A program made the position numbers and the translations under genes. DNA of 64,000 nucleotides, taken from contig CP158635.1 in the NCBI GenBank assembly GCA_050273025.1, forward strand, positions 20,398,001 to 20,462,000. The letters run 5' to 3'. Shown here in pieces: positions 1 through 64,000 of the stretch; position 1 is the first letter of the stretch, and each line of letters starts with the position of its first letter. Source of the stretch: Cenococcum geophilum (taxonomy: Eukaryota). Below the pieces are notes generated by a model. It searched no databases and had not been told where the DNA came from. It worked only from the letters and a program-made list of their open reading frames with translations.

Positions 1-31
1 GCTTTAAGGACGTAACTTATTAGTATAAGGG
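1..31. mobile_element. Terminal inverted repeat (...AAGGG end) of a piggyBac-like element extending left of the window
   Basis: 1-31 is the reverse complement of 36-66 (30/31 identical) and is followed by ATAA at 32-35. Confidence 0.55.
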
Positions 32-35
32 ATAA

Positions 36-369
36 CCCTTATACTAATAAGTTGCGTCCTTAAAGCTGTGGCCTGTGCGCACTAATTAATAAGGTGCATA
101 TATAGGCGGTAAGTTATTCTGCCGTATTACTAAAGCTCTTTAAAGGAGGAAGTGTTAGAGCCTAAAGCGGTGGCTTTTTATAACCAAATTTTTGGAAATA
201 GTATATTAAGTAGGCTATATAAGATCTATATTATTGGATATATAATTACATACTATTTTAGCGGTATATTTAATTAATAAAGTTATCTATTTACAACTTA
301 AGGCGAGGAAGTTAATGTTCTTAATCGCGTGCACGGGCCATACCTCTAAGGATGATATCGGTGTAAGGG
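36..369. mobile_element. piggyBac-like MITE (334 bp)
   Basis: Starts CCCTT and ends AAGGG. Imperfect ~50-bp TIRs (36-90 vs 321-369). Identical 4-bp flanks ATAA at 32-35 and 370-373. No coding capacity. Confidence 0.65.
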
Positions 370-399
370 ATAAAGTAAGTAAGCTAAGTTATTAAAACA

Positions 400-2500
400 T
401 AGACCGTATATACGCGTCGCATATCTATAACAACAGCGGTTACACCAGAACTTCTCTATAATACCGCAGTATACACTATAAGTATATACTATATAGCCTA
501 TATATAAGCGCTATATATACTAACATCTAGCTAGGGCAACATTAATATTTTAATTTTACTTTGGTATACGCTTAGCCTATATTTACTATAAGCCTTATAA
601 TCGTAAACTTTAATAATCTATAGGTGGCCGGTGCCACTAACCCTAGCGCCTTTAGGTACTACTATAGTAAGTATATACTTCGTATATACCTAGAAGAAGC
701 ATATATTAATAGAAGTATATAGGCCCGATCCCTAACCTTAACCCTAACTAGGTAACACTAGGTTAGTTATAGAGAACGCGTATATAAAGTATATGCTTAC
801 AGTAAACAAAGCACGCGCCGCCGCCGTAGTAGTAGGTAAAAGGCGTATATAAATCTAGAGCCGTATATTTATAGCATATACTAACCTTATACAGCCCCAG
901 CTATAACTATCTAAGATAACATAAGTAGGTGCTAGAAAGGCTTTACGTAAAGAGTGTGTATATACTAAGCGTAAACTAAATCTACTTAACCCTACCTCCG
1001 TACTATCTGCTATTAACTCTATAGTATAGGTTGTATATCTATACCTTATATATAGCATATACTAACAATAAATATAGCTATAATATTATAGTAAATGGCA
1101 TATAAATATACGGCTAGGTCTTTACGGCTTAGCCTAGCGTATATTCCATATATATACAGTATCTATATCCTACTAATAGAGTTATAGTACTGCCGCTATA
1201 TCTGTAATAAGTATAGCAGTACCCATATATATTACTATACAGTTTACTAAAGGCATATACTTACTATATACAGTAATTAACCCTTCTACTACTAACATGT
1301 TAGCTACAGAGTTAATTATAGGGGAGAAGTATATACCTAGTATATACTATATATATACAACGCTAATATAACGCAGCGCCCTAAAGCGTTTTATTCTCTC
1401 CAATAGCTAGTAGGATACTAAGTACCTATATAAGCCTAGGTAGGTTATATATATATACTATATATACAGTACTAACACTATATATAACTGTAGCCCTTTA
1501 GGGTTAAGAATTTTAGAGTATATAGACGCCTATACTTTAATCGCGTATACTTACTCTATACTTAATATATATCTAGCCTAAGCTAACTAGATACAGTACT
1601 TAAGACTAGGGGTTTACCACCTAATTTGGTAGGCAATTCTATCGCGAGGTAAAAGCATTAGTGTCGCTTCTATATATATATACTATACCCTAATATATCT
1701 ATCTATCTATATATATATATACTTATTCCCCCTAAGTTTAATTTTAAACCTAAGGGTACTTATAGGCCTAAGGGTAGCGTATGCAAGAAATAAGTACGGC
1801 TACTACTAGGACTACTACCCGATTTAGAAATAAACGCTCGTTTTTATATCTAGGAGACTAGCAAAGTCCGACTTTATATAAGCCCTATATATACATTACT
1901 AAAACCACTACTTAGTTATATTGCTAGCTTATACGCGTATATACTTCGTATATACAAACCCCTATTGTCTTCTACTAACCATAGGTTAACGCGTGCTTAT
2001 GCTAGGCGTATACTAATAAAAGAGAAACAGCGCGTTAGCCCGTTTACTCCCTCCACCAGCTTAAAACGTAGGGTTAGTATTTTACCTGCATATATTTAGC
2101 ATACGCTAACTATATATATAGCGCGGCCTAACCCCGCTAGGCAACCGCAAGGAGTCCCCCTTACCGTCCACCTACTGCTAAAGAGGTAAGCTTATCTTAT
2201 ACATACCCTATATATACACAGCTAATATTTAGCACTAATAAGCAAAAAGCCAACGAGCCGTCATAATAGAGGTAAGAGCTCTAGTAAGTTTAGTTCCTTC
2301 TATTATATACGTTATACTTATACTCTATATAAGCCACAGGCAGAATCCGCTACTTAACTTATCTTTACCGCGTAAGTCCTAAGCTATAAGTCCTAGTATA
2401 TGCTAGGCCTATACGCTACGCATATAGTATATAGTATACATTATACACAGTTAGAGTTTTATTAGGGTTTATTTAGTAGGTAGGCTAGGTATATACCTAA
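400..2500 (+). pseudogene. RIP-degraded intron-containing gene remnant of unknown function, probably cargo of the Mutator-like element
   Basis: Several short GT(AAG)...CTAAC/CTAAT...AG intron-like segments (e.g. ~480-530, ~2186-2232) separate codon-like stretches. The product is not recognisable and boundaries are approximate. Confidence 0.35.
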
Positions 2501-3820
2501 TATAAGGCATAGGGTAATAGGCCTATATTAATTAATTCTTTACTTATTATAGAACTCTATATAATACTTTCTATGCATATACTATGTATATACGCCCTAT
2601 ATGCTAATATTATACTTCTATACCTACTTCTTAAGCTCTACTAGTTCTTTTGCTTTATTATATACATCTTTATCTTATTTTAATTCATTAATTTATTACT
2701 TTATATTTTTTATATATAGTATATATACCTCCTTTTCTAGCTCCTCTATAGATAAGTAAGACCTATACCTCTTACCCGTAGTCTAGGGTGTTTAACTTCG
2801 CAATAGTAATAGTAGCATCTTCGCTATATATGCGGTAGATACGCGTAACATATTTAATACTAATATAATAATATTATTTACTGTACTTATCTGCGAGATA
2901 ATCTGGCTACTAGATATAGTAGGCTTAAAGGTATTAAATAGATTTTAAGGATTTTAAGGAAGATTTAGGCTAGGATTTCTAGCTCGCCGCTTAGCTAATT
3001 TTTGCTATTTCTGCGCTGCTTAAGCTTAGTATATGCTTTATATATACATATATTATTTCTATAGCTGTACTACTATCCGCTTTAAGTTACTCTAATTTTT
3101 CTATATATTATCTATTCCCGTCTCTTTATATAGCTCTTATAGATTAAAAATTTCTTATATATAAAGTTTAAGCCTATACTAAAATATTAGAATATGCAGA
3201 GTATATACAGAGCATATACTATTACCGTAGTACTACGGTAAGTACGCATAACTTTTAACCGGTAAAGTTATTATCTTAAAAGTAACTACTTTCACTAATT
3301 TTAGTATGCTTTTATATATACGCCTACTACTTATAAGAAACCTTTAACTTTTCCTTTATAAGCCTAGCTAGTATCTATAGTTTCTTCTTATTGTTTATTT
3401 AAGACGTAAGCTCTAGATGCAGTATGCATATACTTTATATACGCGCTATTAGTTTCTACTCTATCTCCGCTTCCTATATCTGCTCTATAATATATCTTAC
3501 TTTATAAGTTTAAAAGCGCTTAGTAAAGTTTCGTTTAACGTATACTAGACAAAATATAAGCATATACTAAAGGTGTTCGTCCCATTTATGGGATGGGTTA
3601 ATTATATATAGGTAATCTCTAAAGCCTATATATTATAAGTATATGCTTAGTATATACAGAGCATATATAGAGCGTATACTCACCACCAGCTTATTTCTTA
3701 TACATATTAACTATAGCAGTGCGAAGTCTAGTTCCGTAAATATGTGCAAATTATATAAATAATTGAGCAGTATTACCTAAAACCCTAAATACTAGCTAAA
3801 ACATCTTTGCGTACGCAGCA

Positions 3821-4047
3821 TGTTACGGCACTAGCAGAACTTCGCACCGGCAAGTTGCCACAGATTGCCACAGATTGCCGCGTATTGCAATTACGTAACG
3901 CGAAGATCTTATAAAACACCGAACGGCGCTACTCTTCTTCTCCTTTCCTTTTCCTAGCTTTAGATTCTCGTTTATAGACAATCCAATTGTACAGGCTTGC
4001 GCGACCCTTTTGCCGTACTTATATCTCGATTGACTAAGTCGCTAACA
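3821..4047 (+). repeat. 5' LTR of Gypsy 3821-9799
   Basis: Direct repeat of 9573-9799; the visible differences are transitions. Confidence 0.95.
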
Positions 4048-5340
4048 TTATCTAAAGCTTACTCTACTCTTTCTTCCTAAGAAGGAACTTAAATATATCT
4101 ACTAGAATACAGACTAGGACCCTAAGGACATTACTAGGACCATAAGGACAGGACCTAAAAGAAAAGAATAGAACCCTAAGAAAAGGACCTATAAGATATA
4201 TACAGACCAGAACCCCTAAAGAAATTACCTAGAATTACCTAACACCCCTACTACTATACCACGAACTACAGTAGCAGGTAAAGCAGCTGCAGGACCCTTA
4301 AATACTTTAAACGAAGAAATAATTAACATTTTAACCCCCTAGGCGGAGCTTGCGGCTACTAATACTAAAATTAAACAACTGCGAGAGCTGCTTAAAGCTA
4401 GAGATACCCCTATATCTAATAATAAGTCATTATTAGATAACTAAAGACTTGCTATAGTCCTTTAGGCCCTATCCCAGCGCCTTAGTGGACCTATTAAGGC
4501 CTATATAGCACTAAGGTGGTCGGCAAAGGTCGCGGATCCCCCGTTACTTATAGACAGAACCAACCCTATATTTAATAATTAGAAGCTTTAATTACGGAAT
4601 AAGCTTAAAGTTAATGCAGACTACTTCCCTAACGCCCAAGCTAGAATAGCCTACGTTTTCGGCTGTACTAGCGGAGACGCCTAGACATATTTACGCCCGC
4701 GATATACTAAAGACTTAGCAGACCCCTTTATCTCTAAAGAAGAAATAATTAAATACTTGTCTTCTATTTATAAAGACCCTTTTAAAGTATAAAACGCCCG
4801 CCTTAGCTATAAAAGCCTAAATATAAAAATAACGGAGACCTTTTTAGCCTTCTAAACCCGCTTTCTATACCTAGCTAGATAGGCCTAGATCCCCTAAGAA
4901 GACCTACTACTAGACCTCTTTAATAAGCTTACCCTAGACCTATAGCAGGCCGTATTACTAGCTTATACTACGGTATAGATATTAAAGGAACTTATGGACT
5001 ATTACCTAGTTATTAACTAAGGCCTCCGTTAAATCAAGGCATGCGCTAACTGGCTAAAAACTAGAAACCTTGCAAACCAGGCCGTAAGTACTACAAGTAC
5101 GGCCCGTAGTGCCCTAGTATAATTGGCAACTCCTATAGTTAACCTAGCAGCTAGCCGCGCAGCTACACCTACTACGGGCCTAGTATACACCCGGCCTATA
5201 TATAGCGACCCCTATATATAGGCCCTTAGCGATTAAGGAGCTTACTTTTCGTGCGGTTAAATAGGCCACCCTATAAGGAACTGCCTAATAAAGGCAAAGA
5301 TAAATAAGGTCCTATTAATTTAGGAGGATAGTACGGAGCC

Positions 5341-5379
5341 GGAAAAAGAGGAACCTTAGAGGAAGACTCCTCTCTAGGG
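5341..5379 (+). promoter_or_regulatory. Putative gag-pol -1 frameshift signal
   Basis: GGAAAAA at 5341-5347 followed by an imperfect hairpin (5354-5379) at the gag/pol junction. Confidence 0.5.
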
Positions 5380-8300
5380 TTAAAAGGGATTAATATATTA
5401 TATATTGATCTGGGTTAGCTAGTTAGTAGAAGAAGCTGCACTATCCCTTATACTTTATTTTATAATAGATATTAAGTTTTAACCTCTGCTTTAACTAACT
5501 TAGGAGCAAATACCTTTACCTTAATTAATATAAAGTGCGCTGCAAAACTAGCTGACTTTTTAAATATACCCCTTAAAGAACTGCCCAAACTAGTCCCTAT
5601 TTGCGGTTATAACGGACGGATAGAACTACCTATTACAATTATCTTGCGGATTTACCTCCGCGTTAATAGACGAAGGTAGTATAATATCCCCTTCCTAATT
5701 ACGGACCTTGGAAGCCATGATATAATCTTAAGAAGAAAATAGCTAGCCTATTTGGGCTTATAACTTAACGTATAAAATAGGCAGCTTATCTAGCCCAAAA
5801 CTATACCCCTAACGCCTTCCTTTATAAAAGAGATCAGTATTACAATAGAAAACCTTATACGGCCGTAGATAAACACCGTTTACTAGGCCGATGCGACGCG
5901 TAGGGACTAGGCTTTTAAGAAGGATATACAGCTTAATCCGTAACGGATCCGTATACTACGCCGCCCCCAGACTACCTATATTACACCACCCGCACTAAAG
6001 ACTTAGGAAGTCGGTAGTGGCCTAGCTAAGTCCCTAATGGAGAACTTAGGCCCTACGCAGCTATAAAGAAAGGCTAGGGATATTGGACAATATACTAAAC
6101 TAATAGACCAGAAGGATAACTTACGGAAAATAGAATGTAAGCTAAGGAAGACTATAAACCTTATACCGTAAAATACGGCCTAACGAATATCTGTAAAGAA
6201 ACCCATAGACCTCCCACTAGTTAATATCTGCTATATTAGCGCTATAGGATTCTACCAAAACCTAGTTTAGCCTAATACCGTTGCCTTTACAACTAGCTTA
6301 TACGAAATTAATTAAATAATTAAAGAGAAAGAAGCCCTAGCCTAAGAGAAAGGCGAGCTTATAGATAAGGAGCTAGTAGAACAGAAACTGCCCCGTTAAT
6401 ACTAGAAATTTAAAGATACCTTCTCTAAAGCAGCGTCTAATATACTCCCACCTTACTAACCGTACGACTATAAGATTAAAATTAAGCCGGATAAGGTGGT
6501 TACCCTTAGCTATAGCCCCCTCTAATAGCAATCTACTGCCGAATTATAGGCCATAAAGTAGTATCTTATTAATAACCTAGATAAGGGCTTTATTGAGCCT
6601 AGTTAAGCCCCTTTTAACTTACCTATTCTCTTCATTAAAAAGCCAAATAGAGGACTTTATTTCTGTATTGACTACCGCAAGCTTAATAATTTAACCCTTA
6701 AAGACCGCTACCCACTACCTTTACTTAATAAGACTTTGGCCCAAATAAGTAGAGCTAAGATCTTTACGAAGCTTAATATCCACTAGGCTTTTCACCGAAT
6801 TAGGATAAACCCTAAATTAGAAGACCTTACTATATTTCAGACCTATTACGGAACGTATAAATGCAAAGTACTGCCTTTTAGACTGACTAACGGACCGGCC
6901 ATATACCAATAATATATAAATAACGTACTATTTAACTACCTTGATGACTTCTATACAGCATACCTGGATAATATTATAATCTACTTTAAAAACGAACTGG
7001 AACATAAAGAATATATCTATAAAGTCCTATAACGGCTTTAGGAAGCTGGCCTCTAAGCCAATATTAAGAAGTTAGAATTTAGTGTTAAGCGTATAAAGTA
7101 CCTAGGGTTTATTATTAGTATAAACGGAATTAAGGCAGACCTAGAAAAGATAGCTATAATTAACTAATAGGTACCCCCAAGGACCGTAAAGGGGGTGCAG
7201 TTATTCTTAGGGTTCTGTAACTTCTACTGACGCTTTATTAAGAACTATAGCAGGATTGCCTGGCTACTAAGTCTACTTACCTACAAGGACCGGCCCTTTT
7301 ACTTTAACACTATATATAGGCAGGCTTTTAATAAGCTTAAGAAACGACTGGTCTCTGCTCCCTTACTTGCCTACTTTAACCCAGAACAGCTCTTAATGCT
7401 AGAAACCGATGCCTTAGACGGTGTTATAGCCGGCATTTACTCCCAAAAGCAGATAAACGGAGAATGGTACTCTGTTGCTTACTATTCGAAGACTATAGTA
7501 GATGCTAAGCTAAACTACCCAATTTACGACAAAGAAATGCTGGCTATTATCTCTAGCTTTTAGCACTGGCGAGCCTAACTAGAAGGCACCCCTAAGTCTA
7601 TTTAGGTAGTTTCCGATTATAAGGCCTTAGAATATTTTATAATAATAAAGGCCCTTATAGCCCGACAGGCGCGCTAGGCGGATACCCTATCTTAATTTAA
7701 CTTCTTAATTATATATAGGCTAGGCGCTACTAACCGTGCAGACGCTCTTATAAGGCATAAATAGGATATAAATAACTAGATAGCCGTAAAGATCTTATTA
7801 CGGACCTAAGCGCTACTATGACTAGAGCACCTTAACTTCTAGATACGGGTAGAACTAAATATAGACTCTTTAGATGCCGAGATATGCCCTATTAACTCTA
7901 TAGAACTAAACCTTATTAATAAACTGCTGTAGGTAAACCGTATAGCCCCTTCTCTATAGGAGTACCGCAAAAAGATAAAGAATGTTTCTAGCCTATAGTC
8001 CCTTAAAAGTGGACTACTTAAGCACCGCGAATAGCTAGTGGTAGTAAAGGAATAGAACTTATAGACTCGGCTTATTGCCGAAGTACATACCTAGGTCTCT
8101 ACGGCCTACCCTAGAAAAAATAAAACCCGTAGGATTATTGGCGACCGCTACTACTAGCCTAGAATAATTATAGATATTAACCGCTATATACGGAACTGTA
8201 ATAACTACTATAGGTCTACAATTCTATAAGATAAGACCCCAGGACTATTAAAACCCCTTTTAATACCCGACCGCCCCTAGTAATATATCTCTATAGACTT

Positions 8301-9572
8301 TTATAAGCTACCTCCAGACCGTAACGGATATAATATAGTTATAATCCTAGTTAACCGCTTTGGCAAGCGCCCATTCTTAATTCCCTGTCACAAAAATATT
8401 AATGCTAAAGAGGTAGCCTAACTGTATATCCACTACGTCTACTAAATTTATAGACTACTAAACACTATTATATCTAACTACGGGCCGCAGTTTATATTAG
8501 CCTTTTAGAATAAGTTTACCTAGATTTTAGGCATTAAGCTAAAGCTTTTTACGGCATATTACCCCCAGACAGACGGTTAAACGGAAATTATAAATTAATA
8601 CTTAGACTAGAGACTCCGGCCTTTTATTAACTACTTTTAGGATAACTAGGCTAAACTATTACCCTTAATAGACTACGCCTAAACGACCCTACCCCATAAC
8701 TCTACCGGATTTGCCCCTATTTAACTAGAAATGGGTTACCTACCCTATATAAGCTTTAACTGGGAAAGACCAGAAGGGCCCTAGACCGACGCGAAAAACT
8801 ATCTTATAAGGAAGCCTGGCAGTACGCTAAGCGCTTAGAAGAAGCCTAGAAAGTAGCCCGTATAAACCTAAAAAAGGCCTAGAAATTAATAAAATAGCAG
8901 GCAAATAAGTATAGGCGCGAGCCTAACTTTACTGTAGGCGATATAGTCTAGATTACGATAAAGAACTAGAAGATAGAACGGCCTAGCCGTAAGCTAAACT
9001 ATAAGATAGCAGGACCATATAAGATTCTTAATAAAGTAGGCAACTCGTACAAGGTTAAGCTCCTAGACTTAATTAAAGTTTACCCTATTTTCTTACCGGA
9101 TAAGCTACGGAAAGCTATAAATAACCTACTACCCAGACAAAAGAATAAACCTCCCCTGCTAATTTAAGTTAATGGCAATAATAAATAGGAAATTAAAGAA
9201 GTGCTAGCCTATAAACTTATAAAGGGAACGTTAAAGTATTGTATTAGTTGGAAAGGATATAACCTAGACCCCACTTAGTACCCTATATAGAACTTTATAG
9301 GTAGTCCCCATAAGCTCTAGGAGTTTTATAGCTATTACCCTAATAAACCCGGACCGCTAAAGTACCTAAATAAGTAAATAGAATACTGGTATAATGAAGA
9401 TAATAAGCTACTAGAAGAACATAAGGACAAAAATACCCCAGAAATTTCTTAGTTACATAAGGTATTGAAATATCTAGGAACTTTAACCGGCGGTTAAAGT
9501 TATCTAATTGGTTAGATTCTCTTGCCAAGACTTTTAGCGACAAAGCCTAAGGGCAGGCTTTTTTGGAGGTAA

Positions 9573-9799
9573 TGTTATGGCACTGGCAGAACTTCGCACC
9601 GGCAAGTTGCCACAGATTGCCACAGATTGCCGCGTATTGCGATTACGTGACGCGAAGATCTTATAAAACACCAAACGGCGCTACTCTTCTTCTCCTTTCC
9701 TTTCCCTAGCTTTAGATTCTCGTTTATAGACAATCTAATTGTATAGGCTTGCGCGACCCTTTTGCCGTACTTATGTTTTAATTAACTAAGTTGCTAACA
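9573..9799 (+). repeat. 3' LTR of Gypsy 3821-9799
   Basis: Direct repeat of 3821-4047. Confidence 0.95.
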
Positions 9800-12032
9800 C
9801 AGCACGTGTTTCTAGGTTAAGAAAGGCGTATACCTACACCTTAATTCCTATAAGTATTTAGCTTATATATAGTATATGTATAGCATAGGGTATGCATACG
9901 TTTGGAATTCTCATCCCATCCTATAATTAAGAATAGATTCGTTTTGCCTTAAACCATCTTAAATAATAGGTCCATTTCGATACATGTTACGCGTTAAAAT
10001 GCTTTAGCTTACGTATACATACAATATATAATAAGGAAATGCTCGTTATTAAAGTTATAAATTACCCGAATCCTTTGCTTAGTATTCTCTTTATATTAAT
10101 TAATAGAGAACTCGCGTAGTATACCTACTACGCTTAGCCTCTATATATACTTAGCGTATATCTAACCTATACTTACCTATATATGCCGTCCCCTCTAGAA
10201 ATTATAGCATCCTTTTCTTCCAAATTAGAGCAGTAATTTAATCCTTAATATTAAGACTACTATATACGGCACGTAGTGTCTGCGTTTTATACTTCCTATA
10301 TAAAATATAGTACTACGGTAATAGGATAAATCGACCTATATAATAGTAAGTAGTTTTATTTATATATACTATGCATATACGGAGTATATATATAGTAAGG
10401 CTTAAGACATCTACCTGCTTTATTACTTTAACTATATTATTAGCAAGGTTAATTAGTAGCTTTATTAAATATAGTAGATAATATATATAAGAATTTCGTG
10501 TAATAAGGCAAATATAAGAATACCGTGCTATATTAACAGGAATATAGCAGTCTAGCTATATACTATATATTCGGCTTACTACCCTACCTTAGCCTTACGG
10601 GTGGTTAAATCCTACGTCGGCTTAGCATATATATAGCGTATGCACAATATATACATTACATACCATAATATTTTCGCTTTAACGTTGTATATCCAATATA
10701 GGTACATTCTTGTTTAACTTCCTAAACTCTATATTTAACGAGTAACTAAAGGTATTAAATATCTACCTAGGCAGTTATCGATAATAAAGGCCAGGCAGTA
10801 TACTATAGTTTAGTATTACTACTACTAGAATAACCGATAAACTCTACCTATATATAATAAGTATATATTACGCATACGCCGAATATATACATACTCTATG
10901 CCAAAAAAACATTATTAGTCTACTTTTACTATATACACGTTCTTATATACTAGGGTAGATATACTACCGCCATAATTATAGAACACCGTTATAGTAGCTA
11001 TATATTATAAGTATATACCTAATATATATAGATAATGCTTACTTCTCTATGCTTTACTTAAGCATTTTATTAATCTCTACTGCCTAGTATAGACAACTAC
11101 TACGCTTTTAGAGGTCGTTAATTAATTTAAGTTTAACCCTATTATATGCTAAGTATATACGGAGCATATCCTTATAGGCGTACTTATAGTGTTTAATACC
11201 GCTGTATTTAAACACTTGGTGGAATACTTTTTTACTCTTCTAATTGTTTTTACTAAAAAGCTATAGTTGTATAATCCTAGGGCTACCAGTTTAATAGAAT
11301 AAGAATTAAATCTACTAGATATATAAATAGAGCATATACTTTATATATATATTACTTACCTTTAATATATACCAATTAATAACCTTATATATTATTTTTT
11401 TATCTGCATCTATAGATAGCAGAGGTATTACTTTATAGATAAAGTATGCAATTCCTTCTTTCCTAGTTACTAGATATTTTGGCATTATAATATAGTCTAT
11501 TACCTCTTAGATAATAACTTAATACTTACTATTAGAGCTAATAAGTACTCTATAGTCTTAGAGTATTCCCTAGCTATTCTAAGTATATATATAGCTTATG
11601 CACAAAGTCGGATATAGTTTTACCTTAGAGAGACCTATATAAAATAGAAGCCGCTATTATATACTATCTTAACCCTTACCCTTCTTATCCTCCTCCTTAC
11701 CCTCTTTATCTTTAATACCCTCTCCGCCAATTATATTATCTTAAGAACTATTATCTTTATATTTAATATTAGGTAAGCTCTAAAATGCCTACGTATACTT
11801 AGCATATGCGTAGTATATAGTTATGCATACTAACTAGTAGGCCGTTTAACCATCCTACTATACTCTCGTTTACTTTAGTATAGTTTTCACTTGTTATTTA
11901 TATACTGTAACACGCGTAAATATATATATATCCTATATACCTGCGTATACGTAGTATATACCCTAGATATTTTGGTTTATGCGGTCGCTTAAGTTAAATA
12001 TGGCTACCATTGCGTGTTCTGTATGGGTAAAA

Positions 12033-12140
12033 GTGTGACCCTGCCGACCTTTTTCCGGCGCTCCATCGGTGACCCCGTTCAGCTTTTGCCGACCCCCATT
12101 AGTGACCCTGTTTAACTTTTCCGTAACCCTGCTTAGCTGC
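12033..12140. repeat. Four short GTGACCC(T/C)G..-type direct repeats, likely subterminal repeats of the Mutator-like element
   Basis: gtgaccctgccgaccttttt, gtgaccccgttcagctttt, gtgaccctgtttaactttt and gtaaccctgcttagct, upstream of the minus-strand transposase. Confidence 0.4.
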
Positions 12141-13352
12141 ACCCCAAAAGTCTCGCTAGGCTATATTACCTCAGCAAGCTCAGACCCTAGCCTATCTCGC
12201 TCCCAGACGATATTATTACGTGCCTACTATATCACGTATAGATTACATAAGCTTAGATGATTGTCTAGAGTCTATGCGAGGTTTTTTAGTAAACCGCGGG
12301 CGTATTTGTGTGTAATCCTTATATAAAATTACACGCTATACTAAATTTTAATTTATTAATTAACTACTAACGTAGTTCCCTAGTAAGCTGGCCACCCTAG
12401 CGAGCTGGCCACCTCATTATACGCGCGACGCGCTTTTGAACTTTTTTTTTTGAAATTATACACCGTTTTAGCTGCCCTAAAGGCGCTATGCCGGGTCTTC
12501 TATTTTACAGAGGTAAATCCTGGATAATTACCCGTCTTACCTACAGCAGTGATTCCGTAAGGCCCTCGTCCGCCTATCTACTACGTGCTGTAGGTATATG
12601 GCGCCTAGGAGAGAAGTAAATGTCTAAAATGTAAGGGAACTAGAAAAGAACGCTATTGTAATATAATTATAAAGACATACGCAAGTAGGGTAAGTTTCTG
12701 TACAAAGGAAATAATCGAGATTAAATAATTAAAAAGTAGTAAGTACCCAAATTACCTCCGTTTCGTACCGTATATTAAAGCTAGGCCTATTTTATAGGGC
12801 CTGGAGTTCTTACTTTAATACTGTCCGTCTTCCGCTAATATCGCGTATAATATATCTATCGCTAAGAGACTTAGTTACTTTAAGTCTGTTCCTGGCCTCC
12901 AGAAACTACCTTAGGGGGCCTATTTATACTATATATTGTGCTGCTTTCTTTACTAACTATGCTAGGTTTAAGATTAATTTATAGCTCTAAGGTTAGCTGT
13001 TATACGGCTAGACTGCTTTCCTTAGTTCTTTAAAGTTAGGGCATTTAATTAGGACATGTCGTCCTATCTATTCGTCCCCGCACGTATACCTTAAGTTAGG
13101 CATATGTTTAATCCTATAGAGGTAGCTTTTAAGGGCTACCTTACCTATATAGATCTGCGTAAGGGTAGCAGAGAAGGCCTTTAGTAGGCTACTATACACC
13201 CTTAGTCTCTGTTTTAAAATCTTTAGTGCTAATTTATATAGTTCTCTCCCAGTCTTTCTATTCTCCCATTTATTTGCCTAGTAAGCTTTTAGTCTTACTT
13301 TTGTTATTCTCTTTACTGCTAATAATAGGCTTTAAAGTAATGAGAAGGTAGG

Positions 13353-13776
13353 TATTACGGACGCTTTAAGTACAATATTACGACTACTTGGAGAGAAGTT
13401 AAAGGAAGCTAGTTAGTTAATATAAATACGGTCTAGGATAGAGCCGATAGAGCTATGTAACGAGGAATGGTAACTGAGGTCACGTAATATAATCTGTATA
13501 ATTTATAGGATCTATATAATCCGTAATAGAGTAGATAGAGCACACGTATATTATATATAAGAAGGATTTTATAGGAGTACGGTTGTATATTTAAGGACTC
13601 TTAATCCTTACCTAGATAGTTCCTTCCTTATAGTAATTCTCAAAATACAATTAGAGTTAATCTATTAGGTAACTACTCTACTAGTTATTATTATATTGTT
13701 AACTTTAATTTATATTACCTATACACCTAGCCTAATAACAAGCCTATTGTAGTTCTTGCTATAAGGTTCCGTTATA
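13353..13776 (+). repeat. 5' LTR of Gypsy 13353-21319
   Basis: Direct repeat of 20896-21319. Confidence 0.95.
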
Positions 13777-16700
13777 TAATTACTACCTAGTTATGGTATT
13801 AAATATAAAAAGTTAAATAACATGCCACCAAAAGCACTAGCTATAACGCTATTAACGGCAGCAACTACTTTAAGATTAGGTAATAACACTAGTATAGCAA
13901 ACACTAACTTATAGCAACCTATAACGGTTAAATAACTATAAAAGATAGTTAACTAGCTAACAGAAAATAATGCGATATTAAAAAATAGGATTAACGGGAT
14001 AGGAGCAGTGAAGATTAAGTTACTATTAATTAAAAGGTACTTAGGAGAAAGATTAAAACTTAAAGGATTCCTTATATAAATACACTTTAAGGTTACGCAA
14101 GAAGGAGCTATGCTGCTAACACCTATAGATTAAATAGCATATACGGGACTATTCCTATTAGAAAGGGCACTTAAGTAGTTTAAGCCTTATTTTATAGAGA
14201 TATAAGTAAATAGTATAACAACCACTAATTAAGAAGTACAGTTTATATTTATAAGCTAGAAAGGGTTTATAGAGCAACTTATATAGATATTTAGAGACCT
14301 AAAGGCGGTAACTATAGCAGAAAGAAAACTTTAAGACATTATATAATAAACCTTAGCAATTAAGTATATAACGCAGTTCCAGACATTAGTAATATAAGTT
14401 AAGTGGAATAATAAGGCGCTTATAGCATAGTATAAGCAGGGACTTAAGGCTAAAGTCTAGGACGTAATTATCTTAATAGAAGATGCGGACACCCTAAGGG
14501 AACTAATAGATTAAGTAATTAAGATTAATAATTAGATCTACTAAAGGGAATAGGCTAAAAGAGGTTAAGATAAAGTTCTATAGTTATATAAGGCGTAGAG
14601 TACGCAATAACTAAAGCTAAGTTAAAAACTATAGTATGGCGCAGAGCTAATAGACCTAAGTAGTACTAAAGAATCTAAGAAATAGAATAAGAAATTATAG
14701 AAACCTAGAGGATAAGGATTAAGTAATTAAAGGTCTAAGAAGCAGAGGCTAAATTAGGGATTTTAGTAGCAAAAGACGTTTAGGCGGACTCTATAATAAG
14801 AAAAATGGTTTAAAAAAAAAGCTTATATAAATTATAGAAAATAAGGTTATTATATTAAAGACTATAGAAGTGGTTAGAGTTACTATATAGTAAAAGGAAT
14901 AAGACTAGTAGACGATATATATATATAGAGGGACAATAATATGCTGCGAGGAATAAAGGAATGTTTAATTAAAAGTTTTACGTTTTATTATAACAATATA
15001 TACCAAATTTATAAGGACGCTAAGTATGGCGTAAGCTATTAGCTATAAGAGCTATATTTAGCGGAATATAAAAGAACTAATAAACTAGTTCGCAGATTGG
15101 ACATTAAGGACGATAACTTCGACGTAGGCGAAACATTTTATAACAATAAGGCAATAAGGGCCGCTTACTAGGAGCGAGTAGACCTTAGAGATATTATACT
15201 AGAGGTAGAGAATAATTCCACTATAGAATAGGGAACATTAGTAGGGATTAAGACCCCACTAAATACGATATCTATTGCTTTGCGAGACGTAAGAGAAGTA
15301 AAATAGCGAGCTACTTCGGCACTTAATAAAGGCAAAAGGCTAAAGACTTAAGATTCTTAAGAAGAGATAAGAGGTGACTAAGATTCTTAAGACAAGATAA
15401 GGCAAGCTTAAGAACCTATAATAGACGATAACCGACAGAGTAGAGTAGTAGCTTAGTTTAAAAATATACAAATAAGCTTAGGATAGAGTTTCCTACAGGC
15501 ATATAACTCTTAAGAAGAGATAAGTAAGATTTACGACTTTTAAGACGAGATAAGAATACCTAAGCCTAGTTAGACTAAGGTAGGAGCTAAACTTAAGTTA
15601 GAAGCGAGCTTGGGATTAAAGAATTTAAGGGACTAAGAATTTGGAGAACGGATAAGGGTACCTATAAGTAAGAGGTAAGGAGCTTCTTTATAGATTAAAG
15701 AATCTATAGTATAAACAGTAGTTAGACTAGGAGATAGATATATAAACCTAGAAGACTTACTAGGAGAACACAGTGTTTAGCCTAAAGATTAAAGAATTAA
15801 TACCAAGATTAAGAAGTAAGGAGACTTTAAGGATCTATCTATAAGACGTAAACTAAAAGAAACTATAGAAGAGTTTAGGTAAAGAATTATCGTATAATAA
15901 GAACAGAAACTAGATAAAAGATTTAGCATATTAGGACGTATAAGGGATAGGGTATTAGTATAAAGAATTACTAATAGGCCTAGGGCAGGTATACTAAGAG
16001 CTAAGTAGCTTACTAAACTAGAATAAGAAGAGGATCTAAGAATTCCTATTAGGTTTAAGGAATAATATACTAAAGGCTGTTACAATATAGTAATAAGAAG
16101 ATACTTTCTTACGGACAAGCTATATATACTTAAAGGGCTGTACTAAAAGTGGTATAGACAACAATATAATAATAAGTAAGAAGATTTCTATATATGGTTA
16201 GATAAAAAAGTTATCTAAGACTACCTAATTACAGAAAAGGCCATAAGTTATATTAAAGGAGCCTTAATTATAATATTAAAAGATCTAGAGGAGTAATTAG
16301 AGGACTAGAGAAGCGAGAGGTAAATTATAGTACCTGCGAATAAAGTCGTAACGCTTAAATTAATATAAGAAAGATTTAAACTTAGGGACAAAAATAAACT
16401 AAGAGTTAACCTAAAACACTAAGTATATTATATGTTGGCATAGATTATATATATAGATAATATATATAATATATATAGAGTACTAAAAGATAAGAACCGA
16501 AAGTACCTAATAAGGATATATTAGTTATTAGACAAGGCGAAATATAGAAACGTTAAGTATATATATAGTTAGCACCTAATAAAAGTGCAAAACTAAGGGG
16601 ATTTAATACTTTAACTAGAAAGATTCCTTACGGAAGAATGCTTAGATAAACAATAGTAGTAGAAATGCCTAAAAAATACGTGTCTATAGTATATAGAAGA

Positions 16701-19700
16701 CAAAAAGCGAACTAGATATTAGCTAAAGAGTAAGCTAAGTGCAATAGGATTAAGTAGCTAATAGTTAGGAAAAGTAGAGGCCTATAAAACCAAAGGGAGC
16801 TAGTAGTAGAGCCTTAAACCCTTAAAGGAATTTAAGGACAGCACCTAAATTTATAAGTTAGATAGCAAGATTAGCAGTTTAAAGCGCTAATAGATAGTAA
16901 AGTAACGCGAAACTATATCTTACTAGTAGTAGTTAAAAGAATGGGACTACCTTATAGATAAAAGAAGTAACTTTACCTATTAGTTATAATTTTAGGAGAT
17001 CTAATAGCCTATAGAGGAGGGATTATTAATCTAGAAATAGGACCTATTTAAATAACTATTAAAGGGAGATAAATTAAGATGTCTTTTAATATCCTACTAT
17101 TGGGACGGGATAAGGCAGTATTAGGAATACCTTAGTTACAGAAATACAATCTAAAGATTAATTAGATTATAGGTTAGGTTAATATTAGAGATACTTAATG
17201 CCGCAAAATATAATAATAAGCTAAGTTAGTATAGTACTAAGTAGGAGTAACCTATAAAGAAACGGAAAAGGGGCTAAGCTATATACTAAAGAGATACTAT
17301 AAATATGGTAAGAAACTATAGTTACCAAAAAGTAAAAAGCTATTAAAGTATATAGTATAGGACTATAAGATAGAATTAGAACTAGAAACAAGTCTAAGGT
17401 TCTTTTTAATCTATAAGCTTACTAAAGAAAAAGGTAGAGCACTAAAAGAGTTTATTAAGAAAAATCTACAAAAAGGATACATTAGACCATCGCAGTTATT
17501 AGCGGGTTATCCAGTATTATTCGTACTAAAGAAAAATAGCAAACTAAGGCTGTATATCGACTATAGATAATTAAACAGTATTACTTAAAAGGATAGATAT
17601 CCTTTACCCTTAATTAGCGAAATCTAAGATAGGATAGGTAATGCGCAAATCTTTATAAAGATAGATCTAAAATGGGCGTACTATTAGATTAGAATTAAGA
17701 AAGGCAATAAATAAAAGGCAGCTTTTAGGTTAAAGAAAGAACTATATAAACTATTAGTTATGCAATTTAGGCTTATAAATGCACTAGCAACATTTTAAAA
17801 GCGTATTAATAATATATTAAAAGAACACTTAGATGAATTTGTTATAGTATATCTTAACAATATTATTATCTACTTAATAACTAAGGCAGAGTACGGAGAA
17901 CACGTTAAATGGGTCTTAAAGAGACTATAAAAAGAATAGATGCTAGTAGCAATTAAAAAATGCGAGTTCTTTACCAAAAAAACGATTTTATTAAATTTAT
18001 TATTAAGCTAGGCTAACTTAGTATAAATTTAAAGAAGATTAAGGCTATAGTAAATTAGTAAGAACTAGAGAATGTTACGCAGTTAAGATTGTTTCTAGGG
18101 TTTTATAATTACTATAGATGGTTTATAGCGTAATAGTTAAAGGATATTAAGCTATTTACGCGACTAATAAAGAAAGAGGAACTATAGGTATAGGGAAAGG
18201 ATCAACGAGAATTATTTAAAAAAGTTAAAGAGTTATTCACCTAGGAGCCAGTTCTTAAAATCTATTAACTAGGATTAGAGACGGTTATAGACATAAATGT
18301 ATTAGACTATATACTAGGGGCGTGCTTTATATAAAAACACTAAGATAGATAGCACCCAGTAGCATACTATAGTTGGAAGATAACACTACTAGAGTTAAAC
18401 TATAACATTTATAACAAGGAGTTATTAGGTATAGTTATAGTATTAAAGAAATAGAGAGCATTTTTATAAGGCATAGAGAAACTATTTATAGTTAAGACAA
18501 ACTATAAGAACCTAATAGAATTCCTAATAATAAAGGAACTTAATTAAAGATAGGTTAGATAGGTAGAAATGCTTATAGAATACCATTTTAAGATTTAGTA
18601 CACTAAAGGTACAGATAACACACAAGCAGATACTTTAAGTTAAAAGGCTAAACTATAAAATAATAAAAAGCTATTAGGGGCTTTACTACAAAAAGATATA
18701 GACGGATTAATTAGGTATAATTATCCGAAAATCGCAGCAATTTAGGAAGATAAGGAACTAGGAAGAATCTATAAGTCACTAAAGAGCTTTTAGGCATAAA
18801 GAATTCTAAAAGTATAACTAGAAGATCTATAGACGGATATATACGAAAATTAAGAAATAAAGTATATCCTAAGAAGTATAGCAGAATAATTTATAGAAGA
18901 ATTCTATAAGGGATTAACTTAAGGATATAATAGGGCCACGGGCTTAGTATTAAGACTTTAAAAGGAGTATATTATTAATAGAATCTAGGGCTTAGCGCGA
19001 AAGGTTATAAGAGAATATTTAGATTATTAAAGGTATAAACTAATAAGGTATAAGCTATATAGAGGGCTATAACCTATTAAAATACTAGAAAGACTATGGG
19101 AGGTTATATTATAGGACTTTATTATTAAGTTATTAAAGTTAAGAGACCCTATTACCGGGCAAGATTATAATATAATTTTAGTAATAGTAGATAAGCTTAT
19201 AAAGTAGGGATACTTTATAGCATATATAGAAGGAATTTTAGCGGAAGATGTCGCTAGAATCTATATTAAAGAAGTATTTATAAGATATAAAGCACTAAGC
19301 AAAATTATATTAAACAGAAATCTAAGATTTATAGTAGCATTTTAGGAGGTATTCTTAGCGGAACAAGGAGTTAGAGCAGCAACTTTTACCGCATATTATC
19401 CGCAGATAAACGGTTAGATAGAAAAATTAAATTAAACACTAGAATAGTATTTAAGGCACTATATTAATTATATATAGAACAATTAGATATCGCTATTATT
19501 AGTTATATAGTTTATATATAATGTAACGCCATAAGAAGGAATAGGTATATTACTATTTAAGGCAAATTATGGATATAAGCTAAGAATATCGTTATTACTA
19601 CAGCAAGTAAAGAAAACGAGTAGTATAGCTAAGGAAAGAATAAAGATACTAATAAATTTTTATATAGACCTTATAGAATTAGTAAAGAAAGTATAAGAGA

Positions 19701-20229
19701 GAATAAAAAGGTACTATAACGCTAAGAGATCTAAGGGACTAGATCTTAAGGAGGGAGATAAAGTATAGCTACTATACAAAAATTTTAAGAGTTAACGATT
19801 AAGTAAGAAGTTAGACTATATTAGGCTAGGACCTTTTAAAATTATATAGAGGATTTTATTAGTTATATTTAAGTTAAACCTACTAGCTAAAATAAAGATC
19901 TACCCTATACAGCATATTATAATGCTAGAGCCAGTATATAGGAATATTAAGCCACCGGTTTATAAAGCAGATATATATAAAGGATAAGAAGAAGATAAAT
20001 AGTAAGTTTTAAAGATTATTAGTTATAAGGACATTAACAATAAAATATAGTATAAGGTTAAGTAAATAGACTATAATAAGACTACCTAAGAGCTACTAGA
20101 GAATTTAAAGAATGCTATAGAAAAGGTATAGGAGTATTAAAAGAGATTAGGTTAGGTAGTATTAATAAAAAAGGATCGCTAAAGAATAAGTTACCTAAGG
20201 GGGACCTAAGAAGAGCAGTTGCCGAGCTA

Positions 20230-20800
20230 CTTATATCTATTTCCTTCTCTATTAGAGGAGAATCCGTTCTTTTATTACTAAGTTCCTATAAACCCTATTC
20301 TATAAGTTTCCACTCCTTAAAATAGACCTTCTTATAACCCTTTTTAAGACGGATTAACTAAGCGGACGCTATAAAACAAGACTTAAGAGCCTATTACTAA
20401 GTATCGGCAGCCTCCCGTTCTACGTTACAAGAATAGCGCAACCCCGCTAGAGTAATAGATAGTTTATTATCTAGCCGCGTAGTAGCAGATTAAATATAAA
20501 ACCCTAAGATAAATTAATTAGGGAACTAGACGACTATTAAAAGTAATAGGTCGCGTATATTTAGTATTAGAAACGGAGCAAACGTTATAGAATAAGCAAA
20601 TATTTACTTTAGTACACTCTAAATAAAAGGACAGTTGCCATGAAGAAGGGCTTACTAACGCAATATAAACTAACCCCTCTTTTAAACAGCGAGAATATAA
20701 AGACAGTATAATCTCACCTAGAGATAATATCGTAGTAATAGTACAAATGCGACGAGCAGTTAAAGAAGAAGAAATTGCTTTAGGTATAATAAGCAATAAT
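20230..20800 (-). pseudogene. Antisense accessory gene of Gypsy: Zn2Cys6-like motif, putative intron, coiled-coil exon
   Basis: ORF 20518-20796 has Y/C residues spaced x2-x6-x13-x2-x8 (Tyr codons are RIP products of Cys codons). A homologous copy lies at ~48416-49020. Confidence 0.6.
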
Positions 20801-20895
20801 ATTAACTAAATTAATTAGACGGATATTATACCTCTAATAAATAACTTAGAGATATTAGAAATCTTTAAGAATAAAGATAAAGAGGAGGGAGATGG

Positions 20896-21319
20896 TATTA
20901 CGGACGCTTTAAGTACAATATTATAACTACTTAAAGAGGAGTTAGAGGAAGCTAGTTGGTTAATATAAATACGGTCTAAAATAGAGCCGATAGAGCTATG
21001 TAATAAGAAATGGTAACTAAGGTTATATAACCTAATCTATATAATCTATAGGATCTATATAATCCATAATAGAGTAAATAGAGCATATATATATTATATA
21101 TAAAAAGGATTTTATAGGAGTACGGTTGTGTATTTAAGGACCCTTAGTCCTTACCTAGATAGTTCCTTCCTTATAGTAATTCTCAGAATATAATTGGAGT
21201 TAATCTGTTGGGCAACTATTCCACTAGTTATTATTACATTATTGACTTTAATTTGTATTACCTATACACCTAAGCTAATAATAAGCCTATCGTAGTTCTT
21301 GCTACAAGGTTCCGTTACA
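20896..21319 (+). repeat. 3' LTR of Gypsy 13353-21319
   Basis: Direct repeat of 13353-13776, ending GTTACA. Confidence 0.95.
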
Positions 21320-24300
21320 GTAGGTGCTTTTAGTCCTATCTCTCCTTCTTCTCTTTACCCTATTACTATCTTCGCTAAGATATCCGCTTATTTGTTTCCG
21401 TTAATATCTACATATAACGGGACCTAGTATATTACTACCTATATATTTAGCATCTATGCAGCTTATAGTCTCTCGCGTACTTCGTGGACTAAGTACTAGC
21501 CTAAGTAGTTCCGTAGTTTAGCAACTGCTTATATTACTACTTAATTATCTATAAATATTATTAATCTTCTAATTATTAATAAGCGCTTAAGTGCTAGATT
21601 GAGAGCCAGCTATATCCCTTTTAGCTCTCCTGCGTATACTATACTAACTTAGTTCATTCCTATATAGTTAGCTGCCTTAGCTCCTAATTCCGGGATATAT
21701 ACTAAGGCTCCTACCTCTCCATTAATTTCGCTTCTGTTTATATATACTAGTACGTATTCTAAGTTATTCCTAGCGTTCTATACGATGTAGTTATACTCTA
21801 GCTTACCTACTTCTGTTCCTCTAGTAATGTAGATCTTTAGTAGTTTAGTTTATAGATAGATAATTTCTAGGCGGATTACTTCTATAGAAGGTGTCCCTTC
21901 TTTAAGGCGGAGTGCTACTGTGTTCTCTAATTTTTAAAGAGGGCTATACTATTTAAACTTTAATAGGGCGGATCTCTATAGTTATTAGATCTTATAGTAT
22001 AACAGTAAGCCCCTAATTTAATTTAGGGAAGACTTAACCGCCTAGTAAAGTAATATTTTAATCGGTAAAATATATATCTCTACTTCTAGTTCTGCTTTAG
22101 TCATGGTTCTAAAAGCTCCTATTATAAGGTAGAGTGCTCTATACTAAATTTATAATAACACTCTATAAACATTCTTTATTTTATTTATAAAACTATATCC
22201 TCCTTCTAGTATATATTAGTAGGAAGCTATATAGAGCATACGTGGCATAACTATGGCTGTATAGAGTTGACGTATATATTTGGTTATAATACCTTATATA
22301 GATCCTATAATACCTAAAAGATATACAAGTTAGCTTATAGATCTTTCCGCTATATAGTCTAAGTGCGCTTTCCCTATTAGCTTATCGTTTAATATAACGC
22401 TAAGGTATCTAGCTTTTGTTATTAGTTATATTATTTAAGTCCTTCTATCCTTTAGTGTGAGCACTAAAGAACGCTTACGTTCTTCTTTTGAAATCTTCTT
22501 CCTAGGTTGTATAAAGTAGATAAGTTTATATTTCTATAGTGCGAATACTAAGGCGTATTTATATGCCCACTTTTCTGCTCTTTTATGCAGCATTAATAAT
22601 ATCTTTATTGTCTCTTCCGTGTTTCTTCCATTAACTATTATACTCGTATTATTAATATACTCTATAACTAAGCCATGCCTTAGTCCGTCCTTATCTATAA
22701 TAACATTTAAGAGATCCGCGTTATAGAAAAGGTATAATATCGGCGATATTAGTAAGCCTTAAGGGATTCCTGTTAGTGTAGGGAATCTCTCTAATATTCC
22801 TTCCGGTAGTTTAATATATATAGATCTTCCTATAAGGAAGCTTTAGATCCATTTAACTATAGGTATAAGAATTCTTTATTTTTAGAGGCAGTAAATAAGC
22901 CTTTAGTATAATATATTATTAAATACTCTGCTTACATTAAGTATAAGTAAGCTTACTACGTCTTCCTCTCCTATCTGCTATGCTGCGTATATTTTCTCTA
23001 GGAGGAGATATATCGCGTATTCGCAACTAGCTACCGCTCTTCTGCCTATATAAGTACGCAGTAGGAGGCTATAGGCGTCCGCTATAAAGAGTATCTGCTT
23101 TATAAGCACTTTATCTATAACCTTACCTACCATATTTAGTAGGGCTATTAGTCTATATATCTTAGGGTCCTTAAAGCCTCCTTTCTTTGGTTTTCTTAGT
23201 GCTATAGTAATTAATCTTTAAAAATGTGTAGGGTAATACCCTACCGTAAGGCATTAGTTGAATAGTTGGGTTAATGGTTTTTTTAGTTTCTATATGGCCT
23301 TAAGGAGCATACGGCTTAGGAGTTGGTTTTTACCTAGTGCTTTATTGGGACTAGTTATCCTAATAGCTTTTTTTACCTCCTATGCTTTAATATCTAGGAC
23401 CTATAAAGGGTTTAGATATTAGTGGTTGTATAAGTCTTTTAGATCTGCAGGCAGTAGCGTTAGAAAGAAGGAGTCCTTAAGGGCTGCCGTCTTTCCTTCT
23501 ATAGTATGTTGTGGAGTATCTACTACGTCTCTAATATCCGGTATAAACATAGTTTTTATAATATTCCGTTTATAGGCCTAAGCGTATAGGGACCAGAGTC
23601 CCTTTATATCTTTAACCTTACTTACTCTATTTCTATGCTTTATTTTAGTTACTTTCCTAATAGCCTTATCCTTCTCTTATCTTGCTATTTGCAGTATAAT
23701 ATAGTTTTCTTTAGTTAGACAACTGTTAAAGTGCCTATATACGCGTCGTTCCGTCTTAATTACTTATATATATTTATCCGTCCATCCTAGTTTAGATCGC
23801 GGGCTAAGTTTAACTATTAGTATAGAGAGTTTCATGGCTTTAGTAAGGGTGTTTATAATTCTAGTAATTACTATATTAATTTGGTTCTGTAATAAAGCTA
23901 GGGGTACTTTTAAAAGATCTTAGAGTACGTTATAGAAGATTTCTTTATTTATCTTTTTGAAAAGTCACCTAGTTGGTTTCTCTTCTTATTTTAGTTAGAA
24001 TCTAAATACTATTTCTACTAGGAGGTGGTCGGAGCCCTTATTAAGCTCCTTATTAATTTCTATTTAAATTAGGTAGTCCGTTATATCTAAAGTAATAAAG
24101 CTAAGGTCGATTATTGAGGGGTTAATACCTACTCCCTTAGCTAGCCTTGTAATAAGCCCTGGCTTAAAGCCTAGCTTAAGCCTATTATTTTCTATTATTT
24201 TAATAAGATATTCCACTACTGTCCTATAGTTATACCTAGCTTTAGGTCCTCCCTATTTAGGGTAGTAAAGATTAAAGTCTTTTACGACTATAGTGCTGTG

Positions 24301-26573
24301 GTCTAGTCCGTTTATTTGTCTTAAGGCGTTATTTAGCTTTAGGAGTATATACCCTCTTAGGAGGCCATCTAACCGATTATATAGTGGGAGGGGGTTTGGG
24401 TTATAGATGTTAAATATAGTAATTATATACTGTTATTCTTCCCCTTAATTTATAATTAATACTACTATAAGGTTACTACCATAATCCATAATATAGAGGT
24501 ATCTAATTGGAATGCTTCTGTTAGTAAAGGGGTATATCTATATTCCCTAGTAGGGCGGGTAATATAGGTAGAACCTGTTATTAATTGGATTTATAATTAT
24601 AGGGAGGTCCCTTTCCGGTCTCTTACTGCGCCACACCTCCTAAATGGCAATTACGTTATACTGCTATATCCGCTTATCTTATAGGAGCTCCTATATCCTT
24701 ATATAGCTTTTTCCTATATTATATTATAGGACCTTAATAGTGTAGATACCTAGGTTTTCCGTTATTAGGAACGGCTGGATATATCTATCCGTAGTGGTTT
24801 AGTTGCCCTTCTTTAACTCCTTATAGAGTATTACGAGCTCCTGCTTAAGTTGGAGCCTCTATTATCTTTAATTCCTGCTTATAGGTCTATAACGATTTTA
24901 ATTCTTTCCTTCTTTTTCTCTTTCCTTACTGCGTGTTTGTTTTGACTTATATTAGGTATAAAGTCTTTCTTAGCTTTACCTTTTTCTTTCTTATTCTTTT
25001 TAGTTAATTTAGGTTTTAGAATAAGTCTTACTTCTTCTTCTATTGCCTATATTGGTGAGGTTTCCCTCTACGTTAGGTTTGGGTTTATACTATATCCCCT
25101 TTCCTTTTCTTAGTTTACTTTACTAATTAGGCCATTTACTGGGCTGTTTACGGGTCTCTTCTATCCTCGCGTTATGTCTATTGCATCTATAGCGTCTAAA
25201 TTATTTAACGTGTCTACTATACTGTCTGCTATCTACGATATTAGGGGTAGGAAGCTTAGCTAGCTACTACTTCTGCTTTCTATTTTAGATGGCCCTAGTA
25301 AGATATATACTAGGTTCTTAGGCTAGTATAGGTTTATATAGAGTCTAACTTTTACTTCCTTTACGCGTGCCGTCTCCTTCCTATAGATAGAGTAGGCTAG
25401 TAATTAGGCGGTGTACTTGCCTTAGCAGAGACAGCACTTAGCCTATTTAGCCTTGTAGTCTTTTATATTATAATTTTAAGCGGCGCATTGTCCGCATATC
25501 TCTATTTCGCGATATTAGGTTCCTATATATCTATACCAATAGCATTTAAAATATTGCCTTACCTAGTAGGCGCGATTATATTTTTTAGTTCTCTTATAGG
25601 TGCTATTCTAGTAGAGGACCTCTGTATAGGTCCTACTTTAGGCTACCGACCCTTCTTTTCGGCTATCTCTGGATATTAGATGATAGCTAAAGGGCTTACA
25701 AGAAGAATACAGCTTAAATTAAAACGCTAGAGGTTGTGGTTGTAGAGTTATTTTAAAAAATTATTTTTCGTAAAGATTCGTGTTTTTTTCGCGCTTTTAA
25801 ACTACGACCTTAATGCCTACGCCACAACAACAAGAGGCCCTCTATTGAGAGGGCAGAATTGTTCTAGCTGTTTATGTGTATACGCAAGATAAATCTACAA
25901 GTTTTTAAAAGCTTACTAGCTTATATAACGTGCCCCAGAGTACCGCCTAGGGACGCGCTAAAGGCATTAAATTAAAACGCGATTCTATTACGAATAATTA
26001 CCATCTTATACTAGTACAAGAAGAGAGCCTTAAGCAATAGATTCTGTTAATAGATTAATGCGGTATGCCACCGCGTATTATAACCGTATAGTAGATAGTA
26101 AGTCTACTAATAATATAGTATCCTAAATTATAACTAGTTGGTAAAAATTGGACCTAGGGCTTCCTTAAGCGCTATAACAACCTATAATCTAAATAGAATC
26201 GCAAGTACGACTACTAGCATACTCTCTATAAGGATCCTATGCTTATTCGCGGCTAGTTTAAATATATTTAGGACATAAAGATATAATATAGGATCTTAGA
26301 CAATAATATCTAGAATTTTAATAAAACTAGCTACTAGATAGGCGTTATTATAATAGCACGAGTTATTATAGGAATTAACTAGGCTAGGTGGCCTAGAATA
26401 GTACAGCTAGGTAATAGGGAGTGAGTAATAATTATTAAGGCCATTAGTGCTTAAGGGATCGCGATTTTACCGCTTATTATTTTTAAGGCCGTAATATACT
26501 AAGCAGCTTAGTATAAGGACAATATTATACCCTAAAACTAGTTAATTGGCGTAAGTAAAAATAGCTAGACAAT

Positions 26574-26766
26574 TGTTATAGGACGGGGGCAGTGGCTATA
26601 GAGCGTATATATTTAAGGAGTCTATAAGACGTTACGTAATTAATCGTAAGGGTTAAGGGCGTAAGGAGGTAATATACCTACGTGTAGCTAATATAAGCTG
26701 TACGTAAGGTATATATAAGAGTATAGGGCTCTTCTATAAAGGCCCCTATAGTGGGGTTCTATAATA
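26574..26766 (-). repeat. 3' LTR (193 bp) of Gypsy 26574-33082
   Basis: The first ~106 bp match 32977-33082. Confidence 0.85.
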
Positions 26767-29700
26767 CTACCCCCCTTCTATAGAGGCGGAGCTCTAGTAA
26801 CGCTATAGTTACTATATATATATAAAAGGGATACTTAAGGTATAGAAAAGAAGAAAGGGGGGTATTGCTAAAGGCTTAAAACAACGTTATATAATAAGGC
26901 TTAGTATCTAAGAATTTAACTAATTAGATAACTTTAACCGCTAGTTAAAGTTCCTAGATATCTTAATAATATTCCGGTTATATAATCGCACTTTACCGCA
27001 ATCTAACGGCAATTTAACGGTAATTTACCCTTACATGGTAATATATTGTGGTGGTATAAATTAGACGTCGCCTACTATCTTAGCATTTTCCTATATTTAT
27101 AGAGCCTTCGGCTTCCTTCCTTCCCTCTATTATATACATATTACGACCTTACTAGTTACCGGAAATACACTCTTTTCTTTCTTTCTTACTTACTAACTAA
27201 CTAACTAACCGACCGACCGACTAATAGACTGATAGCACTGTGACTTTCCTACCTTAGAGAGGTCGTACCCTCCTACTATATAACGGTTTAACTCTATAAG
27301 GGCTTCTATAGAGGATTAGGTATAAAATCTCTGCTTAGGCCTAGTTTCTATAGGTTTATATAGTAAAAGTCGCTAATTAAATCCTTTATATTTTTAAAGT
27401 CTTCCTATAGTTACTATTCTAGCTAATTTATATCAAATCCTATATATATAGCTCTGTAATAAAGCCGTCGTCCTCTACCTTTACTAAAGTATTTAGAGTT
27501 AATAATTCGTTTAACGGTCCACTCCTTATAGTTTTTATCTTTATTCTTATCTCGGATTAGTACTAGTAGGGGTTTAGGCTATATCTACCCTAGTAGGGGG
27601 TTAGGCTAATAGAGGTATAGTAGCTATAGGTAAAATATAGGCTATATCCCATAGGTAGCTAGAGTAGGTAAAAGTTCTAGCTTATATATGGCTCCTCTAT
27701 TAATAACTTATTTAATTAAATAAGGGCCGAGGTTCTTATAATTAAGTAACTTTATAGGCCTCTACGTAGAGATATTATATATATTTAGCTATACCTAGTC
27801 GCTAACACGCATCTCTAGTAGTGGCGTTCTATAACGGTTAGTAAAGTAGGCCTACTTTACTTAAGCCTAGGCTATTTCTCCCTTATAGTAGTTAAATGGA
27901 TTTTTTTATACAGTCTATATACTAGTTAGTAAGTAGCATCTTAAGGCGTTTTCTATATAGTAGTTTCTTATTAATAGGTTCTAGTAGCTCTATACTAGAT
28001 TAGGGGTAATAACCCTTATTCGCGAAAAACGGAGTAAGTCCTATAGTAGTTAAGACGTAGTTATTCACTGCTAATTTACTTAGTAGGAGGTAATCTACCT
28101 AGTTATCTTAACTATAGGCGACTACCTATTATAGGTACGCTTTTATACTAGCATTAGCGTTTTCTAATTACTTAGCAGTTTTATAGTAAAAGGATATAGA
28201 TATCTTAATAGAGATGCTAAGGCGTTAGCAGATTCGTCTCTATATATTAGAGTTAAATTATATACCTTAGTCGGACGTAATTAAGTTAGGTAACCTATAT
28301 AGTTAGTAAATTTTATAAAGAAAAGCGTTAGTAACGTCGCTAACGGTTACGCCTTTAGTTAGGATATAGTGGCGCTCTTTTATAAGTTGGTATATTATTA
28401 TAAGGATGTTCTTATAGGTACGGCCATATTATTTACAGGGTAGTAGGTTAATAATAAAATCTATAGTAATATCTGCCTATTATTATATAGATACTAGTAA
28501 AGGGTATAGTAGTCCTTAGTACTTTATATTAAAGGCCTTAGCGCGCTTATAACTGTAGTAGGCGCCTATAAAGTATTTAACTAAGTCTATTATTTTTGGC
28601 TAGAAGTAGTATTGGCTAAGAAGCTTATAGGTTCCTCTTTTACCTAGGTGGACGCTTAATCGGAGGTTGTAGGCTATTTAGATTAGTTGCTGTTATAGAT
28701 TTTCTAAGTTAGGGATAAATAGGCGGCCTTTATAATAGAGCCTATTCTCTTTTACTTTTAAGGCTGCTATATTAATCTGGCCTAAGCTTTAGAGGTTAAT
28801 AGGTAGCGTATAAGCGCTAGCGGTCTTTACGGTAATAAGTTAATATAGTAATAAGTTAATAGGGGTGTTATATGCCGTAGTAATAAGCTTATTAATTTTA
28901 GGAGATAACTTTAATTCTATGGTATAAAGCTAAGGTATAGTTAGCTCTATTATAGGTAGTATACCTAGGGCTAAATTTTATACTTTTAAGATCGTTTATT
29001 ATTAGAACTAATTATAGGGGTTATTTTTAGACTAAGGAAGGTCTTACGAGCGGCGTATTAGGCTATTAGGTTTAGTACCTTATACTCTTAGTTTATATAT
29101 AATTTTAAAGTTAAAACTAGAGAGGAACTTATTCTAATATACTTGGTGTTAGTTTAGCTACTTTATAGTTATAAAGTACTTAAGGTTATAATAGTCTATA
29201 AGGACTTTAGTTAGCTAGTTAAGCTCTACTAAAAAGAGTTTTAGTTAGAATTCTTTAAACGCTTGTATAATTATAAGGAGTTCTTTATTATAGATCTTAT
29301 AGTTATACTCTTATAGTATAAGCTTAGATAAGTAGAATGCGACTAGGTAAAGAAGGCCGTTATTACCTATTTAGGAAAGGACGCCTATATTAACGTAGTC
29401 TAAGGAGTTAGTTTTAAGATAAAGTTATTATCCTAGTATAAAGTAAGCTAAGATAGGTGCTTTAATAAAGGCATTTTTAAGGTCTTAGAACGCCTTCTCG
29501 CATTTAGGCGTCTAGGTAAAGCGTAGGTGCGTTTTTCTTCCTTTTATAAAAAGGCCCTCTATTCGCATTATTGCTATAAATAGTGCTACTATACTTAAGA
29601 AGTTATATATAAATTTCTAATAGAAGTTAGCAAAACTAAGGAAGGCTTATATATCCTTAATGCAGTTAGGGGCTTGTAATTTAGTAATTATATATACCTT

Positions 29701-31228
29701 CTTAGGGTCTATATAAACACCCTTAGTAGTAATAATTAGTCTAAGGTATTTTACTTCTATAATTAAGAATTTATATTTCTTTAAATTAATGTAAAGTCCT
29801 ATGTCCCTAAGGCGCTATAGGACCTTTTAAATATGTGTAGTATACTTAGAAGGGTTATTACTATAAATAAGTATATTATCTAGGTACGTAGAGCAGAAGT
29901 CATTAAGGTAGTCCTATAAGGCGTTATTAATATAGCTTTAAAAGGTGCCTAGGCCGTTATATACGCTAAAGGGTATAATAGTATATTTAAATTAGCTAAA
30001 GCGCAATGCGAATGCAGTTTTCTATTTATTACCTTCCCGTATTTAGAGATAGTTAAAGGCAGCAATAATATTAAGCTTAGTATAGATTTTAGCTTAACTA
30101 AGCCGCTTAAGGGTCTTACATATAAGCGGTACTAGGTATTAGTTTTTAATCGTAATAGCGTTAAGTCCTCTATAGTTAACGTAGAATTAAATACCTCCTT
30201 TTAGCTTTTTAGCAAGAAGGATAGGGGCGGTTATTAGTAATATGCTAGGACGAATAAATCCTTTATTAAGGTGCTTATTAATATACTTTTTTATAACTAA
30301 AAGTTTGTCTTTTAATATTAAATAGGGTCTCTTATAAGGTAGCATTTTTCCTTATTTAATATTAATAGTATAGTTATTAGTTTAATATAGGGGGAGTATA
30401 TCTACGCCCTTTTATAAGCATATATTAATAAAGTTATAGTACCTCTTAGGGAGGAGCTTGCGGAGTTTTTTATTAGTAAGTCCTTTTTTAAGCTTTATAA
30501 CCTTTTTAAAGTCTAAAGGTAAAAGTCTATAGAGTTCCATAGGGGCGTTATCTTCTAAAAGGCTAACTATGTCTATCCTATTTCTATAGAGGACGTAATC
30601 TTATTCTTTATTAAGCTTATATAGTTATAATTAAGAAGCTGCGGTAATGGTCTAGCCTTTCTTATATACTATATAGTAGAAGACCAGGGCACTTATATAT
30701 TAGTAGTTAGTTATAAATAGGGTAGTAAGGGGGTCCTTAGGTTAATATCCTAAGGAGTAAATAGAGGCGGCTAGGCTATGCCCTAGGTAAGTCTCTCTAT
30801 AGTATTTAAAGTTAAAGGTTATTTCTCTCTTCTTCTAGTTAATGATGAGGTTATATTATTTAAGCTAGTTTATTTTAAGGATAATAGGGTAGTTAGTAAG
30901 TAGTGTAATATAGGCCTAGAGTTCTTCCTAGTGCCTATTTATATCTAGGTAGAGTTATACTATATAGGTAATCTTCTGTACGGTATAACTACTATTAGTA
31001 AATTATAGGGCGCGGGCTTTAGTAAGGGGTAAGGTAAATAGGTTATAAGTGCGCATAAATTAGGTATTTATAAATTTATTAATAGCTCTGCAATTAATTA
31101 TAGAACGGCTTATATATTTTTTTTACCAGTAGTTCCTATTATAGGTAAAACTATCTATTTCCGTTTATTTATCTTTACTAAGTTATCTATTAAGTAAGCC
31201 GATATATAAATCCCTCTATTATTAGGGC

Positions 31229-31268
31229 GTCCTAACTCGTAACTTAGAGCTAGGACTTAGCGTTTTCC
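31229..31268 (-). promoter_or_regulatory. Putative gag-pol -1 frameshift signal
   Basis: Minus strand GGAAAAC, short spacer, then hairpin GTCCTAGCTC/GAGTTAGGAC, just before the protease. Confidence 0.55.
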
Positions 31269-32976
31269 ACTTCCGTATCTAACTTTATCGCTATTACTGC
31301 GTCTTTATTTTATATAGTAGTAGTATATAATAATATATTTAGTATTTAGGGTATTAGGTTAGGTATTAAGCGGTAGCTACTAAACCTAGCTATTAGGTAG
31401 TTTAGGTTATTATTATAATAATAGCCTTTTTAATGGTATTTATAGTAGCGTCCTAATTTTTAGAGTAGCTTGCGCTCTCTATCTAGGAGTTTTTATAGAA
31501 AGGTTAGTATAGAGAAATTAATATTAGCTCTAGTAGTATTTAAGGTAGTTAGCGTTAGTAGCTTAGTATATATAGGTTTAGTAGGCCTAGAAGGCTTCTA
31601 TAAAGAGGTTTTAGGGTAAAGGTTAGCAGTAGTAATCTAATTTAGTTGTTGTTTAATCTTTTATAAAGCTATTACTATATTATAAACATCGTTATAGTTA
31701 TAGCTAACGGCTGCGTAACTAAGGCAATAAGTAACTTTTTTAAGGAGGTTCTCTTAATCTTTAGTATTATCTTAGGCGAGGGCTCTAGTATATTCCTAAA
31801 ATTTAATATAGAATTCGTTAAATAATTTAGTAGGGCTTATCTTTAAGGTATATAGTTTAGCTTAACTAGTAACTAATAGGTCGTAGTTACGGTATATTAG
31901 GTTAAGATTATTAAGGACTTTTTAGTAGGACTACTACTTTTGGGGGCTATTAGTCTTCTATTAGGTAAAGAGTCTATTAAATAATATACCCTTTATTTGC
32001 CTAATAATATAACCAATCTTAGTATCTTTTATAGGAAAAAGGTAGGCGCTCTAAGTTAGTTTTTTACGGATTTACATCTTCTAGTAGCTATATTCCTTAC
32101 GGTCTCCCTAAAAAAATTAGAGGATTAGGGTAATGTATATTAGACCCTACAATAGCAGCTTAGGTTTAGTCGTTATAGCTTTTATTATCGCTGCTTTAGT
32201 AGGGGTTTTTATTAAATAAAGTTGCCAGGGGCGTAGAGACTTAGGTAGTATTATATATAGTAAAGAGGTGTCTAGCGTTATTATAAATATACTTGTTAAG
32301 CTAAGATTATAAATATTTAATTATACCATCTTTTTTAGTAACTGTAGCAATAAGTATAATTTTAGCCTTCTTTAACTGTTAGACGTCGCGTTTAGACACA
32401 TAGAGGTTATTTTTAGTCTTTTAGTGTATATTATTAGCGAGCGCCTTATAAGCTTATAGGTCTTAGATAATATTGCAATCTTAGGCAGTATATATCTCAG
32501 CTTATATAAGCTTTAGGTAGTAATTCTATAAAAGGCGGTAGTATTTATTAGGTTTTTATGCTACCATTTTTATAAACATCTCGGCGTCTTATATTTTAAT
32601 TTTAATAGGTAGTAGCCCTTTTACTTGCTTATTTATAGTTATATAGTTAATAAAGGATAAGATATTATTAATGTCTACCTTATTAGGGTTATTATAATCT
32701 TTTAAGCTACTAGGCTTCCCTTTAGGGGTTAAGGCTAGGGCTAATAAATTAAATTCTTCTAGGGTTGATTGGCGGCGTAGGTTAAGTATAGGTATTAGAT
32801 TGTTCTTTAGGTTTAATATAGTGGCTAGTAAGGAATATCGTCTTACTATTATGGGTTCCTTAAAAGTATAGAATAGGGTAACTCGTAGACACGCTGCTTC
32901 TAGCAGCGCCTGCAGTATTGTAGAGACGTAGAATTGGTCGTAGGCTAAGTGCTGGTGGTAAAAAGGCGTAACGTAA

Positions 32977-33082
32977 TGTCACGGGATAGGGGCAGTGGCT
33001 ACAGAGCGTATGTATTCGAGGAGTCTACAAGACGTTGCGCGATCGATCGTAAGGGTCGAGGGCGTAAGGAGGTGATATACCT
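32977..33082 (-). repeat. Truncated 5' LTR of Gypsy 26574-33082
   Basis: Colinear with 26574-26679; homology stops abruptly at 33082. Confidence 0.85.
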
Positions 33083-33893
33083 CTGCTTACTATCTACGAA
33101 CTGCCTCTACGAGCACGGCCGCGCTCGCGCCTGCGCCCGCGCCCACGACCACGCGTAGTATTACCGGTATTCTGTTCAAATGCTGATGGCTTGCGACGAG
33201 CCGATATATTAACGCGAACAGAGCCAGCCGGTGGCCGCGGCGATGTTTAATAGTTAGAGGCCGGGGTGGGGATAGGTAAGGCAAATGCGAGGTGGTGTTT
33301 TGGGTATGGGCGCGCGACGGTCGCGTGCTGATGCAGATGCAAACAACTTAAATTCACGTGATATTCTAACTTAATGAGAAAGCGTCTAAACTCAATAAGT
33401 GTGGGGGGTGTCCGCGTATCAATCGGGGGGTATCCACGTATTAATTAGGGGGTGTCCCTCTACCGCTGCCCCAAAAGTATACTTAAGGGAGTTATATTAT
33501 ATGTGTATTATATATGTATTATATAATACTATACTATAGGGAACTTAAAAGACTTTAATCTTTTATAAGTAAAAAGGCAAATTAACGAAATCGCCAATTG
33601 CGCAGTTTGCGCGCAGGCTGCGTGTCAAAAAAACACGACATAGGCTAGTCGGTCGAGTTGCCAAATGCCCTTAACTGCGCGCCAATTGCGCCAAACGACT
33701 GACCATTGAGGCCATTGATAGGGGACAATATTTTGCCGATGATTCTATATATACTAGGCAGATTACGCGTAAGGCTAAAGTATAGGTTAGCGGCGGATCT
33801 AATAGGTATATAACCTTACTATCTACAAATCTGGCTATATATAAGTAACCTATAACCTACCTATAAAGTATATATAGCGCTATGCCGGTATAG

Positions 33894-36800
33894 TGTCACG
33901 GGACTGCCGTTCTATGCGCTACGTAGTACGCGTAGCTGGCGTTATAGAATTCCTTTCTTGTTTATTTATTTACTTGGTAGATAGTTTATCCGCCCCAATT
34001 GCCCCTATATAGATTTGCCGCAGCTGCATTCCTTTTAAGCTCTCTAACGATGGTTCTGGAGGAGTCCTCCACGTTTATTGCCTGCTTATATAAGCAGATT
34101 CCCTTTAGTTCCTTTTTAGACGACGTCCGTAAGCAACTACTGATAACTTTATAGGTATAGCCTATATAAAGGCCTATATTTGTTATAGATAGATTTAATA
34201 GATTTATATTTATTCTTTATCCTTAGATCTAGTTTATTAGGTTATAAGCACTCGTTACTACCAAGCTATAATATTAGAAGATTAATACCTTACTATAGGT
34301 TGCATAAAGGGTTACCACACCCATACTAGGTCATATCTTACTGCTCTATATTTAACGCCTTACTACAGGCCGTATTAAGGGTTACTACACCTATATATAA
34401 AGTTATTCCTTATTATCAAAATTACACGTTAGAATCGTTTATTTACGCGTTAAAAATCATTTATTTACACGTTAAAATTATTTATTTATGCGTCGCTATA
34501 GGTAAAGACTATCTAGGTATTCAACGCCTTAAGAAAGACGGTTTAAATTAGCACCAATATTGGACGCAGCTTAGCACGTACCTACGTAGTAAGGGCCTTC
34601 TGCATATTATTTAAGAAGATGCGGCCCCACTCTACCCAAAGCTCTAGGAAGAAAAACCTATAATATCTATTAATCGAGTACCAAAGGACGCTAGCAAAGA
34701 GGAGTGAGACGAGATCCTTAAGAGGTTTTAAATTATTACGGATACTAATAACTTAATTTGCTTAACTAATAAGGCACTCTCTAATAAGTATAATAAGGAG
34801 TTTAAACAGTATAGTAAGGAAGATGGTAAAGTCTGTTTAGTTATCCTTGGTACAATTAATAATAAGATTATTACTGCCTTAAAGTATAAGTAGACGGTAA
34901 AGGACTATATTAATTACCTTAAGTAGACGTTTAAGGCCCGTAGCTTAATCTATAAGGCCAATGTATAGGAGACTTTTATTAAGCTCCGCTATTAATTAGA
35001 CTAAGTAATTATTACTTTCTTAAGCCATTACTAAGAAGCGGTTTAAGGAGTTAAGCAGGTAAAGCTTGCCCTAGATAATAAGATTATTAACTATTAATTT
35101 ATCAATGCCGTCGATAAACACTTCCCTATATAGGCCCAAATCTAATGTAATAAGATTCGCGACGGCTATACAATTTTACTACTCTAATTAATTGCTAATC
35201 TTACTAACAAGGCTTAGCGGAAGGACTTACTTAAGAGCTTTACCTCAGTTAATAAGCTACTAAGTAACTTACGCGAGCAGTCCAGTCAAGGACGCGGCAA
35301 CGGATATAGTTATAGTAATAGCCACGGCAGAGGCGGTGGAGGAGCCGGTCGCGGTACCTTATTAGGTAGTTAAGGTCCTACTAAGGATGCTTTAAACAGG
35401 TATAGATAGTGCAAGTAAGGTTATCTAGGTGGTGAGGAAGGCTGCTAGATAAAACACGCCTATTTAAGGCCCGAATGGTAAAGACCTAGAGAGAGACGAC
35501 CTCCGCGCTTAGGTAATAGAGCAGCCTTAAATATAAATAAGGCCTCTAAGGGGACATCTAATTGCCCCTCTTAGGCTACCAATTTGGTAACTAGATCAAT
35601 CTTTACTATATAAGTTATTGGGCCAGCAGCTATAGCTTTAAAAACAAATATTAAGGACTCCTGGATAGCCGATAGTTGCTTAAATATTTATATAGGCAAT
35701 AATATTAGAAAGTTCGTCTAGTATTAAAAAATTTAACCTATCTAAATCTAGACGGGAGGAGGCCTAATAAAGACTATTAGCGTTAGATTAGTTAAGCTTA
35801 CAGTTACCTAAACTAACCACTCAGCCTATATAATTACATTTACCAAAGTGTATTACTATCCTAACTTCTTTATAAATATCGTCTTACTTAATATTCTACG
35901 AGAGAAGGGAGCCTTCTTTAACAGTCTCTATAATACAATTAACCTCGTTAAAGATCGGGTAGAAATAGCCTATATCCTATATATTAACGGACTTAATACG
36001 TTTATATTGGTAGACAACCCTATAAAGGTTCCTTTTATAATAGCTCTAGCTACCGTATAATCGCGCCTTTATAAGAAAGGTATACTTGCCAAAGCTACTA
36101 TAGAAACTTAGTATAAGAGACTATAACACCTTCCTCCTGCCTAGATACGTCTCCTCGCTAGAAGTATAAAGGGGATTATAGTTACTAAGGATAAGCTATT
36201 TCACTGCGAGGACTATTGCCTTAGAAAAGCTAAGAAGCAAATATTAAGACGCCCTTAACAACGCAACAATCGCATATTTGATAAGGTGCACGTCAATATA
36301 GTTAGGCCATTAAAACACGAAGGCCTCTACGGTAAGAAGTACTAGGTACTATTTACTAATAACCAAACACGCTTTAAATAGATCTACTATATATTAAATA
36401 GAGGCTCCGCGGCCTCTACCTTAAAGTAGTTTATTTATATAATTAAGACTTAAATAGGGATAACAATTGGCTGCTTCTAATTAGATAGAGCTGCTAAGTA
36501 ATTTAGTAAGGATATAACCGATTTCTTTAAGAACGAAGGTATAGTTACTAAGGCCTCTACCCTATTCACTATACACTAAAATGGAATAGTAGAGAAGGCT
36601 AATTACCTAGTTAAAGAAAGGTTAGGGTAATATTAATTAAGACTTAATTACTACTAAAGCTCTAGCCTAAAGTCGCTAAGGTAGCTGTATATAGGCTTAA
36701 TATATTGCCTATATTAGTTAATAAGGACAAAGCTCCGCCCGCTTAAGCAATAGCTCTCGCCTTAGGCGACACCAATTCTATAATCACGTACGCTAACTAG

Positions 36801-39733
36801 AAGATCTATAGCTGTCCCGCCTATGTCCTTATTAATAAAAAAGACCCTTAGCGGCAGTAGGGTAATAAGTTCGTTATAAGAGCTTAGAAAGGACGATTAG
36901 TTGGCTATAAAGGCTTATATATATATCGCGTCTATCTACCTTATAAGAATAGGGTTGTTTAATCAAGCAGCGTCACCTTTAACGAGTTAGGAACCCTTCT
37001 CACTACACCAATTAGTGAAGAAGAAGGTAGTGACGATAATATCTGCTGGGTACTACTTAAGGACCTTCCTACTAAAGACACTACACTAGAGGTCTCTCGG
37101 TTACTATAGGAAGGAAGTAAGGCTTCTCGGTTACTATAGGAGGAAGACTAGGACTTTTGGGCCTCGCAGTTAGGGGGTAACTCTTAGTTAGGGGGTGCCT
37201 CTAACAATTACGATATCGCACCGCAGCCTAATTAACCTCCCCTCACTAACGAAGAATAGGTAGGTTTTAACTAACAAGAGCTACCTAATCTAGGAGGATA
37301 CCTCCGTTAGGAAGTAACTCCCCTAAGGGATATCTACTAGGAGGATCTAGAGCAGATTCTGCCTAAGTACTTAGATAATAAACCTAAACCTATAGCAAAC
37401 ACTTATATACGGTTAAAGCTATAGCTTAACTATAGCGTACTCTATAGAACCGGAAGGAAGGAGCTAGCTATAAAGGCTACCTACCTTACCCCGTTCTTCG
37501 CCTATATATTTATAAGTACTTTATCGCAGCCTTAATAGATAAGGATAACTAAAGAACTACCTCTAGAGCTACGGAACTGGAAGGAAGCTATAAATTTAAT
37601 ATTTAAAAAGGAGTGGAAGGCTACGGCGGATAAGGAATAGGAGTCTCAAATAGTTAATATCTTATTTAAGATTGTCGAACTTCTACCTAGAGCTAAGGCT
37701 CTACCCGTTAAATGGGTCTTTATATACAAATTCAATAAGAACAATGTCCTATTTAGATGGAAAGCACGGCTGGTATTACGCGGTAATAAGTAGCGCCTAA
37801 GAATTAACTACGGCGACACGTTTGCAAGCGTTGTTTAACCTAGTATATTTAAGCTACTAATAGCCCTGGTTGCCGTATATAATCTAGAGTATAAGTATTT
37901 AAACGTAATTACGGCCTTCCTTAATGGGAAGCTTAACCGCAAGAACATCTATATTTAGCTGTTAGAAGGATACCGCCAGTATTAAAAGGATGGCGTTGCT
38001 CTCATAGGCCTACTACTTAAGGCTCTCTATAGTCTTAAGCAGGCCCTACGTCTTTAGTATAAGGAGCTTAAGAGCTTCCTTATTACCCTTAAATACATAC
38101 CAATTCCAGCTAACCTATACGTCTTTATTAGCCAGCAAAGCGGCCAAATTATTATTATCTACGTTGATAATCTTATCTTAATTGGATAAGATATACGGAC
38201 AATTAAACTCCTTAAAGAGGCACTTAGGAACAAGTATAAAGTAAGAGACTTAGGCCTAATTGCGTACTACCTAGGCATTTAAATTATAAGGAACCGCTAG
38301 GCGCGATTAATTCAACTAGTATAGGACGCCTATATTAGGAAGATCCTATATACGCTCTATATAAAAGACTACGCACTAGCCTCTACACTAATCCACCTAT
38401 CTATAGTAGACTTTAAGCTACACAAGCTTAAGGATTAAGCTCTACTGGAGCTAGTAAAACGGTATTAATCGCTAATAGGCTCTCTACTATATCTATATAA
38501 TTGGACTCGGCTTAATATAGCCTAGGCTATAGGGAAGCTTTATTAGTTCCTATATAACCCTACTAAACTATATATAGACGCCGTAATGTAAATACTCGCC
38601 TACTATACAGGGACGATCAACTTAGGTATAGAATTCGGCTTACCCCAAGGGCAGCAGCCACCTCCGAAAGCCTTCGCTAAGGCGTTAGCTACGGACTATA
38701 CTACCCCTAATTACAATAGGGAGTATAGCGGAAGCACACTAGGTAATATACCTAACCTACAGCTATACGGCTACAGCGATGCAGCATTTATAGATGCGGT
38801 TAATAGGAAGTTAACTTTTGGCTATATCTACAAGCTAGTGGGTGGCCCAGTTTTACACAAATTAAGCAAGCAATTAATTCTTACAACCTCTACTATAGAG
38901 GCTAAGTACGTAGCAATAACGTATACAGCTAAGGAAGCCTTATAGCTCCGCCGATTACTTACTAATTTAGGCTATACCGGAAAGGACCTACTACCGATAC
39001 ATTTATATAGCGACAATTAACCAGCCATCAGCCTTACTAAAAGTGATAACTACTACGCGCGTACTAAGTACTTTAAGCTATATTGGCACTACATTTATAA
39101 CAAGGTTCAAAGCGGCGTAATCCACCTATAGTACGTTCCTATAAGTAGTATAGTGGCAGACGGTTTTACAAAGCCACTGTTAATGACTCAGTTTAGGAAC
39201 TTCGTTAAGCAGCTAGGCCTCGTTCAATGCGACATAGACATTAAACTTAAGTAGGAAATCGTACACAGGTCGGCAAAACCTCGGAGGGTATACTATTTAA
39301 CGACTCTAACTAATGCTGGCGACTTTTAAATGGGGGATAAGAACGATGTAGAGCTTATAATAGGTAATTAATTACAGCTTAGGGAAAGGTTAAATAGGAC
39401 CTATAATATACTTAGAGGATTACAAGGTGTTTCTTTTATATATTATTAAGTTTAACACTAATTTAGGAAGGATCTGCTTCTGTTTTAGTGGAGTACTAGG
39501 GGGTGTAACAATGGTTCTGGAGGAGTCCTCTATGTTTATTGCCTGCTTACATAAGTAGATTTCTTTTAGTTCCTTTTTGGACGACGTCCGTAAGCAACTA
39601 CTTATAACTCTATAGGTATAGGCCTATATAAAGGCCTATATTCATCATAGATAGATTTAGTAGATTTATATTTATTCTTTATCCTTAGATCCAGTTTATT
39701 ACTCTCTAGTAATCCTCGTAAGTCTCTACGACA
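33894..39733. repeat. Probable solo LTR (33894-34044 plus 39707-39733) split by the Copia insertion
   Basis: Begins TGTCACG, ends ACGACA, ~180 bp once the Copia is removed. No matching TSD seen. Confidence 0.4.
34045..39701 (+). mobile_element. Ty1/Copia LTR retrotransposon, full length, RIP-inactivated
   Basis: LTRs 34045-34239 and 39506-39701, TSD CTCTC (34040-34044, 39702-39706), GGTTATAAGC after the 5' LTR. Domain order: gag, protease WIADS (~35662), integrase (VHVxIV ~36286), RT (WKARLV ~37758, IYVDxL ~38157), RNase H (GYSDAAF ~38768). Confidence 0.93.
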
Positions 39734-39919
39734 GCTATATATAGCTATCAATTCTTTAAACCTAATGCCTGTTTATTTAGCGTTTATGTATAATATTTCG
39801 TTATTATAATATATAGTATTAGGCTAAAATATATGTTAGCGGTAGATTTAATAAGTATACTACCTTACTACCTATAAGTCTGGCTATATATAAATAACCT
39901 ATAACCTACCTGTATAAGT

Positions 39920-40501
39920 GAGCTTTTAGAATATTTCTAATAGTTTATTAAATTTAGGCGACGGCGTTAAGCTTTACTAGCTCTAAGCGTTAAATAAACT
40001 AATTAGGATTTTCTATACTAGGTATAATAAATTACTATTAGCTTAGTTAAATATATAGAATCTTAGTAAGGCAAATTTAACTAATTAGATAACTTTAACC
40101 GGCGGTTAAAGTTCCTAAATATTCTTGTACCGCGTATATATACTACCTATCTCTATATATATAAAATTAAGACGCTCTTTCCCCTCTAACTTTTTTTATT
40201 AAGGTTCTTATAGGGGTTTATTAAGGCTTAAGTATATAAAGAATTAGGGACAATCCTTTTTAAAAGAGGAGGCATTATTAGGTAAAACCTAAGTAGATAG
40301 TTATATAGCTATAAGGTATAGGTAACCTAAGGGCAACCTAGGGGTAACTTGCCTATAAGGCACGTGCGCTATACATACGTAGGGAAAACCCTTCCTTACC
40401 TCGCATATAGATTCCTCCTTTTCCCTTAAGGATTTGTCTATCTATACAACACACCCTATTATTCTATTAATTGGACTCCCTATCTATATCCTTACCTTAT
40501 A
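39920..40501 (+). mobile_element. 3' fragment (UTR, PPT, LTR ~40276-40501) of another LTR retrotransposon
   Basis: GGGACAATCCTTTT..AAAAGAGGAGGCA PPT-like tract followed by an LTR-like segment. Shares a palindromic cassette with the 3' UTRs of two Gypsy elements. No partner LTR in the window. Confidence 0.5.
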
Positions 40502-43050
40502 GTTTTAGAGGGTGGGGCTAGAGCTAGTGGGGCGCTTTATAGTAGTAGCACTAATAAGGATCTTATATTTAGTATAGAATCTACTATAAAATAACTATTA
40601 GCAATAATTAGTTATATAGGAGGCAGTGCTACCTATATAGTATTCTGCATTTATTATAGCATCTACTAGTTCTATTACTATATCTAGTTTATTAAAACCG
40701 TTACCGCTATTAATTAGTCTTGCTACGGAATAGGATTAGCTAATAATTATATAACTATAGTATAAGCCTCTCCTTATTACCGCTATCGTCTTAAAAGGAG
40801 GTTTATTAATTTATTTATACTATTAAAGTTACTCTAATAGTGCTTATAGCTCCCCAAAGATGCCTTTATATCTTTTTTATCATCTCTATTCTATAGGCGG
40901 TTACTATACTTAATCTTTAATAGTAGCGATAGATCTAGTATATTAAGCGTAGCTTTCTTCTATTTAATTGCCTCTAACTAACGCGCCTAGTGGCAAGGTT
41001 ATATTTGGTAGTGCTTTAATTTAAATTTAAAATAGTATATAACGCCGTACTTTTTATTCTTATAGTACTGTTAAAGGTAGCAATAGTATTTAAGTAACGG
41101 ATATAGATGCTTGCCTTTAGCTTCTATATAATTACATCGTTTAATAGCCTCTTTCTATATTTCAGTAGTAGTTAATTTCTTATTTTACTAGTAGCTTCCT
41201 TTACTATACCTTTATAATCCTTACTAGAGGGCTTTACCTCCTTATTAGCCGCTACTTTAGTTAAAAGACCTATTACTTAAAGTGCTGTATTAATAGCCGC
41301 ATTAATAGCCGTAGTAAATTTAGTATCTCCAGCTTTAGTAGACGTGTTAATAGATGCAGCAGCGGTCTTATATTTAACTATAAAATTAACCTAAAAAGCC
41401 TTCCTTGCGTACTTTAATTATGTCTCTATTTTTCCCTTTACTTTATGCTATTTATTTATATTATTAACTTCTTTGGGTATTATAGGATCCTTTAGACTAA
41501 ATAATGTAATAATAGCAGTTAATTAAGTTAGAAAGAACGAAGGCCGTAATGTTTACTAGCTTAACGCGTATTTTTAGTAATAAACTTTTAGAATTTAAAG
41601 ACTCTAAACAAGATAAGTAGAACGTTACTAAATAGCGTTATATTATTAGCATATACGGCTATATTTAAAAGAAGGGCTTAAGGGCCTTTAGACTATTTTA
41701 TAGTAGTAGGAGATATTAATATAGGCGGTGTAGGTTTAACGGTAAGGTCTACTTCTTAAGGCGCTTTAGAAGAAAGTCGTCCCTATATTTTCCGTACTTT
41801 ATAAGTAGGAGGGTATAAAAAGCTCTTACTTACGGCGTTAATTTCCAATTACTCTGGATTTTACTCTTACTACATATAAAAGCTAGGGCCTAACACTTAA
41901 CCGTATAGGTTTAGATATTAAGGAAAAGGATAAGATAGCTGGGCTAACCTATATAGCAATCTTACGAGTTAAAAAGCTTTTAGGGCTTATATTTAAATAT
42001 AGGTTTAATATAAAATAATTTTAGTTATCTATAAGCAAGACTAAAGAGGTATAATAAGAAGATTTTGTATAGAGGTAGTAGTAACTACTTATAAACGACT
42101 TTTCCTAAATAGGAAATTATGTACTGGCTTAAAGGTAAGCGGAGAATATAGTATTTGTCTTAGTTTCCTAGTTTTTAAACAGCTTAACTATGAAATCTAA
42201 TTTTCTAAATTTTAACCCCCCTACCTATCCTACCTTCTTACCGCTTCTAGAGCTATTAGATATATATATAATAGTATATAAAGAGAATTAGCAGTATAGT
42301 CGAAACTCTTTAGTACGATATCTAATTATAACGATATACTCTATATTACGATCTACACCCCTTAATCCAAATTTTTTTTGTGTAATATTATGATATACTA
42401 ACTATTTATAATATCGTTAAGTTTTCTCCACGAAAATCGTTATAACTAGTAGAGATTTTATATGGGAGGGGTTATACTTAGCCCGTGAAATAAATGCCCT
42501 ACACCCTTTTGGGATACTTAGCCACGCGTTAGCCTCCTTTTTCCTACTTATTAACCCAACACGTGACTCCATGTATAATAATACCATTAGTATTACGATA
42601 CGGTCGGCCGTATAACCCGCATCGTTATAAAGAGTTTTAACTGTATTACTAGATTAATATTACTGCTATCTATAGCGTTAATTAATTTTTAGAATTTTTT
42701 AAGTTTTTTTTAAAGGGCGGAAATGTCGCTTATATAAGGAGTTATATAACCTCTAAAAATATATGCTACTTAGGACCGTATATTAGCAGCTACAACTTCT
42801 CTACACTATAGTTAAGATTTTATATATACCGCACCTGGAGCTACTTATAATAACTATTACCTATAAATCTGCCAATTTATAAATTAAAAATTAGACGTAG
42901 TTAGGGCTATTATTAGGGGTTATTAATCGCCCTCCCTATAACAAAATTCTAGATTTTAGTAATTTAAAGTCTAGATCGTTAAATATAACTAACTACTAAG
43001 GCTGTCGCCACCTTATAACTTACTATACCTTATATATATATACAGACTCT
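40502..43050 (-). other. Heavily RIP-degraded repeat with a minus-strand coding remnant, possibly a DNA-transposon accessory region
   Basis: Codon-like minus-strand stretch ~41900-40600 (…KHY.I.PCH.AR..EAI...KATL..). The family could not be assigned. Confidence 0.3.
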
Positions 43051-45396
43051 TCTTTACCTATTAAATAAACGGACGATTAACCCTAGTTAATGAACGTACC
43101 TAACCAATAACGTCTTAGCCACCTAGACAAGATAGCTACCCACCCAAGACAGTGCACGGGCCTCCTACAAAAATTAAAATCAAAATAACATTAAAATCAA
43201 CCCCAAAATTAACCCCAAAATTAACCCAAATTAACCCTATTATATAAATACACTATAATCCATTAGTAGTTCCTTCCAACCCTTCTTTATAAAGGTAATA
43301 ACCTCCTATAATACAGCCTTCCTTTCCTTTACCCTCTTCTCTTTCTGCTCCTTTTAAAGCTTTTCATCGTTCTTCTTTTATACCTCTGCTACTAATAAAA
43401 CTCGTGCCTTCCTATAGGCGGCTTTTATCTTACTATAACGCTCCTTCTTCTATCTTTTAAGAAGCTCCTAATTTATTCGCTTAAGGATTATATTATTAGC
43501 TACCGTACTTAATATAAACTGCTAAATATTATATATAGCTTAAGAATGTAGGGGTGATGCGCTTTGTAAGAGCTTTTTTTTTATTTTTTTTATTTTTTTT
43601 TATATCTATTGTATTGTACTACGTACAATACTGCGCATGCAGCCTCTGGGCTATGGTGCTATAGTTCTATATACATAAATCCTTTCTAGGCAGCTTAATA
43701 TATACTAGTAGCTATATCCTAGTAGTTTATAAACCTCTAGACTAGAGGTTTACCGCTCCCTAGTAAAATACTAGGTTATAACAACTATTAGGTAATATTA
43801 AAACAGTAGAAAAACGGTAAAAGAAACGGTAAATAAATCCCAACGCCTGCCCCTGTACATTTTATAGTTTATTTCTGTCCTTTTGCTTACTACTATCTAT
43901 TTACTAGAAGTCTAGTAGGAGTTACCTCCTTCTAAAGCTTCTTCTTCCATTAGCCACTCTCTAGTAGCTATTTTTGTCTTACTTAGAAATAGGAAAAGCG
44001 CCCTTCTTCCTTTCTCTATACAAAAGAGCTTCTCTAGGGAGAGAGAAGAGTTTAGTTGTCTTTGCATTTCTTTTCTCTCTTCCCTGTATAGTCTGCATTC
44101 TAGTAATAGGTGCTTAGGAGTCTGTATAGCTCTACAGCCCTTAAAGCATTTACCTTCTTTATCCTTCCCTATTGTCTTAGAGAAGGATTTAAAGAAGCCT
44201 TTTCCTAGTTTTAGTTAATAGAAAGCTAATTATAACCTTTTAGGATATTTATCCTTAGGGGCTTTAAGAGATAAGGAGTAGTTTCCTCTAGAGATCCTAG
44301 TATAGTGTTTTCCTTTATTTTTTTTCTGTTGCCAGCTGCTTTTCCACTGTCCTAGTATTTTTTCTCTTGCTGCTCTCCCTATATAGGCTAGGGATGTATA
44401 AGAAGATTGTATTTTTCTTCTAGAGAGGCCCTTTTTAGCTAGCTTATCTGCTATTTCGTTTCCGTAGATTCCTAGGTGGCTAGGAACCCAATAGAAGCAG
44501 GTAGTTATATATTAGCTAATAATACAGTAGAGTTCTACATGCCTACTTATCTAGGCCTCTACCCCAGTTTTCTAGTGCTTTAGTCCTAGTCTATAAGCAG
44601 TTGGCTGCCACCACCCATAACACGGGGAATCTCACCAGTTCTTTCGGATATCTTATAACGGGTTATTAGCCCAAGTACTAGTCCGCCCCCCAGCGGTCTA
44701 TATAAGAGTTTCCTCCTAGAGTTAGTACGCTTTCGCACGGCTTAGGAGCCTTCCATAGCCTCTAGTTTTACGCCTCTCTTCATTGTTTCCGCCGGCACGG
44801 GCATAAGCTACCATTTGCAGGGGTCGCAACTCCCATCTTACGCGCCTACTGGCGTAATCCTACGAGGGCGTCGTGGCTGCATCCTGTAATATAGCTAGGT
44901 ACACCTTCTACGGTCGAGTCCCAGCCAAAGCCTCTCCCGCCTGAGTAACTCCTGTTTGCTCCTTAAGCGTACCTCACCAGCGTACTGCCCTAGCGAGCAG
45001 TCCTGTCTATTGGTACACCGACACGCGCATCCGTTCTCTCGAGCCACGTAGTAGTCTCTCCGGCCAGGACGTGATCCTGCCTGCCTACCAGGTGCACTAG
45101 GGGTCAGAGCCCAGCTAAGGGGTGAGGTCCCTAGAGCCAGCAGTGGCTACTACGTACTACGCCTCGCGGGTGGTTCCCGTTTCGCGTTGCCTATAAGAGT
45201 CTCCTCATGATAGGCCGACCGTGTCTTGCAGGAGGGGGCCATAGACCAGGTCCCGTGCCAGGCAACCTACTCCCCCCTCTCCTACTAACCAAGCTTGTGT
45301 TCCCCCCTTTTATAAGCTGGCCTGTGTCTCTAACTGTCGAGACCTCGTCCGACTGGCCTGTGTTTCCCCTACAGCCTCCCCCATATGTATATGCAT

Positions 45397-45426
45397 GTGC
45401 GTATGCGTATGCGTATGCGTATGCGT
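45397..45426. repeat. (GCGTAT)n microsatellite, ~5 copies
   Basis: Seen directly in the sequence. Confidence 0.9.
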
Positions 45427-46134
45427 TAGGTTGCGTGCACCACGCCTATTAAGACCCTCCTTTGAGTCGCCTTTTAACGCCATGGGGCCGTCGAAGCTGG
45501 CCTGTGTTTCCGCTGCCTAGAGCTTTGCCCGTGTTTCCACCTCGTTAAGCCGTCTGGTCGCCGTCGCGTCGCGTCGCTGTCGCGTCGCTGTCGCGTCTGT
45601 CGTCCAGGTCGCGCGCACCACGCCTATTAAGACCCTCTTCTAAGTCACCTGGGTGTACTGGATACCAGATAGGCCCTCGTAGAGGGGCCTTAACGAGTTC
45701 TCTAGGCAGGGCCTTAACAAGTTCTTCGCGGTGGCCTTGGGGCCTTAACAAGTTTCGTACGAGGTATCTGCGACGCGTTAACCTTAACAAGTTCTTATAA
45801 AAGGAGGTTCCCTACGCCCTCGCCGCGTCCTGCGATCTCAGAGGTAGTGCAAGCCCAAGGGTGTCCTGTTGTACGACTAGGGCGCGTCCACGTCGACTGG
45901 CTGTGATAAGGCCAGTTTCGGGCCTGGCTACGAGCCAGGTAGTCGTATATCGGGTGGTTTTCGTATCCCAGTTTCCCTTAATAGGCCTCCCTAGGTGGTA
46001 GAGCGAGAGCCCCAAGCGGAGGCAGTAGGGCTCCCGGTGTTGTTGAGGACGATGCGGACGCGTCGCAGGCTCAACACCACAGAACCGCAACGCCAGCGCG
46101 CTGCACGCGCTGCGGCGGCTCTCTACCATCGCCT

Positions 46135-46219
46135 CTGCACTTGGCCATCGTAAGGAATTGATTCCTGATGATGTTTCCACCCGCGGCGACGTGGACGCGT
46201 GCAGTAGGGCTTCGCGGGC
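46135..46219 (-). ncRNA. HDV-like self-cleaving ribozyme
   Basis: Minus-strand RNA: P1 GCCCGCG / J1/2 AAGCCCUA / P2 CUGCAC / P3 GCG / L3 UCCACGU / P3' CGC / P1' CGCGGGU / P1.1 GG / AAA / P4 CAUC...AGGAAU-CA-AUUCCU...GAUG / J4/2 GCCAA / P2' GUGCAG. P1 (with G1-U wobble), P2, P3 and P1.1 all pair fully. The candidate catalytic C is at 46144. Confidence 0.85.
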
Positions 46220-46856
46220 TTGTAAGAGCTGACTAAATATCTTAGTAAGTCTCTCCTCTACGGAAGGAGATATGGGTATATTAAATTTATAGCCATTCTT
46301 ATCTATAAAGCTTATATAGGAAGGAGTTATTAGCCGAATCTTTTCTAAAACAATTAAAGGATTAAATAGTAGAAGGCCAGTTGCCCGCTATATGCTTACT
46401 ATATTAGTTAGTAATATAGCTTCGTCTTATACAGCTTAGTAATACTTAAGGAACTTAGGCTTAGTAATATTAACAGCTCTATAGAAGGCGAAGTTTTAAA
46501 GGCGCTTTTAATAGGCTTTTAATAAGGGGCTAAATATACTAATATTAAGGGGTTAAAGTAGGTGTGTCGAATAAGGTAGTAAATAGAGAGGGATAATCTT
46601 ATAAGCCTTGCAATACTTAATAAACTGCATTAATATATGGCTCTCGTGTCCATTAAGAATTAATAAGCAATAGATTCCTTAAAGGCGTGGCTCTATATAT
46701 TAGTTAAAGTGTTTTAACCAATTAACTACAATATCTGAATTTATCCAGCCCAAATCGCTTACTTAAATTACTATCTTGCGATTAAGTCTAGGTGATATCT
46801 AAAATCGTTACATTTACTTCCCCTAAAAGATAAGGTAGGGAGGTAATCAATATTAG

Positions 46857-47492
46857 CCTCCTAATTGACCTCCTAGTTAACCTCCTAATTAACCTCCTAA
46901 TTAACCTTCTAATTAACCTCCTAATTAACCTCCTGGTTAACCTCCTAGTTGACCTCCTAGTTGACCTCCTAATTGACCTCCTAGTTGACCTCCTGGTTGA
47001 CCTCCTAGTTAACCTCCTAGTTAACCTCTTAATTGACCTCCTAATTGACCTCCTAGTTAACCTCCTAATTAACCTCCTAGTTGACCTCCTAGTTGACCTC
47101 CTAGTTGACCTCCTAATTGACCTCCTAGTTGACCTCCTGGTTGACCTCCTAGTTAACCTCCTAGTTAACCTCTTAATTGACCTCCTAATTGACCTCCTAG
47201 TTAACCTCCTAATTAACCTCCTAGTTGACCTCCTAATTGACCTCTTAATTAACCTCCTAATTAACCTTCTAATTAACCTCCTAATTAACCTCCTGGTTAA
47301 CCTCCTAGTTGACCTCCTAGTTGACCTCCTAATTGACCTCCTAGTTGACCTCCTGGTTGACCTCCTAGTTAACCTCCTAGTTAACCTCTTAATTGACCTC
47401 CTAATTGACCTCCTAGTTAACCTCCTAATTAACCTCCTAGTTGACCTCCTAATTGACCTCTTAATTAACCTCCTAATTAACCTCCTAATTAA
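46857..47492. repeat. 12-bp minisatellite CCTCCT(A/G)(A/G)TT(G/A)A, 53 units
   Basis: 636 bp = 53 x 12, with 144-bp and 360-bp higher-order duplications. Confidence 0.95.
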
Positions 47493-47887
47493 CTTTTTAA
47501 TATGCACTTAATAATAGACACCTAATCGCGATTGCCTGGCTCTATAATAAAGACTTAAGCCTCTAATTAAGGAATAAGTACCTTAACCTTATCGTCTAAC
47601 CCTATTGTAATTCCTTTCTTATCTATATTATATTAATCGCCTAGGGGAATTGCGTACTTAGTAATAGTAGCTTTATAAAGATTAAACTACTCTTTAATAA
47701 TCTTTAGATTCTTAGTATCCTTTTACTTTTAATTAAGGCCTTAGGCGAATTGAGCTTTAAGCTCTAGGTATTGGGTAAGGAAGTTTTTATACTAGTATTA
47801 GCCAAGCTTTAAAGGACGCTTCTTTACAGTAAGGATACTTTTAGCTATAGATTTAAGGTGTTAAATTTAAGGTAGTTAACCCTAGGC

Positions 47888-48307
47888 TATAACGAAGCCT
47901 TATAGGAAATACTATGGTAGACCTATTAATAGGCTAGGTATATAGGTAAACAGGAAATTAACAATGTAATAATAACTAGTGGAGTGGTTGCCTAATAGAT
48001 TAACTCTAATTATGTTCTAAAATTTACTATAAAGAAGAGAAACTATTTATAGAGACCGTACATCCTTAAATATATAACTCCTCCCTATAGTAAAGGGTTT
48101 AGTACATTAGTATATTAGTACATTAGTATATCGCGTTTTCACGTTCCTATATTCCTATATTCTAAACTTATAACGTAACTAGCTATATAACTTAGCTACC
48201 CCTTATCTTATAGCTTAATTAGTTTTAGCGCCTCCTATACTATCTTAACCGACCCGTTTATATCTATTTTTAGTAGTTGTACTACTACCGATATAAGGTC
48301 TATAACA
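47888..48307 (-). repeat. 3' LTR (~420 bp) of the minus-strand Gypsy
   Basis: T(A)TAAC...TAACA ends; the terminus resembles the reverse complement of LTR 20896-21319; adjacent PPT complement. Confidence 0.75.
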
Positions 48308-48415
48308 CTATCCCCCTCCTCTTTATCTTTATCCTTAAAGATATCTCCTATCTCTAAGTCGTCTATTAGAGGTATAGTATTCCTATCTTTAATTTAATAA
48401 CCTTTATTACTCTTA

Positions 48416-49020
48416 ATACCTCTTATTAGATCTTTTATGTCTAATTATTATAACTAGCTAATGACATTTATTTTATTACTTAGTGAAGTTATACCGTCTT
48501 ATTCTTATTGTATAAAGAAGAAGTTAATATATATTATAATCGCAGCTCCGTCTAGTTACTAACCTTCTTCCTATACTAAATATACGCGAGTAAATATACA
48601 ATTGTTTTATAATATTTAATCCGTCTCTAATACTAAGTATATACGTCTTATTATTCTCTATAATTATCTAGTTCCTTATTTAATTTATTTTAAGGTTACG
48701 CGTATTAGTAGCGGCTAAAAAACTAAAGAGTAAGCTAGCTAAGGCCCTTACTAAAGTTCAGCGTTGTTTTAATAAGGCATCTTAGGCTCTAAAAGCTTAA
48801 TTAGATACTTATACTCGCCTAAGCCGTCTAATAAAGGTCTATAAAAAGGTACACTTAAAAGAGCTTTGCTTGGTAGAGTAAGGTCTATTTAAGCTTAAGG
48901 CTAAAAGGGCTAAAAAGGATTCTAATTAAGAAGAGGCGGAAACAGCTCGCCCGCTAGTAGTAGATCCCCTAGATAATTTAGCTTGTTTATTACCTTTAAC
49001 TAATCCTTTTATCTTTAGCT
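48416..49020 (+). pseudogene. Antisense Zn2Cys6-like accessory gene of Gypsy (second copy)
   Basis: The translation from 48437 aligns with ORF 20518-20796. A GT..AG intron-like segment (~48637-48694) is followed by a coiled-coil-like exon. Confidence 0.6.
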
Positions 49021-50816
49021 CCTTCTCTATATTACCTAACCTATTTTCTCCTAATACTCCTATACCTTTCCTATAATATTTTTTAGATTCTATAGTAGTT
49101 CCTAAGTAGTCTTATTATAGCCTATCTACTTAACCTTATACTATATTTTGTTATTAATATCCTTATAACTAATAATCTTTAAAACTTACTATTTATCTTC
49201 TTCTTATCCTCTATATATATCTACTTTATAAATTAGTGGTTTAATATTCCCGTATACTAGTTCCAGTATTACGATATACTATATAGAGTAGATCTTTATT
49301 TTAGCTAGTAGGTTTAACTTAAATATAACCGGTAAAATTCTTTATATAATTTTAAAAGGTCCTAGCCCAATATAGTTTAACTTCTTACTTAGTTATTAAC
49401 TCTTAAAATTTTTCTATAGTAGCTATACTTTATCCCCCTCCTTAAGATCTAGTCCCTTAGATCTCTTAGTATTATAGTACTATTTTATTCTTTCTTATAC
49501 CTTTTTTACTAATTCTATAAGGTCTATATAAAGATTTATTAATATCTTTATCCTTTCTTTAGCTATGCTACTTGTTTTCTTTACTTATTATAGTAATAAT
49601 AATTTTTTTAGCTTATATCCGTAATTTACCTTAAATAGTAATATACCTATTCCTTTTTATAGTATTATATTATATATAAACTATATAACTAGTAATAACA
49701 ATACCTAATTATTCTATACGTAATTAATATAATATCTTAGATACTATTCTAGCGTCTAATTTAATCTTTTTAGTTATCCGTGTCGGGAATGAGGCAATTT
49801 GCCGTCACGTACGGCAAACTGCCGTCACGTGATGGCAAGTTGCCATCACGTGTCGCCGCGGCACTAGCGTGGCGAGGAGCCTTAAGCTCCTCGCCCTTCC
49901 TCATTCCAATCAATAAGCTTTTCCATCACTGTAACCTACTCGAGTAGTCGTTATTGGTGAGTCACCCTGTGTGACCAACACTGATCAGTGGTTGAATACA
50001 TAGTTAACCACAGAGCAGCTAGGTTTTCGAACAGAAGAGACAGTCTTGTGCAGGGGTGCTATATGCGCTCATATGGAATGGATCCCGGCGATATTGTGCT
50101 ACCTTAGACTTGCGGAAAACTAGTAATAGAAGTATTACTGAGTACTAGGAGATACCAAGTTGCGTCTATTATGTAGAATAACCACGTTTACGAAGATTTG
50201 GTTGAGTACTTTAGGTCAGAAGTGTTACTGAACCTATGGTCCCAAGTTAACGTCCGAAACGCGTTAAACTACCTCAATTGCCTACCTATTAATTGACGGC
50301 ACCTTACGAGAACATACAAACAAATCGGCAGTTCCGCTTCGACAACTACCTTAATACCCTCCGTGTGCCTTCGCAGATTTAGTTATTATGGCGTTAACCT
50401 ACCCGAAGAAGTATAAGAAAGATATTGACCTAAAGATATAGAATAAAGACATTGACCTTGCAAATGCTAAACCATAAGACCTAAACGGATTCTTATTATA
50501 CCGCATGGTATACTATAAAGATAGTAAATACGACGATACCGCGCTATAGGAATGTATAAGGGAGGACTTTATTAGATGGATAAAGGAAATATGGGCTCCC
50601 GCGAATAAGGATATCGTACGAGACTTCCGTGACTTTTTATGGGAGTATAGAGTATTCGTCCCTATGGACGGGGGCGTTATTAGAGACAATATTTAGGAGC
50701 ATATTATTAATGTAAAAGAAAAGCACAAATGGACTCCATAAGAGATTAAGATTAAGCACCAAATACGCGCTATAAAGAAGTTTAACTCTTGAGGGAATTC
50801 TAATAACGGACAGCTA

Positions 50817-51325
50817 CAAGCTCCGTCTATACAAGCTCTGTCTGTACAAGCTCCGTCTGTACAAGCTCCGTCTCCACAAGCTCCGTCTACACAAGCTCCG
50901 TCTACACAAGCTCCGTCCGCGCAAGCTCCGTTCAACTCAAGCGCCGAGACGTCTCCTCTAACCCCTACCGCGCCTAGGCAGCCTCCGCAGGGATCTCCGC
51001 AGCAACCACTACAGATAACCTCAGGCTATCAAACACCTCAAGTTCCTCAGGCTGCCGCATCTCAACCTGTGCCACAAGCTCCGTCTATACAAGCTCCGTC
51101 TCCACAAGCTCCGTCCGCACAAGCTCCGTCCGCGCAAGCTCCGTCCCACTTAAGCGCCAAGACGTCTCCCCTAACCCCTACCGCGCCTGGACAACCGGCA
51201 TAACAAGCTAGATCTGTGAACGATATCCCAACCCACCAGCAACCTCCGCAAGAACCTCCGCAGCAATCTCTGTAGTAATATCCGCAGTAATATCCGCAGC
51301 AATCTCCGCAGCAATCTCCGCAACA
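50817..51325 (+). repeat. Coding tandem repeats (15-bp CAAGCTCCGTCxxCA and 12-bp CAGCAATCTCCG) in the gag-like frame
   Basis: Two arrays (~50817-50932 and ~51074-51146) within a larger internal duplication. Confidence 0.85.
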
Positions 51326-52064
51326 AGCCTCTACTTCTCCACAAACATTCAATAAGCTTTAGAAGATCTAGCGTGGAGGGGAATTTTAAGACTTCTGTAG
51401 TTCCCAAGGTAGCTACAGAGGTGGCTACTAGCGTAATTTAGATAGGAAGTTCTCGTGGAGGGTACCGTGAAGAGAGAGTGATGTAGGGGGGGGGGGGAGC
51501 GGTTGGAATGGTATAGTTACGTAGGCAATCCATAAAAGAAAGAACTGCTAGTATCTACGATTCTGTGCCGATCTGCCTACGGAACCGACTCTGTACTGGC
51601 ACCGTACTGCTATATACTATTGACAAACCGATAGCGCCGCTATGCCTGCTATTACGATACTGATCGCGCCGATACGCCTGCGATCTACTGACCGAATGAT
51701 CGTGCCTATACGCCTATAATTAACCAACCGACTGATAGACAAGCTCTATACTTGACTACTATTACTACCGCCGCTGGTACTGTACTACCACCCGAACAGA
51801 CTTTTGCTGCTTCTACCTGTAGCTAAACTAATACCTTACTGCCTTTCTGCAGCACTATATTTATAAAAGAAGAATTGCTAGAAGCTTCTTATGGAACTTA
51901 GTAAGGTAGATAACGGTACTGGGGTATGCTACCTGCGATATTCTACGGACCCTGATTCCAACTAGCTAATTAGGATTTTCCATCCCCGGGATGGAAAATC
52001 GCTATTGGCTTGCTTACAGCTAGCGCCTTGGCGGCCCTGACGGCCCTAACACGATGTCTACCCA

Positions 52065-55000
52065 TGTTAGAAATTGGCGTTGAGGGTGCTGACTAAGCTC
52101 TGTACGCGAACTCTGTATGCAATCTATATAGACATTAACTGCATCTACTGCATCACGAATTAATCAATATTTATTGTCTGCGTCATCTTTATTATTAAAT
52201 AGACCCTTAAGACTGCTCCGCTGTGACCTTATAACCTTGTAATTCCAACAGGTTATGAGCCCGGGTAGCAATACCTCTCCTAACTTGAAAATCGACCCCT
52301 AAAATGACCTCCTCTACCTTAACCTTAATGACACCTACGTACGATTATAAGGCCGGTAAAATCGTCATTTTTAATGGAGACAACTTTGTAGACTGGGAGC
52401 GCACCTGCGAGGCAGCTCTAATTATATTAGAGGGCTAGGATTTTGTTACTGGTGTAGAGGACCTAAATTAAGTTAATTTAACTAATGGAAGAAAAAGATG
52501 AGGGGAGGCAAATAAAATTATTTATAATTTAATAGGAGACGACCGTTAGGAAGAGATGCGTGCGATAATGAAGGTGTACGATATTTAGGGAATGTGGGAA
52601 GGAATAAAGAAGTTTAATAAGGCTAATGATGAGGTCTATATCTCTAGACTTCGCAGGGAGTTCTATAGTACTATATTTGACCCTATGAAGATGCGAATTG
52701 TTAAGTTCCTCCATATACTTAATCGATTTAAGATTAATCTAGCCTTAACGCCTTGAGCACTTACTAACGATGATATTAAAGAGCAGCTTCTCTTGGCCCT
52801 CTTAAGTAATGTTACCTAGTAGAATGTGAAGACCTAGTGCCTACGAGATAAATGAGACCTTGAGAGCTGCATTACCCTTCTTTAGGAGTATGAGACTACT
52901 CTTCCTATATAAGTATAGACCGCAGCACTTGTATATGAGAGGAAAGATAAACCTAGGGGGAGAAGGGGAAACTGAGGTTAAGGTTAAATAAGGGGCAGAG
53001 GCCGTAGTAGATTTAATTATTCCTTATTACGTTATTGCTATAGCTTATTATCTTAAGTAACTAAAGAGCTAAGATGACTAGAAAGAGACGAGTGTAGAGT
53101 ATGTTATTAGAAAGGTTACTACTAGAAAGACTACCCCCTACTTGAGCAATTCTAATTTAATAACGCTAGGAAGATAGATTAAGGTGCTCCTAAGGCAAAG
53201 GAAGTAGGAAATATAGTAATAGCTAAAGACGAATTTGACAGCAATTTAATCTACCTTAACCCTAACCCTAAACGTGCTATGCTTATAACGACGTCTCTAG
53301 CTTAGGCTCTTAACTTAGGTGTAACTAAGCACTTTACTAGTAACCAATTAGACCTAATATATTTGAAGAGATGGAATACGCCTTAATAGGTCCGTACTGC
53401 GAATAGGATTGTTGTCCCTGCTATAGGCTATGGCCAAGCTTAAATTGGTACCCTAAAGCTAAAAGACGTCTGGCTTGTACCTTTGTTTAAGATGATTAAG
53501 CTGATTTTAGTAAGGACCCTTACTTAGGAAGGCTACTTGATTATATTTAACCTAGATGATCAAGCTACTGGTAAGTATAAATCAGGCGCGACATTTAAGG
53601 CTATTATGAAGAACAACCTCTACGTACTATAAGAGCATTAGGAAGCACTTAATGCGACGGCGGAAGCATACAATTTATAACCAAATCTCGATGAAATAGA
53701 TGCTGACCTATGGTATTGCCGAACTGGATATACGAATTACAGTGATCTGTTTAAGCTATAGCACTCCTTACTAGGTATAAGGCTTAGGAAGAGAGTAGTA
53801 CCTGTTGGTAAAAGCACATGCGAAGCTTGTCTAGCTGGCAAGATATAAGAAATACTAAGCAAGAAGACGATTAAGCGTGAGAAGATACCTGGTTGAGGGC
53901 TATACCTAGATACTACGGGACGAATCGGTATATTAATTAGAGGTTATAACTACTACCTCCTAGCCCTAGATAACGCCATATGCTATACCTAGGTTATTCC
54001 TCTTAAAACCCTCTAAACTGAAGAGGTACTGCCGTATATTAAAGAGATTATTGTAAGGGTAGAGAGATTTACTGGCAATAGAGCTGTCTGGATTCGAGCG
54101 GATAATAGAAAGGGGGAGTTTGGCCGTAGACTTTAAGACGAATTAATATCTTAGGGTATTAATTTTAAACCTTGTCCGCCATATAAGCACTTATATAATG
54201 GCGTAATTGAGCGCGTGATCTATACAGTCGACTGTAAGACAAGGTTACTGCTATTTCAAGGAAATGTACTAGTAGAGCTCTGGTGCTACGCAGTCGAGTA
54301 TACTGTCTAGATTAAGAATTGAATACCGACCTTAGCACTTCCATTCGACGACGAGCACAGTGGTGCTATTATACCCTATGAGGTATATACCTGACGAGTA
54401 CCTGACCTTAAGAATCTAGTTGTCTTTGGGTGTTATGCTAACCCAATTAATACGCTTAAGAAATACCCTAGGAAGTACGATTTGAGGATGAAACCTGACT
54501 ACGTTTTTATGGGGTTAAAAGGGAGTAGTCAATTTAAGATAATGAACCTACATACGCAAGTAATTAAGCTCTTTGGAGATGCTAAAGTAAATAAGTATAG
54601 GTTCCCTTATAGAGCACGTCAGGTGTATACTATAAGTTAAGCTACGAGATATGGTAACCGAGTGGGCCGCTTTGATTAAGTGGGAAGCCTAGGTTAAGAT
54701 TAAGCGGGACGCTTAAATCATGCTATAAGCTAAGCTCTAAACTAACCTGTACCTTCCTCTACTACCTTAAACGCGCCGACAGAGACTCTAGTTGTGAGAA
54801 CTATAAGTAGGCTAAATAGTAACCGAGTAGGCCGCTTTGATTGAGTGGGAAGCCTAGGTTAAGACTAAGTGGGCCGCTTTAACTGAGTGGGAAGCCTAGG
54901 TTAAGATTAAGTAGGACGCTTAAATCTATAAGGTGATACTAAGGGTGGGACGCCTGTATGAAGTATATTGATACGTATTCCTTATGCGCAGAGAATAAGG

Positions 55001-57048
55001 TCTGGAAGGTTACCAAATATAAGGGTTTTTAATAATACGGTGGTTTAGTTAGTAATAGCTATAAAAGCTGTCTACCTGGAAGCCGAGAATATTACCTTTA
55101 TAGGAGCACCTATAGTACCGTTTGACGCTATTAAGCTAGATTAGGCCTTAAGGGAGGACGCTCCTGGCTAGATGAAAGCTATCTTTAAAGAATTTCTCTC
55201 TTTTAAGAGAATGTATACCTATACTATTATAAGGGGGAGAGTACTAGAAGGAAGGTCGTTACTTCTGAGTAAGCTAGTACTAAAGTATAAGTATAACGCC
55301 AAGGGAGAAGTAATTCGTAAGAAGGCAAGACTGTGTATTTAGGGAGATAAGCAGACCCCCAACATTGACTATTTTGAGACATTTGCGTCTGTTGTATAAT
55401 ATGACACCTTTAGGTTCTTGATAGTAAAGGTGGTAGCTAAAGACCTTAAACTCGACCATATTGACGTTAAAACTGTATTTTTAAACCCGCCGTTGTAAGA
55501 ATAGATCTATATGTAGATCCCTAACCTACTAAGAGACTTCGAACCTGACCTTAAGGGGGTAAAAGACGTCTACTTAAAGCTAAATAAGTTACTTTACGGC
55601 CTAAAGCAGGCACCGAGAGAATGGTTTCAGATGGTTAAGAAGTTCTTTAAGAGTATAGGTTTAATATTAGCTAACGCTAACCCTAATCTCTTTATAGGAA
55701 ATAAAGTGTATATCTTGTTATTTGTTGATAATATGCTAATTATAGGAAAGCGCAGATACCTTAATATTATGAAGATAAGAATTTTAAGAAAATGGAGATG
55801 TAAAGACCTAGGTCCTGTAGAAGTATTTATAGGCTTTTAAATCTATTAAGACCGTATAAACCGAACCCTTAAGCTATATTAGACGATGTATATTAAGAAG
55901 CTACTTAAATGGCTAAAAATGGATAACTATAATCCGGCTAAGCTACTGATACCAATAGGTACTGTTCTGAAGCCCGATATCAAAAGCCTCCTTGAGTACG
56001 ATGATGCGATAGTTTACCGATAGATTATTGGCTCTACGATCTACCTCTTAAACTGTATATGTCCTGATACTAGCTACGCTGTTGGTCAGTTAGCTAGATT
56101 TATGGTAGCACTAGGAGAATCGCATTACCGTTTGAGTAAGCAGCTACTATGATATCTAAACGGCACTCTCGAAACTAGAATTACCTTCTTAAATCGAAAA
56201 ATTTACCTTCCTCTATATAAGCTTACGTTGACTGACTTACCTATTGGCTATAGTATCTTTACTGACGCTATGTGGGGAACAGAACACGATCGGATATTAT
56301 TCTAAGGTATAGTAGTTGTATGCTATGGGGGAGTAGTAATCTGGATGGCTTAAAGGCAGAAGTTAATGGTATTAAGTTTAATAGAAGTAGAGGTTATAGC
56401 GGCGTTAGAGGGAGTAAGGTTAGTAGTATGGCTTAAGAAGCTAACGAGAGATCTAGGAGAGAGAGACGATGATGATAACCCTTTTATCCCTACGCTCTAC
56501 TGTAACAACAAGGGTACAGTTAACCTTTTATATGATATAAAATACTACTAGAAAGCTAAGCATATTAAGACTTAATACCTCTTTATACGAAACGACATAG
56601 TTTAGTAAGGTTGATTTAAAGTAGTATATATACCAGGTAAAGATTAGCCGGGAGATATGCTTATAAAACAGCTACTAATTAACTAATTTACGAAGCACTG
56701 TATGACGCTAGGAATCGGTAACTGACAGTAAGTGATAGAGGTTTTTCGCCTACTAGGTTTTCCCTCTGTACGTAGGCCGAATGGCGCTTGCAAGGTATTT
56801 GGGAATAGCTTTATAATTGCCTATTTGGGACAGACGAGGAGAGCGTCGTTAGCATGGGGGAGTGTCAGAAATTGGCGTTGAGGGTGCTGACTAAGCTCTG
56901 TACGCGAACTCTGCATGCAATCTATATAGACATCAACTGCATCTACTGCATCACGAATCAATTAATATTCATCGTCTGCGTCATCTCTATTATTAAATAG
57001 ACCCTCAAGACTGCTCCGCTGTGACCTTATGACCTTGTAATTCCAACA
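52065..57048 (+). mobile_element. Ty1/Copia LTR retrotransposon, full length, moderately RIP-mutated
   Basis: 186-bp LTRs 52065-52250 and 56863-57048, TSD ACCCA (52060-52064, 57049-57053), GGTTATGAGCCC after the 5' LTR. gag with CCHC (~53095), protease ~53305, integrase ~53700-54600, RT (LYGLKQAPREWF ~55592, LLFVDxML ~55714), RNase H (FTDAxWG ~56258). Confidence 0.95.
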
Positions 57049-59227
57049 ACCCATGACTCCTCAGCAAGAAAGCACCACGTGCTAAGAGGCAAATTTTGGG
57101 ACAGCGAGACTTATATTGCAATGGCAATAGTAAGTAAGGAGGATCCATATTTGTTACGATAGTCAAGCAGTATTTGTATATAGAGGGCAACCACAAAAGA
57201 AGAGTTGCCAGTGTCGGGAATGAGGCAAGTTGCCATCACGTGTCGCCGCGGCACTAGCGTGGCGAGGAGCCTTAAGCTCCTCGCCCTTCCTCATTCCAAT
57301 CAAAAAGCTTTATCAACCAACATCACTGTAACCTACTCGAGTAGTCGTTATTGGTGAGTCACCCTGTGTGACCAACAATCCGTCCGTCTATAAATAATAT
57401 ATAGTAAAAGTTACTACTCTAACTCCTTATTCCGCTAAAAATACCTCTTAAAATGCTACTATAAATCTTAGATCTCTATCCAATATAACCTTGCTTAGTG
57501 CTCTATGTTTTATAAATACTTCTTTAATATAGATTTTAACGACATCTTTTGCTAAGATTTCTTCTATACATGCTATAAAGTAGCCCTATTTAGTTAACTT
57601 ATTTACTATTACTAAAATTATATTATACTTTTATCCAGTAATAGGATTTCTTAACTTTAGTAACTTAATAATAAAGTCCTATAATATAACCTCCCATAGT
57701 TTCTTTAGTATTTTAATAGGTTATAGCCCTCCGTATAGCTTATACCTTATTAATTTTTTTTTTAATAATCTAAATACTTTTTTATTACTTTTCTAACTAT
57801 GCCTTAAATTCCGTTAATAATATATTCTTTTTATAGTCTTAATACTAAGCCTATTACTCCATTATGTTCTTAAGTTATTCCCTTATAGAAATCTTCTATA
57901 AAATGCTCTGCTATGCTCTTTAGGATATACTTTACTTTTTAGTTTTTATATATATCTATCTATAGATCTTTTAGCTATACTTTTAAAATTCTTTATACCT
58001 AAAAGCTCTCTAGTGTCTCGTAGACTCTTTTTAGTTTATTATCTTCTTAAGTTGCTACTAGCTTAGGGTAGTTATATCTAATTAATCTATCCTTATCTCT
58101 ACATAGTATCACTCCTAATAGTTTCTTATTATTTTATAATTTAGCCCTTTTACTTAGCGTATCTGCCCTTATATTTTTAGTGCCCTTAGTATACTAAATT
58201 TTAAAATAGTATTCTATAAGTATCTCTACCTATCTAACCTATCTTTAATTAAGTTCTTTTGTTATTAGGAACCCCGTTAGGTTTTTATAATCTATTTTAA
58301 CTATAAACAGTTTTTCTGCGCCTTATAAGAATGCTTTTTATTTCTTAAGTACTACAACTATACCTAACAACTCTTTATTATAGACGTTATAGTTTAATTC
58401 TAATAGTATTATTTTTTTAACTATAGTACGCCACTAGGTACTAATGCGTTCCCATACTTCTATAATAAATATACTCCTAGTATAAAGTCTAATACGTTCG
58501 TTTCTATAACCGTATCTAGTCCTAGTTAATAGATTTTAAGAATTAGTTCTTAGGTAAACAGTTCTTTAAGTTCCTTAAATAGCTCTTTTTATTTATCTCC
58601 CTATACCTATAGTTCCTCTTTCTTTATAAGCCTAGTAAATGGTTTAATACTCTTTAACTATTATACTATAAACCTTCTATAGTAGTTGCAAACCCCTAAG
58701 AATAACCTTAACTGCGTTATATTCTCTAGTTTCTGCCAACTTACTATAGCTTTAATTTTCTTTAGGTCTATACTAATATAACCTATTTTAATAATAAATC
58801 TAATAAAATCGGTCTTCCTTATAAAGAACTTATATTTCTTAATTGCTACTAGCATCTATTCTTCTTATAGTCTCTTTAAGACCCATTTAACGTGTTCTCT
58901 ATGCTCTTCCTTAGTTATTAAGTAGATAATAATATTGTTAAGGTATGCCATAACAATCTTATTAAGATATTCTCCTAATATACTATTTATTCTCTTCTAA
59001 AACATTACTAATATATTTATTAATCTAAATTGTATAACTAATAGCTTATATAGTCCTTCTCTTAACCTAAAGGCTGCTTTTTATTTATCGCCTTCCTTAA
59101 TTCTAATTTAATGGTACGCCTATCTTAGATCTATCTTTATAAAGATTTACGCATTACCTATTTAATCCTAAATTTTACTAATTAAGGGTAAAGGATACCT
59201 ATCTTTCCGAGTAATACTATTTAACTA

Positions 59228-62020
59228 TATCGGTATCACCCGGGGGGTACTGCAATTGCAATATAAGGTAACTGTTTCTTGGTTTATTCGTGTCTTTCTT
59301 TTCATCTACTAAAAGAGAAAGAAAGGGGTAGTAAAGGTCGGGCTATCTATCGGGCCGTAGGCAGTTAGGTGACCTACGCTACGCATATAGCCCCTGCCGC
59401 ATACACTCTGCGCGTAATACAATTTACAACCTCTACTTATACAAACTCTGGCAACATTTACAAAAAGGAAAGAAGGTAGGAAAGTATAAAGGAAAAGTAT
59501 ATAGGTCAATAGGTGCTTAGGGTAGTAATCGCGGATATTTTAGGTATTGCGAATATTACGGATATTGCAGACGTTGCGGATATCGTTATAGATATTACGG
59601 ATATCGCTACGGATATTGCGGTGGAAACAGGTAGGCGCGTATAAGGTGTTACCGAGGTGTCCATAGGGGAAAGTAGGTAGAAGGGCTAAGTCCTATCCGT
59701 CGTCGTCGAAATGACAGTCAAGGAAGTCGATATCAACAGTGAGGTTCTCTATATTAATGTCGTCATTGTTATTATTATAGAAGTAGGTAGTGCTCTTGCC
59801 CTTATTATTACTCCTTGCTGTACTAGGTTCCGTACTACCAGGTTCTATACTACTAGTAAGGCCGTAGATAAAGGCATTGTTGTTTATAGACGTGACTATA
59901 TTCTTAGCAGTTTCAATTAGTATTAGCCTATTTAAAGTCATAAAGTGCTTAACACCATAGTCGTTATAGAAGAAATTACCGCTGGTAGTAGTTAGAGTTG
60001 ATATATTAAGTGTAATAGCCGTTATATCCTTATCGAAATTGTTATTAATATCGTTATCTATAAGGTACTAGTGGATATATCTCTTAAATCCTTCTCTTAC
60101 TTCGTTACGTTTTTCTTTAGTATACCTAGTTAACTAATAGTCTCCTTTCTTACACATAAAGCACGTCCTGGCGTTATTACTGTAATAATTATTTAATGAA
60201 CTTAGTTAAGACGTCAGTCGGTAGTAGCAACGGTTAGTAAAGAATACGTCTATAGGCTATTCTATAGGCTGTAAGAACACATTAGTAGGTTATCCTATAG
60301 TACCATTAATCTTCTTATAAGTAACAATTAACGATTATAGGCTGTTTATAAGGCCAGTAAGTGTAGTAGGTGGGTTTGAGTAAGCTGCTTAGTAAGTAGT
60401 AATATCTTAATAAGCGACAATAAGCTTATTATATAGGAAATCGTTATTATAGAGGTTAGCGTTAAGACCATGCTGTAAATGACGGATGTCGTTAAGCAGT
60501 AGCTGTAGGCAGTCCCCTATAAACTTGCCTTCATTTTTTATTATTACCGTCTTAAGGGTTATAGCATTCCACTTTATTAGAACTCCGCGCTTATATTCTA
60601 GTCCTTTAAAGTAGTTACGTATAGCATTATAGATGCTATTAAAAGTGACATAGGTTGCCTTATTCTTATAGTAGAAATTAAGAGTAATACTATATAGCAT
60701 TATTAAAAAGGCTTTAATCTTTACTACTTATAGTATATCAACTCTATTATAAAGGTTGTTAAAAATCATAAGCTTACGGTTGAAGTTGTTATCCTCTCTA
60801 CTATATTTGCTTTCCTCCGTATATATCTTTACTAGGGTTGCTAAGTCTCTACTATAGTTAACGGCGGTTGTGACTTTTATAGGAGGAGCTATAACGTTCG
60901 TAGGGGGAGCTGTAACGTTTGTAGAGGGAGCCGTGACGTTTATAGAGGGAGCTATAACGTTCGTAGAGGGAGCCGTAACGTTTATAGAGGGAGCCGTAAC
61001 ATTTATAGGCGAGGGGGGCTCGGCCGTAGGGGGAGGGTTATTTAAGACAGCTGGGGTTGGGGTAGTAGATGACGTTAAGGGAGTTAATAAACGTAATTTA
61101 AGACGATGGTTAATAATATACGAATTAAAGGGTCCTTTATTGCTAATAAATAGCTTAATTTCTGCATCTAACTATTTTATAGGGTCGTCCTTATAAGCGA
61201 CGTCGTACAGTGCTTATGGTACTAATTTACTCTTCTTATTAAAGACCCATACTCCATTACGTCGGAGTAGTTATTTAAGTTCCTTAATTGCGGACCTGTA
61301 AGCGTCCTTAAATATCTATACCTCAAAATTATTAAAGTCCTCTTAGTATAATTCCCATAAGCTTTTGTCCTTAAAGTTACGCTAGTATACTTATTAATTT
61401 TAAAGTTAATATAGTTAGTAATATCTTTTGCGGTAGTCTTATTGGTTAGGGTAATCCCGTTACCCTAGTCTAGATATTGAATTCCCGTGTCGGATATAAT
61501 TAACTAGCGTAGATTGTGGTGTAGGTAGGGGTGCTGCTGACGCTGCTAGGTTATAAGATGCTGCCGAAGCTGCTAGAGGTACTAGCGCTTAGTAAAGAGG
61601 TCGTACTAGGTATTAATTTGCGTAATAGACGCGAACCGGACAAAGCCTTAGTAGGAGCTAGTTCTTTAAGTTCCCAGGGCCTTAGTAGGAAGGGTTCTCC
61701 TTAGCAAACGCGACAAGATTAACGGGCCTTAGTAGGAGCGATCGCGTGTTATCTCTCTTTGTAATAACACCGGATTCTAATCTGTGATATTACTAATTAG
61801 TATTAGTATCACCCGGGGGGTATTGCAATTGCAATATAAGGTAACTGTTTCTTAGTTTATTTGTGTCTTTCTTTTCGTCTACTAAAAGAGAAAGAAAGGG
61901 GTAGTAAAGGTCGGGCTATCTATCGGGCCGTAGGCAGTTAGGTGACCTACGCTACGCATACAGCCCCTACCGCATACGCTCTGCGCGTAATACAATTTAT
62001 AACCTCTACTTATACAGACA
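59228..62020 (-). mobile_element. Non-autonomous gag-only GalEa-like Copia element (2.8 kb)
   Basis: 220-bp LTRs 59228-59447 and 61801-62020, TSD AACTA (59223-59227, 62021-62025). Minus strand has CTAATTAGT after the 5' LTR and GTTGCCAG before the 3' LTR. gag ~61500-59700 (EEAKYSGEDNNF-like, KWNAITL, Zn knuckle ~60165); no pol. Confidence 0.88.
60868..61008 (-). repeat. 21-bp coding tandem repeat (APSxNVT on the minus strand) in gag
   Basis: ~6-7 copies of GAGGGAGC(C/T)(G/A)TAACGTT(T/C)(A/G)TA. Confidence 0.85.
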
Positions 62021-64000
62021 AACTATTTATAGTTAATGCATAGCCTAAGTTTTCCATTCTTCTTTAGTACGAATAATACTAAATATCCTACTAATAACTG
62101 CGATAGTTTAATATATCCCTTTTACAAGTTCTCTTAAACAAACTCTTTAAGTGCTCTTAACTCATCTTAAGTAAGCTTATAGGTTAGAAAGAACCTTAGA
62201 CTTATTCCTAGTTCTACTTTATTTTATAGTTTTATACTATATAATCTACCAGCTTCTTACTTTTTAGGCTTAATAGTTTTTTGCTATACTTATAGTATCT
62301 CTTTAGTATATAACTTAAGCCTTACTTAGTCTCTTTATATATTGCTCCGACTTAGTACTATACTAACTTAGTTTACTATTGTATTTTATATTATTAAATA
62401 TCTCTAATATTAACTTAACCTATAATCCAATTAATCTTTAGATTATATTTTTATAACTAAGGTATTCTTAGTACTGCCTTATCCCGTCCTAATAGTAGGA
62501 TATTAAAAGATATCTTAATTTATCTTTCTTTAATAGTTATCTAAATAGGTCCTATTTTAAGGTTAATAATCCCTCCTTTATAAGCTATTAGATCTTCTAA
62601 AATTATAACTAATAGGTAAGGTTACTCCTTCTGTCTATAAGGTAATCCTATTTTTTTAACTACTACTAGTAAGATATAGTTCTATATTGCTCTACTATCT
62701 ATTAGTACTTTAAACTACTAATTCTGCTAAATAACTCGTAAATTTAGGTATTATCCTTAAATTCCTTTAAGGGTCTAAGGCTCTACTACTAGCTCCTTTT
62801 AATCCTATAGGCCTCTACTTTTCCTAACTATTAGCTACTTAATCTTATTATACTTAGCTTATTCTTTAGCTAATACCTAGTTTACTTTTTATTCTTAATA
62901 TACTATAGATATATATTTTCTAGGTATTCCTACTACTATTATTTATCTAAGTATTTTTCTATAAGGAATCTTCCTAGTTAAAGTATTAAGTCTTCTAGCT
63001 CCTAAACTTCTGTTAGATGCTATCTATATATATACTTAGTATTTCTATACTATTGCTTATCTAGTACCTAATATATTCTTATAGGGTATTTCCAATTTTT
63101 CTCTTTTAGATTCTTATGCATTTCGCATATATTATCTACGTATATAATTTATAATAGCGTATAGTATACTAAGTACTTCGGGTTAACTCTTAACTTATCT
63201 TTATCTTTAAGTTTAAATATTTATCGCGTTAATCTAAACGTTATAACTTTATTCGCGGGTACTAAGATATATCTCTTACTTCTCTAGTCCTCTAATGATT
63301 CCTTTAGATCCTTTAACGTTATAATTAAGGCTCCTTTAATATAACTTATTACCTTTTCTATAATAGGGTGGTCTTAGATAACTTTCTCGTCTAACTATAT
63401 ATAGAAATCTTCCCACTTATCGTTATGTCGCTACCTATACCACTTTTAGTATAGCTACTAGAGTATATACGGCTTGTCTATAAGGAAATATCTTCTTATT
63501 ACTATATTATAACAGCCCTTTATATACCGTTCCTTAAACCTAGTAGAAATCCCTAGATCCTCTTTATTTTCTAGTTTAATAAGCTACTTAGCTCTTAACG
63601 TGCCTGCCCTAGGCCTATTAGTAATTCTTTATATAGGTGCTTTATTCCTTATACGACTTAGTATACTAGTTCTTTAATCTAGTTTCTATTCTTACTATAT
63701 AAGGATTCTCTGTCTAAATTCCTCTATATTTTCTTTTAGTTTTTACCTTATAAGTAAATCCTTAAAGTCTTCTTACTTCTTAATCTTAGTTTATTTAATA
63801 GTCCTTATTTATATCTAGAATTCTTAGTCCTATAGAATTCTTAGTCCTAAGCTTGCTTCTTTCTTAAGCTTTACTCTAGCCTTAGTTTAACTAGGCTTCT
63901 ATAGTATTCTTATATTATCTTAAGAGTTTTATACCTTTAAGAAACTTCGTCCTAAGCTTATTTATATATTACTAAACTAAGCCATTACTCTGCTCTATTA

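What the first reader, a model, noticed from the sequence alone, without database searches (positions are those of the whole stretch)
43564..46230. Ribozyme-headed, LINE-tailed non-autonomous element (SINE-like, no tRNA/5S head)
Seen: an 11-bp TSD and A-rich tail indicate insertion by target-primed reverse transcription, yet there is no RT or endonuclease. The order is ribozyme, ~1.5 kb GC-rich apparently non-coding leader, then only the end of a LINE ORF2 (partial RNase H plus CCHC) and 3' UTR. I see no tRNA- or 5S-like head. Inference: a parasite of a Tad1-type LINE that replaces a Pol III promoter with a ribozyme, or an internally deleted LINE that kept both cis modules.
Basis: partly seen in the sequence, partly recalled or inferred. 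Interest (0 to 1): 0.78.

Follow-up and report, generated by a model that had tools for sequence, protein, structure and literature searches.

The report
Ribozyme-headed leader fused to LINE tail
This is one copy of a fungal jumping element made of a non-coding leader that starts with a self-cutting RNA motif, joined to the tail of a LINE; over a hundred sister copies carry the same leader joined to different LINE pieces, so the leader seems to be picked up afresh each time by template switching.

Summary
On the minus strand there is a 2,645-nt retro-insertion (46219..43575) with an 11-bp target-site duplication, an A-tail, no RT or endonuclease, a non-coding GC-rich leader, and only the last ~190 codons of a LINE ORF2 plus its 3' UTR.

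The first 89 nt fit a full HDV-like ribozyme whose predicted cut site is the element's first base.

The leader/LINE junction lies at 44498, not ~44590.

A scan of metagenome contigs gave 116 related loci. Of these, 111 start at the same G1, and 105 of 109 usable upstream flanks are distinct.

In 49 copies the leader ends at the same base (...ACCTG). It then continues into different points of two LINE families, at 41 distinct junctions. Whole chimeras are flanked by duplications. Full-length LINE 5' ends lack the leader.

This is the architecture of the MINE chimeras of Magnaporthe: WEIRD RNA joined to a 5'-truncated MGL LINE by RT template switching.

New here are the ribozyme head, the scale, and the use of two LINE partners. 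How the leader RNA gets its 3' end is unexplained, and cleavage is untested.

The parts
43564..43574 (.). Left copy of the 11-bp target-site duplication (TTGTAAGAGCT)
   Evidence: Identical to 46220-46230. Empty-site contigs carry a single copy.
43575..43601 (-). A-rich tail (A9 T A8 T A8 on the minus strand)
   Evidence: Read directly.
43602..43911 (-). LINE 3' UTR of family F2 (310 nt)
   Evidence: Follows the ORF2 stop at 43912-43914. It aligns to other F2 tails (L006, L042, L058). Read depth at its last 120 nt is about 10 times higher than elsewhere in the element.
43912..44497 (-). Remnant of the LINE ORF2 C-terminus: the last ~25 residues of RNase H plus a CCHC region, in one frame, with 3 in-frame stops and the terminal stop
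   Evidence: Translation. phmmer gave 2284 hits at E<=1e-3, the best to C-termini of 1200-1400-aa ORF2 proteins. tblastn matches P0004 residues 1219-1406. Pfam finds the RNase_H end.
44496..44498 (-). Leader/LINE junction: G at 44498 comes from the leader, and CT at 44497-44496 is the first LINE-derived sequence
   Evidence: Compared with LINE copies that run through this site. Loose ends of canonical LINE contigs begin at 44497 in 6 contigs of X1 and 7 of X6.
44498..46219 (-). Constant non-coding leader (1,722 nt, 57% G+C, internal short tandem repeats), ending ...AACTACCTG
   Evidence: Aligns from nt 1 to about nt 1706-1730 in the other long copies. The 3' end is the same in 49 loci. No coding signal. 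RNA reads, probably sense, in run X24 and RNA-library contigs in X15.
46131..46219 (-). HDV-like self-cleaving ribozyme motif. P1 is nt 1-7 with 35-41 (G1-U41 wobble). P2 is 10-12 and 16-20 with 81-85 and 87-89. P3 is 22-24 with 32-34. L3 is UCCACGU. P1.1 is C26 C27 with G42 G43. P4 is 47-58 with 63-74. J4/2 is GCCAAG, with the candidate catalytic C76 at 46144.
   Evidence: Descriptor match at position 1 only, with 3 matching start positions in 300 shuffles of the leader. 94.2% of cells pair across 95 distinct copies, against 36-58% when partners are slid. 111 of 116 copies start at G1. Rfam gives only 8.5 bits to drz-agam-2-2, which is not significant.
46220..46230 (.). Right copy of the target-site duplication

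Best explanation
The element is a chimeric retrocopy of the MINE type.

A LINE reverse transcriptase began target-primed reverse transcription on LINE RNA of family F2 and copied its 3' UTR and the last ~190 codons of ORF2. It then switched template onto the 3' end of a separate 1.7-kb non-coding leader RNA and copied that to its very 5' end. The whole chimera was integrated between 11-bp duplications.

The leader RNA's 5' end is made by an HDV-like ribozyme that occupies its first 89 nt and cuts just 5' of G1. Any copy that is transcribed through from upstream can therefore regenerate the exact 5' terminus without a promoter of its own at that point.

The leader has no LINE-type tail. It spreads only as the acceptor of template switches, and it does so with two LINE families.

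Shown by the data: the insertion, its anatomy, the fit of the ribozyme motif, the identical 5' ends, the constant leader 3' end, the variable LINE junctions, and LINE copies without a leader.

Inferred: ribozyme activity, template switching as the joining step, and the existence of a free leader RNA ending in ...ACCUG(CC).
For: Ribozyme motif. It has the full HDV-like topology with a G1-U wobble, P1.1, and a C in J4/2. The chance rate is about 6e-6 per position in composition-matched shuffles. The structure is kept in 95 distinct copies.

Shared 5' end. Of 116 related metagenome loci, 111 begin at the same G1. Of 109 upstream flanks of 60 nt or more, 105 are distinct.

Constant leader end. In 49 loci the leader ends ...ACCT. 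The next base is G in 28 and A (the RIP-type change of TpG) in 19 of 48 copies.

Variable LINE part. What follows differs: 35 copies join LINE family F1 at 31 distinct positions, spread from its 5' end to its 3' UTR. Ten copies, including the window, join family F2 at 10 positions.

Shared junctions. Only 4 pairs share a junction, and their flanks differ.

Duplications. Repeats of 9-15 bp flank the whole chimera in 10 further loci.

LINE without leader. Four of 4 full-length F1 5' ends in the flanks lack the leader, and L030 shows the leader joined at that very 5' end.

Subtypes. Leader subtypes A, B and C each occur with both LINE families.

Repeated switching. Copies with extra 3' fragments of the leader in tandem (L016, L040, L076) fit repeated switches onto the same acceptor end.

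Junction bias. The LINE part starts with CC in 14 of 33 distinct junctions, against a 4.8% background (p about 1e-10). This echoes the GCC*A/U rule reported for MINE (PMC2104539, section 4 read).

Abundance and expression. DNA runs of two organism labels hold thousands of diverged contigs across leader and tail (8964 and 4087 laid). RNA reads in X24 cover the leader about 10:1 on one strand, probably sense.
Against: No cleavage assay exists, and no read pile-up marks an RNA 5' end at 46219 (table 6: none).

Rfam models do not recognise the ribozyme (0 at gathering score; 8.5 bits against a cut-off of 38).

Nested folding of nt 1-92 is no better than shuffles (z -0.29). This is expected for a double pseudoknot, but it is no support either.

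Covariation is thin. It is mostly in P4 and involves RIP-type transitions. Columns 21-43 were fixed by my search pattern.

Nothing explains how a leader RNA with a fixed 3' end arises. I found no solo leader and no head-to-tail array among the loci, no tRNA-like 3' structure, and no resemblance to the LINE 3' end.

The copies were selected by an exact match to the ribozyme core, most come from three related metagenomes, and the window's own genome could not be searched.

No contig was shown to bridge 44498 with the window's own junction.
Confidence: 0.68

Rival explanations
1. Internally deleted LINE. The leader is the LINE's own ribozyme-bearing 5' UTR, and each copy lost a different internal stretch, either during reverse transcription by an intramolecular jump or after insertion.
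For: L030 shows the leader next to the very 5' end of LINE F1, the arrangement a full-length progenitor would have. HDV-like ribozymes at LINE 5' ends are known (R2, RTE, L1Tc; PMC3185411, passages read). Summed read depth over the leader is similar to that over the ORF2 tail.
Against: Four of 4 other F1 5' ends start at the same place with unrelated upstream DNA and no leader. The left breakpoint is the same base in 49 copies, which deletion does not predict. Each leader subtype occurs with two LINE families. Duplications flank the short forms, so the loss is not post-insertional.
Confidence: 0.08
2. The 5' end is set by transcription initiation at G1, and the HDV-like fold is inactive or coincidental. 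The rest of the chimera model stands.
For: There is no experimental cleavage, no significant Rfam hit, and weak covariation.
Against: A full descriptor match starting exactly at nt 1 is expected about 6e-6 times per position. The catalytic-position C and P1.1 are kept in at least 90% of 114 rows. More than 100 copies at unrelated sites would each need an upstream-independent start at the same base.
Confidence: 0.1
3. A fixed SINE-like family (ribozyme, leader and one LINE tail) that transposes as a unit.
For: Four pairs of copies share a junction but have different flanks (L001/L032, L017/L020, L019/L079, L065/L070). Some chimeras were therefore probably copied again as units.
Against: There are 41 distinct junctions among 45 copies placed on a LINE family, and the window's junction is unique among them.
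Confidence: 0.03
4. Spliced retrocopies (SpIRE-like). The leader is a 5' exon spliced to cryptic acceptor sites inside LINE RNA.
For: A constant left boundary with variable right boundaries is what splicing from a single donor would give.
Against: AG lies just upstream of the LINE-derived part in only 8 of 33 junctions, even allowing two offsets and up to five references. Junctions cluster 10-30 nt apart rather than reusing sites. This reading also needs the leader to be part of the LINE transcript, which argue against.
Confidence: 0.03
5. Site-specific LINE insertion. 5'-truncated LINEs insert at a fixed site at the end of pre-existing leader repeats.
For: Site-specific LINEs give a constant upstream sequence next to variable 5' truncations.
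Against: The sequence after the A-tail repeats the DNA upstream of G1, not leader sequence, in the window and in 10 other loci. The empty site lacks both leader and tail.
Confidence: 0.02

Closest known systems
MINE chimeric retroelements of Magnaporthe grisea/oryzae (WEIRD RNA plus 5'-truncated MGL LINE). Source: Gogvadze et al. 2007, PMC2104539, abstract and sections 4 and 14 read. Fudal et al. 2005 is known to me only as its reference 17 and from recall.
   Same: A full-length non-coding 5' module of about 1-2 kb is joined at its constant 3' end to LINE 3' fragments of very different lengths. Duplications of 10-20 bp flank the whole chimera. A few junctions are shared by two copies. No solo copy of the 5' module was found. 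There is a C-rich bias at the switch site (GCC*A/U there; G plus CC here). Transcripts are present.
   Different: Here the 5' module begins with an HDV-like ribozyme; the word 'ribozyme' occurs 0 times in that paper. The leader is 1.4-1.85 kb rather than 1.1 kb. I saw at least 111 copies, against 31 there. Two LINE families serve as partners. Leader-leader concatemers occur. The genome is AT-rich and RIP-marked. Sequence homology to WEIRD could not be tested, because the supplements are unreadable.
U6/L1 and other LINE template-switch chimeras of mammals (named in PMC2104539; otherwise recalled)
   Same: A complete small RNA at the 5' side is fused to a variably 5'-truncated LINE, and the whole is flanked by duplications.
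   Different: The acceptor here is a 1.7-kb RNA with a ribozyme-defined 5' end, not a Pol III snRNA. By read depth, the chimeras appear to make up a large share of the LINE-tail copies.
L1Tc/NARTc (and ingi/RIME) of trypanosomes, with the Pr77 HDV-like ribozyme (PMC3185411; abstract start and passages read)
   Same: An HDV-like ribozyme occupies the first nucleotides of a LINE-dependent non-autonomous element and cuts at +1.
   Different: NARTc shares the ribozyme with its autonomous partner and has a fixed structure. Here the full-length LINE 5' ends lack the ribozyme, and the LINE part differs from copy to copy.
HDV-like ribozymes at the 5' ends of R2, RTE and Baggins LINEs (recalled; R2 and others are named in earlier notes and in PMC3185411)
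   Same: The same fold, and the same role of releasing the 5' end from a co-transcript.
   Different: Those ribozymes belong to autonomous, coding LINEs. This one heads a non-coding hitch-hiker RNA. I found no report of one in a fungal retroelement.

Membership tests
HDV-like self-cleaving ribozyme | Nested double-pseudoknot topology: P1, P1.1, P2, P3 and P4 in the canonical order | tested here: met
   My descriptor matches at nt 1-84, and P4 was read by eye. 94.2% of cells pair in 95 distinct copies.
HDV-like self-cleaving ribozyme | Cleavage site directly 5' of P1, with a G-U wobble closing P1 | tested here: met
   G1-U41 is present in 88 of 95 distinct rows and A-U in 5. 111 of 116 copies begin at this base. 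This is indirect evidence for the cut.
HDV-like self-cleaving ribozyme | Catalytic cytosine in J4/2 | tested here: met
   C76 sits in GCCAAG and is at least 90% conserved among 114 rows.
HDV-like self-cleaving ribozyme | Self-cleavage activity | not testable with these tools
   Needs an in vitro transcription assay.
HDV-like self-cleaving ribozyme | Match to a curated Rfam model | tested here: not met
   0 at gathering score. The best is drz-agam-2-2 at 8.5 bits, E 2.7, against a cut-off of 38. From recall, these models are known to miss divergent HDV-like ribozymes.
MINE-type template-switch chimera | Complete non-coding 5' module with a constant 3' end, joined to variably 5'-truncated LINE | tested here: met
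   49 leader ends and 41 distinct LINE junctions.
MINE-type template-switch chimera | Target-site duplication around the whole chimera | tested here: met
   The window (11 bp) and 10 loci (9-15 bp).
MINE-type template-switch chimera | Autonomous LINE exists without the 5' module | tested here: met
   Four of 4 F1 5' ends in the flanks lack the leader.
MINE-type template-switch chimera | Sequence homology of the 5' module to WEIRD | not testable with these tools
SINE | Pol III-type head derived from tRNA, 5S or 7SL | tested here: not met
   ARAGORN finds 0 genes. Rfam finds no such match at E<=10.
SINE | Fixed LINE-derived 3' tail shared by all copies | tested here: not met
   The LINE part ranges from about 220 nt to more than 5 kb and comes from two families.
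NARTc/RIME-type deletion derivative | 5' module shared with the autonomous partner | tested here: not met
   Full-length F1 copies start with their own 5' end and lack the leader.
Tad1-clade LINE (partner) | APE, RT, RNase H and a C-terminal CCHC in ORF2; clade placement by RT phylogeny | tested here: inconclusive
Homologue P0004 has APE, RT and RNase H, and the window keeps the end of RNase H and the CCHC.

The most novel reading that the evidence does not exclude
The leader is a distinct kind of retro-parasite. It is a ribozyme-processed non-coding RNA with no LINE-recognition tail. It multiplies only by being the acceptor of reverse-transcriptase template jumps, 'capping' broken or complete LINE cDNAs of more than one LINE family. 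The chimeras it creates are themselves the source genes, because the ribozyme regenerates its 5' end from any read-through transcript. The WEIRD RNA of Magnaporthe MINE elements, whose gene was never found, would be the same kind of thing.
Probability: 0.45. Interest if true: 0.85.

Novelty: new variant of a known kind. Interest (0 to 1): 0.72.

Why it matters
It links two things that are known separately: HDV-like ribozymes that make retroelement 5' ends, and MINE-type LINE template-switch chimeras.

It offers a testable answer to an open point in the 2007 MINE paper, which found no solo gene for the 5' RNA. With a ribozyme head, every chimera can act as a source.

It would put an HDV-like ribozyme in a fungal retroelement. 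I found no report of that in four library searches. The library lacks most subscription journals.

With more than 100 copies and 41 mapped junctions, it gives a natural data set on where and how a LINE reverse transcriptase switches templates: one constant leader-derived G, then a preference for CC.

For annotation, such leaders should not be taken for LINE 5' UTRs, and these copies should not be called internally deleted LINEs.

Tried and rejected
Own genome: not held. Records behind the loci are not searchable. Copy counts therefore come from read contigs and metagenome contigs only.

Rfam: nothing useful.

Nested folding of the ribozyme: z -0.29.

Junction at ~44590: rejected. The weak RNase H-like similarity that phmmer extended to query residue 36 lies inside the constant leader. 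It is unexplained and is probably over-extension.

Leader as coding sequence: the median ORF after the ATG at nt 91 is 32 aa in 85 copies, and variability by codon position is 0.118, 0.115 and 0.130.

Mimicry of the LINE 3' end by the leader 3' end: local score 21, against shuffles of 16.3 +/- 2.2 with a maximum of 26.

tRNA-like 3' end with added CCA, which would explain 'G + CC': ARAGORN finds nothing. The consensus fold gives one conserved hairpin-in-stem and a single-stranded tail, with 0 covarying pairs. Copies whose LINE part lacks CC carry only the G. Not supported.

Head-to-tail leader arrays, in which the next unit's ribozyme would make the 3' end: 0 true cases. There were 3 fuzzy chance matches.

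Splicing: AG is not enriched.

WEIRD sequence for a direct test: supplements unreadable, and there are no primer sequences in the text.

Earlier notes of this scan: four look-ups found nothing on this genome or this kind of element.
Full report
**What is in the window**

Read on the minus strand, the element runs from 46219 to 43575 (2,645 nt). It is flanked by a perfect 11-bp direct repeat, TTGTAAGAGCT, at 43564-43574 and 46220-46230. It ends in an A-rich tail, A9 T A8 T A8.

The surrounding DNA is 32-33% G+C and carries a strong RIP-type dinucleotide signature. The element's first 1.7 kb is 57% G+C and its last kilobase 36%.

The insertion is also supported from outside the window. Contigs from a paralogous or allelic site join 43555 directly to 46219/46221 and lack the whole element. 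This is seen in one contig in DNA run X1 and in record 10 of run X15.

**The LINE tail**

One minus-strand frame, broken only by stop codons, reads ...FYWVPSHLGIYGNEIADKLAKKG... and then a CCHC-type cysteine/histidine region.

- Pfam sees only the last 25 positions of RNase_H, at E 8e-4, below its cut-off.
- phmmer against 1.84 billion representatives gave 2284 hits at E<=1e-3. The long ones are 1200-1400-aa proteins matched at their C-termini.
- One of these, P0004, has APE, RT and RNase H domains. tblastn places only its residues 1219-1406 on window 44496..43948.

I did not build a tree, so 'Tad1-type' is not tested.

**The ribozyme**

The first 89 nt (46219..46131) can be drawn as a complete HDV-like ribozyme:

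- P1: nt 1-7 with 35-41, closed by a G1-U41 wobble at the cut site.
- P3: nt 22-24 with 32-34.
- L3: UCCACGU, whose two C pair with the GG after P1 to form P1.1.
- P4: an imperfect hairpin, nt 47-74.
- J4/2: GCCAAG.
- P2: nt 10-20 with 81-89.

A descriptor I wrote for this topology matches the leader once, at position 1. In 300 dinucleotide shuffles of the leader there were 3 matching start positions, about 6e-6 per position. In 1000 shuffles of the first 220 nt there were 4. The descriptor also hit two other places in the 64-kb window (27580 on the plus strand, 36280 on the minus strand), which I take as chance.

Evidence against or neutral:

- Rfam finds nothing at gathering score or at E<=10 in 3 kb.
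- In a 121-nt scan Rfam gives only an insignificant 8.5-bit match to drz-agam-2-2, on the correct strand.
- Nested folding is no better than shuffles, z -0.29. It cannot model the pseudoknots.

**Relatives**

No genome is held for this window.

Sequencing runs of two organism labels, root and soil metagenomes, and 'fungus metagenome' RNA libraries hold 26-61% of the sampled words of the region.

Laying four runs showed 8964 contigs (X1) and 4087 contigs (X6) at 90% identity or more across the 3.65 kb, dominated by transitions. Summed depth over the leader and the tail was 10-50 times that over the flanks. In the raw RNA reads of X24, the first mate lay on the plus strand about 10:1 over the leader. 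In most stranded libraries this means minus-strand, that is sense, RNA. These reads are 90-99% alike, so they come from sister copies.

Five are GC-rich chance matches, leaving 116 family loci.

- 111 of the 116 start with the same GCCCGCGAAGCCC (2 mismatches or fewer).
- Two are cut by contig ends, two have their first 5-7 nt replaced, and one is heavily mutated.
- Of 109 with at least 60 nt of upstream DNA, 105 have distinct flanks.

More than a hundred independent insertions therefore end, at their 5' side, exactly at the predicted cleavage site. That is the strongest evidence that the RNA template begins at G1.

Across 95 distinct sequences, 94.2% of cells in my structure form standard pairs, against 36-58% when partners are slid. 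Eleven pairs show double changes, against 4.8 +/- 1.4 in shuffles. Nine of these 11 pairs are in P4, and the commonest change (C-G to U-A, 19 sequences) is of RIP type. Columns 21-43 were fixed by the search pattern. I rate this as compatibility, not proof.

**The junction, and what the family really is**

BLAST of the window element against the loci shows the leader aligning from nt 1 to about nt 1706-1730 and then stopping.

In 49 loci the leader ends with the same ...ATATAACTACCT. The next base is G in 28 and A in 19 of 48 copies (C in one doubtful call). A is the expected RIP product of TpG.

What follows is different in almost every copy: ORF1 zinc-knuckle sequence, RT, RNase H, the CCHC region, or only the 3' UTR.

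By overlap, 35 copies fall on one LINE family, F1. Their junctions sit at 31 distinct positions, from relative coordinate 0 to 5169 of about 5540. Ten copies, including the window, fall on a second family, F2, at 10 distinct positions. Three copies are unplaced.

Only four pairs share a junction, and their upstream flanks differ.

The window's junction is therefore at 44498, not ~44590. G at 44498 is leader-derived, and LINE sequence starts at 44497. This agrees with the start of the tblastn match. It also agrees with the loose ends at 44497, where 6 contigs of X1 and 7 of X6 continue with the canonical LINE reading ...KNISIN....

None of the other 48 copies has the window's junction.

**Is the leader the LINE's own 5' UTR?**

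In the flanks of the loci there are four further F1 copies whose 5' ends fall within about 10 nt of each other (...ACTTTTGGAGCTCTTGCTGC...). Their upstream DNA is unrelated and they have no leader. Two of them extend 2.7-3.7 kb into the LINE.

In L030 the leader is joined at that very 5' end.

Three leader 3'-end subtypes each occur with both LINE families: subtype A with 12 F1 and 4 F2, B with 20 and 1, C with 2 and 5.

Duplications of 9-15 bp flank the whole chimera in 10 other loci, whose total lengths run from 1,888 to 3,749 nt.

L016, L040 and L076 carry one to two extra 3' fragments of the leader between the full leader and the LINE part. Each fragment ends at the same ...ACCT.

Together these results argue against four readings:
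- an internally deleted LINE;
- site-specific LINE insertion next to a leader;
- a fixed SINE-like unit;
- splicing.

**Mechanism**

The pattern is that of template-switch chimeras. It consists of a complete RNA at the 5' side, a constant acceptor 3' end, a variable donor position, and duplications around the whole.

The closest described case is MINE of Magnaporthe. There a 1.1-kb non-coding RNA, WEIRD, is fused to 230-5461 nt of the MGL LINE. The paper reports 31 copies, 28 chimerisation sites, six site pairs shared, no solo WEIRD, and a GCC*A/U consensus at the switch site (PMC2104539; abstract and sections 4 and 14 read).

Here, for 33 distinct junctions with a LINE copy running through the site, the LINE-derived part begins with CC in 14 using the best reference (background 4.8%, p about 1e-10). 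It does so in 18 using any of up to five references. Two pyrimidines occur in 26, against a 22% background.

Two readings fit:
- The leader RNA ends ...ACCUGCC and pairs through CC with the nascent cDNA.
- The leader RNA ends ...ACCUG and the RT leaves the LINE template preferentially at CC.

Copies whose LINE part lacks CC carry only the G, which favours the second reading.

**What is not explained**

I could not find how a leader RNA with this exact 3' end is produced.

- There is no solo leader among the 49 ends, and no head-to-tail array.
- There is no tRNA-like terminal structure.
- There is no likeness to the LINE 3' end.

The weak RNase H-like similarity that phmmer extended into the last ~100 nt of the leader is also unexplained.

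The leader shows no coding signal.

**Novelty**

MINE-type chimeras and HDV-like ribozymes at retroelement 5' ends are each known. For example, L1Tc and NARTc share the Pr77 ribozyme, which cleaves at +1 (PMC3185411, passages read).

I found no paper that joins the two, and none that places an HDV-like ribozyme in a fungal retroelement. 'Ribozyme' occurs 0 times in PMC2104539.

The library lacks most subscription journals. The MINE supplements, which hold the WEIRD sequences, could not be read. Whether WEIRD carries the same head therefore remains open.

**Limits**

The copies were chosen by an exact match to the ribozyme core, which favours intact cores. Most loci come from three related metagenomes. 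LINE coordinates are approximate and RIP mutations blur single bases. Nothing here tests cleavage or template switching directly.

Noticed in passing
window 46708-47400: A long array of 12-nt tandem repeats (52 or more copies, C-rich on the plus strand) begins about 480 nt from the element's 5' side.
   Followed up: no
window 13349-14390 and 20898-21317 (+), 22048-23886 (-): Two further fragments resembling the 3' end of LINE family F2 start at about the same LINE coordinate (~1135) and have no leader. A decayed RT-bearing LINE fragment also lies here (P0004 residues 321-968, 23% identity). About a dozen metagenome loci hold fragments that start at the same F2 coordinate, so this may be a separate element sharing the last ~1 kb of F2.
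   Followed up: partly
window 45374-45433 and 45555-45600; 45428-45472 / 45606-45650: The leader contains short tandem repeats, (TGCGTA)n and (GTCGC-rich)n, and a 45-nt segment repeated 178 nt apart. Reads and contigs show many length variants here. The miRNA-like Rfam hits at E 0.002-0.2 are caused by the (TGCGTA)n repeat.
   Followed up: partly
L016, L040, L076: These chimeras carry one or two extra 3' fragments of the leader (from about nt 1320, 1351 or 1454 to its end) between the full leader and the LINE part, as if the RT re-landed on the leader's 3' end several times.
   Followed up: partly
L011 (leader end +1 to +430): About 430 nt of unidentified sequence sits between the leader and the last ~140 nt of the F2 3' UTR, all inside a 12-bp duplication. 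It may be a tripartite chimera with a third RNA. L033 and L027 also continue into sequence that I could not place.
   Followed up: no
window 44500-44607 (-): The last ~100 nt of the constant leader translate to something faintly like the RNase H region upstream of FYWVPSH (RL.L...TG..E). phmmer alignments ran into it. It could be chance, or a trace of an older LINE-derived origin of the leader end.
   Followed up: partly
window 49834-49980 and 57224-57377: Two GC-rich stretches that are 99-100% identical lie 7.4 kb apart in otherwise RIP-decayed DNA (repeat finder families D11 and D14).
   Followed up: no
L001, L007, L032, L038, L052 (3' ends): LINE family F1 ends in (TAA)n-like repeats rather than in poly(A), whereas family F2 (the window's partner) ends in poly(A). 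Both kinds of tail are found behind the same leader.
   Followed up: partly
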